Below are positions 1-64,000 of a DNA stretch of 64,000 nt, one piece after another. Below the pieces are notes generated by a model. The model was not told the origin of the DNA and did not search any database. It saw only the letters and a list, made by a program, of their open reading frames with translations. The stretch covers positions 20,832,001 through 20,896,000 of the forward strand of contig NC_047066.1 in assembly GCF_902459465.1 (NCBI RefSeq), in the 5' to 3' direction. Each line of letters opens with the position of its first letter. Position 1 is the stretch's first letter. A program made the translations under genes and the position numbers. The DNA comes from Asterias rubens. Lineage: Eukaryota.

Positions 1-1309
1 TTTATTTTCTTCTATAAAAGAGATAATCTGAAGTCTTAATGTTTCAATGTTCGCATGGATGCTGTACATTTAAAAAAAAATACATGTTAGACAATCAAAA
101 GAAAGACTTTCAACAAAGTACACATGCTTATTTTCATTCATGTTTATTTTCATTCCCCAAATTATTGTTGTTTGTGCAAAGTGAGAAGTTTTAAATCACA
201 CACACCCGGCTGTAATTTATCAAGTTTGTAGATGAATTGGAGTGTAAGCTGTTTATATGTACAAAGATTCTAAACAATTCAATATTGAAAACATGGTTTC
301 TATTCTAAAATGATTTTACCTCCTGAAAGTACTTGGGGGAAGTCTAATTCTACCTCCATAAGGTTTATCACAATTCAGAACCGCAATGCTTCATAGGCAG
401 AGGGAGCATTTGACGACCGCGACGACAGTGTGCGCACGTCATGTCATGCGATGCGCCCGGGCTACCGATGCACCCGGGCCACCGATGTCACCTTTCATTA
501 CTCAGCATGCTCGGTGAAAAAGCGCCCTTTCTTGATATTTTTCTATTCGCAACAAACCTTATGGGCGTAGATAGGGGCCAAGAAGAAGCGGAGGGGGTAT
601 ATTTATTGGCACTATTTTTGCTTTACCTCCATCATGTCATGTACATGGTCATTGTTATTGTCTGTAGTGCACTGTCAGTGTGAGTGTCACTAGTCATGCT
701 AGTGTAGTGTTCAAAACAAAACTTTACATCATGTTTTTTGATTGAGAAACACTTTCACTTCAGTTTTTAATACTTAAAATTGGGGAACTACTATTTAAAT
801 TATGTAATTTCCCTTACTTAACTAACTACCTAGGCCTAGTGAAGGTAACTTCAACATTTTTAATTTTCAGAAGGTCGAGTTGTCTCGTATTGTAACACTT
901 ATAATATTGGGGCCGGGTGTACGTCCGTAAATAGAATTCCTTAGATAATTAGGTCCGATAATTATTCCTTATTTTTGTTTTCATATAATTTATAAAACAG
1001 TAAACTTGTTTACAAATAACAACTATTTGCGAAAAAAAAAAGGTCATTCATGGACAAAAAGTCTACGTAGTGCTTGCAATGACCCGGTCGTAAGCTACAC
1101 TCTAAATTAACCCATCATACAACAGACAAAAATAGGCAGTCGCCAGAGAGTAGAGCACAGTTTCTAAACCAGGCAGTGCTGTCACTTGTTCTCGCTTCTT
1201 GCGCTCGTTCGGTGCATGAAAAAACGAACAAGTAAAAAAATCTATGAAAAGAAACACACACCTTCCTGACCATATTTAGCCCAAACCACACCACGACAGC
1301 TCCTCTTAC

Positions 1310-1369
1310 CTGTTCTTCGAATCTCGTGATAAGCCATGACACCCATTCCATAGGTCTTTGGGAAGCCAT
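1310..1369 (-). CDS. NF1: Neurofibromin, first coding exon (rest of gene beyond left edge)
   Basis: Minus strand encodes MASQRPMEWVSWLITRFEEQ followed by a phase-0 donor CAG|GTAAGA at 1309. This matches the 20-codon first exon of vertebrate NF1 as I recall it (MAAHRPVEWVQAVVSRFDEQ) in sequence, length and intron position. Confidence 0.92.
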
Positions 1370-3158
1370 ACCGGGTGGGAAACTGGAATTTTCTGCACTT
1401 CTGACGGCCAGTGTACACGCGGATTTGTGATTTAGGCCGCCATGACACTTTTAGTACAGGAACGGTCGTCTGCGCGTGCTCAGGACACAAATTCCAAATA
1501 AGGAAAGTTGAATCGGAAGCAGGCGGTCACAGACAACAACACAAGACCGGTCAACACAAGCGCTGACGCAGTGTGTCCTTCGTTCATTCTGGGCTTTTGT
1601 TGTACAAGGTAATCCGACCTCTTTGACCCATTTAAAACGACAATAACTATTTCCCGGAGGCCAAACAAGCACAGTGAAACATAATCTTCGGACAGGAACA
1701 ACTTTGCTTGAGCGAGTTTTTTCTTTCATTAATCCAATTCCAAGTAAAATCTTCTACTGATAAAACAGTGATAGTAGGGATAAAACATGGAGGAAGCTAT
1801 TTTTTCCTTCATGGATAATAAAATCAGCTGGCGTTATTTCACTTTCGTTTTACTTGTGCTGGTGATCTGAAACATAATAATTTGAGACAGTCCCAAGTTT
1901 ATAAAATACTTCCAAATTTCTACAAAACACTATTGTTTGCCCCTACACCTTAAGAACCACGCCCACCCCTACGACCCCCCCCCCCCCCCCCAAGTTTATT
2001 TTAATGTGTTGTTCTTCTCTCTCTCTGTCTTGTTTTTGGTAGGGATGTCAGGGTTTTTTTGCTGTTCCTTTGTAACAGTTTTGACCAATCATCAAAAAGA
2101 CCCAGGTTTCAACAAAAATCCAGCCTACCCATCCCCCCCCCCACCTCACCCCCCCCCCACCTCACCCCACCCCCTCCCCCTCCAACAGCAACTCTGGTTC
2201 ATTACAGCGCCCTCTGTTGAAGTGCTTATACTGACTAATTGCCGTTTAGTATCCAACGATTTTGTTATAGTATATAAGTCGAGTACTGTGCCCAAAAATG
2301 CGCGTTTGCCTGAAACAAATTCTTGATTAACTAATAACAGTTCGGTTAAATAAATAACAACACTCTTTTAAATGCAGTAATAATTACAAAGACGTTTATT
2401 TTACAATTTTCTTCTTTTATTTGCAACCTATTAATTATTACTAGTAAGTAAACAAAGTTGTTATAACTTAATAATATTGAGGGCTTACAAAAATGTTGAA
2501 GAGACTAATACTGTGTGTTTTCCCTATTTATAGCCAAAAGGGACCTTTGCATTCAGATTAGGCATTTTTTACTTTAAAAGGGGGGAATTTGCTATGAAAT
2601 GAATGGTTGGAACGGAAATAATTTGTTTCAAAAGTAGATTTATAACAATAAACAAAACAATACCTTGAAATTGTGTTTTTCTTTTACTTCCTGAACTAAA
2701 AACGGACCGCCATTTTGTAGAACCAAACTGACTCCATAAATTAGCAGACCGAGTTAGTTCATAAAGTAATAGGAAAACCACACAATTTCTAGGGATACTT
2801 TGTGCGAGTCATTATATTCAAACTTTCAAAATCTTTCAAACCATAATAATTTCAAACACAAGCGCTTTAATAGCCCAACTCGCCCAATCCGAATGCAAAC
2901 TAACTTTAATTGTCATATAACTTACTCACTCATACAAAATAGATGTTTACCCTCGGTTTTCAGAATATGTGTTACATAATCTTCTTATTAACCATCCCTA
3001 AAGAGTACTGTAAATAAACAAGTAGAAATACTGTTGTACCAATAACCATCATGACCCACTAGTTACTTCTTTCGTTTGTTTGTTTATTTGTTTGTGGTTT
3101 GTTAACCCATCCCTGTTGAAATTGATAGATCTGCACCTGAATATTAATTATTATGAAC

Positions 3159-3601
3159 CTCTAGCTACCGGGCAACTTCGGTAGTCTAGTTGGTAAGACA
3201 CTGCTCTAAAATTGCTAGGGTCGTGGGTTCGAATCCCACCCGAGTAACATGCCTGTGATATTTTTTCAAAGGACTCGGGAAAGTACCGAGTATACAGTGC
3301 TAACACACATCGGTGTATGGGTAAAAACCAAAAATTAATATTCTTTATCCCCGATGCAAATTTAACATCTCTTATAATCGTTGCGGTACCCGCTGCCAAA
3401 ACATAGGATTCAAACTGCCTCTAGCTACCGGGCAACCTCGGTAGTCTAGTTGGTAAGACACTGCTCTAGAATTGCAAGGGTCGTGGGTTCGAATCCCACC
3501 CGAGTAATATGCCTGTGATATTTTTTTCACAGGACTCGGGAAAGTACTGAGTATACAGTGCTAACACACATCGGTGTATATAATGGGTAAAAACCAAAAC
3601 A
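3159..3601 (+). mobile_element. Two tandem copies of a tRNA-derived SINE-like repeat (3159-3332, 3419-3601)
   Basis: Near-identical ~175-bp units with A-box-like TAGTCTAGTTGGT and B-box GGTTCGAATCC, followed by a non-tRNA tail. A degraded reverse copy lies at ~21060-21196. Confidence 0.75.
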
Positions 3602-3624
3602 AATATAATAACTCAATATTTTAA

Positions 3625-3994
3625 AGGCATTGGACACCTTTCGGTAATTGTCAATGACAATGAGTATCCTCACAATTGTGTATCCTACTGGGCATAAATT
3701 GACAATTCTGTGAAAAAGTTTACTCAATTGGTCATAAAAGTTGCAAGAGAATTTCAAAAGAAAAAACACCTTTCTTGCACAAATTTGTGTGCTTTCAGAT
3801 GCCTTAAGAAGGCTTCAGGCCTTAAGACCTTTGATATTTGAAAGAGAAAATACCTCTTTCTCAAAAACTATGTTACTTCAGAGGGAGCGTTTCTCACACT
3901 GTTTTGTATAATCAACAGCTCTCCATTGCTAGCTACCAAGTAGGTTTTTATGCAAACAATTATTTTCAGTAATTACAAATAGTGTCAAGTGCCT
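3625..3994. mobile_element. Kolobok-type MITE family A copy
   Basis: TTAA|AGGCATTGGACAC...GTGTCAAGTGCCT|TTAA: TIRs, TTAA on both sides and AGG/CCT termini. The same internal sequence recurs many times in the window. Confidence 0.75.
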
Positions 3995-4299
3995 TTAAAA
4001 CTGATCATCTTGGGGGGAACTCAAGTTGATGTTAAGGTATTTCTTAATGAACTAAGATCAGGTGAACCAAAACTACTTTGAATGAGATAATCTACCACAA
4101 CATTCTTGCTGGTAAAGGTAAACTGACCATTTCAAAATGATCATTTCTAATGAAAAACAAAATCAACAGAAAAAAAACCTAGAACATGTATATTTGCGTT
4201 TGAATGGTACGTGCACTCCAATAAATAAATAAGGATTTATAATGACCATTTAATGGTCCATGATAATGTACAGACATGATACCTTCCCTAAAAAAAACC

Positions 4300-7065
4300 T
4301 CATATTCCTTCCGTGAAGGAGAACTTTGTTGAAATCATCCCAAACCCTGCACTAAGCCCTATGCCAGCAAGCAGCCAACTTGTGTAGGAACTTCCAACAA
4401 GAAAAAAGAGTACATTCAAGGGAGTTAAGAAAACCAAGAGTTGGACTTTTATGTTGTGATTATTGATCAGCTGGTACTGTACAAATGTTGACAAAACCGG
4501 AAAGGTTAGGAGAAATAATCCAATTTCCAAAATGGCCACAAATCCCATTCCCACTAGCCAGAGATCACTTTGCATCACTGCTGCTGAGTATACATTGAGT
4601 AAACTTACCCCAACAACAACCCCACTTGTACTTCTGGTGGTTAGATTCACAAAGACAATTGGTTCTCTTTGGAGGCTCAACAAAATCAGAGCTGAGACTG
4701 AATTCCAGATTTCCCACTGCTCAATTGGGCAATTCATGCAGGCAAGAAGGTAAGCTGAGATGGTTAACAAGTTGCAAATAAGTGCTTCTTGGTTTGGTGA
4801 AGACCCGAATGGATCTCTCTTCTTTATGAAAAAACAGTGGGCACGTAGAGCAAACACAAGAAGCATGCTGATTATGCAGTACAGTTGCAAACAAGGCATT
4901 TTCAAATCTTTGCCACTGTCACTCAGTGCTTGATTTGCCTCTGTAATGTAAGTCATTAGGGCAACAATTGCAAGAAAACACACAGAGGGCTTCAAGGTGA
5001 ACTGCTTCTGAAGAGGCCTACTTGATTGAAAGTTTATCAAAAGGGTGAGCATAACAAAAGAACACGCTGTACAAGAAAGAGTATACTGTAAAATTGTTAA
5101 ATTGGAAGCAGTTGTACAGAGCATCAGAGAGACTTTTAATCCAGATGCAAGTCCAAAGATGCATGAGAGTATAAAGACCAAGAATGGACCAAGCTGAAAA
5201 GATGCTATTCTAAGGAAGATTGCTGAACCCAGAGTACAGGCAGTAATGGTCAGCCAGCTGCTCAAATTGTATTGTGAAACTGAACTTGATGGCTGAATCA
5301 CAAATATTAGACAAGTTGTCATGATCCACAGAATGTTGATTTTACGAGCAGAGGGGAGATGACGTAAATGTTGGGTAGTTACCTTCAGGCTTAGTAAGGC
5401 TGAGATGATGTTTACAAAGCATGCTGCCTGCAGTGATGTAGGTGTGCTGTCATAAAGAATGTAACACAGCGGTTGCAGTAGACTGTGATAAGAAAGTATT
5501 ATGCTGACTGTGACAGATAAGATGTACATAGACGCAGCCCTGATTGAAAGTTCACCCTGCTGTTCAAAGCAAAACAACTTGGTTATCGTTAACGTAAGAG
5601 CTACTATGCTGAATGAGCCACTTATAGGAGACTGATTGACCCCAGCTAAAACTTCCACCAAGTATGGAGCCTTAAAGGCGTGTAGCGCTGACCCTATCCA
5701 AGCACAATACCAGGTAACAACACCGGCTGACAGCAACCTGACAAAAAGGTAAACACTACAGACACTTGTACACAGTAACAAAAAGGACGAGTATAGTTGA
5801 TGCTGGTACAAAAGTGATTCAGCGTAAACCAGCCCTCCCATGAAAGCAATGAGCAGAGCTGATGAGAGTTTCTGGTTTTGTGAGCTGGATACCAAGAAAC
5901 AAGCAACGGACAGGACTGCCATAGAGATGAGACCATAAGTGATCCATGTGAGGTCCAAGTCTTGAAGCTCTAAATGTCTTGGTATACTGAAATACACAGC
6001 CAGTGTGTAGATAAGACCAACAGCAACACCACATATCAACTTGAACATTTGCTGCACGTGCCCTTTTTGTGATGCTGTCCAACCAAGAAGCACATTAGTT
6101 AGTACTGTGACCGATAACCAATCAACCATGAATGAAACATGTGTGTATTTCATGAGTATTGACCCAAGAAGAAGTGCTGTTACACCTGAAATCCATCGAA
6201 TCATGATGATGTATTTGTAATGAATCCCATAACCTTCAGTCCATGCTCTCAGTTCCAGTAATGTCATTAAAAAACATGGTGTAAAAATCAAGAACAATAG
6301 TCTCAATACACTTATCAACTCAAATAAATTCCAAATATTCATGATAATAAATACCTCTGCAGGAGTTGAAACATATAAAATTAAAAGTAGAGAAACTTCG
6401 ACATGACCTAGAACAAAAGCCCCCGAACTGGTAAATGATTTATAATTGGGCTTACGAAATGAAGGTGATGTCGGCGTAACAAATAGTCTTAATATGAGAA
6501 ATCCATGAATAATGACGCTGTAGGGAATATAACTTGGAGAGGCCAGCATCGTCAACATGCAACAGGTTACTGCGACAGAAACACTGGGGAAGATGGTGAA
6601 CAAAGACATCTCTAATGCCTCAGCGAGAGTAGGCTCTTCTTTAAGGAACTCCTCAAAGTGGACCAGAATCCATCCACCTGTCATCACTATGGACATATTC
6701 AGCAAGAGGATGGTAATGATGTTGTAGAAGGACTCCCAAAGAAGCGGCAAAGCAGAGTAGATGATGCTCATTTGGGCTGCAATAAAGACGCACAGATACA
6801 CCAGAACAGCTCTCCGTTTTGCTCCTCCACTATGCATGAAATGGATCAGAAGCCCTCCTATGACCACAACACCGAGGAGTAGTTCTCCAGATAGGGCCAA
6901 AGCAAGGAACATGCCAGGTAAAGCTGTGATGAAGACACGGCCATCGTACTGGAAAGGTCGGAGCTCAAACCAATCAGGGAGTTCCTTTTGAGGGTCGGTT
7001 GGAGAAGGAGGTGGGCTAGAGTCAGTGGGTGATGGAGGAGGCTGATCACTGGTAGTTCGTCTCAT
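4300..7065 (-). CDS. 921-aa multi-pass membrane protein, NO EXINE FORMATION 1 (NEF1)-like, single coding exon
   Basis: Uninterrupted 2766-nt ORF with a perfect Kozak GCCACCATG, preceded by a NAGNAG acceptor TTTTTCAG|CAG at 7075-7080 (5'UTR intron). Many hydrophobic segments. Motifs FQYDGRVFITALPG, IAAQMS, EEPTLAEALEMSLF..P, PSFR..FVLGHVE, LYSSFLLLCTS..RL and HLRHLPSARK..CLIFVIQP align in order with Arabidopsis NEF1 as recalled (FAYNGRIAIALVP, LAAQIS, ENPSIVVALERLLF..P, SSFK..FILGQLE, MYPSYMVILTS..RL, HFSHVLSAKR..CMFILMQP). ORF confidence is high; the family call is from memory. Confidence 0.85.
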   Translation of the reverse strand: MRRTTSDQPPPSPTDSSPPPSPTDPQKELPDWFELRPFQYDGRVFITALPGMFLALALSGELLLGVVVIGGLLIHFMHSGGAKRRAVLVYLCVFIAAQMSIIYSALPLLWESFYNIITILLLNMSIVMTGGWILVHFEEFLKEEPTLAEALEMSLFTIFPSVSVAVTCCMLTMLASPSYIPYSVIIHGFLILRLFVTPTSPSFRKPNYKSFTSSGAFVLGHVEVSLLLILYVSTPAEVFIIMNIWNLFELISVLRLLFLIFTPCFLMTLLELRAWTEGYGIHYKYIIMIRWISGVTALLLGSILMKYTHVSFMVDWLSVTVLTNVLLGWTASQKGHVQQMFKLICGVAVGLIYTLAVYFSIPRHLELQDLDLTWITYGLISMAVLSVACFLVSSSQNQKLSSALLIAFMGGLVYAESLLYQHQLYSSFLLLCTSVCSVYLFVRLLSAGVVTWYCAWIGSALHAFKAPYLVEVLAGVNQSPISGSFSIVALTLTITKLFCFEQQGELSIRAASMYILSVTVSIILSYHSLLQPLCYILYDSTPTSLQAACFVNIISALLSLKVTTQHLRHLPSARKINILWIMTTCLIFVIQPSSSVSQYNLSSWLTITACTLGSAIFLRIASFQLGPFLVFILSCIFGLASGLKVSLMLCTTASNLTILQYTLSCTACSFVMLTLLINFQSSRPLQKQFTLKPSVCFLAIVALMTYITEANQALSDSGKDLKMPCLQLYCIISMLLVFALRAHCFFIKKRDPFGSSPNQEALICNLLTISAYLLACMNCPIEQWEIWNSVSALILLSLQREPIVFVNLTTRSTSGVVVGVSLLNVYSAAVMQSDLWLVGMGFVAILEIGLFLLTFPVLSTFVQYQLINNHNIKVQLLVFLTPLNVLFFLVGSSYTSWLLAGIGLSAGFGMISTKFSFTEGI

Positions 7066-7689
7066 GGTGGCAAACTGCTGAAAAATAATTAAACAAAATC
7101 ATAAGCTGTCAATATTGTTTAGTAATTTATGTTATTCAGCGACAATTTTTAAATAAATTTTTTTTCATATAATACAAATTTACATGGAAACAAAATTACA
7201 GCTTAGGTCAAGGTCATGGGGTTTAGAAACCCCATTATAAAATTTGCCAGAAATTAGTGCGACTAGCTAAGTTTTTAAGATAACGTGAGCAACAGTATAC
7301 TTCTGTTTATTGTGCTACATAATATGTTGCTGCACTGTTTAAGGCCTACTGTTAGTACAAAAATAAAACATTAGTTGACTACTCAGATTTTTTTGCATGC
7401 TTTGTTTTTTGCTTGTTTTCACGCTTATAAATACCGTTTTTAAAATCAATTAACAACACAATTGAGCATCTTTGCCCCAGTTGTTAGATCAGTGATCCTT
7501 GTCACACTAAGGTAAGGTCATCGTCATAACAGGTCCAAATTACATTGTTTATTAATTTACAGGGTTATAAAAACTATGAGTATCATCAGACAACTACTAT
7601 GTTATGTAAAAAGTTAACTTGATTGAAATTTTGAAAGCAAAGAAAAAAAAAGAAAGATGTCAGCAATTAACAAATTTAAAGGAAAAGTT

Positions 7690-7806
7690 TCCGTATGGCG
7701 CCACCACTTTTTCATTCGAAATAAAATAATATAGTATCTAATTTACCTGATTGATATATCCCTTTTTTTAAAAATGAGTGAAAAAGTGGTGGCGCCATAC
7801 GGAAAG
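7690..7806. repeat. Short palindromic MITE-like element
   Basis: TTCCGTATGGCGCCACCACTTTTTCA ... TGAAAAAGTGGTGGCGCCATACGGAA form inverted arms of ~26 bp. Confidence 0.7.
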
Positions 7807-9456
7807 TTATCCAATTTAAATGTCAAACTTGGGATTGTGACTGTCTATATGAGTATGTCATGTCTGTGTGGCATTGCCATTGCATTGGTCATGACTGTGT
7901 CACTTGGGTTTTTGGGGTGTGTGTGTGTGCTGTCTATCACTTTCAGTGAGTAACCTTCTATTTATAAATATTTTTATAAGTTAGTAATTAGTATGAATGT
8001 AATTTTTTAACATTTATGATTAACAATCAATGTTTATTATATTAGCCTAAGGCAAACAGTCATATTTATTGGCAATTTTATATCATCCGATAATCATTAT
8101 CAATATCCTTATTTTTAATATTATTAGAAAATTAGAGAGATAAATATTATTCAGTTCATTCAAACTTTATTTTGTTAAATTATTTTAATTATTTAGTAAA
8201 ACAAGTAAAACATATTATAATTTTTAAAAATATGCGTCAGATTTTCAGACAAATTTACCTTTCTGACAGCTTCCAAATGAAGTGACTTGAGTGGAATAAA
8301 GATAAATTAGCGATTGTCGTACGCCTATTCACGAAGATTGAGCTAATTTTGTGAATACGAGTCGATACTGACAATACCAATCGCCTGTGTACTGTGCAGC
8401 ATTAGATACACGGGCGCCGCCATTGCTCCGTTGTTCATCTATCCGCCTATTCGTCAATTGGTGGCGCCCTTCAAGATTAATGGCGCACCAACTAAAAAAA
8501 CTCCAATAATTCACAAGTCGTTCACACCGGTGGAAAGATGGAGCAAAGTTGTCATGTGTGCTATTCGGATGCCGGAATATCCAAGAAAGAGTCAGGTAAG
8601 ATTGCGTATCTTAAGGACACTGGACACTATTGGTAATTGTCAAAGACCAGTCTGCTTGCTGTATCTCATGCAAAAATCTGTGCAAATTTGAGCTCAACTG
8701 GTCATCGAAGTTGCGAGGAGAAAAAAAACCTTGTCATACGAAGTTGTGCGCTTTCAGATGCTAGTGATTTCGACACCCATATAAATAGAATTCTAATTCT
8801 GATACAATTATACCAATGGTCCACCAGTTATATTTATAATCCTCTATAACCTATAGAGGTTTCTCTCATCTCGCACCCAGTTGCTAAAAAAAAATCCAAA
8901 CGACATTGCAATTGGTAAAATATTTTAATATTTTCATTATGACGTAATTTTGACGGAAAGAGCCAATTTTGACGAAAGGGAAAAGAAATAAAAATTATTG
9001 CAATGTCGTTTGGGAACAAAAACTTCGCCACCCGGTTCTGCCGGTGTACTGAGCGGGTTGTCTCGCGGACTGTTACCCGGAGTATAGCCATCTAAACATT
9101 ATGAAAAAACTATGCCAATACATGTATGTACATAATAATCTTAACTTGTGCCACAAAATAGTACGTTGAATCCGTTTGCAACCATCAATCTAATTCTATT
9201 ACACAACAATACAGAGTTCAAAAAAAGAAGCACGACGAGCAACTTGTAAATTCCACATTTCTAAATACTTTGGTGGTATCTCTTTCTTGCGTTTAACAGA
9301 AAACAATCCCTTTGTTGCATTTAACAGAAAACAATCTCTTTATTGCATTTAACAGAAAACAACCTCTTCGATTAATAATAATAATAATAGTGACAGTGAA
9401 CTTACGGCCATTACCTGGAGACAAACTCTTGGAGGCTGATCGTTGCAAATCTTTAA

Positions 9457-9836
9457 AGGGAGTGGACACTATTGGTAATTACTCAAAATAATTATCACCA
9501 TAAAACCTTTCTTTATTACCAGTAATGGGGAGAGGTTGATAGTATAAAACATTGTGAGAAACAGCTCCCTCTGAAGTGACGTAGTTTTCGAGAAAGAAGT
9601 AATTTTCCACAAAATTTGATTTTGAGACCTCAAGTTTAGAATTTAATGGTCTCGAAATCAAGCATCAGAAAGCACACAACTTAGTATGACAAGGGTGTTT
9701 TTTCTTTCATTATTATCTCGCAACTTCGACGACCGATTGAGCTCAAATTTTCATAGGTTTGTTATTTTATGCATATGTTGAGGTACACCAACTTTGAAGA
9801 CTAGTCTTTGACAATTACCAATAGTGTCCACTGCCT
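9457..9836. mobile_element. Kolobok-type MITE family A copy
   Basis: TTAA|AGGGAGTGGACACTATTGGTAATT ... AATTACCAATAGTGTCCACTGCCT. Confidence 0.75.
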
Positions 9837-10763
9837 GTAAAAGACCGTTGGAAATTGAATCGGCATATTATAGGCTGAAATTTTGCACTGTATGTTGTCA
9901 AATCTTAGAAAATCTTGGGATAATATTTCACCCAATTCACCCAATAGCCATGGTCTGCCCGCCACATACTCACATCGTCGGGCCTCAGCGGGCTCTCTCA
10001 AAGTTGCTGCCTTCTCTGGGAAGATCAATTTGCGTACTGAATAAAATTGTACTGGTTTCGCCTGCAATCACTTAAACATTCCTCACCTACAACTCTTCCT
10101 TGCTCTATGCTTACAATAAAACACATTAGCACATTCCCCAAATTCCTGGAACTCAAGCAAGAACAATGACAATTGTTAACATTAGCACTGTGACATTATA
10201 AGGCATGCAGGCCGCGCCTAGCTAGGTATTCTCCACTAGTTGAACAATACTGGCGATAAACATTAGCCTGTTTGGATGCCTGTGATTGAACCAAACAAAC
10301 TACAGGGGTATTTTGCGCAATGCTAAACTTAGATAAAAGATGATCACATAATTCAGAATCTGAACGGAAATGTGTGACAATTTCACTGTAACAATAAATT
10401 AGTCAAAACGACGTTAAGTAATTAGTCACCATGTTGACTGACATGGGCTTACGTCGTTACGTTCTTTATTTAATTTTTCAGTTTATAGGCTGAATTTATT
10501 TTTTGACTAACTTTTATGTTGTAAGGATTGTTTTATAGTTATTTTAAACATGTTTGACACTGGTTCACTGTGCTAAGAAACCTGTCATACGCCAGTAGGC
10601 CTACGTACATCGCTCTCCATTGTGTATTATAGCTTCTTTAAGCATTTTATGGGTTGTTTAAACCTCTGCCACCTTTGGCGGTTCCTTTGTTCGTTCAGAA
10701 ATTTTGGGTGTATGGGAGGCAATCAAGGGATGAACTTCGTCTCTGAACGGCATATAAGTTTAA

Positions 10764-11104
10764 AGGCAGTGGACACTATGGTAGTTACTCAAAATAATGA
10801 TTAGCCCAAAACGTTTACTTCGTAACGAGTAATGGGGAGAGATCGATGGTATAAAACATTTTGAGAAACGGGTCCCTCTGAAGTAACGTAATTTTCATTT
10901 TCCCCGAATTTGATTTCGACCTCATCAAGCATCGGAAAACACACAACTTAGTGTGACAAGTGATTTTTTCTTTCATTATTATCTCGCAACTGACTTCGAC
11001 AACCAGTTGAGCTCAACTTTGCACAGGTTTTTTTTTATGCATTATGTTGAGATACACCAAGGGATCGAGACGTCTTTGACAATTACCGGTAGTGTCCTTT
11101 GCCT
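10764..11104. mobile_element. Kolobok-type MITE family A copy
   Basis: TTAA|AGGCAGTGGACACTAT ... GTGTCCTTTGCCT|TTAA. Confidence 0.75.
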
Positions 11105-13881
11105 TTAACTGTAGGCCTACTGTACGCGATGGTATTTACTATTTTCTTACGTAACTTGATTCCCGTAATTATTTTCCTTTTGCATTTTTTTACATTCTGT
11201 GGCGACTCTTTCGGTGAGGGAAGTTAACAACAGGAATAGCTTTCCAGATAATTCAATAGGTTACGTCTTGAACGAAAACAACGGTCAGCTGGAGGTCTCT
11301 TATCTTTTTCCACTGGTCAGACCATGGAGGTAGCTACATCCATGGTCAGACAGGGGTATTGTCGTGGTCAGGAATATCTTTCCAGATAATCAGTAGGTTA
11401 CGTCTTTTGTTACTCTGCGGTTTTCCGGGTCGTTGGAGCTCCTTCTCTTCCTTGTAATGACCGTGGTCCGACTTATTATGCAATCCCCTCATCACATGGC
11501 TCAAGGCTGTTTTAATTATACCTCCATCCATGGTTTTACTATACTTCGACTACAGTCTTGTCTTACCATGGAGTATTCCTCCATGGTCTTACCATGGAGG
11601 TAGAATCCTCCATGGTCTTACCATAGCTCCATGGTCTTACCAACTTGTCGTTTTCCATACTTGCCTTTGAAATACCAGCATCACCGAATATTAACATTAT
11701 GACAATCTTCGATAAGAACTGGACTCAGATATAGCATGGAGGTAGAATTCCTCCATGGATACAGCACCGCTGTAGTTTTGTGACTTTTTCACGGTCGTGT
11801 TTTAGCCTTGAGGACGAGTCTACGGTCGTTGCGTAATATTAACAAGTATTAAAACATCACGTGAATCGTTCCTTGTCATTGGCTTATATTGGGTCACGTG
11901 TCTATCTTTGTTAAACAAATCACCCTAGGGAATGTTGGCTGGCTATTTAGGTTTGTATGGAACGCCAAATAATATGTTCAACTCCGACCCGAACATTTCC
12001 CGCAATCCTAGCTCTTATCCTTTGCGTTATTGAGGCGTACATTAGTTCTTGGTCGCTTCTTTCTTGACGCCATCGATCAATGACAGATTCTTATTGAAGT
12101 ATAGTCTCAAGGAACTGGCAGAATAGCAAAGTGAAAGTTTGTATCCTTGGCGGTCTATACTCACTAGCTTCTTCGTTCCACCCGAATGATTTGCACATCG
12201 TAATGCAATTCGCATCACCTGGTTATTGGATGGGCCACTAACCATTTTGAGCAGCGTACATGTATATATACTGACCGTCAGACTCCAGTGAAAAGAAACA
12301 GAGACCCGACCAAGTTGCTTTCCAGACCTTCATCCCGAGAAAGATATATAATCTCCATTGCATTCCTCGTAAGTAAACAACAATTAGTCTATTATGTAAA
12401 CGTTTAATATCATTTATCATAAAGAAAAGGGGTCCATCCTGGGCTGCTATATATAGGGCGGCGACTTCATGTAAAACAGCGTCCTTTGGTAGTTACAATG
12501 TATATGGTGTGGTATGGTGGACACAATAAAATGACACTACATGTACATTTAGGTTGGGTAAAAAGTGTCTGTACACACCCACAACTACGGTGATGTAGGC
12601 CTACTCCTATAGACCTTTATCATTCTACCAAGTCAATCTTTGACCATGAAGGTAGATAGAGAGCTGCTAAGCACACAAATTTGCTAGCATGAAACTTCTT
12701 CCTTGATAAAAACAGGACTTCTACCAACCAAATTTTCACGTGATTTTCAGGATAAGGAAGCTACAGTTGAATACCAGTAACAAAAAATATGCAAAGAATG
12801 GATATTTAGATGGTAATCATGTTTTTATCAAGTGTTATGGGACTACTTTTCGTATGATGGCGTAGTAATATTATGAATACTAATTAAGTACGGGGTATAG
12901 TACTTATACCAGGGCGCGGCCTATGATCGCCAGTAGCCGTTAGCCTGGTCTGGGAGGTTGGAGTCTCCGTCTTTAATTTACCTAAGTTTCGTAAGTTAAG
13001 TTATTAAATAAAGCTATTGTGTTCTCTAATAAGAAGTCTCACTAGCCTGTTTTATTTGAAGTTGTGTACTAGTATCCCGGTAGGCTGACAAAACCATAAT
13101 ACAAGGCAGAAATTTCATGCTAAGCAAAACAAAATTATGAACCAGACGGTTACACATGTTCTAGAGCATCACGTTTATGGATAAAAACAAAAACTTTTTT
13201 TTGTTTGAGTCAATAATCGAAGTATATAAAAAATAGTAAAAAGTGTCCACCATTCCTCAAAAAGGCTTCTCGTACTCCAATCGGCGTGCACGTGTATTAG
13301 TTTTTTCAACATGGCATTTAAATGATTTTACTTTATCAAACTTTGCAGTTCAACAAGTTAGTCATATTGTTTCCCTTGAAGAAACTTTCAATGATTTTCA
13401 AGTGAATATATATTCCCTTTCCATTTTATTTAAAATAATTTTCATTGTTTTGTACACATTCCATCCGGTTTTAAAATATCAAGGGGGGTTACAAAAGAAA
13501 ATTGGAGCACTCATTCCTATCCCGTCTAGAATTGTTTTATTTTTGTTTTATTTTATTTTACAGTTACAGTTGTAATCGGTCTTAATTTATTCACTATGTT
13601 CCTCTTCGTGTAAAGACTGTTTTAGTATAGGCCTAAGATATAGATAAAAGGTGTATTAAAAAATAATTAAAAATATATTTTTTAATGATTCCTTGTAAGA
13701 ACATGTACAGAACCAGGTAGACAAAAGTGACGTACGTCTTTGGATTTTTCATTTCATTTTATTTGCCAGCAAACATGAACAAAAAAAAACATTTAAAATA
13801 ATCAAAGATCTACAGAAACAAGCAATTAAATAATTGTAAGAAAAACACAAAATGTAAGAACATAAGCAAACTACTGAGAAA

Positions 13882-14203
13882 CCAGGGCCCAATTTCATAG
13901 CGCTGCTAAGCAAAAAAATTTGCTTAGCATGACATTTCTCCCGTGATAAAAACAGGAATGACAACCAAATGTCCACGTGATTATCAAGACAAGCACACCA
14001 CAGCTTAATACCAGTAAGAAGCCAAATGCAACAAAATGAAATTTGGTTGATGAGACAAGCACACCACAGCTTAATACCAGTAAGAAGCCAAATGCAACAA
14101 AATGAAATTTGGTTGATGAGATCCTGTTTTTACCAAGGAGGAAATTTCATAGCGCTGCTAAGCAAATCTTTGTGCTTAGCAGCGCTATGAAATTGTGCCC
14201 TGG
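13882..14203. mobile_element. MITE with GGGCCCAATTTCATAGCGCTGCTAAGC TIRs and an internal ~66-bp tandem duplication
   Basis: TIRs CCAGGGCCCAATTTCATAGCGCTGCTAAGCA / TGCTTAGCAGCGCTATGAAATTGTGCCCTGG. The block AGACAAGCACACCACAGC...GGTTGATGAGA is repeated at ~13987 and ~14053. Related fragments occur at ~12660-12830, ~34345 and ~37465. Confidence 0.7.
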
Positions 14204-14342
14204 CCTGGCCGCCAGGCAGATACAAAACTGTTTTGAAAACTGTTATGTTTATTGTATATTTTCTAGTTTTAATTGTTTCATTTCGTTTAACAGGATTGCG
14301 ACCTATTTTTGACAACTGTGACGAAAACCAAATCGCTTCAAA

Positions 14343-16502
14343 ATGAGGACTTTTTTGACTGCTGTACTCCTTCTTTCTTCCATTGGTAAATAACTTTTCT
14401 TTGACAAATTGTACATTTCTTTAAAGACACTGGACACTATTAGTAATTGTCAAAGTCCATCAGTTTTCTCACTCGGTGTATCTCAACATTTGCATAAATA
14501 ACAAACCTGTGAAAATTGAACAAAATAACCATTCTAGTTCATTGTGTTTACCAACAGGAAGTATTATGGGTATCAGGTGCTATCTTTGCACCCTCGGAGT
14601 CGCTAGTTCGGTAGTCGATAGCCAACAGTGTGATGACCCGTTCAATGCACCGTCTTCTCCCACTGAGAATGGGACAACCAGCTCCGGGGTGCTTGACGTA
14701 GACTGTAGCACTGTCTCACCCATTTACGACGTCTGCGCTGTAAGTTATAAGGAATGTACTTGAATTGTTTATGTGATTGTTTATTATATTAACATTGTTT
14801 TATATTATATATTTAATCGTTCATTTTGTTCTTTCTTTTTTCTTTCTTCTTTTTGAGTGGAGATCTTAGACTCCGTTTTTTCATCCCCAGTGGAAACAAA
14901 GATCAAACATCTTCTATAGAACATTAACACATAGATCAATACATTAAGTACGTTGAGGATACAATATGGAAAAAGATGTTCAACATTCTCGATGTCAGAT
15001 TTACAGTACATATTAACGCCTCTTGCGCTTTCTTAAAACGTCGGTTTCCAATACATGTCTCTCCATGTAATAGGGAATAATTATATAATAATTGATGTCC
15101 TGTTTTACCATTTACTGTGCTTGTCCTCAAAAAATATTTCGTCTTCCAAGAAAACATTTTGTTGTTTGTGGTCACAATGTTCTCATATCTGTCTGTTTAC
15201 AAAAGGCTACATTTATTTCACATTTCCCTTTACACACGTAGGATTTTGGGGGGAATATTGTTCATGGTCCGTTGAATATATGTGGGTGGTTGCACTTTGG
15301 TCACTATAAACTCCGGTTCCAATGTGTGCTTTCTGTTAACTTCCATACACAAACTTTCTGAATAATATTTTATTTGTGTAAAGTCTTATAGTTTGATGAA
15401 TAATATGGCGGAAAAAACTTGTATCCTTTTAGAACTGAATGCATGACTCATTATCGCGTAGCTTTCTAGGAAATAGTAGGGTCAAAACGTGAGCTGAGTC
15501 CAGTAACACTATTTTTGCATGTACATTGTGTAGTTCTAGTTGGACGCAGTTTGCTAACAACCGTTGACCCCCAAATCAGTAAATTAATAAGTTTGCTTGT
15601 TACATGAAATAAAATTGAAGAAGATACCTGAATTGACGGATACAATTAGAGTTTGACGAGGTGCGGATAGCGTGCTCTCATAGTGCTTGTGTACAATATT
15701 TTATACACACACATTGCAACGTGTGTTCAGGCTGTGTATAAGTCAACTTCTTAGTTTCTGTAAAGTCGACTTGGTGAGACCATTATGTCAGTGAGTCGAC
15801 CAAAGTCGAGTTGTTGAGATAAATAATGTCAGTACATGAATATTGACTTATCATTTTATGTAAGTCGACTCGGTGAGATAAATTATGTCAGTAAGTCGAT
15901 TAATTTTTTGTATCTAAGTCGACCTGGTGAGATAAATTATGTCAGTAAGTCGATTAATAATTTTATCTAAGTCAACTTCTGAGATAAATCATGTCAGTAA
16001 GTCGACTTACCAATTTATCTAAGTCGACTTGGTGAGATAAATTAAGTTGTCAAGTCAACTGATTGTTTTGAATAAATCGACTTAGCAAAATAAAAAAAAT
16101 GTCGGAAGTTAACTTAGTCCACGACTAAGACGTCTTGATGAGTTAAATCATGTAGGTAACTCGATATGTGTTAGGGATGGCACTCTAGTGCTCAGGACTT
16201 CAGAGTATTTTTTCTAACAATTATTTTGAGTTATTACCACACCAATGGTGTCAATCAGTGCCTTAAATACTGCTCTTTTGTCCTTTCTTCAGAAAACAGT
16301 CGGCAGAATTAATGGCGTCTACACTGTGGCCAGAACGTGTTACTCAAGCTTTGATTGCCTATCCGAGGATGGGTGCGTTTCTGGACAGGGAAACACTGTG
16401 TGTTGCTGTGGTACAGATGGCTGTAACGGTGCTGGTAGCGTAGCTGTCAACATTGCCGCCACTATCTCCTTGGCTGCAGCAACAGTGATGTTCACTCTGT
16501 AA
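14343..16502 (+). CDS. GPI-anchored Ly6/uPAR (three-finger) protein, quiver/sleepless-like, 144 aa
   Basis: Exons 14343-14385 (signal peptide MRTFLTAVLLLSSI, G|GTAAAT), 14558-14739 (IRCYLC..QQCDDPF..C..CA|GTAAGT) and 16293-16502 (K..RTC..C..C..CCCGTDGCNGA plus hydrophobic GPI-signal tail). Phases 1 and 0 are consistent and the total is 435 nt. Confidence 0.88.
15745..16135. repeat. Degenerate tandem minisatellite, ~35-45 bp unit (TAAGTCGACTTGGTGAGATAAATTATGTCAG)
   Basis: Repeated AAGTCGAC/AAGTCAAC plus GAGATAAATTATGTCAGT motifs in intron 2 of the Ly6 gene. Confidence 0.75.
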
Positions 16503-17391
16503 AAGATAGAGAGGCAGGTGTGGCGGTTTCTGTCTTCCGCGGTGTTCAGTTTTCCGGGACAACTGACTACTTTCGCTTGCTGGGCGCAGGCGTCACATGA
16601 CGTAATGTTACCGTATTTGGTCATTCGGAAAACTGACACCGGGAGAGAGAAAGTAGAACTACTTTTTGTATAAGGCCCTTTTCGAAACCACGACCTCGGC
16701 ACCAGACTCGGCTCGAGCTAGCCTGGCCCCGCGTGCCTGTGACCTGCTCGGGGCTTCAGACGAGAGAACGTAGCCTGAAGCCAAATTCATAGCAGAAGCC
16801 GTGGATTCGAAAGGGGCCATAGATTCTTTCACGGTAAAGGTTAAACACTATCTGAGTGAGGACCAGTCAACTCGACCGAGCCAAGTCGTCCACAAGCAAA
16901 GTCGCCCCATCACATACAAACTTTATCCTCTCAAAGTCGCCTCTCGCAAACTCGCCCTGAACGACTTTGAGAAGGGCGACAATCTATGTTAGGGGGCGAA
17001 TTTGCTAGGGGCGACTTTGTTTAGTGGCTGACTTTGCTGGTGGCGAATTGACTGGCGTTCATATGAGGTTATTTAAACTTAATTTGTAGAGGTAGTAAAC
17101 ATAACCGGCTGTGCCAATATAGAAATAGCTTAGTGGAATGTAATCCTTGCCGTATATAATATGTCTTCGCGGTGATGAGTCTTCTCTTTAACGTCTACCA
17201 TGCACAAATTATTTCATAAAGGATTTATAATCAAACTTTATATTGTAACATGAGTCGACTGAACATGCCTAAGGCCTTTTTTTTAATTTATTTTTTATAA
17301 CTATGCAACATTTCACATAGCAATATAAGTCTGTGACTCATTTATATAGACACAACATTGGAACAGAGCTCACTAAACGAACATTTTTAAT

Positions 17392-17535
17392 AGGAGACTT
17401 TCCAACGCTAGGCGGCAGCAGACATACCGGGTAAATTTCCATTGTTTACGTAGTTCTGAACATGCGCATAATTCTGAGAACAATGGATTTACCCGGTAAG
17501 TCTGCTGCCCTCTATCGTCCCAGAAAGTCTCCCAT
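17392..17535. repeat. Palindromic MITE; reverse-complement copy at ~38603-38752
   Basis: GGAGACTTT..GGCAGCAGACATACCGGGTAAAT..ATTTACCCGGTAAGTCTGCTGCC..AAAGTCTCC. Confidence 0.75.
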
Positions 17536-18060
17536 TGGATATTGCACCCTTTAGCTACACTTGTTTTAATATTTTAATGACATGAACAAAGGGGTGGCTT
17601 AATTAAAATGTTTTATATCAACATAAGCGTCACCGTTTTCATTGCACCGCAAAATGTTAAACACAGGCATGTGAGTTCTCATGATTATTTAAAAAATATA
17701 ATAAGGATATTCTCAAAATCGTAAAAAAAAAGAGAAATATTCCACATTGTAGCTTTTGAAGATTAAACCTCCTGAATTGTAAGATTTGGGTGGTTCTTGG
17801 TCTAGACAAATTGGGAACCCAAAGCAGCAAGTCACATTCATAGAATATCATCTTTTTGAAATATGTATGGCAATAATACGAGATAAAGCAGTGATCAACT
17901 TATTTATAAACCTTAAGTTCAATATATACGTCGTATATACTTTTTAAAACTGCTTTCTTACCAAGAAATGTAATAAAGGTCTTTTCATTTTAATAACCTT
18001 ATTTTTGTTTCTGCTTAGTCTTTTTTTAAGGGATTCGTGGTGAGTTATTTATTACTTTAA

Positions 18061-18439
18061 AGACAGTGGACACTATTCGTAACTGTCAAAGACTAGCCTT
18101 CATAGTTGGTGTATCTCAACATATGCATAAAATAACAAACCTGTGAAAATTTGAGCTCAATCGGTCATCGAACTTGCGAGATAATAATGAAAGAAAAAAA
18201 CACCCTTGTCACACGAACTTGTGTGCGTTTAGATGGTTGATTTCGAGACCTCAAGTTCTAAATCTGAGGTCTCGAAATCAAATGCGTTGAAAATTACTTC
18301 TTTCTCGAAAACTATGGCACTTCAGAGGGAGCCGTTTCTCACAATGTTTTATACCATCAACCTCTCCCCATTACTGGTAATAAAGAAAGGTTTTATGGTG
18401 ATAATTATTTTGAGTAATTACCAATAGTGTCCACTGCCT
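18061..18439. mobile_element. Kolobok-type MITE family A, full copy, opposite orientation
   Basis: TTAA|AGACAGTGGACAC...GTGTCCACTGCCT|TTAA. The right TTAA (18440-18443) is shared with the next family A copy starting at 18444. Confidence 0.8.
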
Positions 18440-18534
18440 TTAAAGGCTGTGGACATTATTGGTAACTACTCAAATATTAGCATAAAACCTTTCTTGGTGG
18501 AGAGGTTGATAGTATAAAACATTGTGAGAAACGG

Positions 18535-19408
18535 TGTCGGATGCAATTGTGTCTGCCATGCAATACTGTCTGCTCCGGACACTTTTGCATATGCAATCGT
18601 GTCCGGGGCTATTCAAATACCGTCCGGCTGACATGTACATGACTGTACTTGTACAATGTATGTGCGCGCGTAAGCGAGCGTGCATAGATATAGAATTAAA
18701 GGATTTGGGTACCTTTTCAAAATGTCCATAGATTTACATTAAATGTCCATAGAGTTACATTAACCTTACAGGGTTTGAAGATAATGATAGTGGAAAGCTT
18801 CCCTTCAAATATTACTTACTGAGGTGCTGTAGTTTTGAAAAAATTAGTAAAACAATGTCATGAAAATACGTTTGTAAATGCTTAAAACAATTTACGTCGT
18901 ATGAGACGAAAATTATTTTCATTGTTTTACTCATTTCCCAAAAACTACAGCACCTCAGCACGTAATATTTTCAGGGAAGCTTTCTACTATCATTATCTTC
19001 AAACTGTGTAAGTTTAGTGTAAATCTGTGGACATTGTGTTTTTTGTCCTACAAAAGTTACAGACATGTACACCCTTTAAACAATTATATTCTTTATCTGT
19101 GTGCGTATATGCAGCATGAATATTCGCGTATTTAATGATTGCAGCGAATACCCAACGGCCGATCATTTCACATGTCATTCATGACATGCACTAATAGCTT
19201 GTACAAAAATGGCGAACGTGTTCCGTCGACCAATGGCGTTTAATTTACTGCACGGGGCGGACACAACTGCATATGCAAATGTGTCCGGGCGGACACAGCA
19301 GCGTCCGGGCGGACACGATTACATATGCAAAACCGTCCGGCGTTATTGCATAATATGCAATAATGTCATCCGGATAGTATTGCATAGAGGACATAATTGC
19401 ATGCGACA
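18535..19408. mobile_element. Ginger-like non-autonomous element (TGT..ACA, 4-bp TSD) inserted in a Kolobok MITE
   Basis: TIRs TGTCGGATGCAATTGTGTC / GACATAATTGCATGCGACA with ACGG duplicated on both sides. The host MITE sequence GAGAA-ACGG-CTCCCTCTGAAG resumes exactly after it. Other copies are at ~34938-35453 (flanks CCAT/CCGT) and ~57315-57459 (right end only). Confidence 0.7.
18700..19075. mobile_element. Second TTAA-flanked MITE (family B, long imperfect TIRs) nested in the Ginger-like element
   Basis: TTAA|AGG...CCT|TTAA with inverted arms containing GAAGATAATGATAGT..GAGGTGCTGTAGTTTT / AAAACTACAGCACCTC..ACTATCATTATCTTC. It is absent from the sister copy at 34938-35453. Confidence 0.7.
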
Positions 19409-21359
19409 ACGGCTCCCTCTGAAGTACTAAATGTAGTTTTCGAGAAAGAAGTGATTTTCCACGAATTTGATTTCAAGACCTCAGAATTTGAGGTCTCGAA
19501 ATCAAGCATCTGAAAGCACACAACTTTGTGTGACAAGGGAGTTTTTTCTTTCATTATCATCTCGCAACCTAGAGGGCCGTCCATGCAGTATTACGTCACT
19601 GTAGTCAAGTGGTTAGCCTGCAGCACTTGCAATAACAAAGATGTGGGTTCGAATCCTGGGAGGTAAACTTTGCCCGATAAATGACAGGTGGTGCCCATCG
19701 CAATGTACCCGTACTTTAAAACTAATTGTTTTCATCTGGTAAAAGTACCGGCCTTAAAATCCTGTCAAGAATTCCTGAGATTTCAAGAAAACAACGAAGA
19801 CGAACGGGGATGGTACACCATGCCTCAAATTGAGCACTAAATACGGCTATTTAGCTTATTGCTTATTTCACAATTTCTTTATTATTTTGTGCAGTTCATC
19901 ATTCACGACATCAAACCAATGTTTATATATTACATGAGAGAGATTTGCTGTTGCCAGCTTGGCGTTTATTTTACACTGTGGGTGCTTTGCCGAGTTGGGA
20001 GGATCATTTCCGTAGGATTTGAAAAGTTGAATGGTGGGAGTATGAAACCATGGTATAACAACTAGGCGAGGTTTGCACTAGTACCGTGGGAAAATCTCTT
20101 CAGTGGGTCATCTGAACAATATAAATACTAGTAATAGGGGGTTTGGGGCGTACAAGCCAGAATTGTGTTGTAGATGGATCTACTGTTTAAATTTGTTTCA
20201 TGATTCCCTGTACCAAAAGGGAGGTATCATAATTGAAACGCCTTAAGTGGTTTGAACGAGAGATAATTTTGTCATTCGCTTGTCAATTTCGTACAAATTG
20301 TAGCGGTTTGGTATCTGTCTTTAGCTTTTTTAGAGAGCCACTTTGTGATTCATGGCCCCCAGGGTTGGATGTGTCTTATTATTTGTGTTGTTAAATACTT
20401 AACCCGAAGAGGAATTTGGCAAAGTGGTATTTTGGGTACGTAGTTGAAGTCATGGTGGGAAAGTAGAAGATCGGGCGTTGAATAAACGTTTTAAATTAAT
20501 TATTCACAAAACAAAATATGCAAATTCTCGTTAATAAAGATTTGCATAAAGTGAATAATTACTCTAAACGTTTACTTAACGCTCGATTTCTGCACACCAT
20601 GACTTCAACTACGTACCGAAACTACCCGCTCGCCAAATTTCTGTTCGGGTGACATCTAATAATATAATTCTTTGGATAAAAGGATCTCAATAAGATACAT
20701 CCAGCCCCGGGGGCCACGAAGAACAACGTGGCTCTCTAAACAATACAAAGATAGGTGAAGGAAATTCTAGATGCAATATTCCTATACTAATTGGTTGATA
20801 AGTGTATGAATAATAATCTCTCTTGAGCATACCTTGCTCCCAAAACTGTCGTGTTTTTATAACTTGCTATAAATGACCTTTGAAAATCGTAAAGATCTTG
20901 ACTCTTCACAAACAGTATTCCTTATCAATTAAATCAGCCAAACTTACTTAATTCATGTTTACATAGAAAAAGAGTTAAATATCTTTACTGATTTTAAGTA
21001 AAGATTTACAAAATAACTATAGTTCACACTTTGCATCGGGGATATTTTGTTCTCATTCATATAATACCGATGTGTGTGAGCACTGTAAACTCAGAACTTT
21101 TCCAAGTTTTGTGAAATATCAAATCACAGGCATATTACTCGGGTAGGATTCGAGTTAAGGACCTCTGCAATTCTAGAGTAGTATCATACCAACTAGGAGG
21201 TTCGTAAACAACAACTGCAAATTTTGTAAGCCTGTGTAAAAAAAACATTTGTGTGTACGCAAATGCACGAATTTTCGCCCGTGCCCATTCCAATTTAGAA
21301 GTATTGTTTTAAACTTGAGTCAAGTACCAAAAGACCAAAGAAATATTCAGTCTGATATA

Positions 21360-22102
21360 CTACTACTGAAGACGAGCGTAGCATGTTCGAAACGTCGTTA
21401 CCAATTATATACCAAAAGTCCAACGAAATGTTACATCTGAGAAACTGCTATTTTGGACTTTTTGTAAATTCCTAAAGACGAGCAAAGCATGTTCGAAACG
21501 TCGATACCAATTATATAACAAAAGTCCAAAGAAATGTTCCATCTGAGATACTGCTATTTTGGTTTGCTAAATTCCCGAAGACGAACAAAGCATGTTCGAA
21601 ACGTCGATACACCAAACGACCAAATAAAATGTTTTATCTGAGACTATTTTGGTTTGCTAAATTCCCGAAGACGGGCAAAACCTGTTCGAAACGTCGATAC
21701 CAGTTATATACCAAAAGTCCAAAAAAATTGTTCCATCTGAGATACTGCTATTTTGGTTTGCTAAATTCCCGAAGACGAACAAAGCATGTTCGAAACGTCG
21801 ATACACCAAACGACCAAATAAAATGTTCTATCTGAGACTATTTTGGTTTGCTAAATTCCCGAAGACGGGCAAAACCTGTTCGAAACGTCGATACCAGTTA
21901 TATACCAAAAGTCCAAAGAAATGTCCCATCTGAGATACTACTATTTTGGTTTGCTAAATTCCTGAAGACGAACAAAGCATGTTCGAAACGTCGATACTAA
22001 TTATATACCAAAAGTCAAAAGAAAATGTTTCATCTGAGATACTACTATTTTGGTTTGCTAAATTCCTGAAGACGAGCAGAGCATACTCGAAACGTCGATA
22101 CC
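21360..22102 (+). repeat. Tandem array of 8 units (~104/90 bp), each carrying a minimal hammerhead-ribozyme-like core
   Basis: GAAACGTCG recurs at 21389, 21495, 21598, 21688, 21792, 21882, 21985 and 22089 (spacing 106, 103, 90, 104, 90, 103, 104). Each is preceded by C(T/C)GAAGA-C and a short stem such as GAAC-AAAGCAT-GTTC. Confidence 0.85.
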
Positions 22103-22865
22103 AAAATAGCGACTCTCGGCGACCGATTGAGCTCAAATGTTCACATGTTTGTTATTTTATGCATATGTTGAGATACATCAACTGTGAAGGCTAGTCTTTG
22201 ACAATTACCAATAGTGTCCACTGCCTTTAATGGCCTGACGTTTCACCCTAGCAGAGTCTTTCTCGAAGGCTATAAATGACCAAGCATTATAAGCATGTAC
22301 ATCGGCACATGCCACTGTAAGATGGCATGATAAAAGAACCTCTGGTCCCTTACAGTTAAGTGTTTGTCAGAGGGGTGTAGGTCTTCTTTGTACCAACTGA
22401 GTAGAATAGAAATTACCATCTAACGTTTCGATCTCCCTTTGTTATGTATTCTTTCTGAATCGGATAGACTTTCACGGGTTAAAGTGTATGGGTGAATCTT
22501 GGTCGATAGGCACAGCACTGGATGGCCAAAGTTTATTCTATTACGCAACTCAATTGTCCATCATTAACAAAATAACTCTCTAAGGCATCCGCCATTTGTA
22601 TACATGTACATGAAAATCCACGGTAGGCGACCATGCATGCAAATAAAGGTCCACAGACGTCCTAGACAGGTAAACAACAAAGTTAAATTGAACCACAACA
22701 AGGCGACTTTAACATTACATGATTCTGTGGTGCTGATGCGAGAACACTAAAGTAAGAGTACGACAAAAAAGGATATGAACCGTTGGATTTGAACGGCGTT
22801 TTAACACTTCAAACTAAACATTCGAGAAACTCGTGCGAGGGTTACTAGTTGCTTATTCATCGTGA

Positions 22866-25800
22866 ATGATGAAAACTCTACGGGATCCACTGATTCTGTG
22901 GATGATGGTTGCGATACAGTCATTAGTGAGGATTCGATGTCAGTCGGGTGGTTCAATGGGACCGAGTCCATCGACAGATGTCAGTAGTGATATGGGAGGT
23001 AAGGCAGTGACATAAGTTAATTTGATATTGGATATTGGACATTCACGTAGGTTTGTACAGCGAATATCATAGTTTTCTTTTCAATATTGGACATTTGACA
23101 TTCACGTAGGTTTGTACAGCAAATATCAATGCTGTTTTCCCCGAAATTGGACATTCACGTAGGTTTGTACAGCGAATATCAATGTTGTTTTTCAATATTG
23201 GACATTCACGTAGGTTTGTACAGTGAATGTTTACCTTTTTCATCTACAATAACAAACTAACTTTACTGCCATGGTGAGGCACCAAATATTTCTGCCATCA
23301 GACACAAGTCTCAATGGTTAACACTTTTATCCGGGCATTCCTTGTTGGTTCCCATGTACAAAAACACCAAGAGCCGTTCCCTGTTATATAAACTACAGTG
23401 CTCATCACTTTTAAAGGCACTGGACACCAGTCCTTTGGTAACTGTCAAAGAGCAGTATTCACCATAAAGAAAGCATAAAATAGCAAGTCTGTGTAAATTT
23501 GTACTCAATTTGTCATGGGGAGAGGTATAAAACATTGTGAGAAACGGCTCCCTCTGAAGTGACATAGTTTTCAAAAAGAAGTAACTTTCAGCGAGTCTGA
23601 TTTTGAGACCTCAGGTTTAGAACTTGAGTCTCGAAATCAACCATCTGAACGCACACACCTTCGTGTGTAAAGGTGTTTTTTCTTTCATTATTATCTCGCA
23701 ACTTCGACGACCAATTGAGCTCAAATTTTCACAGGTTTGTTAATTTATGCATATGTTGAGATATACCAAGTGAGAAGACTGGTCTTTGACAGTTACCAAT
23801 AGTGTCCAGGGTCTTTAATAAAAATTAAAACATGTTGAGTAAGACTGTTTTGCCACATGGAAATACACAATGGTCCGTTTACGGTGAAGTGAACACAATT
23901 ATACATGAATTGGAAAACATCTTGATCAAAATGGTTCTTACTATCATTCAAACAGCCCTTTTATTTTGTATTTTTAGTTTAGGTTGTTATTTGTTCCATT
24001 CGCTTTTGTTTTTGTTTTGAACTATAGTTTCTGATTGCGTAAGTTCTGTATGTCAGAATGGTGGAACATGCTACAACGTTGGGATGTCCATTGATGATTA
24101 TAGTTGATGGGGGTGATAGCACAGGATTTTTTACACAGTGTCACAATGCGGGCAGCAGTATTTTGGAGCCGTTGAAGTCGGGAAATCTGGTTGTTAGGAA
24201 GACTGTAGAGAAGAGCATTGCCGTTGTCAAGACGAGAAGTAACAAATGCGTGAATGACCTTTTCAGTGGCACTTTTGTCCAAGTACTTGCGAATCTTACC
24301 TATATTCCTGATGTGATATGATGATAAACGAACAATGTTGTTGATGTGTGGCTGAAGTGTCATCGATGAATCAAAAATAACCCCTAAGTTCCGAGCTTTC
24401 AGCGAGGGAGCTATCCGAGCATCACCGATGGAGATGTATGCTGGCACTGAAACCTTAGTTAACTGTTGACGTGACCCAAATAAAAGGAACTCTGTCTTAT
24501 CATCATTTAACTTCAGGAAGTTTTGTTGTGTCCAACGTCGAATCTCTTGGATGCATTTCTCAAGTCTTGCAATAGATGCATTGGCGTTTTCATGAGAAGA
24601 TTTAAACGTGATGTATCCGATTTGGCTTTTAAAACAATTACAAATAGAACAAACATACTGGTTAGGTTGTTTTTCCAAGGACGTGCCGCAAGGGTCCATA
24701 CAGTCTAATGACAAAATTATGACAAAGAAATTAGAATGGTTCAAACTGTCGATCAAACGCCGTTTTTCATTTATTGATATGTTTCGTTTCGCTTGTTTTT
24801 AGTTTAATTTGTTTTTGCTTTTGTTTTTGTTTTGAACTATAGTTTCTGATTGCGCAAGTTCTGTATGTCAGAATGGTGGAACATGCTACAACGTTGGGAC
24901 GTCCGTTGATGATGAATTTTGTGATTGTGAGTGGCCGTTTAGTGGAGAATTCTGCGAAACATCGAGTAAGAAAATTGTTTTACTTCTAGCCCTCCTCGTT
25001 TAAATACCATTTATACATCTAGCATGGATGCCAGCCATTAACAAACTATGCCGTGGAATCATTTTCTGTTTCACTTTTTCAAGTTTGTCTGGTCAATACT
25101 ACTACTAGTAGCCCTCTTCATGTAAATGCCATTCATTTCTATTCCTTGCAGTTTTGGCCCATGCTGTTCCTCCATCTTCTTCTCTGTCTACCTCTTTTCC
25201 TTTTTCCTGTCCTTGGTTGCCAGTCCATATTCTTGTTGTCCATCTATTGTCATTTCTTCGGGCAGTGTGTCCAGCCAATCTCCATTTAGCTCGTTTTATT
25301 GTCCTTATGGTGTCTCGAACTTTCTCGAAGTTTTCTTTCGTATTTCAGTGCATTCAATCTTGTCTCTATTCGAGACATGTAAAATGGCTCTCCATTGCTA
25401 TTAATTGTACTGTGCCGAGTTTATGATCTATCAGTTTTGTTGTTGCCCATGTTTCTGCCCAATAAGTTATGCTTTGTGTAAGTTTTTACAAAATATTATA
25501 AACTAAACAAACTATTTTTATAATGGGGACTAGTGTTGTGTTTCTTATTTGCAGGTTCTGGGGTCGACTGCCTAAGCACTGTGTGTCAGAATGGTGGAAG
25601 TTGCCACAACATTGGCTTGTCTACTCCTGATGAAATTTGTTATTGCCCGCTGCCGTTCACCGGAGAATTCTGCGAAACATCGAGTGAGAAAACGATTGTA
25701 CTTTTTTACAACAAGTTTGCACCTTATCGTGTAAAGTTTGATATTAGTTTAAATAATAGTATTAATTTGTATTGTTTGCAAGTCTTCTCAACCGCATTTT

Positions 25801-28800
25801 CATTACAATGTATTGATGCAATTTCCTCACTATCTTCTTTCTATCTTATTTCTAGGAAAGCCTCTTCACCAATTCTAAATTCCACTCTTTCCCTTTTTGC
25901 CTTTTGCCAAGCAATGCCCCTGCATGTACTTAGTTCACCTCCCCCGTCTTCGGTTTTGTCACCCTCTTTTTTTTCTCCGGTTTCTTGGAGTCCAGTTGGT
26001 TGTTTTGCATGCCCACCTGTTGTCATACTTCTTTGCTAGGTGACGTCACTTTACCCAGTATTTTAAAAGTAAATTTCATGTCTGTGCGTATTCAGTTCCA
26101 TGTGTTCTTAACGGGTTTTCTTTTATTCTTGTTTAAAAGTTTAACTCTGTTATCTCGTTTTCCTTTGTACCGTTTTGAAACCATATAGTTGATGTCTGTG
26201 CAGGCAACCCATGTGGGAACGGAGGATCCTGTACCGCAAGTAGGCCTAGTGTTGATACTTTTTATTGCAGTTGTTTTTCTGGATGGACGGGCATTTTTTG
26301 TGAAATCAACGGTAAGTCTACAGTCAAGTTCTATGTTTTAGTGATGTCATTGTTTTGTGTTTGTGTGATAATTCTGGGTATACCCACTGAAGTTTATGGT
26401 CTTTAAAATTAAAATGGCTCATGCCCTCGGACAACCCCCAAACAGTTCCTTCCATATTTCCGGAAAATGAATGCAAAAGCATTTTTTTAATAGGATAGCC
26501 AGGGGTTCGTGCAACTTCAAAGTGTCATACAATGATCCCTATTGTTGTTGTCCTTCGACGTTCACTTGGCAATCTACCAGCCTGTATGAAAATTACTGCT
26601 TATTTCAATAAAACCACTCTCTCGTAATAGTTACACACAAGTCAATGGCCATGCATGGGACCCTTTTTAAATGATACACTTGGATACAGAGTTTGAGAGG
26701 GCATTAGTTCAACACCAATGCACATTGCCCTATATACGGATAGTGTAGCCGCCATTTTTGTTTTTAATTGGCACTACCACACGTTGCTTGCCCGGGAAAA
26801 ACTGCTCCCTCTGTATATTTGTGTAACAATAATATAACAATAATAATGTAAAAAATGGTTAATGGCCTGCCGTTTCGACCCTAGCAGAGTCTTTCTCAAA
26901 GGCAAAAAATGCCGTTGAGAAAGACTCTGCATGCTAGGGTCGAAACGTCAGGCCATTATTCATTTTTTGCATTATACCATCGGTCCATTTGGTTGGTAAG
27001 TTGTTTGCAACAGCTAATTTTATTTTCTAATAATAATAATATAGTAAACATTTCATTCCCCCCCCCCAAAAAAAAAAAAAAAAAAAAACCGGGCCGGGGA
27101 CACAATGGTTTGCTTAGCATGCTTTTAGTCTTGTATGGACTACATGTATTGTGTAATTATTTATCAATTTTTGTTGTGATAACTTTGTTTTTCTCTGATC
27201 ATCCAACCGTTTTGTGAGTAGTTGTTGACGTCTGTGCAAGCTACCTGTGTCAGAACAGAGGAACCTGTTTCACAACAGCTACTGGTACTCCTAGTTGTAG
27301 TTGTATGTCAGGCTGGACGGGCACTCTTTGTGAAACAAGCAGTAAGTTAACAAGTTATGTGTTTTTGTTTGTTTTGTTTTTCCCAAAATATCTCAATAAA
27401 TTAGCGTAAAATTATAAAAGGATTACGTACAAAGGGTCATGAGAAAAGGCACCATTCCTATAGGCTTATACAGGGCCTGGTCCCTTTAGATTATAAATTA
27501 ATTGGATTTAGTTTATAACAATAACAATATTAATTGATGAAATGAGAGAGAAAGGTATATAAGGCATATAGCAAACATAGAACAAAAAATGGTTTTTGAC
27601 TGATGATGATTATAGTAATGATGATGACTGGGGACGGTGATGATGATAATGGTGATTCACAACATTTGAATGGCGCCATTTGATTTCAAAAACCATTCAA
27701 AGGCGACAGCTTCTCCAGTAAAGTTAGCATTTAAAGGCAGTGGACACTTGGTAATTACTCAAAATAATTATTGGCATAAAACCTTTCTTGGTGACGAGTA
27801 ATGGGGAGAGGTTGATGGTATAAAACATTGTGAGAAACGGCTCCCTCTGAAGTGCCATAATTTTCGAGAAAGAAGTAATTTTTCACGAATTTGATTTCGA
27901 GACCTCAGATTTAGAACTTGAGGTCTCGAAATCAACCATCTAAACGCACACAACTTCGTGTGACAAGGGTTTTTTTTCTTTCATAATTATCTCGCAACTT
28001 CGATGACCGATTGAGCTCAAATTTTCAGAGGTTTGTTATTGTATGCATTGAGATACACCAACTGTGAAGGCTAGTCTTTGACAATTACCATTAGTGTCCA
28101 CTGCCTTTAAATGTCTGATGGAAGACGTGAGTCATGAGAGAAGCTTTGAAGGGTCCAGGTTTGTTGTCAATTTCGCTAAGAAATGATGGGAAGGGGTTCC
28201 ATACTCGAGGGAAGCAATAGAGGAAAATGCCCGATAAAATTTCACTGAAAGTTGGCCATGTGGAACTGGCCGTCCCATTATACTTGTTTTACTTCAAAGA
28301 ATACCATTGCACACTGACAGAGCAAAGTATAGTGCAATAAAGTTCCGACAGATTTGCCATTTATGTCGTAAGTGTCGTTCTGTAAACTAACTTCCCTTGT
28401 TGCGTTAATCCTAAACTCGTCTTTTTAAAATTATTATTTGGTTTAACTGTGGTTTATTGTCTTCATTTGTACCATTTTGAAATCGTAGCTGACCTCTGTG
28501 CGAGCAACCCATGTGGGATCGGAGGATCCTGTTTTACAACTGCTGATACTCTTTATTGCAGTTGTTTTTCGGGGTGGACGGGCACCTATTGTGAAATCAA
28601 TGGTAAGTCTGTGTTTTAGATTTTTTTGATTTTTTTCTGCGTGAGTGTATGATAATTCTGGGTATGCCCACTAATGATTATGGCAACCAGTGTTTATTTA
28701 TAGTTTTTTTTAGTAGTTGCACCTCTTGTGGGGTTCGCCGGGACTGGTCAAATAACCTCTTTACATCAAAACAAGAAGGCTGTTATAAGAGGACCAAAAC

Positions 28801-31800
28801 AAAGACACACAACGCAAAAAAATGGGATTTGGGGCTTTAGAAGTAATACTTTATTTGAATTTGTAATTTAATTTATATAAATAATAATAATATCTAAGTC
28901 TTATATAGCGCACGTATCTACAAAACAAGTTACTCAAGGCGCTGTTATATTAATTTCCTTTTACGGGTATAAGAGATATGTTTCCTACTTGCTTTATTTC
29001 CATATAGACGCTGGAATTGGTTGTAGCAGCGACGTTTGTCAAAATGGCGGCACTTGTTATGACGTAGGTGAGAACAGTGGTACGTACTGCGTCTGCCCTT
29101 GGATGTACACGGGTGGATTCTGCGAAATGGGTATGTATACCAAGTCATCTCCAACAACCGTTTACTCTTTGTTGGGCTAGCATTTCTTTGAGAGAGCATG
29201 GTGTTAGTTTTTGTATGACAACACGTCCATAATGACCTTGCATCATTTCACATGGCCTTAATGGTTCTGGGGATTTGCGTTTAAATCCGACGTACATCTG
29301 AATTCATACAAACCATAACCACGTGCCCTTATCTTTGCGGATAATGACATGTGCCAGTCTAGCAACACGGAGTTGTTTTCATACAGAAATTGTTTCCACA
29401 TAACGGGAAAATAACATGTGAAGGAAGCATGTACAATTTATTACTTACACATCCGAGTCATTATGTGAAAGCTAATAAACTAACCTTATTTTTTGTTAAT
29501 TTCCAAAGATTAATTTATAACTTTTTTTTTTTTTTTGAGGGGGGGGGGCAGTTATCAAACGTCATCTACACGTTGATGGCTTTACAACTTTTTTATTTGT
29601 TGTCATCTCTTCCGTTGCAGCTACCATTGCTGACAATTATTGTTCTAGCGGCCCGTGTGAGAATGGCGGAACCTGCATCCCCGATGAAGACTCGGGTTAT
29701 TTATGTGCATGTTCAGCTGGGTTTACGGGGAACCTGTGCCAAGAAAGCAGTAAGAAATTGTGTTCAATATTAATCTTTATTTAGCAAAATCAATACATAC
29801 ACAGAAGAGGCAAAAGATAAAGATTGCACACCTAAAGGCCGAGTCACACTGCAGCGATAACGACAACGATAACGATCACAACGCAAAGAGAACGCATTGA
29901 ATTGGTTGAATTTCTCTACGCAGAAAACGCACACGCTCATTCAACCAATATAATGCGTTCAAATGGTAAAATTAATAGCAATAACAAGTTAGTTAGGGTT
30001 AGAGGCCTACAACAACTTTCGGTAGTATATAGCAATTTGAAGAAAAAAAATCACCTCGATGTAAAGTGGTTGTGTAGAAAAATATCAGTTATGCACTAAC
30101 AGTTGAATCTGTCATTAAGGCTTCTCAAAGTGTGTATTCCTATTAGGGATTAGTCTTCCTGCGTGGACATAGGCTAGGCCTACTTGCCTTTTTCGGCAAT
30201 TTCTCAAAAACTTAACCACTTTTTTAATTGAAATTTTCACAAGGTAGTTTTATTGTCTACGTCTACTTTTATATAGGATCAAGACAAACGAACGATTCCA
30301 AAAAATAAACCTATAATTTTCCTTTAGGTTTATTCCTTTTTGTTTTGGTTTATAGGTTCTAACAATGTGGGTTTATCGTCTATTACTTTGAGATGAACTT
30401 AAGAATGAACTCCAATGGAGTTCAAACCAACGGTTCTTTTCAGAACCACCCCAACTCATTAGAGATAGTCATTACATGGTTTACCGCAAACCTTTCTAGA
30501 ACTTAAATACCGTAAATGCAAAGCGCCATATTACATAAAGGTCCATGTCTGCACATTGATTGTAATATTGTATTTCCATTTAGGCGATGGTGAAGGCTGC
30601 AGTAGTAGCATTTGTGAGAATGGTGGTACGTGCTACTTCATTGGTGCGGAGGACAATACATACTGTCTCTGCCCGTGGTTATATACTGGTGATGCCTGTG
30701 AAACTAGTAAGTTGTTATGTGTGTGTAGACTTGAGTCAAGGCATTATGCCTCCGATTGGTTTCAACCGATCGCTCTTAACATAAGGATTCGTGGCATGAC
30801 TTTTTGATGCCCAGCGAAACCCGTTGAACCAAGACTATAAAGAGCATCCATTGCGAGCATGTACATAATCCATGATGGTTTATACGGTAGGCCTAGCATA
30901 CAAAAGCCAGGGCAGACATAGCGAACAATAATGGCTCAACTTAAACCCTTTTCAGAGCTGGAATTTAACTAGGCCGAACACTCCCCGCAGAAGTCCGGCG
31001 CACCTGAAGATTCACGAACCTCGGGCATATATTTGTGTAATAAATTGTAAAATAAGTGTAATCGGGCATGATATTCTTCTTTTTGGTCTGTTTTCCGATT
31101 CCCCCCCCCCCCTTGAAAAGTCAGAAAAACTATGACTAGATAGCCCCAAAAGTCTATTAAAGCCTACATCGTGTGTCTATATAGGTCAGCCCTTGCACTA
31201 AACAAATGGTCCTACTTTTTTCCAAGGAACAAATACCATGCCCGTGTAATTCAGTTCGTAATGTGTGTCTTTCTTTATATATATGTAGCCATTGAAATGT
31301 ACAACTGTGACACCAACAATCCGTGTGACAATGGAGGATCATGCTACCCGACGGGCGCCACCTACGTCTGTGTCTGTACACAAGAATGGACAGGCGACGA
31401 CTGCCAAGTTAACTGTAAGACCCTGAAATATAGACCCCGTATGTAAAATTCCTGATAATTTACAGAAACAAAGGCGATTGCCTCCATGTCCCCTCATTGC
31501 CTTGGTACCCTTACAATGCTGTTGTAAATTTACAATCTCCTCAGGGTGCCCTTATACTTAAACCAAGGAGTACATTCCTTAATTGATGCCCTTGCCATTT
31601 CAAAAACGAAGCATTATGCAGGCTTGAAAATGGCTTTGTCTGAGCAGACCAAATCAGACCTTTATCACGGTGTGGCTATCTTGATTTTAGAGTCCATTCC
31701 AACTCATGTAACCAAACTGAGGCTGGCCAAAATAATAGTCTGGTGCCATGTTTGCGCAATGAATGTTAGCATTCATTACTGTTATTTGAAGCAGGGAACA

Positions 31801-34120
31801 TGATCAAGATGGTGACAGCGTGATACAGGCTATAGCTATGGTCGTTGGCTGCAAATGCAATGTTGAATATATGATTAGATGGCCGTAGCCGCACCAAAAG
31901 TTACATTAAAAAAATCTGTATTCAAAAGCGAAATGCATTGAGTTTACAATATCAAACAGTGATACATTATCCTTTTTTTAGACGACACTATAACGTGTGC
32001 AATGTCGCCACCTTGTGGTCCAGGTGGGAATGGTGCTTGTGAGGTAATCAATGGAGCAACTCAATGTATGTGTTACAATGGATGGGCGGGAGCAGACTGT
32101 GAAACCGAGGTGGTGTCTGGTGGGACTACTGGCGAGTCGTCTACCATTCGTAAGCATTGTAATTAAAAAAAATAATGACGTTATATTATGTAAGATGATA
32201 ATTAATTACAGGCACTATTGAAGCGTGGCAGTTATCCCCCTCAAGCCTTACTTATTACTGGCAGTGGATATTATATAACACCCGAGCAGATCCTTGCCAT
32301 TTGATTGGAGGATTGTCCGTCACGTAATAGCAAATAAAAGTGCCATTGCACGCTGAGTCACTCACCGTGCTTTTTCGTTCCATCCGAAAAGTACCATTGC
32401 ACGCTGCCAGCGTGCAATAGTACTTTTCGGATGGAACGAAAAGGCTGAGTAAACACATATCACTGCGTGCGCGTGTCTTTGGTAACGCAGCAGTGTTACT
32501 GCAAGGTAGTATAGTTACTTAACATTCGGCTTCTCCAATTGTAGGCCTACGTTTTGTTTGTTTTGAAAGTTGTATCTTTTAATCAAAATTACAAAGATCT
32601 ACTTGGATGTTATATAAAACAAATAATGAATGTTTTTCATTCGTGCAATGGTGCGAAATGTTCATTCGTTGAAAGCTGGAATGTTCCATTCAACTCGGCT
32701 CCGCCTCGTTGAATAGAACATTCCATCTTTCAACTCATGAACATATTCGCACCATTGCACTCATAAACATTCATTATGTGTATACTATTGACCTTTATAA
32801 TGGTGCAGCCATCTTGAACTTCCCTATTGAGCGCAATTGATGATCAATTTCATAAACTTGTTCCAGAGTTTCCTATGTCAAGTGTTAGTTTTATCTGATG
32901 GCGTTTATGAATTTGAAAAGTCAGTTTTGTTTTTGTTTTGTTTTTCATTAGCAATCATTGCAGGTGCTGCAGGAGGATTCATAGTTCTTCTTCTGATAGT
33001 TGGTTTTATCGTCTGCTGTGTAGTGTCATCAAGAAATAAACAGCGCAGGTATATATACAGAATGGTTCATTCATTCAAACAAATAGTCCCGCATATTATG
33101 CAAAATACAATGTGAATATTCATGTCAATCGCAAAGTTGTGTTCCCACTTTATCCTTTAAAAGGGTGTGTACAACATTAGTAAGACTGTAAATATAAATG
33201 CTCACAGATTGCGACATATGACTTAAAATGTATAAAGATGGCAATGTGGCAAACCTTCCTCGAAATAGTTTGCTTAAAATGCTGTAATGGGAAATGAGTA
33301 AAAAATGTTCTTTATCGCACACGTCCGGTCAAACCCGATGTTTGAAAACAGTGAAAACATTTAATGGGAGTTTATATGACTTTGATGACCGATTTAGCTT
33401 AAACTTTCACATGTTTGTTATTTCGTGTTGGGCTAGGCCCTGTTGGATCACATATGGTCTATATAAAAATTACAAATAATGTTATTATGTGCTCTAAGGA
33501 ATTTCTTTGATCTATTTCATTCCCTTTTATTTATCTTCCTCAGAAATGCAGCCGCTGGGCCTCATCCCTACCCAATGAACGTACAACTAGGACCACAAGG
33601 CCCGCCAAAGTTCATTGACTCAAACCCACCGCCATATAATGGTTATGTGGCACCCCCCGATTCTGTGTATTATTCATCTGCAAACCCCCCTGAATATCAA
33701 GTATCATTAGCTCCTGTTTCAAAATCACAAGGGCGTGCAGCAGCCACGTTTACCCCAAAACCAACCAATATGGCCCCGAAACAACCAGCCAATAAGCCCC
33801 CAAAACAACCAGCAAATATGGCCCCGAAACAACCAGCCAATATGGCCCCGAAAAAAACATCCAATATGGCCCCGAAACAACCATCCAATATGGCCCCGAA
33901 ACAACCATCCAATATGGCTCCGAAACAACCATCCAAAATGGCCCCGAAACCGGTAGCCATTGCGAGGTCTCCAAAGGAAGGATACGCATATGACAATAAT
34001 ATCTACGAAGAGATTCCCGAACCTGCTGCAATGGAGGACGGCGAGGCTTACTTGGTGCCCTCCGCTCAAGACGTCAACCAGACCAAAAATAGTCGTGAAT
34101 ACATGGAGGTCATTTCCTAG
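22866..34120 (+). CDS. Type-I membrane protein with 10 EGF-like modules and a Tyr/PY-rich cytoplasmic tail, 694 aa
   Basis: Exon 1 22866-22998 ([25 protein letters not shown].., signal-like). Phase 1-1 EGF exons 24843-24965, 25555-25683, 26189-26311, 27222-27341, 28489-28602, 29008-29130, 29621-29749, 30584-30706, 31289-31414 and 31982-32149, each with six Cys of the CxxxxCxNGGxC..CxCxxxxTGxxCE type. TM exon 32952-33048; last exon 33544-34120. All introns are GT-AG and the total is 2085 nt in frame. Confidence 0.9.
23030..23228. repeat. Tandem repeat, ~4 x 45-55 bp (ATTGGACATTCACGTAGGTTTGTACAGCGAATATCA)
   Basis: Directly visible repeats in intron 1 of the EGF gene. Confidence 0.8.
23415..23814. 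mobile_element. Kolobok-type MITE family A copy
   Basis: TTAA|AGGCACTGGACAC ... AGTGTCCAGGGTCT|TTAA. Confidence 0.75.
24028..24098 (+). pseudogene. Truncated duplicate of the first EGF exon (pseudo-exon)
   Basis: 24002-24098 matches 24817-24913 (97 bp, 3 mismatches) and includes the acceptor. It runs into LINE sequence and an in-frame TGA. Confidence 0.85.
24099..24630 (-). mobile_element. LINE fragment (C-terminal part of RT, CR1/L2/jockey-like group)
   Basis: Encodes ..[85 protein letters not shown], the typical post-YADD region. It is truncated at both ends. Confidence 0.9.
25125..25430 (-). mobile_element. RTE-clade LINE 3' fragment, degraded
   Basis: Minus strand reads [37 protein letters not shown], the RTE ORF C-terminus. 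A second degraded RTE 3' end lies at ~25800-26040 (..[29 protein letters not shown]). Confidence 0.75.
26861..26957. ncRNA. Head-to-head inverted pair of minimal hammerhead-like motifs (Penelope-type); third copy at 22229-22270 (-)
   Basis: Consensus of three copies is GCCT-TTGAGAA-A-GACTC-TGCTA-GGGTC-GAA-ACGT-C-AGGC: stem I GCCU/AGGC, stem II GACUC/GGGUC, palindromic ACGU in place of stem III. Confidence 0.6.
27735..28106. mobile_element. Kolobok-type MITE family A, near-consensus copy
   Basis: TTAA|AGGCAGTGGACAC ... GTGTCCACTGCCT|TTAA. Confidence 0.8.
32622..32778. repeat. Palindromic MITE-like element; a smaller inverted repeat lies at ~32335-32445
   Basis: ATAATGAATG..TGCAATGGTGCGAA..TTGAAAG..GAATGTTC / GAACATTC..CTTTCAA..TTCGCACCATTGCA..CATTCATTAT. 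Confidence 0.7.
33764..33955 (+). repeat. Coding minisatellite, 8 x 24 bp, encoding (S/A/T)NMAPKQP
   Basis: Repeats of CCAATATGGCCCCGAAACAACCA lie in frame in the last exon of the EGF gene. Confidence 0.92.
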
Positions 34121-36234
34121 GTGTACTATACGCCTTTTGGCAAGGCTTTCGTGGCATAAACAGTTGAGCGACTGGCTCGGTACGCGCGCAAGTCGAGTTG
34201 CGATCGAGTGGCGATCGCGTGCGTGGTCTCCTTTTCCAGTCGCTTGTGGTCGCGGCTCTCCAAGCCAAGGAGGCCTTGGCAACAGGCGTAGGTTGTACAG
34301 TACCTAAAATTGAGGGGACAAAACATCGAACAAATTCCGGGGTCCAATTTCATTGAGCTGCTTATGTAGTAATTTCCACTATTTTACTTTGTGTAAGGCA
34401 GCCTATCTTTTATTTCGGAACTATCTGATACTGTTATTTCCCCTCCCCTTTTTGGAGGGGCGGGTAAAATTATTCCATTCTTCTTTATATATCTGCTGTT
34501 ATGTACATGTTGTTCCTTTTGATACTTATTTTCTGTTCGTTTTTATAACTTTTATATAACAAAAAATACATTTTTAATGGAAACAACAGAATATATTTTC
34601 TTAAAATATGTCAAGTTAATAACAATTTTATATAATTGTATTGTGTCATTATACAACGGAGTTTTTTTTTTCTCAATAATTATTTAAGACGATTACTTTT
34701 GGTAAACTTGTAGAACGACAAAATAATGTTAAAATGAAGTTTACCCCTCCCTCCATCTTCTGGTGTAGTCCCCACACAGCCACTGGATGCATTGATGTAA
34801 CTGTCAGTAAAAAGCAACATGGATGTATCCAAAATGGCGTCTACTGTTATGGCTGCGACTGTTGCTAAGGGTGTTACCAAATACTTTTAAGTGGACGCTT
34901 GATGCCACAGCGATCCAACCGGTAGACCTTGCCATTGTCGGATGCAATTGTGTCCGCCATGCAATACTGTCCGCTCCGGACACTTTTGCATATGCAATCG
35001 TGTCCGGGGCTATGCAAAAACCGTCCGGTGGACATGTACGTGACATAGATATAGAATTATGGTACGTGACTGTACATGTGCGTGCGTAAGCGAGTGTGCA
35101 TGCACTGAAACAATCTTTGACTGAACCTATGTCCGTATAAATGCAACATGAATATTCATGTATTTTATGATTGCAGCGAATACACAACGGCCGAACATTT
35201 CCCATGTCACTCATGACATGCACTTAGCTTGTAAAAAACGGCGAACATGCTCCGTCGACCAAGGGCGTTTAATTTACTGCAAGGACGGTTTTGCACGGGG
35301 CGGACACAACTGCATATGCAAATGTGTCCGCATTATGCAGCGGCGTCCGGGCGGACACGATTGCATGGTGCAAAACCGTCCGGAGGACATGATTGCATAT
35401 GCAATCATGTCCTCCGGATAGTATTGCATAGAGGACATAATTGCATGCGACACCGTGTAGCTGCCAACTTGTCGGACAAGGCCTAACTATTATCGTACTG
35501 TTGCAACCATAACAAAAATGCAATGTCAAAACATAATCTTTTGAAACATAAGCAAAGACTGAACGCCAAGGTGCTCATGGATTTTAGCGAGCCTAAGATA
35601 TTTTCCCCAAATTGGTGTACTTTTATTTCTTCTTGTTGTTTTAATATGGGAAAAGGGTGGGAGAAAAATAACGAGTGGACTCAAAGTGAAAACTCGAAGC
35701 GCCCTCGTTTGAAACGGTTCCGCCTTGTTTTTTATCGTGGAAGATCTGGAGAATGTGTTCAAGACTTGTGACACCTTTTAAATATTATTGTGCGGTTTCT
35801 TTTTTATAATCGGCAACACCCCTGGATGACTATGATCAAATATTTGTTTTGTTTCCCATCGGACTCCGCGCATGACTTTTTATGAGTCATTTCAAATGGA
35901 TAATAAACCAAAAAAGTTTTGTTGACAACTAGTTTAGTATGGTGCCCAACTAGCACGCCAGGTTTCCCCCAGACGTCTCAAAGGTGTGCAGGCTGCAGAG
36001 AGGTGCATGCGGCATGCATGCCATGCATGGCACACACAGCATGCAGAGAAACGAGTGAACAATGTGGCTGCTGCGGATCTCCGAAGGATGACAAGACAAA
36101 AGCGTTCAGAATGTCTTATAAAAATTTCGAAAACCAAGGAGCTACCATTACCGCATGTTGTTGAACGGACAAGTCATACCTACTTGTCTTGTAGTAGTGC
36201 TGTTTTTGTCTGAAGGACTTGTGTCCGCGAAAAC

Positions 36235-39200
36235 ATGGACAAGTCTTCCGCCCTAGTATTTTTGACCCGGCTGACAGTGTTGTTATCATTCGGGGCGAAT
36301 GTGCGTGGTTCCCCCGTGTATTCGTTTGTAAACAGTGATGATGGAGCCGGAGACAACTCGACCCTCGTTGGGAAGCAAGAGTTGCATGGAGTCGGGAACA
36401 CTTCTGCCGTCCATTTACAGTTAATCCAGGTTAGTTTTGACTGTATACACATTGACATTTTTTTTTTAAAGTTCATTCGGGATTTTTTTGGCAGTTCAGT
36501 TCAATTAAAAAAGGGTTTTGATAACTTTTGAATTTGAGTTCAGTTGCGGTTGTTGATTTAAGATTGTCGCCATGACTTGAATCCTACCTAGTCACTTGTC
36601 TGTGAATGAAGCTGTGATTCCTAGAGTGTATTGAAGCATGGTAAGTTTCTTCAGCATTGTGACATTTATAGTCGTCCAGTTTTTGAGAACAAAAAGTGCA
36701 AATCACAGAATCAATGTTTTCAGGATATTTGTTGTCTCCTTGAGACTGAAATTGTTAAATATTATACTAGTTTCTCAAAAACAGCAGCACCTTCTTAGCA
36801 AGTAATTAATTAGGGAAGTTTTCTACATATACCATTATTATCTTTAATGGACGTTTGTGTTTTAATAACACAGTATTTATTTTGTATAGCGCATATTATG
36901 AATTGGCATTCCTCAAAGCGCTTAACAGCAAAATGAAAAGCATTACAAAAGAAAACAAACTTATATATTCACCAATTAAAGCCCCAAACAAATAATTATA
37001 CAATTAGGCCGGACCAGCTGCTACCTAAATGAAACCATGTGTTGCTAGACCCAGTAACTGGGGCGCTGTATACCTTTTTTGAAATTTTGACATAATATCG
37101 GTCATGTATTGGAGGGTAATGTTTTCTAAAAGTTATTTTAACAACAGCTGTGTGCTTCTTACCAAGAAGGCCTAAGTTTTTATGGTATTTGATTTTGGGT
37201 TCCAAAAATAAAATTTACTGTATAAAAGCTTCATGTTTAATTTTTACAAACTTCCTTCTTCTATACTTTCACTCAGTGTACAGATTACCATGGGCTCAAC
37301 GCATCTCTACAGTGTGAGTTTATCCGAGCCACCAACGACTGTCGCATTGATGATGGATTCATTAACTATCTGGAATTTTCTCACTGTGCTTTCCCACATC
37401 AGCTTTTACCGCTTGCGCTTTTCATTCTGGTAAGCTTGGATTGGGATTTCTTCTAAGCACTAGTGCCCAATTACATAGAGCTGCTTAACAGTAAGCAAAT
37501 TTTTATGTTTACTGTGGTGTAACTGTAAGCGCATTTCACGGGTTAGCAAGAAAATTAGGCAACCATGGGCAAGTTTGAGCAGCCACCATTTGTCAACCTC
37601 TAGTCAATGTGCCATTGTTACCTTCGCTTTCAATACATCATGGTACCAGGCAATATTGCCCAATATTATGTTCTCACCTGTACCCATATTGACAATTTGT
37701 GATCATCATGGATTTGCATTGTGACATGATGTATTGGCTAGTATTTGGGTATTCAACATTGAAGTTGACTTATAATGGGTATGCCTTGACTGCAGTCATT
37801 GATTTTAGAATTGTGTAGGCCTATTGTATGCAATTTCTTTTGAAAAGTTGTGTTTTAAATGTAGGCCTATGACTGGCCAATGACTCATCCTTGAGCAAAA
37901 GTTGCTGTTCTGGAAATGTCACCTTGAAATGCATTGCACTATATGTACACTGGTTTTACAAATTAGGAAACTGCTAGGGTTAAAAATGCTAATTGTGTAG
38001 TGCCACACTTTGTCCACACACAGTGTGGCACTCTTTATGCATATTGATGAAGTACCCATGATAAGAAGTGCATGCATATACTTTGTATTGTGCACTCCTT
38101 TTCTGCGCAAAGGTTGATTTCTTCACAAAGAAGGTCAATGAAATTTTAGTGTTTGATGCAGTATAACAATTTCCTCTTCAGCCCATCCTTGACATGTATG
38201 TACTTGAATGAATCATGGATTTCTGCCTCCATCATTCAATGAAAGGCACAGTGATGTATAAATCTAAATAAAAAAGATTATTGCTAAAAAAGAACTTAAA
38301 ACGGGTACAACAATCTAGGTTGTTTGTTCTATACAAGAGTAAATTCATTCACACCCTCTAGTTTCAATGTATGTCTAAAAGGGCTTTTGCATTCTTGAAC
38401 CCACCTCAACTCATATCGAGTATGCAGTATCGGCAGCCAAATTGGCACACAGGTTACCAATTATCAAAAATCTCTACCCTCTTACAGACTGTACCCAGTT
38501 CCTCCTGGGTGGAGTGAAGGAATTACAGTTGGAGTGTTAACTCTTTTGCCCATAAACACAAGTGTCACACTCTCAGCCTTGAATTAACCCATAGCACCTA
38601 GAGCAATGGGAGACTTTCTGGGACGATAGAGGGCAGCAGACTTACCGGGTAAATCCATTGTTCTCAGAATTATGCGCATGTTCAGAACTACGTAAACAAT
38701 GGAAATTTACCCGGTATGTCTGCTGCCACCTAGCGTTGGAAAGTCTCCTATTGCAGTGGTGCCCTGTGCTTTTGGCATGGTACCCTTTGCAAAGTTCCAA
38801 TACAAACTTACATTTTCCTCATAGAGGTGCCCCGTACCAGAGCAAAACTGCCTTGTCCCTTTAGAGAAAATGAAGGCATGCACTCTGACGAGAACTAATT
38901 CAAATTTGATATTCTTATAACCGCCCGAAAAGATATCATACAAACGACCTGTAATATATATGTCAAAACTGATTGGCAAGTTAAAATGGGAACAAGCTTG
39001 ACTTTTTTGGGATAAATATAGTTTCGCTCTAGCCTATAATTGCCCCTGTACATACATTAAACGACTATTATAGTTTAGTTGTGTATTTAAATACACCTTT
39101 CTTTTCTCTTCATTTCAGTTTGTCTGGCTGATTTTCCTGTTTGTTTCATTGGGAATAACTGCAGAAGATTTGTAAGTATTGATTTTGTTTGTTCAAGTGT

Positions 39201-42200
39201 TTTAAGTGTAGTTAATTTAGTTGATCCTCTCATCTTAGAGTGTGGTATTGTGTTTCTGCTCAAGAAGCTTACATTACTACTTAAAAATGTTTACTCCAAG
39301 AAAGGGTTGACAACTTTTTCTCGAACCAGACGCTTGTTTCAACCTGAATGTCTTTGTTTATATACAAAGGTTTATTTGCTAAAGATTGATAAAATAACTT
39401 GTATCAACCTATGGTCATGTGTTTTATTGCACGCGCTGTATTTATAATCAGCAAACACTGCAAACTATAGACTCTGTGATAAATGAACAAGTTAAAGGAA
39501 CACATTGCCTTGGATCGGACGAGTTGGTCTTCAAAAAGCGTTTGAAACCGTTTGTTATGAAATGCATAGGCCTATATGGTTGGAAAGACGTTTTAAAAGT
39601 AGAATACAATGGTTCACACATATTTGCCCTGAAATTGCGTGGTTTTTCTTTTACTGCGTGAACTAACACGGTCGGTCATTTATGGGAGTCAAAAATTTGA
39701 CTCCCATAAATGGCCGACCGTGTTAGTCAAAGAAAACCACGCAATTTCGAGGCATATTTGTGTAGATCATTGTATTCTACTTTTACAACATCTTTCTAAC
39801 CATAATGATTTTATAACAAACGGTTACAGAACGCTTTTCAAGGACCAACTCGACCGATCCAAGGCAACGTGTTCATTGAAAGGCCTTTGTATGATGAGTC
39901 AGTCAGACCCCAGCCTGATTAATGCCACATACACAATGTAGTTGAAGCAGTTGAAGGAGGGTCCTTACAATAGAGGGACAAAAGGGAAAATGCAAAGAGC
40001 AGAACCCAAGGTCCAAGCACCACATTGTAATGTTAGTCTAGACCAGATTTAAAAAACAACAACTTCGAGCGGCATTTTTGAGTAAAAGTTGGTAACATAC
40101 CTGATTTAACTCATTTGGGGGTGCTGAATCTGAACATGATGGATACCAAGGCTAATTTCTAGTCTTTTACCCTGAAAAATCACATTTAAAACAGTACAGA
40201 AAACCTAGCAGACGACGGACTTCTCACATGAAAAATAGTCAGGTTCTGCTGTGGTTCCATATTGATGTTGTCAGGATACCATACAGGGCAGGTACCCGGG
40301 TGCAGGTCAGGTATCCGTAACAAACTTTTGAGTGTACTGGATAGATCTGCAATCAAATTGCACTTTCAGAGGGACCAACAGGCGCTTTCAATGTCATTTT
40401 GAAAGTATTTGAGTTAGTGTTTTTTCTAATAAAGAGTTATTTATTATTTGAACATAATTTCTCTGTGTTAAAAGCACAAAACCGTTGATTATTTTCTCTT
40501 ATAATGTAGGCCTATATACACTACTTAAACAGGTAGGCCTACCAGGTGTAGTCTAGACTCAACAATAATACTTCATGGCTTGAAATTATCCGACTAGTAA
40601 AAAAAAAATTAATTTTAAAGGATTTTAAAGTAACTAATTTTTCGATTACAATTCTCCCTCGTTTTAAAAAGTATTCTCCACAGTTTACGAACCAATCTAA
40701 CTGTTGTAGGCTAACAATTGAAAAAATCCAGTTTGTTTGTTTGTTGGCAATATAACGCATTGTTAGTCAGGGTTGTACACACGGACAAATTTCACACAAG
40801 AAGACGATAGTAAGATTCAGAAACAAAGGACAACAAAATATGTATCCCCTCCATTGATAAAGCAATCCAACCCTCTCTTTTCAGCTGGGTGTGAAGAACA
40901 AGGAAAAAACAAATATATATTTCTATTCATTATTACCGCTCAATCCACAAGTATAGACTCCTACTTTATTTTTTTATACATGTCAGCTTTTTTTGTGTCA
41001 GAATAGTTCAAGATACTTAGAGTGCGAAAATCAAGCGATATTTTGAAGTGTTTCAGTTTGATGTCACTTAATATGTACCAATGTATATAAATTATAAACA
41101 AATGTTTTGTAGTATTTGGGCTCCCATCACAGTCCTTACAGAGACATTTCTATAAAAGAAAATACAAAATTAATAGTACACAACACATTGCAATTCGATT
41201 GAATAATGACTTGCGCGAAAACACAAATCATCATGCAGTGGACTATCATTCAGGAAACTGATAAGCAAACATATAATTTTGTAAACATGCCAATTTCCTT
41301 TGGGGAGATACAGTTACATGACATTACAAAAATGCCTCTATGGAATCGATGCATCAAAGCATTCCATTCAAGCTGATATTTCCCAAAATCCAATAGTGTT
41401 TTTCCTAAAATTAACCTGATTTAATGTTATGTTATGATAGAAGTATACCGGAGAAGGTATCCTTGTAGTACTGAAACAACACTGAAACACACGTACAACA
41501 GCTTGATGCAAGGAGTCATCTTCTTTTCAGTGTATGTCATCCTTTCCAGCATCCACTTAAACCCTATACTATAACATGTACAGAGTCATCTAAATCAAAA
41601 ATCACATACTATCACATTGCAAAGAAGTCCACTGGGTATTAGACATTTTTACGATTAGGTTAATTTTTAACTTACTATTTTCATTTTTGGGGGGTTTAAG
41701 ACTGTTTTTGAAGCGACGGATTTCACAAAGAGTTAAGACTAGTCTTTTCTCGAGTTAGGACCAGTTACTCGTCCTAACTTAGTACAAATTTTAAGCTTTT
41801 AGTATCTCCTATCAACCCCTGTCCTAATAATATGCTGTAGGCCTTTTTTTTTTTACTAGTGTTTATAAAAACTTTTCTTTTCTTTTAATTTACTTTCAGT
41901 TTCTGTCCTGCGCTGACTGCTATCTCTAAGTCTATGAAGTTGAGCCAGAACATAGTCATATCCTTTTAGCATTATATATAACTGATTGCTGAGTCTAAAT
42001 TACGGTTATTGTGAATGTAAGACAAATGTTTCTGTGACGGGCAGAAAAAAACATAATTGTTTATGTTTCATTTGTGACTTATTCATACATCTACCCTGTA
42101 TGAAGCGCCCCCAGCGGTGGCTTGATTTTCAAATTCATCCATTTGGGTTATTCTACTCTTTGATGTCAGGAGAAAGACCCGTCTTTAAACTTCCATGTTA

Positions 42201-45200
42201 TTTCTCTGACTCGTTTTTGTTTTTGTTTTTTTATGTTATGCAATTCGCCAGACACACAAGGCCTGAAGGCCACTTCAAGGTGTGGGCTACAATTATTTGT
42301 TCCACCTGTTCTTAGGGCTGAAACAGGGTTACCCCTTTTACAGTCCATACAGTCATCAATCAGAAGCTTGGCTGGTAGAAAGCACTACTTCCCCAACTTT
42401 ATGTAGCAAATGTCACGACCGGGATTCGAACCCACACTCTGCTGACTGAACACCAGAGCTTGAATCCCGTGCTCTTAACCGCTTGGCCATGACACACCAC
42501 AAGATTTGCTATTAATAAAGGCTGCTGACATGAGATTTAGAAATGGATTCCGCATACAATGTATCTTAACCGGTCACACTTCCTTAACCTTTTCTTACGG
42601 TGTTACATTCCTTGCGTTCGGTAACGGAGCCCCTGATATCTTCAGTGCAGTTGCAGCCATCACTAATGCCAAGAATGGAGATGCTGGTCTTGCTATTGGT
42701 GCTTTGTTTGGTAAGACCCTACAGATATTGGGTGCGTTCGATTATGTTCCCCGGGTCGACCCCGGTCTGCCCCTGGTCAGTTCAAATAGCTTTGACGTCA
42801 TTCCAGGGGCTCACCCAGGTCAACCCAAAGTGCCCTGCTTGTGGAATGAGTCACGTGGGCCAATAAACTCACAACTGTACAAGTGTGGCGGTCCTGTGTT
42901 TTTTAACAATAACGCCCCACTGCATTTTTCATTTAAACTGAGAAAGGTTGTCGTCATGGTCGTGCAATAAAGGACCTCGCCTTCAGCTCGGGCCTTTATC
43001 GCAGAGCTTCGATCCTGCCGGTTTTAAACTGCCGGTTTTAAGAACTTTTTTCCACTCTTTTATTCCCTTAGTTAAACATATTTGTTTACTTCACTCATTT
43101 AATTCCTTCTTGATCTGTTTGTGTACGGGTATTTCTTTTTCTCTGCTTGTAATGCGAAGTAGAGTTTAATAATATAGGTATTGCGTAATATAAATGTCCA
43201 TTGGTATTATTATTATTATTTTTAGTAGTAGTAAATATCAGATGTTTGTTGTCTTTTCCAGGTGCTGGTGTCTTTGTCACCACAGTGGTCACAGGCTCCG
43301 TCTCTATAGCCAGGCCCTTTGAACTAGCTCAGAGACCGTTTTTAAGAGATGCAATTTTCTACGTTGGTGCAGCCTTTTGGACTTTTTATATTTTGTACAC
43401 GGGAGAAATATGGACTGCAGAAGCTGTAGGTAAGGCTATGTGGCACCAAGGCAATGACCAGGGGGCATGGAGGCAATCGCCTTTGTTGCCTCTGTGAAGT
43501 ATCAGCCCTGCATTAAATAATTATAAGGATTTAGCTTTGAAAGTATTCTTTCATCTCCTTTCTTCTTTTTCCCCCTTTAGGATTTATCCTGCTCTACGTT
43601 GGTTATGTTTTAGTCGTTCTGATTGGTCGGAAATTGTACCAAACAAAGTTGAAACCTAAAGTAGTACGCCTCAGGCCGACTGTCTCCATTGGGACTAACC
43701 AGGGTAAGTAAAGCACTGGTTTTTAAGGTTTTCATATAGCGCTTTATCACACCCGAGGAACGTATCAAAGTGCTCAGTATTTTTTTCCTGTATTTTGTAT
43801 GTCGAGCTATAGTTTGAAGTATGAGACCTTTCCCTTTATAGCACCTTGTAGGGTTAACGAGTGATGTGGCACAATATGCAGCCAATCAGACCACGCCAGG
43901 GCAAACCCCTTCTTTTTACGATAAGTGCACTGGGATCTTTAACTTAACTGCAACAGGATTTGAACTTGCAGTCTTCAGACTGGCAGTCTGAAGGCTCTTA
44001 ACAAATATCTGTTTCAGTAAATGGCCAGTGATCAACCAATAGTAACAGCTGTTTGCTATGACTTCAAAAAAACGCACCTTTACTGAGCCATCCAGCCCTA
44101 AAACGTTTTTCTCTAAAGCTCTTGACTGCAATTAGAAAAATTCTGTTTATTTTCCTACAGATTTTTCTGAAAATGAAGGATATTCATCTTCGCCAGAAAC
44201 AGATGGTTTTGGGTACGGAGCTATCTCGCAGTATGTTGGTGACAGATATAAACCTCAAGACACTACAAAGGTGCCACATCATCCCACAGGTATCAGTGAC
44301 AATATTTCTTCCCCCAGGTTGTCAATAAGCCTGGGCAACTACTGCGACTAGTTTCGTAGTCAGGACTGTTGATGGCTTAATCGGGTCGCGACTACTACAA
44401 AAATAATCGCCACTCTCACTCTGTCCTCTGTTTCAGGCATTTCAGAGGCGTTGTTAGACACTGAACAAGTCGTCTGCGCATCACTTCTGGGAGAGCAGAA
44501 TACAGCCATTGCTGGACAGAATGGTCTTCCAGATTTTACCAGGCAGTACCGTCCAAGTGGTAAGAATAAAAATGATTAGTAGGATTCGAAACTTTGCATG
44601 GTGGAAATACGATAGGGAAATTAGTGAGTTGGGGCGGTTCTGAAAAGAACCGTTGGTTTCAACTCTTACTAATAAATGATGATAATGGGTGCGTTCGTTT
44701 AGCTTCCCTGGGTCGACTCAGGTCTGCCCCTGTCCGATCGAATAGCTTTGACGTCATTCCAGGGGCTCACCTGGGTCAGCCCCCAGTGCCCTGCTTGTGG
44801 AGTGGGTAACTTGGGGGCTTGTAACACCATGTAATGACTATCTCTAATGAGTTGGGGTTGTTCTGAAAAGAACCGTTTGTTTAAACTCAACGTTTCGATC
44901 AGTATGCTCTGATCGTCTTCTGGAGAAAATAAAAGTTTTCTCTAGAAGTCGATCAGAGCATACTAAAAAGAACCGTTTGTTTTACCTTGACGTTTCGATG
45001 AGTATGCTCTGATCGTCTTCTGGAGAAAATCGTCTTCTGGAGAAAACTTTCATTTTCTCCAGAAGACGATCAGAGCATACTGATCGAAACGTCAAGTTTA
45101 AACAAACGGTTCTTTTCAGAACCACCCCAACTCATTAGAGATAGTCATTGCATGGTGTTACCGCAAATCTTTCTATATGATATTAACATAATATAACCAT

Positions 45201-48200
45201 TCTTATATAGGGCATATCACTGTTAGGTCTCTATACGTTGCAAGTTTTTTCCTACATGCTGAAAAGGTTCATGTGGAGCTGCATGTTGAAGTATGAAACC
45301 AATTCTTTTATATAGCACCATAATGGTCTACAAGGTGCTGTGGCACAATATACAGCCAAACCAACCAGAAACACTGGGGCGAACCGAACCCATTTTACAC
45401 AACTAAAAAACAATTACGTGCATTCACAAAACTTTGCATCCCATCTGAAGGTCGAAGCTGTGGTTAAGTTTATTGCTGGAGGGCACAAGTGTCACGACTC
45501 GGACTCGAACCCACACTCTGCTGATCAGAAACACCGGAGATTGAGTTTGGTTATTTTAATCGCTCAGCCATGACTAGCCACTAAGGTGGTTTTCCCTGTC
45601 ATTTTTGTGTGCAGATGAAAGCAGTGGTAATCAACCTTTATTAGACGGAGATAGTGATGAGGGAAGTGAGACTGGTTGTGCATGGAAGTGTCTGGTAGGC
45701 TTCTGGGATGAGGTCAATTGCCTACTACGAGGCATCAACCCCATTGGTGTTGAAGACTGGAAAGATAAATCTGTTGTCGGCAAAATTTATGAAATATTCA
45801 AGGTATGAATAGAGTATTTGAGTATTGAAGGTGTTGAGTAGAATAGCGCCCTCTAGTGACCATGTTTGGTTTACATACTTTACTCTGAGTCATGTGATAC
45901 TCTAGTAAATGGTACAAATAGATCTTCACTCCCTTTTCAGAACTGAGAAGTCTCTCAAAATTCGAAAATCTACTCCAAATATAAAGCAAGAACATTTAAT
46001 CTACCTGGCAAGTAGAAACACCCATGGTGTTACCGCAAACCAAATAAACATTGATACCTCACCATGCAATGCCCCAAATCCCATATAATAACAGTTTTTA
46101 TTTTTATTTGTCTTGATATAGTCTCCGCTCCAGCTGTTACTTCAATTGACAGTCCCGATTGTGGACCACACTGAAGACAAGCACGGTTGGAATAGACTCC
46201 TCAACTGTCTGCAACTTATCATTGATCCACTGTTTTGTTTACTTGTTACAAAGAGTGAGTATTATCTTTGTTTAAGGGCACTAGACACTTTTGATTATTA
46301 CTCAAAATATATTTCTTAGCATAAAAACTTACTTGATAACGAGCAAAGGAGAGCTGTTGATAGAATGAAACATTGTGAGGATGGACTCCCGTGTCATCTT
46401 TTGTCAGGTGCAGCTGCAAGCCCCCAACCCATACAAACACCTACCCCCATTTATTACAATGTATGCTCTCTCCTGTACACAGAAACATCAAGGGTATTGG
46501 TGGGTGACTTCTTATTTAGTCATTTTTTGTCAGGTGAATCTGCAAGCCCCAGCCCACATGCACCTACCACCATAAACAATGTATATATACTCTCCTGGTC
46601 ACAGATATAGGGTATTGGTAGATGTACATGTAGCTTCTACTTTTGACGGGGATTGGCAAGTGACTTCATATTTAGTCATTTTTCGTCATGTGCAGTTGCA
46701 ACCCCCCATTCCTAGACACACATATACCTCCATTTATTACAATTTGTACTCTCTCCTTTACACCGATATATCCAGGGTATTGGTATGTTTCTTCTACATT
46801 TGTCATCAGGTGCAGCTGCAACCCTTACATGCACCTACCCCCTGTATATTACAAGGTATTCTCTCTCTTGTACACAGATATATCCAGGGTGCTGATAGGT
46901 AACTTCTACTTATGGCAGCTCTTGTTGGGCGTAGGATTTATTTTGGCACTAATTGTCTTCCTGACTTCCAAGGCTGACCGGCAGCCCATTTACCACTGTG
47001 TAAGTTGACCCATAATTTGTTAGCAGTAATTTTAGTCTACAGCAGACCCCTTTTATAACATGAAGTGCTACAGGCTCGCTGAGGTCGTGCCTATGTTTTT
47101 ATGCACAAAGAATAGCCGTCATCCAATAACTTGCCTCCTTTGGCCTCAGTGAGCGTGCTTTTTGGCCTCATTGAGGGCGCTTTCGACCTCATTGAGGGCA
47201 CTTTTTGAGAGAGTGGCGTCATATGCAAAAATTATATTCAGGCATAACAATTTTCAGACATTTACTTGAAATCAGACCATCTAAAGCCCAGTTCATACTT
47301 CCTGCAAATGCTAATGGTTACGAATGTTGACGTCACAACTTCGCAACAAAAAATCAGCTCAAGAAATATTGCGTTTTGATCTCCTTTTCTTGTGCTGAGG
47401 ACACTATACCCTAAAGTTTTTTAAATCTAAATCCTTGGGGTTAACAAAAGGTGGATCCCTCTGTATTTCATTAAGGTAATTTATTAAGATGGAGACCACC
47501 AACATAGGGCTAGATAGCTTGCTCATTCCCAAACCAAGTTTGTCAAACCCTGGTTTGAGCGTCTGAAGTTTTATAATATATTTATATTATTTGTTCTCTT
47601 ATAGGTATTTGCATATGTTGGATTTATTGTGTCAGTGCTTTGGATCTACTCCACAGCTAATGAGATTGTTAATCTCTTACAGGTCAGTGCACGGAAAACC
47701 TCGTCCTAAGTTTTTTGTGTCATTTCACAGGGTTTTTTTTTTTGGGGGGGGGGGTGGAGGAACGCTGCAATAGCACCCTTAAGAGTCCTCTTTCCCATTC
47801 TGAAAATTGTGTGGCTATGCAATCTTTAATTTGTTATGCAATTATTTTTCTGAAGGATCGCAAGCAACAAGTCGTCATATGAAAGAGTTAACTCAATACG
47901 AAATTACAAGTGTTTTGGAGAGATCCTCTGACATCTTAAGAGTTGTGAAGATTTTTTTTTTAGGATGATGAAAATTGGAAATTGTTTTACCCACAGATGT
48001 ATGGCTCTGTTTTTCACCTGAGTAATGCAGTTCTAGGTTTGACGTTATTAGCTTGGGGTAACAGTATAGGAGGTGAGCAACCTTTACACAATAGTCTTAA
48101 ACAATTTTGAACACTGTGTATACCATTTTGGCGAGATACCATACTAATACCAGCAGATACTTTCAAAATTTGGTTATTTGTTAAGCTATGGCCTTACAAT

Positions 48201-49329
48201 AAAAATAATTGTATTTTTTTACACCGGTTGCTTTTTGTGTATTTTGTTTCCAGATTTAGTCTCTGACGTGACAGTGGCCAAGCAGGGATACCCCAGAATG
48301 GCTGTCGCTGCATGCTTCGGTGGACCCCTCTTCAGTATCCTTTCTAATCATCATCTAATGAAGAAGTGTTTAAACTTAGTAAATTTACGCGTATCGCATT
48401 CAATACATATCAACACTCATGTAAAAACTTTAAAGGAACATTACAGAATTGGTTTTGCTAGCAAACAAGTTGCTGGCAGTGTAAGCACTTTATGTAATCT
48501 ACCATATACATAAACTGACAAACCTGTAGAAGTTCGAGATCGATCGGTCATCTGGGTCACTAGAGAATAGTGAAAAAACGATTACAAATTTTGCATTGCA
48601 TCAAAGCCAAAACAAAAATGAATAAAACGCTCACAGATCGATAAACTCCAAACGCGAAGTTAGATTAAATGTGAAATTTCAGACAGAAATATTTCAAGGG
48701 ATGTTTCCTACTGTCATCATCATTACACTGTGATCTTCACGAGTTTTGTTTCTTACCAATTCTGTAACGTTCCTTTAAGCCTTGGATTGTATTTGAGATT
48801 GTGATTCTTTAACTAAACAATTTCAGATATGCTTTTAGGTATCGGGATCTCATGTACTATAGCATGCATCAAAAATGGTGGTACCTTCCATGTAAGTATC
48901 AGATGAATGTGTTAATACATCCAAAGGCTCCCCCAAATTATGTCCTTACCCCTATCTACAAACCCCCCCCCCCAAAGTGTCCAATGGCTTTACGTTGTAG
49001 CCCCTCACCTTAAATTGGGCTTCCTGCCTTGTGATGTAAGGTGATCTCTCATGAAACAAAATGATTAAAATGAAATGAAAAATTGATCCACATGAGTTTT
49101 TATTAAAAAAAAAAAAAATAAGATTATTTTTTTTCGTTTACAGCTAAGTACGAACACACTTCAGTTTGTCCTGTCTGGAGGTCTGGCTGCCAGCCTCTTC
49201 TTCTCCTTGTTCTTCATGGTGGCAACCCGGTTCCATGCTAGTCGAGTATATGGGATCTGTCTGTATGTTTTGTACTTCGTCTTTCTTGCGGTCGCTATTC
49301 TCACTGAGACAAGGGTCATCAAATGGTGA
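36235..49329 (+). CDS. SLC8B1: Na+(Li+)/Ca2+ exchanger NCLX (CCX subfamily), 680 aa, 17 exons
   Basis: Exons 36235-36429, 37277-37429, 39119-39171, 41900-41957, 42599-42710, 43262-43429, 43581-43703, 44161-44289, 44437-44559, 45615-45802, 46122-46254, 46878-46999, 47605-47682, 47997-48072, 48254-48334, 48827-48891 and 49144-49329 total 2043 nt in frame. Alpha-1 repeat GVTFLAFGNGAPDIFSA, alpha-2 repeat LGLTLLAWGNSIGDLVSD, plus GYPRMAVAACFGGPLFN, FFCPAL and DDGFINYL. Confidence 0.93.
41958..42598 (+). other. U12-type AT-AC minor intron
   Basis: 5'ss ATATCCTTTT, branch point TTCCTTAAC at 42580-42588 and 3'ss AC at 42597-42598. Removing it joins ..SQNIV|GVTFLAFGNG in frame. Confidence 0.92.
42370..42498 (-). 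mobile_element. tRNA-derived SINE head; second copy at ~45485-45575
   Basis: Minus strand GTGTCATGGCCAAGCGGTTAAGAGC...GTGGGTTCGAATCCCGGTCGTGACA has A and B boxes, and the two copies diverge in the stems. Confidence 0.7.
44821..45161. repeat. Long inverted repeat (~110-bp arms) containing degenerate hammerhead-like cores
   Basis: Arm GTAACACCATG..GAACCGTTTGTTTAAACTCAACGTTTCGATCAGTATGCTCTGATCGTCTTCTGGAGAAAA and its reverse complement, with partial extra copies between. Related pieces occur at ~30433-30495, ~52560-52640 and ~44610-44665. Confidence 0.8.
46400..46915 (+). repeat. Four-unit tandem duplication spanning the acceptor of SLC8B1 exon 12
   Basis: The unit GTGCAGCTGCAA..CACCTACC..TACAA..CTCTCTCCTGTACACAG|ANAYATCMAGGGTRYTG is repeated 4 times. 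Only the last copy continues as the full exon. Confidence 0.8.
48335..48826 (+). other. U12-type GT-AG minor intron
   Basis: 5'ss GTATCCTTT and branch-like TTCTTTAAC at 48805-48813, 13 nt before the 3' end. There is no strong polypyrimidine tract. Splicing joins GGPLF-N-MLLGIG. Confidence 0.85.
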
Positions 49330-51722
49330 TACACAAAGGTACAATTATAACTAAATGTTTTATTTTTTTGATGAACACAAATTTATATTTTTTGGAAATT
49401 TTATAATGGTTTGTTTCTTATTTGATGACAGCTTTTAGTGGTTGTTAAAACCACTGGACTATATTGGTAATTACTCAAAGTAATTGCTAGCATAAAACAT
49501 TGTGAGAAACAATGTATATAAAATGTACTCTTCGAAAAAGAGGTATTTTATCACTCAAATATAAAAAGACTTCAGGCTTGAAGCCTTTTCTGAAAGCATT
49601 ATTAATACTGTTTTTTGGACAATTACTACAGGTGTCCATTGCCTTTAGCACTGTTGGTTATCAATTGATGTTGATGGAAAACAACTCCCCAAAGCAAGAG
49701 AGAATTGTACTCTTGTCAGTTTGAAATGTTGATGTTGCATAGCAATGCAATTGTCACATGTGTTCGTATGGGCTCCAGTTTTAAATTATCACATTGCGTA
49801 CTTTGGTACTTTGTTACTATGCTTTTGCATTAAGAGACAATAGTAAATGTTTAACTTATATGAATTTATTCTATTTTCCCAGTGAAGTAGTGCATTTAAA
49901 ATCAAGTGTGTAACGAACATTGTCTATTTTTTATATGGGCAGCAATTAAATGTATTTGATTCATATATCTTTTATATTAGATTGTATATATAACAGTAAC
50001 TATTCTATCGCAAAATGCTGTGTATTCAAAAATGCATTCCTAACTCAAAATGAGGTTGATGTAAATTTAAATTTTGAACAATGTATTATTGACAAACTAT
50101 TTTTGATAAAGATTAATCACTACTATTTCTATTTTAAGTTTATGTTTTTAATTCTTTTCAGTTTTTTTTTAATGGTAATCGCAATTCTTGTCAGTCTCTT
50201 TTAATAGTAATCGCAATATGTTTAATATATTGATTCTCGTGTACAATCTGATTGGCAAGCCATGCCTAGTTCACACAAGCTGGCTCCACCTATTACAAAT
50301 TGGCGACTATCATAAAGCCTGGTTCATACTTCCTGCGAATGCGAATGCGATACAAATGTTGACGCCACAAATTCGCAACGAATAATTCACCGGAGCCTTG
50401 CTCAACTCTCTTACGAAAATGGCAACGAAGGCAGAGTTGTGATGTCCAATTCATGTCATTTTCGCATCGCATTCGCATTCGCAGGATGTATGAACTGGGC
50501 TTTACGGCAAAGCTCCATTAAAGAAAGTTGTTAGAACAAAAACATCCTTTTCATCTGACAACTAACACCTGTTATCTCGATGCATTTCCTTTAATTCCTA
50601 ACAGTGAATTTACAGTGGGTCTGCTGACTGCCTTAGGCAAATTAACTGCTTATTCATTAAGTTTAATGAACCTGTTGAAATGATAATACATTAATGCAAA
50701 TGCTGGCATTTGCTTTATTCAGCAATCTTGAGTTAATATAATTAATATTTCTCTCAAATCCAGTACTTTTTTTACACAGATTTTATAAGTCTTGTTTTAG
50801 TGTTGTGCTTTGTATTCAAACGGCATTATGTTTTGGTTACATGGAGCTTATGGAAGTGAGAATCATGTACAATCTTAACCTGTTTATGAAAACAAAGGGT
50901 ATGTTTCGACAAAAGTGATAAGTTTGAATGGAAAAGTTACCTCCTAATTGACAGCACAGCTTCTTGGTGTTTGGTGTTTAGTACAAAAACAATTAGCCTT
51001 TCTGAGATATAAGATAAGATAAGATAGGAACTTTATTATCACACACTGGGGAAACTGGCCTTGATTCAAACAATACAGAAAAAACACTAAAAGATTTAGA
51101 ACAATAAATTTAATTATAATAATAATAACATGCATTTATATAGCACTAAATACAGGGTTTTTAAGCGCTGAAACATAAAACATAAATATACAGATTGAAG
51201 AAACAATTAAGTATGAATATTAAGTATAAACATATGTTAAAGGTAGGATTATAAAGATTCATAGCAATTAATTATACAATGTTAAATATTCACAAGAGAA
51301 GTCCTTAAAACTTACAAATCAGAAAACCTCAGCTACTTAAAATTATTGTATGGTGAACACCATAGGAGTACATCATTTGGTTTAGATGTTTTAACACTAC
51401 ATATAAAGTGTGGACCTGAGAACATAAGTCCACATCATGTAGGGACTTGAAACACTATGTGGACTTACACATGTCCACACAGTATTATTTACAGTGTTGA
51501 AGAATAGGATTTTTCCTTATGTGCACAGAGCAAAGGAATGTCAACAGGCTGACTGCAACACAGATGTGTGTGTGTATACAGACAGGTTTACCCAAACCAA
51601 CCAATGCAATTAAAATGTGTCCACCCCATCTCAACCGATTAGAGTGAATTTAAATCTAAAACTTTACGGGAAGATTATATAAACAAATAAATAAACAAAC
51701 AAACAAGCACTCATCATCGGTG

Positions 51723-54700
51723 TTATCGCTTCTTGGCTCCTGACGAGTTGCTCTTGGGCCGGGTACCCTTGACGTTCTTAGGGATTTTGCGCCTAACACT
51801 GCTCCATTGTGATTCCTTGCGTCGGACCGTGGGTCTGGACAAGTCCTGAAGCCGACCTACAGTAGGAGGATTTGATTGAGAACTTAGTAAAATATGGCAT
51901 ATTTTTACCATCCCTAGTCAAACTCACTTTAAATGATTAATTTTTTTGTTTATTATAGCAAACAAATAAGAATTTTTAAATAATGACCTTTTTAAAAACT
52001 AGTGTTTTGGACTTTGGTTTCAGTTGTTTTCAAAGCCGGCATTTTTCGGCATAGAAATTCAAAATGGCGGTCAATGCCCTTTTGGTGCGCACTTTTATTT
52101 TGTCAAGCAAATGCACGAAGAGCTGTTTTATTTGCGATTTTTGCAAGTTATTCTCCAAGAGAAATAACCTTTTTTTCTAGTGGCCTTGGAGTGCGAATTC
52201 TCCCCTGCCTGTTAACAGTTTATGGTATTGTTTGGATGCAATTTCCATTTGTTCTGCTGAGCCATAGTCTTTTCTCGATACCCCAGGGTTTGCCCATACA
52301 CTCCCCATGGTTCTCACAGCCATACTTTGATTAACTATTCATAAAGTTGATTCATTTTGATTGATTTTATTGAGCATTTTTTCCCCAACGGGAAGATAAC
52401 CGGAGATTGTGGAACACTCTATCAATGCATCCGGGTATATACTTGTTTTGCACCTGCGCGCTTTATTATGACGCTGCAAAATTGATTACTATACATGTAC
52501 CTGTTATCTTACATGTAGTGAGTATTAATTGTTCATAGCAACAGAGTCCAGCGTTCTACTGAATACGATCGGAACATCCTGATCGAAACAATAACTTGTC
52601 AACACCGGTTCTTTTCAGAACAAACACTACTCAAAGAGATACATTTGCAAATATCACCTTATCATTACTTTCATTTTGTAAAACTTTAAGTTTGGTTTAA
52701 TCATCGTAAAAAATGTCAGTTCATTTCATAACGATTTTGTTTATTGGTTGGTCACAAAGTGTGGGGTTAAGGTTGTGAACGTTTTAAAATGCCTTAATTG
52801 TATTATGTTTGTCTGAAAATGCAAGTTGTACTATAGATAACTTTATTATTATCACATTCTGAAACCAGTGTTCAATGAAGACAGTACATTATTGCATTTC
52901 TTTTTAACGTACACATAAATATTGAACGGTGAAATTGTTTGGTCAGGTTTAAACTCCAATGCATTAATTGACGTTTAAAACAATTTGTGAGCTTTATTTT
53001 GCTTGTTAAACGTTTATCATATTAGAATATAGAAAGACAGTTCTCTAAAAGAACAAACTCTACAAACACGGAAGTATACAAACACGATGTTTCCGCAAAC
53101 CAAATATTGATACCTCACCACGCAATGCCTCAAATTATATCTAAGGATGTATTTACTTGATAGTTCTGGGTAGTTTTTCTCCGGTTCGTTAATGAGCAGC
53201 GTGTACTTGGTAGGATCATCATTTTTCCCTTCTGTGAGACGTAAAAAAAGGGAACAAATTAGAGACGGAAAGGTCGTTGGTATACACAAAACGATTTCAG
53301 AACGAAACTTTTTCTATAGTTCCCTTGTCTTGGCCAATCAAACATGTTGGCTTGAATACTGGGTAGACAGAAACTAGTGGAACCTTGAGTTAATTTTCAA
53401 ATTCATTGTTAACCAAGCGTTTGTCATTTACGAATTTGTTTTTGAATATTTCTACTCTGCCAGTTACTTACTCTCTACTTTGATGAGCCAGTATGTTTCT
53501 CTTCCGTCGAGGTAGACATTGGCGTAAGATTGCAAGTTATCTGCAAGTCGTTTCACATTACCCGATGCGTCCGATAAATCTAAAATAACTGCCAGAATAA
53601 TATCAAAAATCATTGGAATATTGTATCTCACCTTTCTTGCCACTTTACATGCCTCTGTTATAATTATGTTACCTGTTCATGTGTGTTGTGTTGCGTTGCC
53701 GTTTTAGCCTTCATAAAAGACTCTTGTGTCGAACCGTCTGGCCATTTCTAGTTAAAACTATTCTTTGCAAGATTGTAGTTTTTATAACATTCATTCATGG
53801 AGGTAGATTCAATTGATCACATTTATAATATATCACCGCAAAAGAAGTACTCCCTGTGTGATGTAACAGAATTCCATATAACGTTCCAATATGAGATCAC
53901 TTTGCCTTTTCCGCAGTGCTCGATATAGATAAAAGGGCATTCTTAACCAATTTGTTGTTGTTTTAAATATTTAAAAAATAAGTGAAATTATATAACATAT
54001 TTTTTATCTCGCAAAAACAAATAGGATCATGGAAGCCAAATCCAAATAATGTATTATAATAGTATAGTTTCCATTACCACTGCATGGGCCTATATTTTCT
54101 ATCTGAACATTGTACTCACCATTTTCGTCATCAATATTACACTTGTTGCGTATACACTCCAGCAGAATCAAACAGTTGCAGTATGGGTTGAATATCCGCT
54201 GGTCATTATCTATTACATCAAAATAATAACATTTTGTTAACAAATTGTTTTAAGAAATAATTTTGACTTTGAACTTCTTTAGAACAATTGTTCGTGGACC
54301 ATCTCAAATCATACCTATATCCCTGGCCGATACTTTATGCACCATTTGTTGTCTTTAAATGTCATGGTTGTAAAGATAATTGCATACTCAGTCGAAAATA
54401 GTCGAAACGCTAGTCGAAACGTTGAGACCAATTCAAGAACTTACTATGCAGTAGTGCAGCTAATTATGATCCTATAAGCTAAAGTAGTGGTCCGAACCTA
54501 TTTTCTATACCATCCACCCGGGACAAAAAAGCAGGACAGTTCTTTTTAGAACTGAGAAGTCGCCCGAACACCCTACTCCGCGGTAGTAGAATAAAGAAAG
54601 ACAGTTCTCTAAGAACAAACTCTACCTGGCAATACACACACGGTGTTACCGCAAAATATATATTAATTGCATACTACTTAATTTATTTCCTTTGTTTATA

Positions 54701-56447
54701 ACAAATTCTTGGGATGGCATGTGCTCCAGAGAGGGATATCTTTATGAGAAGGGAAAGAGCTTTTTTTTTATAGGGAGATTCTTGAAGATGAGCATTCTGT
54801 CTGACCACACTGGCGGATCTCTCAGAACCAACTCTGTACCCGCAAGTTTACTGTGGGGTCGTTCAAAGGATAGTTTTCCTCGCCCTCAACTTTGAAAAAC
54901 TCAATTCTAATGAACTCCATTCTGAATCCAAGGCATGTTGAGATCGATTCACTAAACAAACTGTGTGTTTTCAAAAGATGATTTATTCGTGTACAGTGAA
55001 TAATTCAAATGTATTCAAATTGTGTATAATATAAGAAGCTGGGATCCTACTATGATGATTCGTAAAAGGGAATGCAGTATTATCGTAGAGTTTGCCTTGC
55101 AGTTAATAATTCAAATTGTACAACATTAATAATAAATTTATGACTTGTTATGGGCTTGGCACAAGGGGATGCCTGAGGCCAGGCTACACCCATTGTCAAT
55201 GAGTGGGCATGGTGGAGCTCAATTCAATTCAATTCAATTCATCTTTATATATCCCAAAAGGGTATTGCAAATTATGGCATACATGGTAAAATACATTGGA
55301 ACGTTTAAGAATGGGCTATGAAAGAACCATGACCCAATTTAATACAGATGCTTAGTCACAAGGTAAACTAGAACAACAAAATTGTGCCTACCAGAATAAG
55401 GTTACCAGCCAAACTATCATATCACATGTATAATTAGAGCTCAGTACCATGCAACAACTTGGCTGAACCGTTTGTTTGAGTATAATGGGTGGGTGGTGAA
55501 AGAAAGACCATTGTATAGAAGCAAACTATACCTGGATGCTCAAAGCTCGTGCATGCTCCACCAAGTGATCATAAGATTCACACAGGGGCGTAAAAGGGGT
55601 GGGGCAGGGGTGTGGTCGATGTGTCCACACCCAAACCAGTGCATATCCATGCTGGTTGCACCAACATGTCAAAACAACCATTCAACTCAATGTGGTCCGG
55701 TATAAACGCACATAATATCGTCTTCTGATGCAGCTATGTAGGCGGGGGAGACAAAAACTAGATCGATAGGGGATGTTGTCCGTAAGTGTAAGCCCATTAA
55801 ACGTTCAAACATCGACTGCCCGTTCGGCCATTGTCCCTCCTCGTCCAAGTCACTTCAAGGAGCTATTGTAGTCAGTTGTTGTTTTGTGTCCAAAGAATTT
55901 GTTCAATAAAAGTCATCTTGGGTTGCTGGCAGTTTTACGGTTCGATCTTTTTTATTTATAGAACCACGGTCCACTTAATGGTATGTATTGACAGGGGTGT
56001 TGTGTACACAACATGGTGCCCTGTAGAAAGTTATTGTAAGTAACAATAGAGGGACATTTCTAATTTCGGAAAATTCGGCATAAGAAGCGTTGGGGAGAGT
56101 ATAGCTTTGGTTTGGATTCTACATGTTGTTAAAGTGTGTGAAAAAAAGGCCTGGAGAAATATTACACTGTTGGGTTTTTGAACGACTTTGCGGCCACCCC
56201 CCCCCCCGAGCTCCATATCACCACTTAATGCACAACCTCCACACGCGGAAATCAACGAAATACAAACATTGGCAATCGTTGAGCTTATAACATCACAACA
56301 CTGTTCCTTGTTCACACTAACCGACCTTTCCCCCATACAGATAAATAATAAATAGTATATAAATAAATAAAGCACAAACATTACGTAATGAAGATAAATA
56401 AATTGAGTTTAAATCTTACCTCCAAATTTCACCGTAATAAAAGTCAT
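51723..56447 (-). CDS. CXorf65/C22orf15-family protein, 147 aa, 5 exons
   Basis: Exons 56447-56420 (MTFITVKFG), 54209-54120 (DNDQRIFNPYCNCLILLECIRNKCNIDDEN), 53588-53472 (VILDLSDASGNVKRL..YANVYLDGRETYWLIKVE), 53231-53157 and 51856-51723 (basic tail, TAA). All are phase-1 GT-AG introns, total 444 nt. It resembles the recalled family pattern MFI.vk.G....l.N..C....Ll..ir......iDL.d..G...Y....l..r.tY. Confidence 0.82.
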
Positions 56448-59400
56448 CTTTTTTGTTGAATACCGGTACCCCCACTCACAAAAGAAGATGAACCAACTGT
56501 TTTTAAAAAGTCACAGCATGGTGCAGGTATAGTTTTTCCGTCAAAAAAAAATTCCAGGTGCCTCTTTGATCAAGTATCAATATTTTCCCTTAGATTCCAA
56601 GGGGGCTAAGGCGTAACTTTCCCCGGTGCCTTGGAGTGGCGACTCGGTCCTCGTAATAAGATGTTTCCACACAGAATCCCGTAGGCCTACAGCTAGTTGT
56701 ATTACCTTTTTCACTAATGACTGCTAAAGTAAAGAAAAATCCACCCTTAACACAGTCACCAGCCTCGGGCTCCAACAACACAATGAAGGACATCAATATC
56801 CTGTCGCACTGTACATCTAGACCTGCCTTCATTTATCAATAATTCAGATAAAATTGTTGAAGGACTGTTGCCCCCAAATCGCCGCACCTAAATGGGAGAT
56901 AAGACCGGTCAGACATTCCGTAGTCGCAAATACGCGTGAAGTGGTCACAAAAATAACTTGGTCTGAAAACACCTCACTTTACCGCTGATAAGTGTTTATT
57001 TAGGCCGTTAGGTGAGCGTGTAACAGGCTTTTAAAGTGACGTATAGCCCCATGAAGAGACCTCATTGCAGCGACCTGGAACTTGACAACAGACAACAGAG
57101 TCAAGTGGTTGCTGTACAGAGGTGTTGCACCTTTTGTTATGTCCGTCAGTGTTAGCTCGGGTTTGATTAGTACCATTGAAGTGTTTAGAACCCAACCAAC
57201 GACACTTCCGCTTGGTGGTGGTAACCCAGTTGTTACAGTCATCCGTTAAATTTTTCCAGGAGGTGCGAGATCCCTTTGGGCTCTCACCCATTGAGGGATT
57301 CTTTGTCGTCTTATGCAGCAGCGTCCAGGCGGACACGATTGCATATGCAAAACCGTCCGGCGGACATTATTGCATATTGCATGGCGGACATTATTGCATA
57401 TTGCATATGCAATAATGTCTTCCGGATAGTATTGCATAGAGGACATAATTGCATGCGACAGGGGCAGACCGTTCTCTTTGGTTTCATATGGGTGGCTTTG
57501 TGAGATAATCTTCAATCTGCACTCTACAACTACAACCACAGAGGTGTATGATTACTCGGTCGGTGAACAAACTTGTTTTATATTTGTACTGAACAATGTT
57601 TGTACTTTGATTTCACTGAGTTTATTTATCAGGGATAGGGTAGGCCTACACACAAATAAATAAAGAAAAAACCCCATTATGAACCATTACTGAACTTAAA
57701 TATTATTCCAAATATGACCCATTATTAAAAAAAATACTCATAAAGTCTCTCATTAGTCTTTCGGCAGTAAATCCTGGCCCCAAAACGTCAGTGATTGATA
57801 GTGGATAGTGCACTCTACGCTCAGATGAAAATTACTACAGGGCGCCCTCTTACGGTATGATCTAACCAGTTTGACTGGCTCGCACTATTGTCTTGAGTTA
57901 AGACTATCTTGGCAGGTGTGCCATCAAGATTGTTGGTAGAGCGCCCTCACTAAAGTGTACTGTTTCATGTATGATTTTAAAGTGGGTCGGCACTGTATCG
58001 CCTTGTGTAAACACTTTTTCATACCAATGTTTTATCATCTCACTGAAAAGATTACGTAAGAGAAACTCATATCTGTTAGCCCATGCCATCATTAGCAACT
58101 GTATTTTTATTTTATTAGCCTCTTGCAACTGTTACAAAACATGCTACTTAAACATTGGATGAAACAGCCGTCGCGTCGTAATTAAACTGATCATGCGCAA
58201 TCCTTCGACTGCACACACACACACAACTCTGTCATGTCTGTATGAAAACTACTGCTGAACTACACCACGTTTGTTGTGAAAACGAAGGAAGACCCATGTG
58301 CGAAGCACTCCTAAGGTAGGTTTCTTAACTATTTCTCCTAGTACTTTTGTTTGAATAGCATTTTCTTTACTTTTAAGGGTGTTTTCATTAATATTTTGAG
58401 ATACAAAAGGGATTACGAGGTCCGCCAGTTTATTTTGCTTTTTTTGTACTGCGCACTGTCGGGTTCTCTGTGTGGGTGCACAATTGATTGAGACAACTCG
58501 ACCCTGTTGAGCAAGGTCTGTTTTGTGCAAATTTTGGGGCATTCATTCAAGGGATGGATTTTATTTGAGAGATTTCCCTATCCTGCCACCATCTTTTAGG
58601 TCATTTAGTTACCAAACAAAGGAAAGTATGAATGTTTTGTGTGTTTGGACTAAGGTTGGACTTGCACCACTGTTGCACTTTTAATTTGGTAACTAAAAAA
58701 AATAGTGAAAAGATGGTGGCAGGATTATGGATACGGAAATCTTTCAAAAACCGTAACATGTTATGAGTGAATATTTTAAGTAATTTAATTATTATGATAT
58801 GGAAAATTTCCCAAGTTGAATACATAAATAAATAGCCTTTTTATTTTTTATTTTGTTAAATTGTAAATGTAATGTTTGACAAAAAAGGCCTTCATTTTAA
58901 TTTGTACACTGACTGGCTGCGACACAGACTCTCTCACTCTCAGTAATCCAAGTTGAGTGGGCGGTATGTAAACTGTGTTTGTCAATTTTACTACATGTTA
59001 GTGTTTTACACTACTCCTAGAACTATGAGGTTCGTTCAGCTACCGTCTCGAGACGATAGTCGAAACTAACCGCATAGGGATAGTTCTAGGAGTATTTTTA
59101 CTCTATCCACACAGAACACAAGTCTACAAATCCAACACAAGTATGGATAAAATATTAATGAAGAAAACAGTTGACCCCCCATCAAATGCTCAAATCATTC
59201 ATTGATTAGTTTAATAGCAGTGTGTTTTTGTGATCCCCAAGTTTTCATTTGGATCCATATTTCGTTGTTCCTTGTAACACAAATAATAACATACAAACTG
59301 GTTTTGGTCATAGGCCATGTTTTAGTAATTTGTCACAAAATGACTAGCGCAATTGGGGCAGACGGATTCAAATGCCCCCCCCCCAGTCCCATATAAATTT

Positions 59401-59984
59401 ATTTCCTGATGGCTGAGTGAAATTGCACCCACACTACATCTTAAAGTGCACAATATCATTTGTTTAAAAGTTGGCATTTTGATTTTAAAGTACATGTACA
59501 GGTCGCTGTTGGCCCCCCCCTTTCAATTAAAGCTTGCCCCACCCCACAGATTAACAGAGCTGATGCCCTTTTTTATCAGGTCCATGCCTCGATGTACATG
59601 TAGCATTAAAACACAACCCCAAATCTAAATTGATTTTCTAACATTGATTTTAAAAGCTAAAAATAAAATTACACTGTGATGGATCATTTTCAGTTTACAC
59701 TTACACTAACAAAATGTTACATCTGGGGCCTGTTTATGTACACAAAGCTTGTGACAGATTGAAATACATAGCTGGTCATTGACGCCAGCTTGACTGAGTG
59801 CTTTTTAATCCAAATTTTTGACACCTTAGCCTTATAAATAAAATGGACACAAAAACCTGGAAGCAAATTATCTACCCACTACCAAACTGTTAAAAGGAGT
59901 TTTTTAATTGATTGTCGCAATTGGCAGCGTTCTTCTGTGTGGTCCGCTGGCCAAATGCTAGTTTTGGACACTCAAAGACCAGGG

Positions 59985-60130
59985 GTCGATTTCACAAAGA
60001 GTTAGGACTAGACTAGTCCTAACTTAGGACGGACTAGTCCTAGACAAATTGCATGAATACTCCTAAGTTAGGACGAGTAACTGGTCCTAATTCGAGATAA
60101 GACTAGTCCTAACTCTTTGTGAAATCCACC
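59985..60130. repeat. Palindromic MITE; partial copy at ~41718-41790
   Basis: TIRs GATTTCACAAAGAGTTAGGACTAG / CTAGTCCTAACTCTTTGTGAAATC. Confidence 0.75.
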
Positions 60131-62540
60131 CATGGCCCTACTCAAGTGGCCTGGCTGGCTGTTTTAGTGTCGACAACTATATTTTTTGGCTCTCAGAAAA
60201 AACAACGAAGCTAGTGTTCAAAAGCTTTGAAAGCCTGGTCAGCCTTGTAACTCAATAAATGTACTACGTATGTTCATGTACTTGTACCTTTTTTCAAGAG
60301 CCAATTTTCTTGTCTCAACTTTGTCTATAAAATGGCCTTTCAAAATGATTGGATTCTAGCTTTTAAGTTAAAAGATGACATTTTCTTCTACTTTTGTTTT
60401 GAAAATGCTTTGTAGTTATTTTTTAATATGTTTATTTTTCAAGTGGCATAGCTGATGATTTATACACTCTATGCCTACTGTGTAGTTGTACCATCATGGA
60501 GGGAAAGAAAATTCCATGTTTGTAATGTACACTTTACTTGTAAAAGTTGTTGTGAAAATACTGTTGATCAAGCAGCCGTTAGCTTAGCCACTTTATTATT
60601 TCTACATGTTTTATTGATGTTCTATTGTTGCTGTTTATGGCCCTAACAAGATGGGGGGGGGGGGGAGTTAAGATGTGGTACAATATTGATTACCCAGTTT
60701 CTGCTCTCCCCTAATCATAGATAAAAGCATATGAGTTGGGCACCAATATTGATTAGATACAGTTTCAGTGGTTGGTGTACAGCCACCATTTGTTGTTCAG
60801 AAATAGTTGGCGGGATGTGTACCAGTATTGATTGAAAATTCCGTGTGGTTTTGATGTTTTATGCATGAGTTGTCGGCGCACACTTGTGCCACTCAATTTT
60901 TATCCCCATCTACATGCTCTTAATTATTGACCACATGTGACATTCATGTATTATTAACAAGTGGTGTCCTTCTTTACGGATGTACGCTTATTGAATGGAG
61001 GCAAGTGTTAGACACCATCTGTATGTTTGCAAATGATTCATTACTGGCATCTGGCTGTCTGGTCGGTGCATTTGTTTTTTGAACACACTGTGCTTGGTGG
61101 GTTGTGCAGTTGCCACATTGTACACTACGCTACAAATTGTACACGTTCACAGTTCCTAGAGATTTGCACGCGTTCGGAATGTCTATGCAGTGTTTAATGA
61201 TTGAAGCTCTTTAGTAACACATTGTAAGTAAGTGCATTTTCCTATGTTTACATTCTTAGACAAATTTCATTGAAATTGTTTCCTGCATCAATGCAGGCCT
61301 GATACACATTCATGGACAGAGGCAACAAAGGCGATTGCCTCCATGCCCCTGGTCATTGCCTTGGTGCCCATGAAATGTTCTGGCGTAGAAATTTATGATA
61401 GGGTGCCCTTTACCAAGGAGAAAATGCCTCGGTGCCCTTGCCATTTCAAAAACAAACCATACATGTACATGTACAGGCCTGTCAATGGAAAACAATGATG
61501 TACACAGTATATGTACAGTTAGATAACATTGGAACATTGTTTTCCATGGCAAATAAAGTTTGTTAATAACAAGTGTTACAGTGTATTATTATGCATTCTG
61601 ACAGGCTCAGGGGCTCAAATACTATATTGCAGGCTCGAGGCCAGTGATTTTAGATTAGGGCAGTAAACTCTGTGGTTTGTGTTGAATTGTGGTCTTTCAG
61701 TCTGAATATTATGTACTTTTGTTCATCATTCGAGAATTACATATTAACATACTATGTATTCTCTAAAGCTTGTTAACATTTGAACAGTTCAGTTGTTTGA
61801 AGAATTTCCTCTTCTCAATTCTATTGAGCCCGGCAGTCTTTTTGTGTTTTTCACCCAAAATCAAGCCAACTGATATGCTGTATGCATTGTGTATACAGTA
61901 TTTAGTATAGTTTAAAGCTTTGCATGGTGAGGAGAAATAGGAAGAAACTATTCATTAATAAACTTGCGCGGATACAACCATCATGTGTAAATCTTGTTTG
62001 TGTGAGTGTGTGTGCTCTGAGAAGAGCCTGTTTGGTCTTGACGCTTCGTAAGTGTCGTATTTTTATTCTCAAAGGGAAGGTACACGTTTGGTAGTTACTC
62101 AAAACAAATGTTAACTTAAAAACTGACTTGGTAACGAGCGTTGGAGAGATGTTGATAGTATAAAACATTGTGGGAAACAACTCCCTCTGAAGTAATGTAG
62201 TTTTTGAGAAAGAGGTAATTTCTCACTAAAATAATAAAAGACTTCTAGCTAGAAGTCTTTTATTCCTATCTGAAAGCACACAAATTCGTCCAACAAGGGT
62301 GTTTTTTCTATCATCATTTTCTCGCAACTACGATGACCGATTGAGCCCAAATTTTCACAGGCTTGTTATTTGATGGTTATGATGGGATACACCAAGTGAG
62401 AAGACTGGTCTTTGACAATTCCAAAACGTGTACCTTCGCGTTAAGATGAGTTGAGTATACAGACCAAACCAAGCATGGTGCTCCGCAAGGATTAGTACTT
62501 AGTCCTTTTTCATCACCACGTACAAGTATATTCAATCCGG

Positions 62541-63033
62541 TGTGGCGGTTTCAACTTTCCGCCGTGTTCAGTTTTCCGAATGACAAAATACAGTAACATT
62601 ACGTCATGCGATGCCTGCGCACAGCAAGCAAAAGTAGTCAATTTTTAGTGCTGTATTGAGTCATCCGTATTACTCTCCGGTAGCTGTAGTCATGGCGGCG
62701 TCCACGAGTACAACGAGCGGCGAACGCGTGGATCGTATGAGAGAATTTGGTGTGGCACAAGCAATGTGACCTGCTTACAGCTGTACGCATGAATACGTGT
62801 AAAGATGGGGCAAGAGAATGTGACTAAACAGAAAAGAATCGTAATAATAAACAATTTGGGGTCACTGAGAGAACTACAGTACTCGCCAGGGTACTCGCGG
62901 CTGTATTTTTGTCTGGCTACGTCACCCGGAAAACTGAACACGCCGGAAAGCTTAAACCGTTCCAACAACGTGGTGAAATGTCCGGCTACGTCACCCGGAA
63001 AACTGAACACGGCGGAAGACTGAAACCGCCACA
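62541..63033. mobile_element. Second Ginger-like MITE family (TGT..ACA, CCGG TSD)
   Basis: CCGG|TGTGGCGGTTTCA ... TGAAACCGCCACA|CCGG. A related fragment lies at ~16519-16660. Confidence 0.7.
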
Positions 63034-63713
63034 CCGGCTCTTCTCAGAGCCAACACTCACACAAAAGAGATTTAAATGTACACATGGTTGTACCTGCAAG
63101 ATTGCTATAGTTTTTTCCTACAAGGACGTTGTGTATAGTTCTACATGTACGTGGCTTGTGTACAGTGCCAAGTGTTGTAGTGATGTACTACATAATTTAC
63201 TATGATCTATAATTAACCAAGGTGGTGATATTCCATCATACAGTAGTACTACAGATGTACAGTGTATCTTACAATACAACAATCAAGTGTTGAAATAAAA
63301 TAGTAGTGTGTTCAAGTGTTGTATTTCAAGCATACGTGTGTACATTGTATGCTGGCAAAGCTGTCCTGAATGCGAGTGCAAAATTATGCAATTAAGAACA
63401 AACCCTCAATTGGTAGAGTGCTGTTAAACATTGACTCAATACCATACAGTGTATTTATAATTTACCTATTGTAGGTACATGTAAAGGCAGCATAAATAGA
63501 TCACCTTGGTTACAGCACACTGTACAATCATTGGGCTGAATGTGATACTACAAAACGCATTACACATTTCGATGTCTTGTGTAAACACTCCATCTGTTAT
63601 TTTGATATAGACCTTTCGGTTGTTAGTAAACAAACTGCCCTGGTTGGCACTGATGACCAAATGTTGGCACGAATGGAATGACCAAATGATGGCAAAACAT
63701 TGAATCTTGTTAA

Positions 63714-64000
63714 AGGCAGTGGACACTATTGGTAATTACTCAAAATAATTATTAGCATAAAACCTTACTTGGTAGCGAGTAATGGGGAGAGGTTGATAGT
63801 ATAAAACATTGTGAGAAACGGCTCCCTCTGAAGTGGAGTAGTTTTCGAGAAAGAAGTAATTTTCCACAAATTTGATTTCGAGACCAAGTTTAGAATTTGA
63901 GGTCTCGAAATCAACCATCTAAACGAACACAACTTCGTGTGAAAAGGGTGTTTTTTTTCTTTCAGAGTTATCTCGCAACTCCCATGACCAATCGAGCTCA
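63714..64000. mobile_element. Kolobok-type MITE family A copy running off the right edge
   Basis: TTAA|AGGCAGTGGACACTATTGGTAATT. Further partial or variant copies occur at ~8615-8790, ~14425-14520, 18444-19570, ~22090-22226, ~46275-46390, ~49450-49645 and ~62075-62440. Confidence 0.8.

Follow-up and report, generated by a model that had tools for sequence, protein, structure and literature searches.

A NEF1-like gene with an intronless coding sequence in the starfish Asterias rubens

The starfish Asterias rubens carries a gene that is a full-length member of the NEF1 (NO EXINE FORMATION 1) family. It belongs to a previously unannotated animal branch of this known family, and it has one match only in the whole 417.6-Mb genome. 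The most satisfactory account of the data, and in our view very probably the right one, is that of a NEF1 family member that descended vertically, had its introns removed in the echinoderm stem, and persists as a single-copy gene under purifying selection and with low transcription. Its intron loss is a clear-cut case (at least 14 ancestral coding introns gone in one stem lineage, the 5'UTR intron alone left and no parental copy), which is useful in the debate on wholesale intron loss.

Coding sequence and transcript

The window analysed here is a stretch of 64,000 nucleotides (contig NC_047066.1, positions 20,832,001 to 20,896,000). Positions below are those of the window.

4300..7065, minus strand: complete NEF1-like coding sequence without intron (open reading frame call, RNA coverage and 98% identity to an Asterias amurensis protein)
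7066..7077, minus strand: 5'UTR part of the coding exon, 12 nt (CAGTTTGCCACC), with a Kozak-like context (sequence and transcript contig)
7078..8258, minus strand: 5'UTR intron, 1181 nt, GT..AG (X1 record 2 links 7077 with 8259; RNA depth is zero in non-repeat bins; acceptor ttttcag, donor AG/GTAAAT)
8259..8393, minus strand: non-coding exon 1, minimum extent, transcription start unmapped (X1 record 2; no ATG, in-frame stops)
4179..4299, minus strand: 3'UTR, minimum extent, which may reach about 3900 (X1 record 1 spans 4179-6461; X3 record 8 spans 3900-4852, of which 3900-4096 is repeat-like)
7643..7839, no strand assigned: palindromic high-copy MITE-like repeat within the 5'UTR intron (depth 80-90 versus 0 in flanking bins)

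The open reading frame begins with ATG and comprises 921 codons plus a stop (4300-4302). It is far longer than the next longest frame of the window (244 aa), and with the base composition found locally, 921 codons without a stop would arise by chance with a probability of about 2e-27. Raw RNA-seq reads cover the coding sequence about 1- to 10-fold; outside repeats, the depth in the intron and in the upstream sequence drops to zero. The gene is transcribed at a low level.

The sequence directly upstream of the start codon reads ttttcag followed, across the splice junction, by CAGTTTGCCACCATGA. An earlier note, made from the DNA alone, had pointed to a splice acceptor at this place, and the acceptor is in use: transcript contig X1 record 2 consists of 6563-7077 and then 8259-8393, with the donor at 8259/8258. 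Because the supported 5' exon has no ATG and contains in-frame stops, no AUG precedes the ATG at 7065 and a single exon contains the entire coding sequence, in agreement with the intact single-exon frame of 921 codons described earlier. The Kozak context had been called perfect; GCCACC fits the consensus, but position +4 is A and not G, so near-perfect is the better word. The accompanying statement that every other gene in the region has many introns was given a loose check only, in which the other frames were short and two resembled isolated exons (Na_Ca_ex and EGF). The MITE-like repeat in the 5'UTR intron has no part in gene function.

The Asterias amurensis protein is 98% identical to that of Asterias rubens. 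Read-supported differences from the sister species number 15 synonymous and 10 nonsynonymous (pN/pS about 0.21), and the gene appears to be under purifying selection. The frame is intact from crinoid to starfish despite 29% identity. A degraded frame in relatives or a lack of expression, either of which the earlier note would have counted against the gene, is not what we find. Between echinoderm classes, protein identity is 26-55% and synonymous sites are saturated.

Homology, architecture and possible function

NEF1 was reportedly described in 2004 as a 'novel plant protein'. The proposal that the starfish motifs align in order along the full length of plant NEF1 is borne out by profile comparison. 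A profile of the starfish lineage only, with no plant sequence in it, retrieved in hmmsearch the Vanilla protein 'No exine formation 1' with an E-value of 2.5e-16. When 16 animal sequences were aligned with 15 plant and protist sequences, hhalign returned a probability of 100 and an E-value of 4.9e-67 over 870 aligned columns; the alignment is collinear and runs end to end (32-930 of 941 in the animal profile, 32-1061 of 1073 in the plant/protist profile). The same motifs stand in the same order in the two consensus sequences. Across 38 animal, plant and protist sequences E152 is invariant, and F38, P50, G60, G70, W132, S202, P362, E416, L444, K465, N765 and P856 are at least 90% conserved. 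Word-indexed protein searches, with a single protein or with the 16-sequence alignment, were swamped by hydrophobic words and gave three close matches; an exhaustive HMMER search was used instead. Family members of about 900-1100 residues are also found in plants, green algae, Amoebozoa, CRuMs and stramenopiles.

The starfish protein has about 20-25 hydrophobic segments. An AlphaFold (AF2) model built on the 38-sequence alignment reached a pLDDT of 84.9, versus 36.5 with 4 sequences, and contains 37 helical elements. Foldseek comparison with AFDB cluster models of family members gave E-values of 3e-28 to 1e-11 and a TM of up to 0.68 over 900-1100 residues. The models predict a large polytopic all-helical membrane architecture common to the NEF1 family. 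Foldseek of the confident model against PDB and Swiss-Prot recognised no known fold, and the best TM in the ESM Atlas structure search was at most 0.34. No remote homology was found in PDB sequences, by single protein or by profile, and none to a known family among the named Atlas clusters; no Pfam model matches the 38 family members. When quarters of the family were compared with one another, no internal duplication was found. Three AFDB cluster entries bear the automatic names 'Dolichol kinase' or 'Mannosyltransferase'; these names have no Pfam or PDB signal behind them and are not relied on. NEF1 thus belongs with those large membrane families, conserved in eukaryotes, for which there is as yet no Pfam model, structure or known activity.

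Plant NEF1 has been called a plastid integral membrane protein (PMC3220415), and a 2025 review lists it as a plastid membrane transporter, citing only the 2004 paper (PMC12346373). The nef1 phenotype includes reduced accumulation of lipids and sterol esters and the absence of primexine (PMC3220415; PMC12346373; both citing Ariizumi 2004). Localisation to the plastid envelope, described for Arabidopsis together with a part in tapetal lipid accumulation and primexine formation, cannot hold literally in animals, since they have no plastids, and because family members occur in Amoebozoa and CRuMs a plastid role would not be ancestral. Full-length orthologs in animals, Amoebozoa and CRuMs make the family older than plastids and not plastid-specific in origin.

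The chances are not far from even that the protein has a structural or scaffolding role in the membrane, or is an ion channel or a solute carrier with no connection to lipids, and that the lipid phenotype of the plant mutant is indirect. The searches recognised neither a transporter nor an enzyme fold, the evidence from plants consists of phenotypes only (PMC3220415; PMC12346373), and the best shape match, a weak one, is to bacterial DUF2339 (TM 0.32-0.34), whose function is likewise unassigned. Against this there is an argument only: an invariant Glu of buried type, together with conserved Glu, Lys and Asn in predicted helices, kept for more than a billion years, fits catalytic or substrate-coupling sites better than scaffolds. 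We infer, tentatively and at odds below even, that the protein may reside in the ER, the Golgi or the plasma membrane, hence outside any plastid, and transport a lipidic substrate or act on it as a membrane-embedded enzyme, by way of the invariant Glu152 and the near-invariant Glu416, Lys465 and Asn765. A bolder extension is improbable and is offered as speculation. The NEF1 family would be an unrecognised pan-eukaryotic class of membrane transporter or enzyme with its own fold, which ancestrally exported or assembled the lipidic precursors of an extracellular coat; the plastid assignment in plants would be wrong or secondary, and the animals that retain the gene (cnidarians, spiralians and echinoderms) would need it for surface layers of the egg, the larva or the cuticle. 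If that reading were true, sea urchin and starfish embryos would be a tractable system for a biochemical activity that has eluded plant work since 2004.

Intron history and descent

Intron presence in orthologs, a point raised in the earlier note, separates echinoderms from other animals. The coding sequence has 18 introns in Lingula, 25 in Oculina and about 18 in Owenia, with 14 positions common to all three. In Lytechinus, Anneissia and a related marine scaffold the coding span equals the length of the frame, that is, there is no coding intron; the count is 0 in crinoid, urchin and starfish versus 18-25 in coral, brachiopod and annelid. The intronless coding sequence is a derived state, and the gene of the cnidarian-bilaterian ancestor had at least 14 coding introns. 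Since crinoid, urchin, starfish and the marine scaffold all lack coding introns, the loss falls in the echinoderm stem. There, all coding introns would have been removed together by a reverse-transcript-mediated event, in which the resident gene may have recombined with cDNA while its 5'UTR intron was spared.

The serious competitor, to which we give a substantial but minority probability, is a classical retrogene. On this view a processed mRNA gave rise, in the echinoderm stem, to a copy at another locus, which gained a promoter and a new 5'UTR exon and intron, after which the intron-bearing parent was lost. This would account for at least 14 ancestral coding introns missing at once and for the presence of just one gene copy in the genome. 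Gene neighbours speak partly for it. AEBP2 is the head-to-head neighbour in both Lingula and Haliotis and was not found in the starfish window, which extends 57 kb upstream of the gene, either by motif search or by permissive tblastn for its first exon; COMMD8, the neighbour in Owenia, maps to another starfish chromosome (C8). On the other side, RabGAP, the neighbour in Lingula, maps to C5, the same starfish chromosome as the NEF1-like gene, and microsynteny may be eroded in the course of more than 500 million years even if no retroposition takes place. The crinoid neighbour QRPTase lies 0.81 Mb from the gene on starfish C5, a synteny within echinoderms only. Tblastx of ortholog flanks against the starfish window gave no match.

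The 5'UTR intron bears on the choice as well. A pyrimidine-rich acceptor at most 20 nt from the ATG also occurs in Lingula, Owenia and Anneissia, that is, in three of the seven other lineages (P about 0.017, with the threshold calibrated afterwards). A first threshold of at least 10 of 12 pyrimidines had failed even the RNA-verified Asterias site; it was recalibrated on that site, and Asterias was excluded from the count. The common acceptor suggests that the 5'UTR intron is older than the loss, which argues against a retrogene, since a processed mRNA would not carry that intron. An ancestral 5'UTR intron that was spared would fit the shared acceptor at least as well as a gained one. The earlier suggestion of retroposition followed by the gain of a 5'UTR intron holds in that all ancestral coding introns are gone, but the near-ATG acceptor is found in intron-rich orthologs too. 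Of the two, in-place cDNA recombination that spared the 5'UTR intron is slightly preferred to retroposition elsewhere followed by loss of the parent.

Full-length orthologs were found in corals, octocorals, annelids, a nemertean, a brachiopod, bivalves, gastropods, a cephalopod, a crinoid, urchins and starfish. None was seen in a vertebrate, arthropod or nematode among the named hits (the name was looked up for about 35 of 135, and the others were assigned according to the labelled sequence nearest to them). In the tree the animal clade has 100% support and divides into Cnidaria, Echinodermata (98) and Spiralia (96), with the molluscan classes nested as expected; the branching fits the species tree across three animal superphyla. 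The animal gene was, on this evidence, inherited vertically from the cnidarian-bilaterian ancestor and kept in Cnidaria, Spiralia and Echinodermata, and it is undetected among the named hits in vertebrates, arthropods and nematodes. This matches the first alternative of the earlier note, an ancient eukaryotic membrane gene lost in many animals. The note had added that a broad vertical distribution would remove the novelty; this holds in part, since the distribution is broad in marine invertebrates but the gene was not detected among the named hits from those three groups.

It is very unlikely that an intronless gene entered the starfish or echinoderm lineage by horizontal transfer from a plant, alga or protist, as the earlier note had allowed. 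The coding sequence without introns and the plant NEF1 proteins as sole named relatives would suit such a transfer. It is rejected because the gene tree follows the species phylogeny throughout three animal superphyla, with the echinoderm proteins inside the fully supported animal clade. The nearest relatives are other animals (23-55% identity versus 15-19% for plants and protists), intron-rich orthologs with common intron positions exist in Cnidaria and Spiralia, and the GC content of the coding sequence (42%) is near that of the surrounding DNA (35-42%). Common introns and animal genomic neighbours also speak against a contaminant origin of the cnidarian and spiralian sequences.

Least probable of all, to the point of being negligible, is that the NEF1 match merely reflects the composition of long hydrophobic proteins, the gene being a lineage-specific orphan: the missing Pfam model, the 15-19% identity to plant proteins and an Atlas feature score of just 0.82, a lead only, could be cited for it, but hydrophobic composition fails as an explanation because quarters of the family compared among themselves give only E 0.03-0.3 against the end-to-end hhalign value, and the plant-free HMMER profile, the polar residues common to different kingdoms and the Foldseek matches to family models (E 1e-14 to 1e-28) all oppose it.

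Short matches to the family were also encountered. A stand-alone family of small proteins (about 130-180 aa, matching residues 792-921) was considered and rejected, as these are last exons called as open reading frames on environmental animal DNA. The last exon of intron-bearing orthologs begins at about residue 787, one such match sits on a 50-kb contig with sparse short frames, and the best relatives are mollusc, annelid or cephalopod sequences. First exons account for the short N-terminal matches, which end at about residue 62. For some C-terminal fragments, identity to any labelled sequence is no more than 30-35%, and these could be from unsampled phyla.

Comparison with known systems

Bacterial DUF2339 proteins are likewise large, polytopic and many-helical, and they give the best ESM Atlas shape match (TM 0.32/0.34 over 451 residues) and a weak entry at rank 27 in the AFDB clusters. 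With a TM below 0.5 and no sequence signal, the resemblance is treated as a common helical arrangement, not kinship.

Retrogenes and genes that underwent reverse-transcriptase-mediated intron loss share with the starfish gene the joint absence of all ancestral coding introns and an intron left only at the extreme 5' end. The starfish gene differs in that its genome contains no intron-bearing parent. Traces such as poly(A) or target-site duplications are not expected, because the event predates the crinoid-starfish split and so is very old (crown echinoderms).

The animal relatives include Acanthaster LOC110985436, Lytechinus LOC129254677, Anneissia LOC117118745, Lingula LOC106174833, Haliotis LOC124140327 and Oculina ACROYT_G006361. 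They are 908-987 aa long, 22-55% identical to the starfish protein, and form one clade. None is annotated as NEF1-like; all source names in the databases are 'uncharacterized' or 'hypothetical', and a Mactra protein bears an unrelated pleckstrin name. The earlier note knew of no characterised vertebrate or Drosophila ortholog; no characterised animal ortholog turned up in the databases or in the literature searched, in which no paper mentions an animal NEF1 homolog.

Arabidopsis NEF1 (AT5G13390) and its plant orthologs resemble the starfish protein in collinear full-length homology, in single or low copy number, in the lack of a Pfam domain, in the common motifs F-YN-RV-ALPC, GxWxLQF, ExxLF, PxxSSF, GNxxT and PLN, and in their polytopic all-helical architecture. 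The animal proteins are shorter by about 150-200 residues, the main insert of the plant proteins follows starfish residue ~330, and the starfish protein is only 15-19% identical to those of plants and protists. Animals, unlike plants, have no plastids and no context of pollen or sporopollenin, and the echinoderm coding sequence is intronless; echinoderm embryos would offer an experimental route to this family that is independent of pollen.

Gene structure and transcription

The coding sequence of the NEF1-like gene is the longest open reading frame (ORF) in the window, and the runner-up across 64 kb encodes 244 amino acids. Given the local base composition, a run of 921 open codons would arise with a chance of about 2e-27. 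The gene is single-copy in a genome of 417.6 Mb and 150 contigs, in which the window is chromosome C5:20,832,001-20,896,000. The nearest database protein is an uncharacterised one from Asterias amurensis (898/921 identical), which assigns the window to an Asterias starfish. RNA from two raw RNA-seq runs and two transcript-like contig sets was placed on positions 3900-9800.

Features of the NEF1-like gene
4300..7065, minus strand: coding sequence (CDS), single ORF, 921 amino acids
7078-8258, minus strand: 5'UTR intron, from the splice in record 2 of contig set X1
8259-8393, minus strand: RNA-supported part of a non-coding 5' exon, from the same record

X1 record 2 matches 6563-7077 and resumes at 8259-8393. 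The removed intron has the donor AG/GTAAAT and uses the upstream acceptor named in the earlier note, the sequence 5' of the ATG being ttttcag/CAGTTTGCCACCATGA. The RNA-supported 5' exon lacks an ATG and contains in-frame stops, which makes the ATG at 7065 the first AUG of the transcript and confines the CDS to one exon. The ORF scan and the splice structure thus bear out an intact 921-codon single-exon frame. The start context had been called a perfect Kozak; GCCACC does match the consensus, but position +4 is A. The 3'UTR extends for at least 120 nt (X1 record 1, spanning 4179-6461).

The gene is transcribed. In RNA-seq run X12, depth is approximately 1-10 in CDS bins and zero in the non-repeat intron and upstream bins (7249-7445 and 7840-8430). 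The reads carry 10 nonsynonymous differences that are exactly the substitutions of the A. amurensis protein, hence this RNA derives from that sister species. For the window's own species, contigs of set X3 (about 0.7% mismatch) are likewise confined to exons. The pN/pS of about 0.21, from a small, read-supported sample of 15 synonymous and 10 nonsynonymous differences, is compatible with purifying selection.

Several other elements lie in the window. A palindromic, high-copy, MITE-like element (7643-7839), whose arms contain ...aaagtggtggcgccatacggaaa... in inverted orientation, sits within the 5'UTR intron. Repeat segments at 8431-8824 and 9416-9800 reach RNA depths in the thousands, against 1-10 for the NEF1-like gene, and many reads link 8637-8654 with 9775-9800 on opposite strands; a family of inverted-repeat or foldback elements is thus strongly transcribed immediately 5' of exon 1. 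Some 0.8 kb past the stop codon of the NEF1-like gene, duplicated flanking sequence holds a tRNA-Ser(AGA) gene (3175-3248, plus strand) and a second tRNA-like unit (3435-3507, plus strand) with an aberrant 4-nt anticodon call. Two isolated exon-like ORFs on the plus strand, one matching a Na/Ca-exchanger domain (42506-42970, E 6.5e-7) and one weakly matching EGF (25533-26039), are probably parts of multi-exon neighbouring genes.

Family membership and descent

The starfish gene belongs to a so far unannotated animal branch of the known, biochemically uncharacterised NEF1 family. Pfam and PDB sequence searches with the starfish protein returned no match, and in an Atlas feature search "No exine formation 1" scored 0.82, a lead only. 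An exhaustive HMMER search with a profile of four starfish-lineage sequences returned 135 proteins in three groups: about 20 full-length matches of 900-1000 amino acids (E 1e-165 to 1e-55), proteins of about 1100 amino acids (E 1e-16 to 1e-4), and short fragments. The second group includes a Vanilla planifolia protein named "No exine formation 1" (E 2.5e-16) and a protein of the amoebozoan Luapelamoeba. Profile-profile comparison of 16 animal with 15 plant and protist sequences gave probability 100 and E 4.9e-67 over 870 aligned columns, almost the entire length of both profiles, while quarters of the animal alignment compared with one another as a control for hydrophobic bias gave E 0.03-0.3. 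The two consensus sequences have identical motifs in identical order, as the earlier note had stated for Arabidopsis NEF1. Across 38 animal, plant and protist sequences E152 is invariant, and conservation is 90% or more at F38, P50, G60, G70, W132, S202, P362, E416, L444, K465, N765 and P856.

Named animal members of the family
Echinoderms: starfish Asterias, Acanthaster; sea urchins Lytechinus; crinoid Anneissia
Annelids: Owenia, Capitella, Paralvinella
Nemertean: Tubulanus
Brachiopod: Lingula
Bivalves: Mactra, Pinctada
Gastropods: Haliotis, Patella, Babylonia, Biomphalaria, Nucella
Cephalopod: Acanthosepion cluster
Cnidarians: stony coral Oculina; octocoral Paramuricea

All are labelled uncharacterised or hypothetical, except that of Mactra, which bears an unrelated pleckstrin name. 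A maximum-likelihood tree of 44 long sequences places plants, Luapelamoeba, Diphylleia (CRuMs) and Phaeothamnion (a stramenopile) on the non-animal side of a single animal clade (support 100). Within this clade Cnidaria, Echinodermata (98) and Spiralia (96) form separate groups, and the molluscs (100) divide into cephalopod, bivalves and gastropods. Since the gene tree follows the species tree, the gene was inherited vertically. Horizontal acquisition, the more exotic of the origins suggested earlier, is rejected on this ground, and the alternative of an ancient eukaryotic gene stands, kept in cnidarians, spiralians and echinoderms.

No vertebrate, arthropod or nematode protein is among the named HMMER matches, and the nearest labelled relative of every unnamed match is a mollusc, annelid, echinoderm, cnidarian, plant or protist. 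As the profile detects plants at E 1e-16, an ordinarily divergent vertebrate ortholog should have been detected; judging from this absence, the gene was apparently lost in vertebrates and ecdysozoans. P0032, a 1068-amino-acid match from Logan/ENA assemblies with 27% identity to the crinoid protein, forms a long branch at the base of the animal clade; its source may be an early-branching animal not yet sampled or a closely related unicellular organism.

Dozens of HMMER matches of 130-180 amino acids cover residues 792-921 only, and others stop near residue 62. These limits fall at the boundaries of the last and the first exon, respectively, of intron-bearing orthologs, one such match comes from a sparsely coding 50-kb contig, and the sequences closest to the short matches belong to molluscs, annelids and a cephalopod. 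A separate small-protein family is rejected on these grounds; each short match is one exon of an animal ortholog that was called as an ORF in environmental DNA. Three gene models look contaminated: P0020 (Nucella lapillus, 1541 amino acids) has a reverse-transcriptase domain mid-model, and P0035 and P0080 (green lineage) have an RWP-RK domain fused to the NEF1 body, probably through merging of adjoining genes.

Loss of the coding introns

The earlier note had proposed checking orthologs for introns. The annotated genes of Lytechinus pictus, Anneissia japonica and a Tara Oceans scaffold sister to starfish are as long as their ORFs, and each gave one unbroken tblastn match. Exact-match exon chaining recovered 18 introns in Lingula, 25 in Oculina and about 18 in Owenia.

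Gene span in other animals
Lingula: 8.8 kb
Oculina: 18.3 kb
Haliotis: 27.1 kb
Owenia: 25.7 kb

Projected on the protein alignment, 18 intron positions are common to at least two of Lingula, Oculina and Owenia. Fourteen are common to coral, brachiopod and annelid (near starfish residues 62, 84, 149, 188, 253, 279, 337, 365, 410, 443, 510, 548, 648 and 787), so the gene was intron-rich in the cnidarian-bilaterian ancestor. The intronless CDS is a derived state across echinoderms, and all coding introns were gone before the crinoid-eleutherozoan split. One intron of the Owenia ortholog (L008:24681-25915) holds an exon-derived tandem array in which a 69-nt segment for residues 268-290 is repeated at least 10 times.

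That a single lineage shed every coding intron yet kept one 5'UTR intron points to a reverse-transcript intermediate. We slightly favour, at about an even chance, recombination of the resident gene in place with a cDNA, which would have left the 5' end untouched. Anneissia, Lingula and Owenia also have a pyrimidine-rich YAG acceptor no more than 20 nt from the ATG (3/7 lineages against a background of 7-11%, P ~0.017, with the threshold calibrated on the RNA-verified Asterias site following a stricter first threshold), and the RabGAP neighbour of the Lingula gene maps to the starfish gene's own chromosome. Both observations count against retroposition, a reverse-transcribed copy at a new locus, which we consider possible but short of even. 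Retroposition would fit the AEBP2-like gene, head-to-head with the NEF1-like gene in Lingula and Haliotis and not found in the starfish window, and COMMD8, a neighbour in Owenia that sits on starfish chromosome C8. The neighbourhood is loosely retained among echinoderms: QRPTase is 4 kb away from the gene in the crinoid and 0.81 Mb away in the starfish. The AEBP2-like genes of Lingula (L004:1-2263) and Haliotis (L006:1-957) share the first-exon motif KPSIPTLRSR, and the head-to-head arrangement suggests a bidirectional pair conserved in Spiralia.

Predicted structure and candidate function

An AlphaFold model built with 38 aligned sequences (mean pLDDT 84.9, pTM 0.65) is all-helical, with 37 helical elements, and a hydropathy scan suggests approximately 20-25 membrane-spanning segments. 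Foldseek with the whole-protein model found nothing in the PDB (best E 0.03, TM <=0.17) or among Swiss-Prot models, and its sole matches were AlphaFold models of the NEF1 family itself (E 3e-28 to 1e-11). The best ESM Atlas match was a bacterial DUF2339 protein (TM 0.32/0.34). No Pfam model matches any of the 38 family members, plant NEF1 among them, and the family profile found none among PDB sequences. On the predicted model, the conclusion that the protein has no known fold holds at the whole-protein level.

No mention of an animal NEF1 homolog was found in the accessible literature. Three points of interest are left: a family without known activity or fold match, a clean case of intron loss, and a conflict with the plastid assignment. 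Plant NEF1 is described as a plastid integral membrane protein of unknown kind, and upon its loss tapetal plastids accumulate less lipid and sterol ester and the primexine is abolished (PMC3220415; PMC12346373; both citing Ariizumi et al., 2004). The family also occurs in organisms without plastids, so the place where it acted ancestrally cannot have been the plastid. A tentative working mechanism, less likely than not, is that the protein might act in the endomembrane system, as a transporter or membrane-embedded enzyme that would handle a lipidic substrate via the conserved Glu, Lys and Asn. Plant NEF1 has been described in the plastid, whereas its animal, Amoebozoa and CRuMs relatives belong to hosts that have none.
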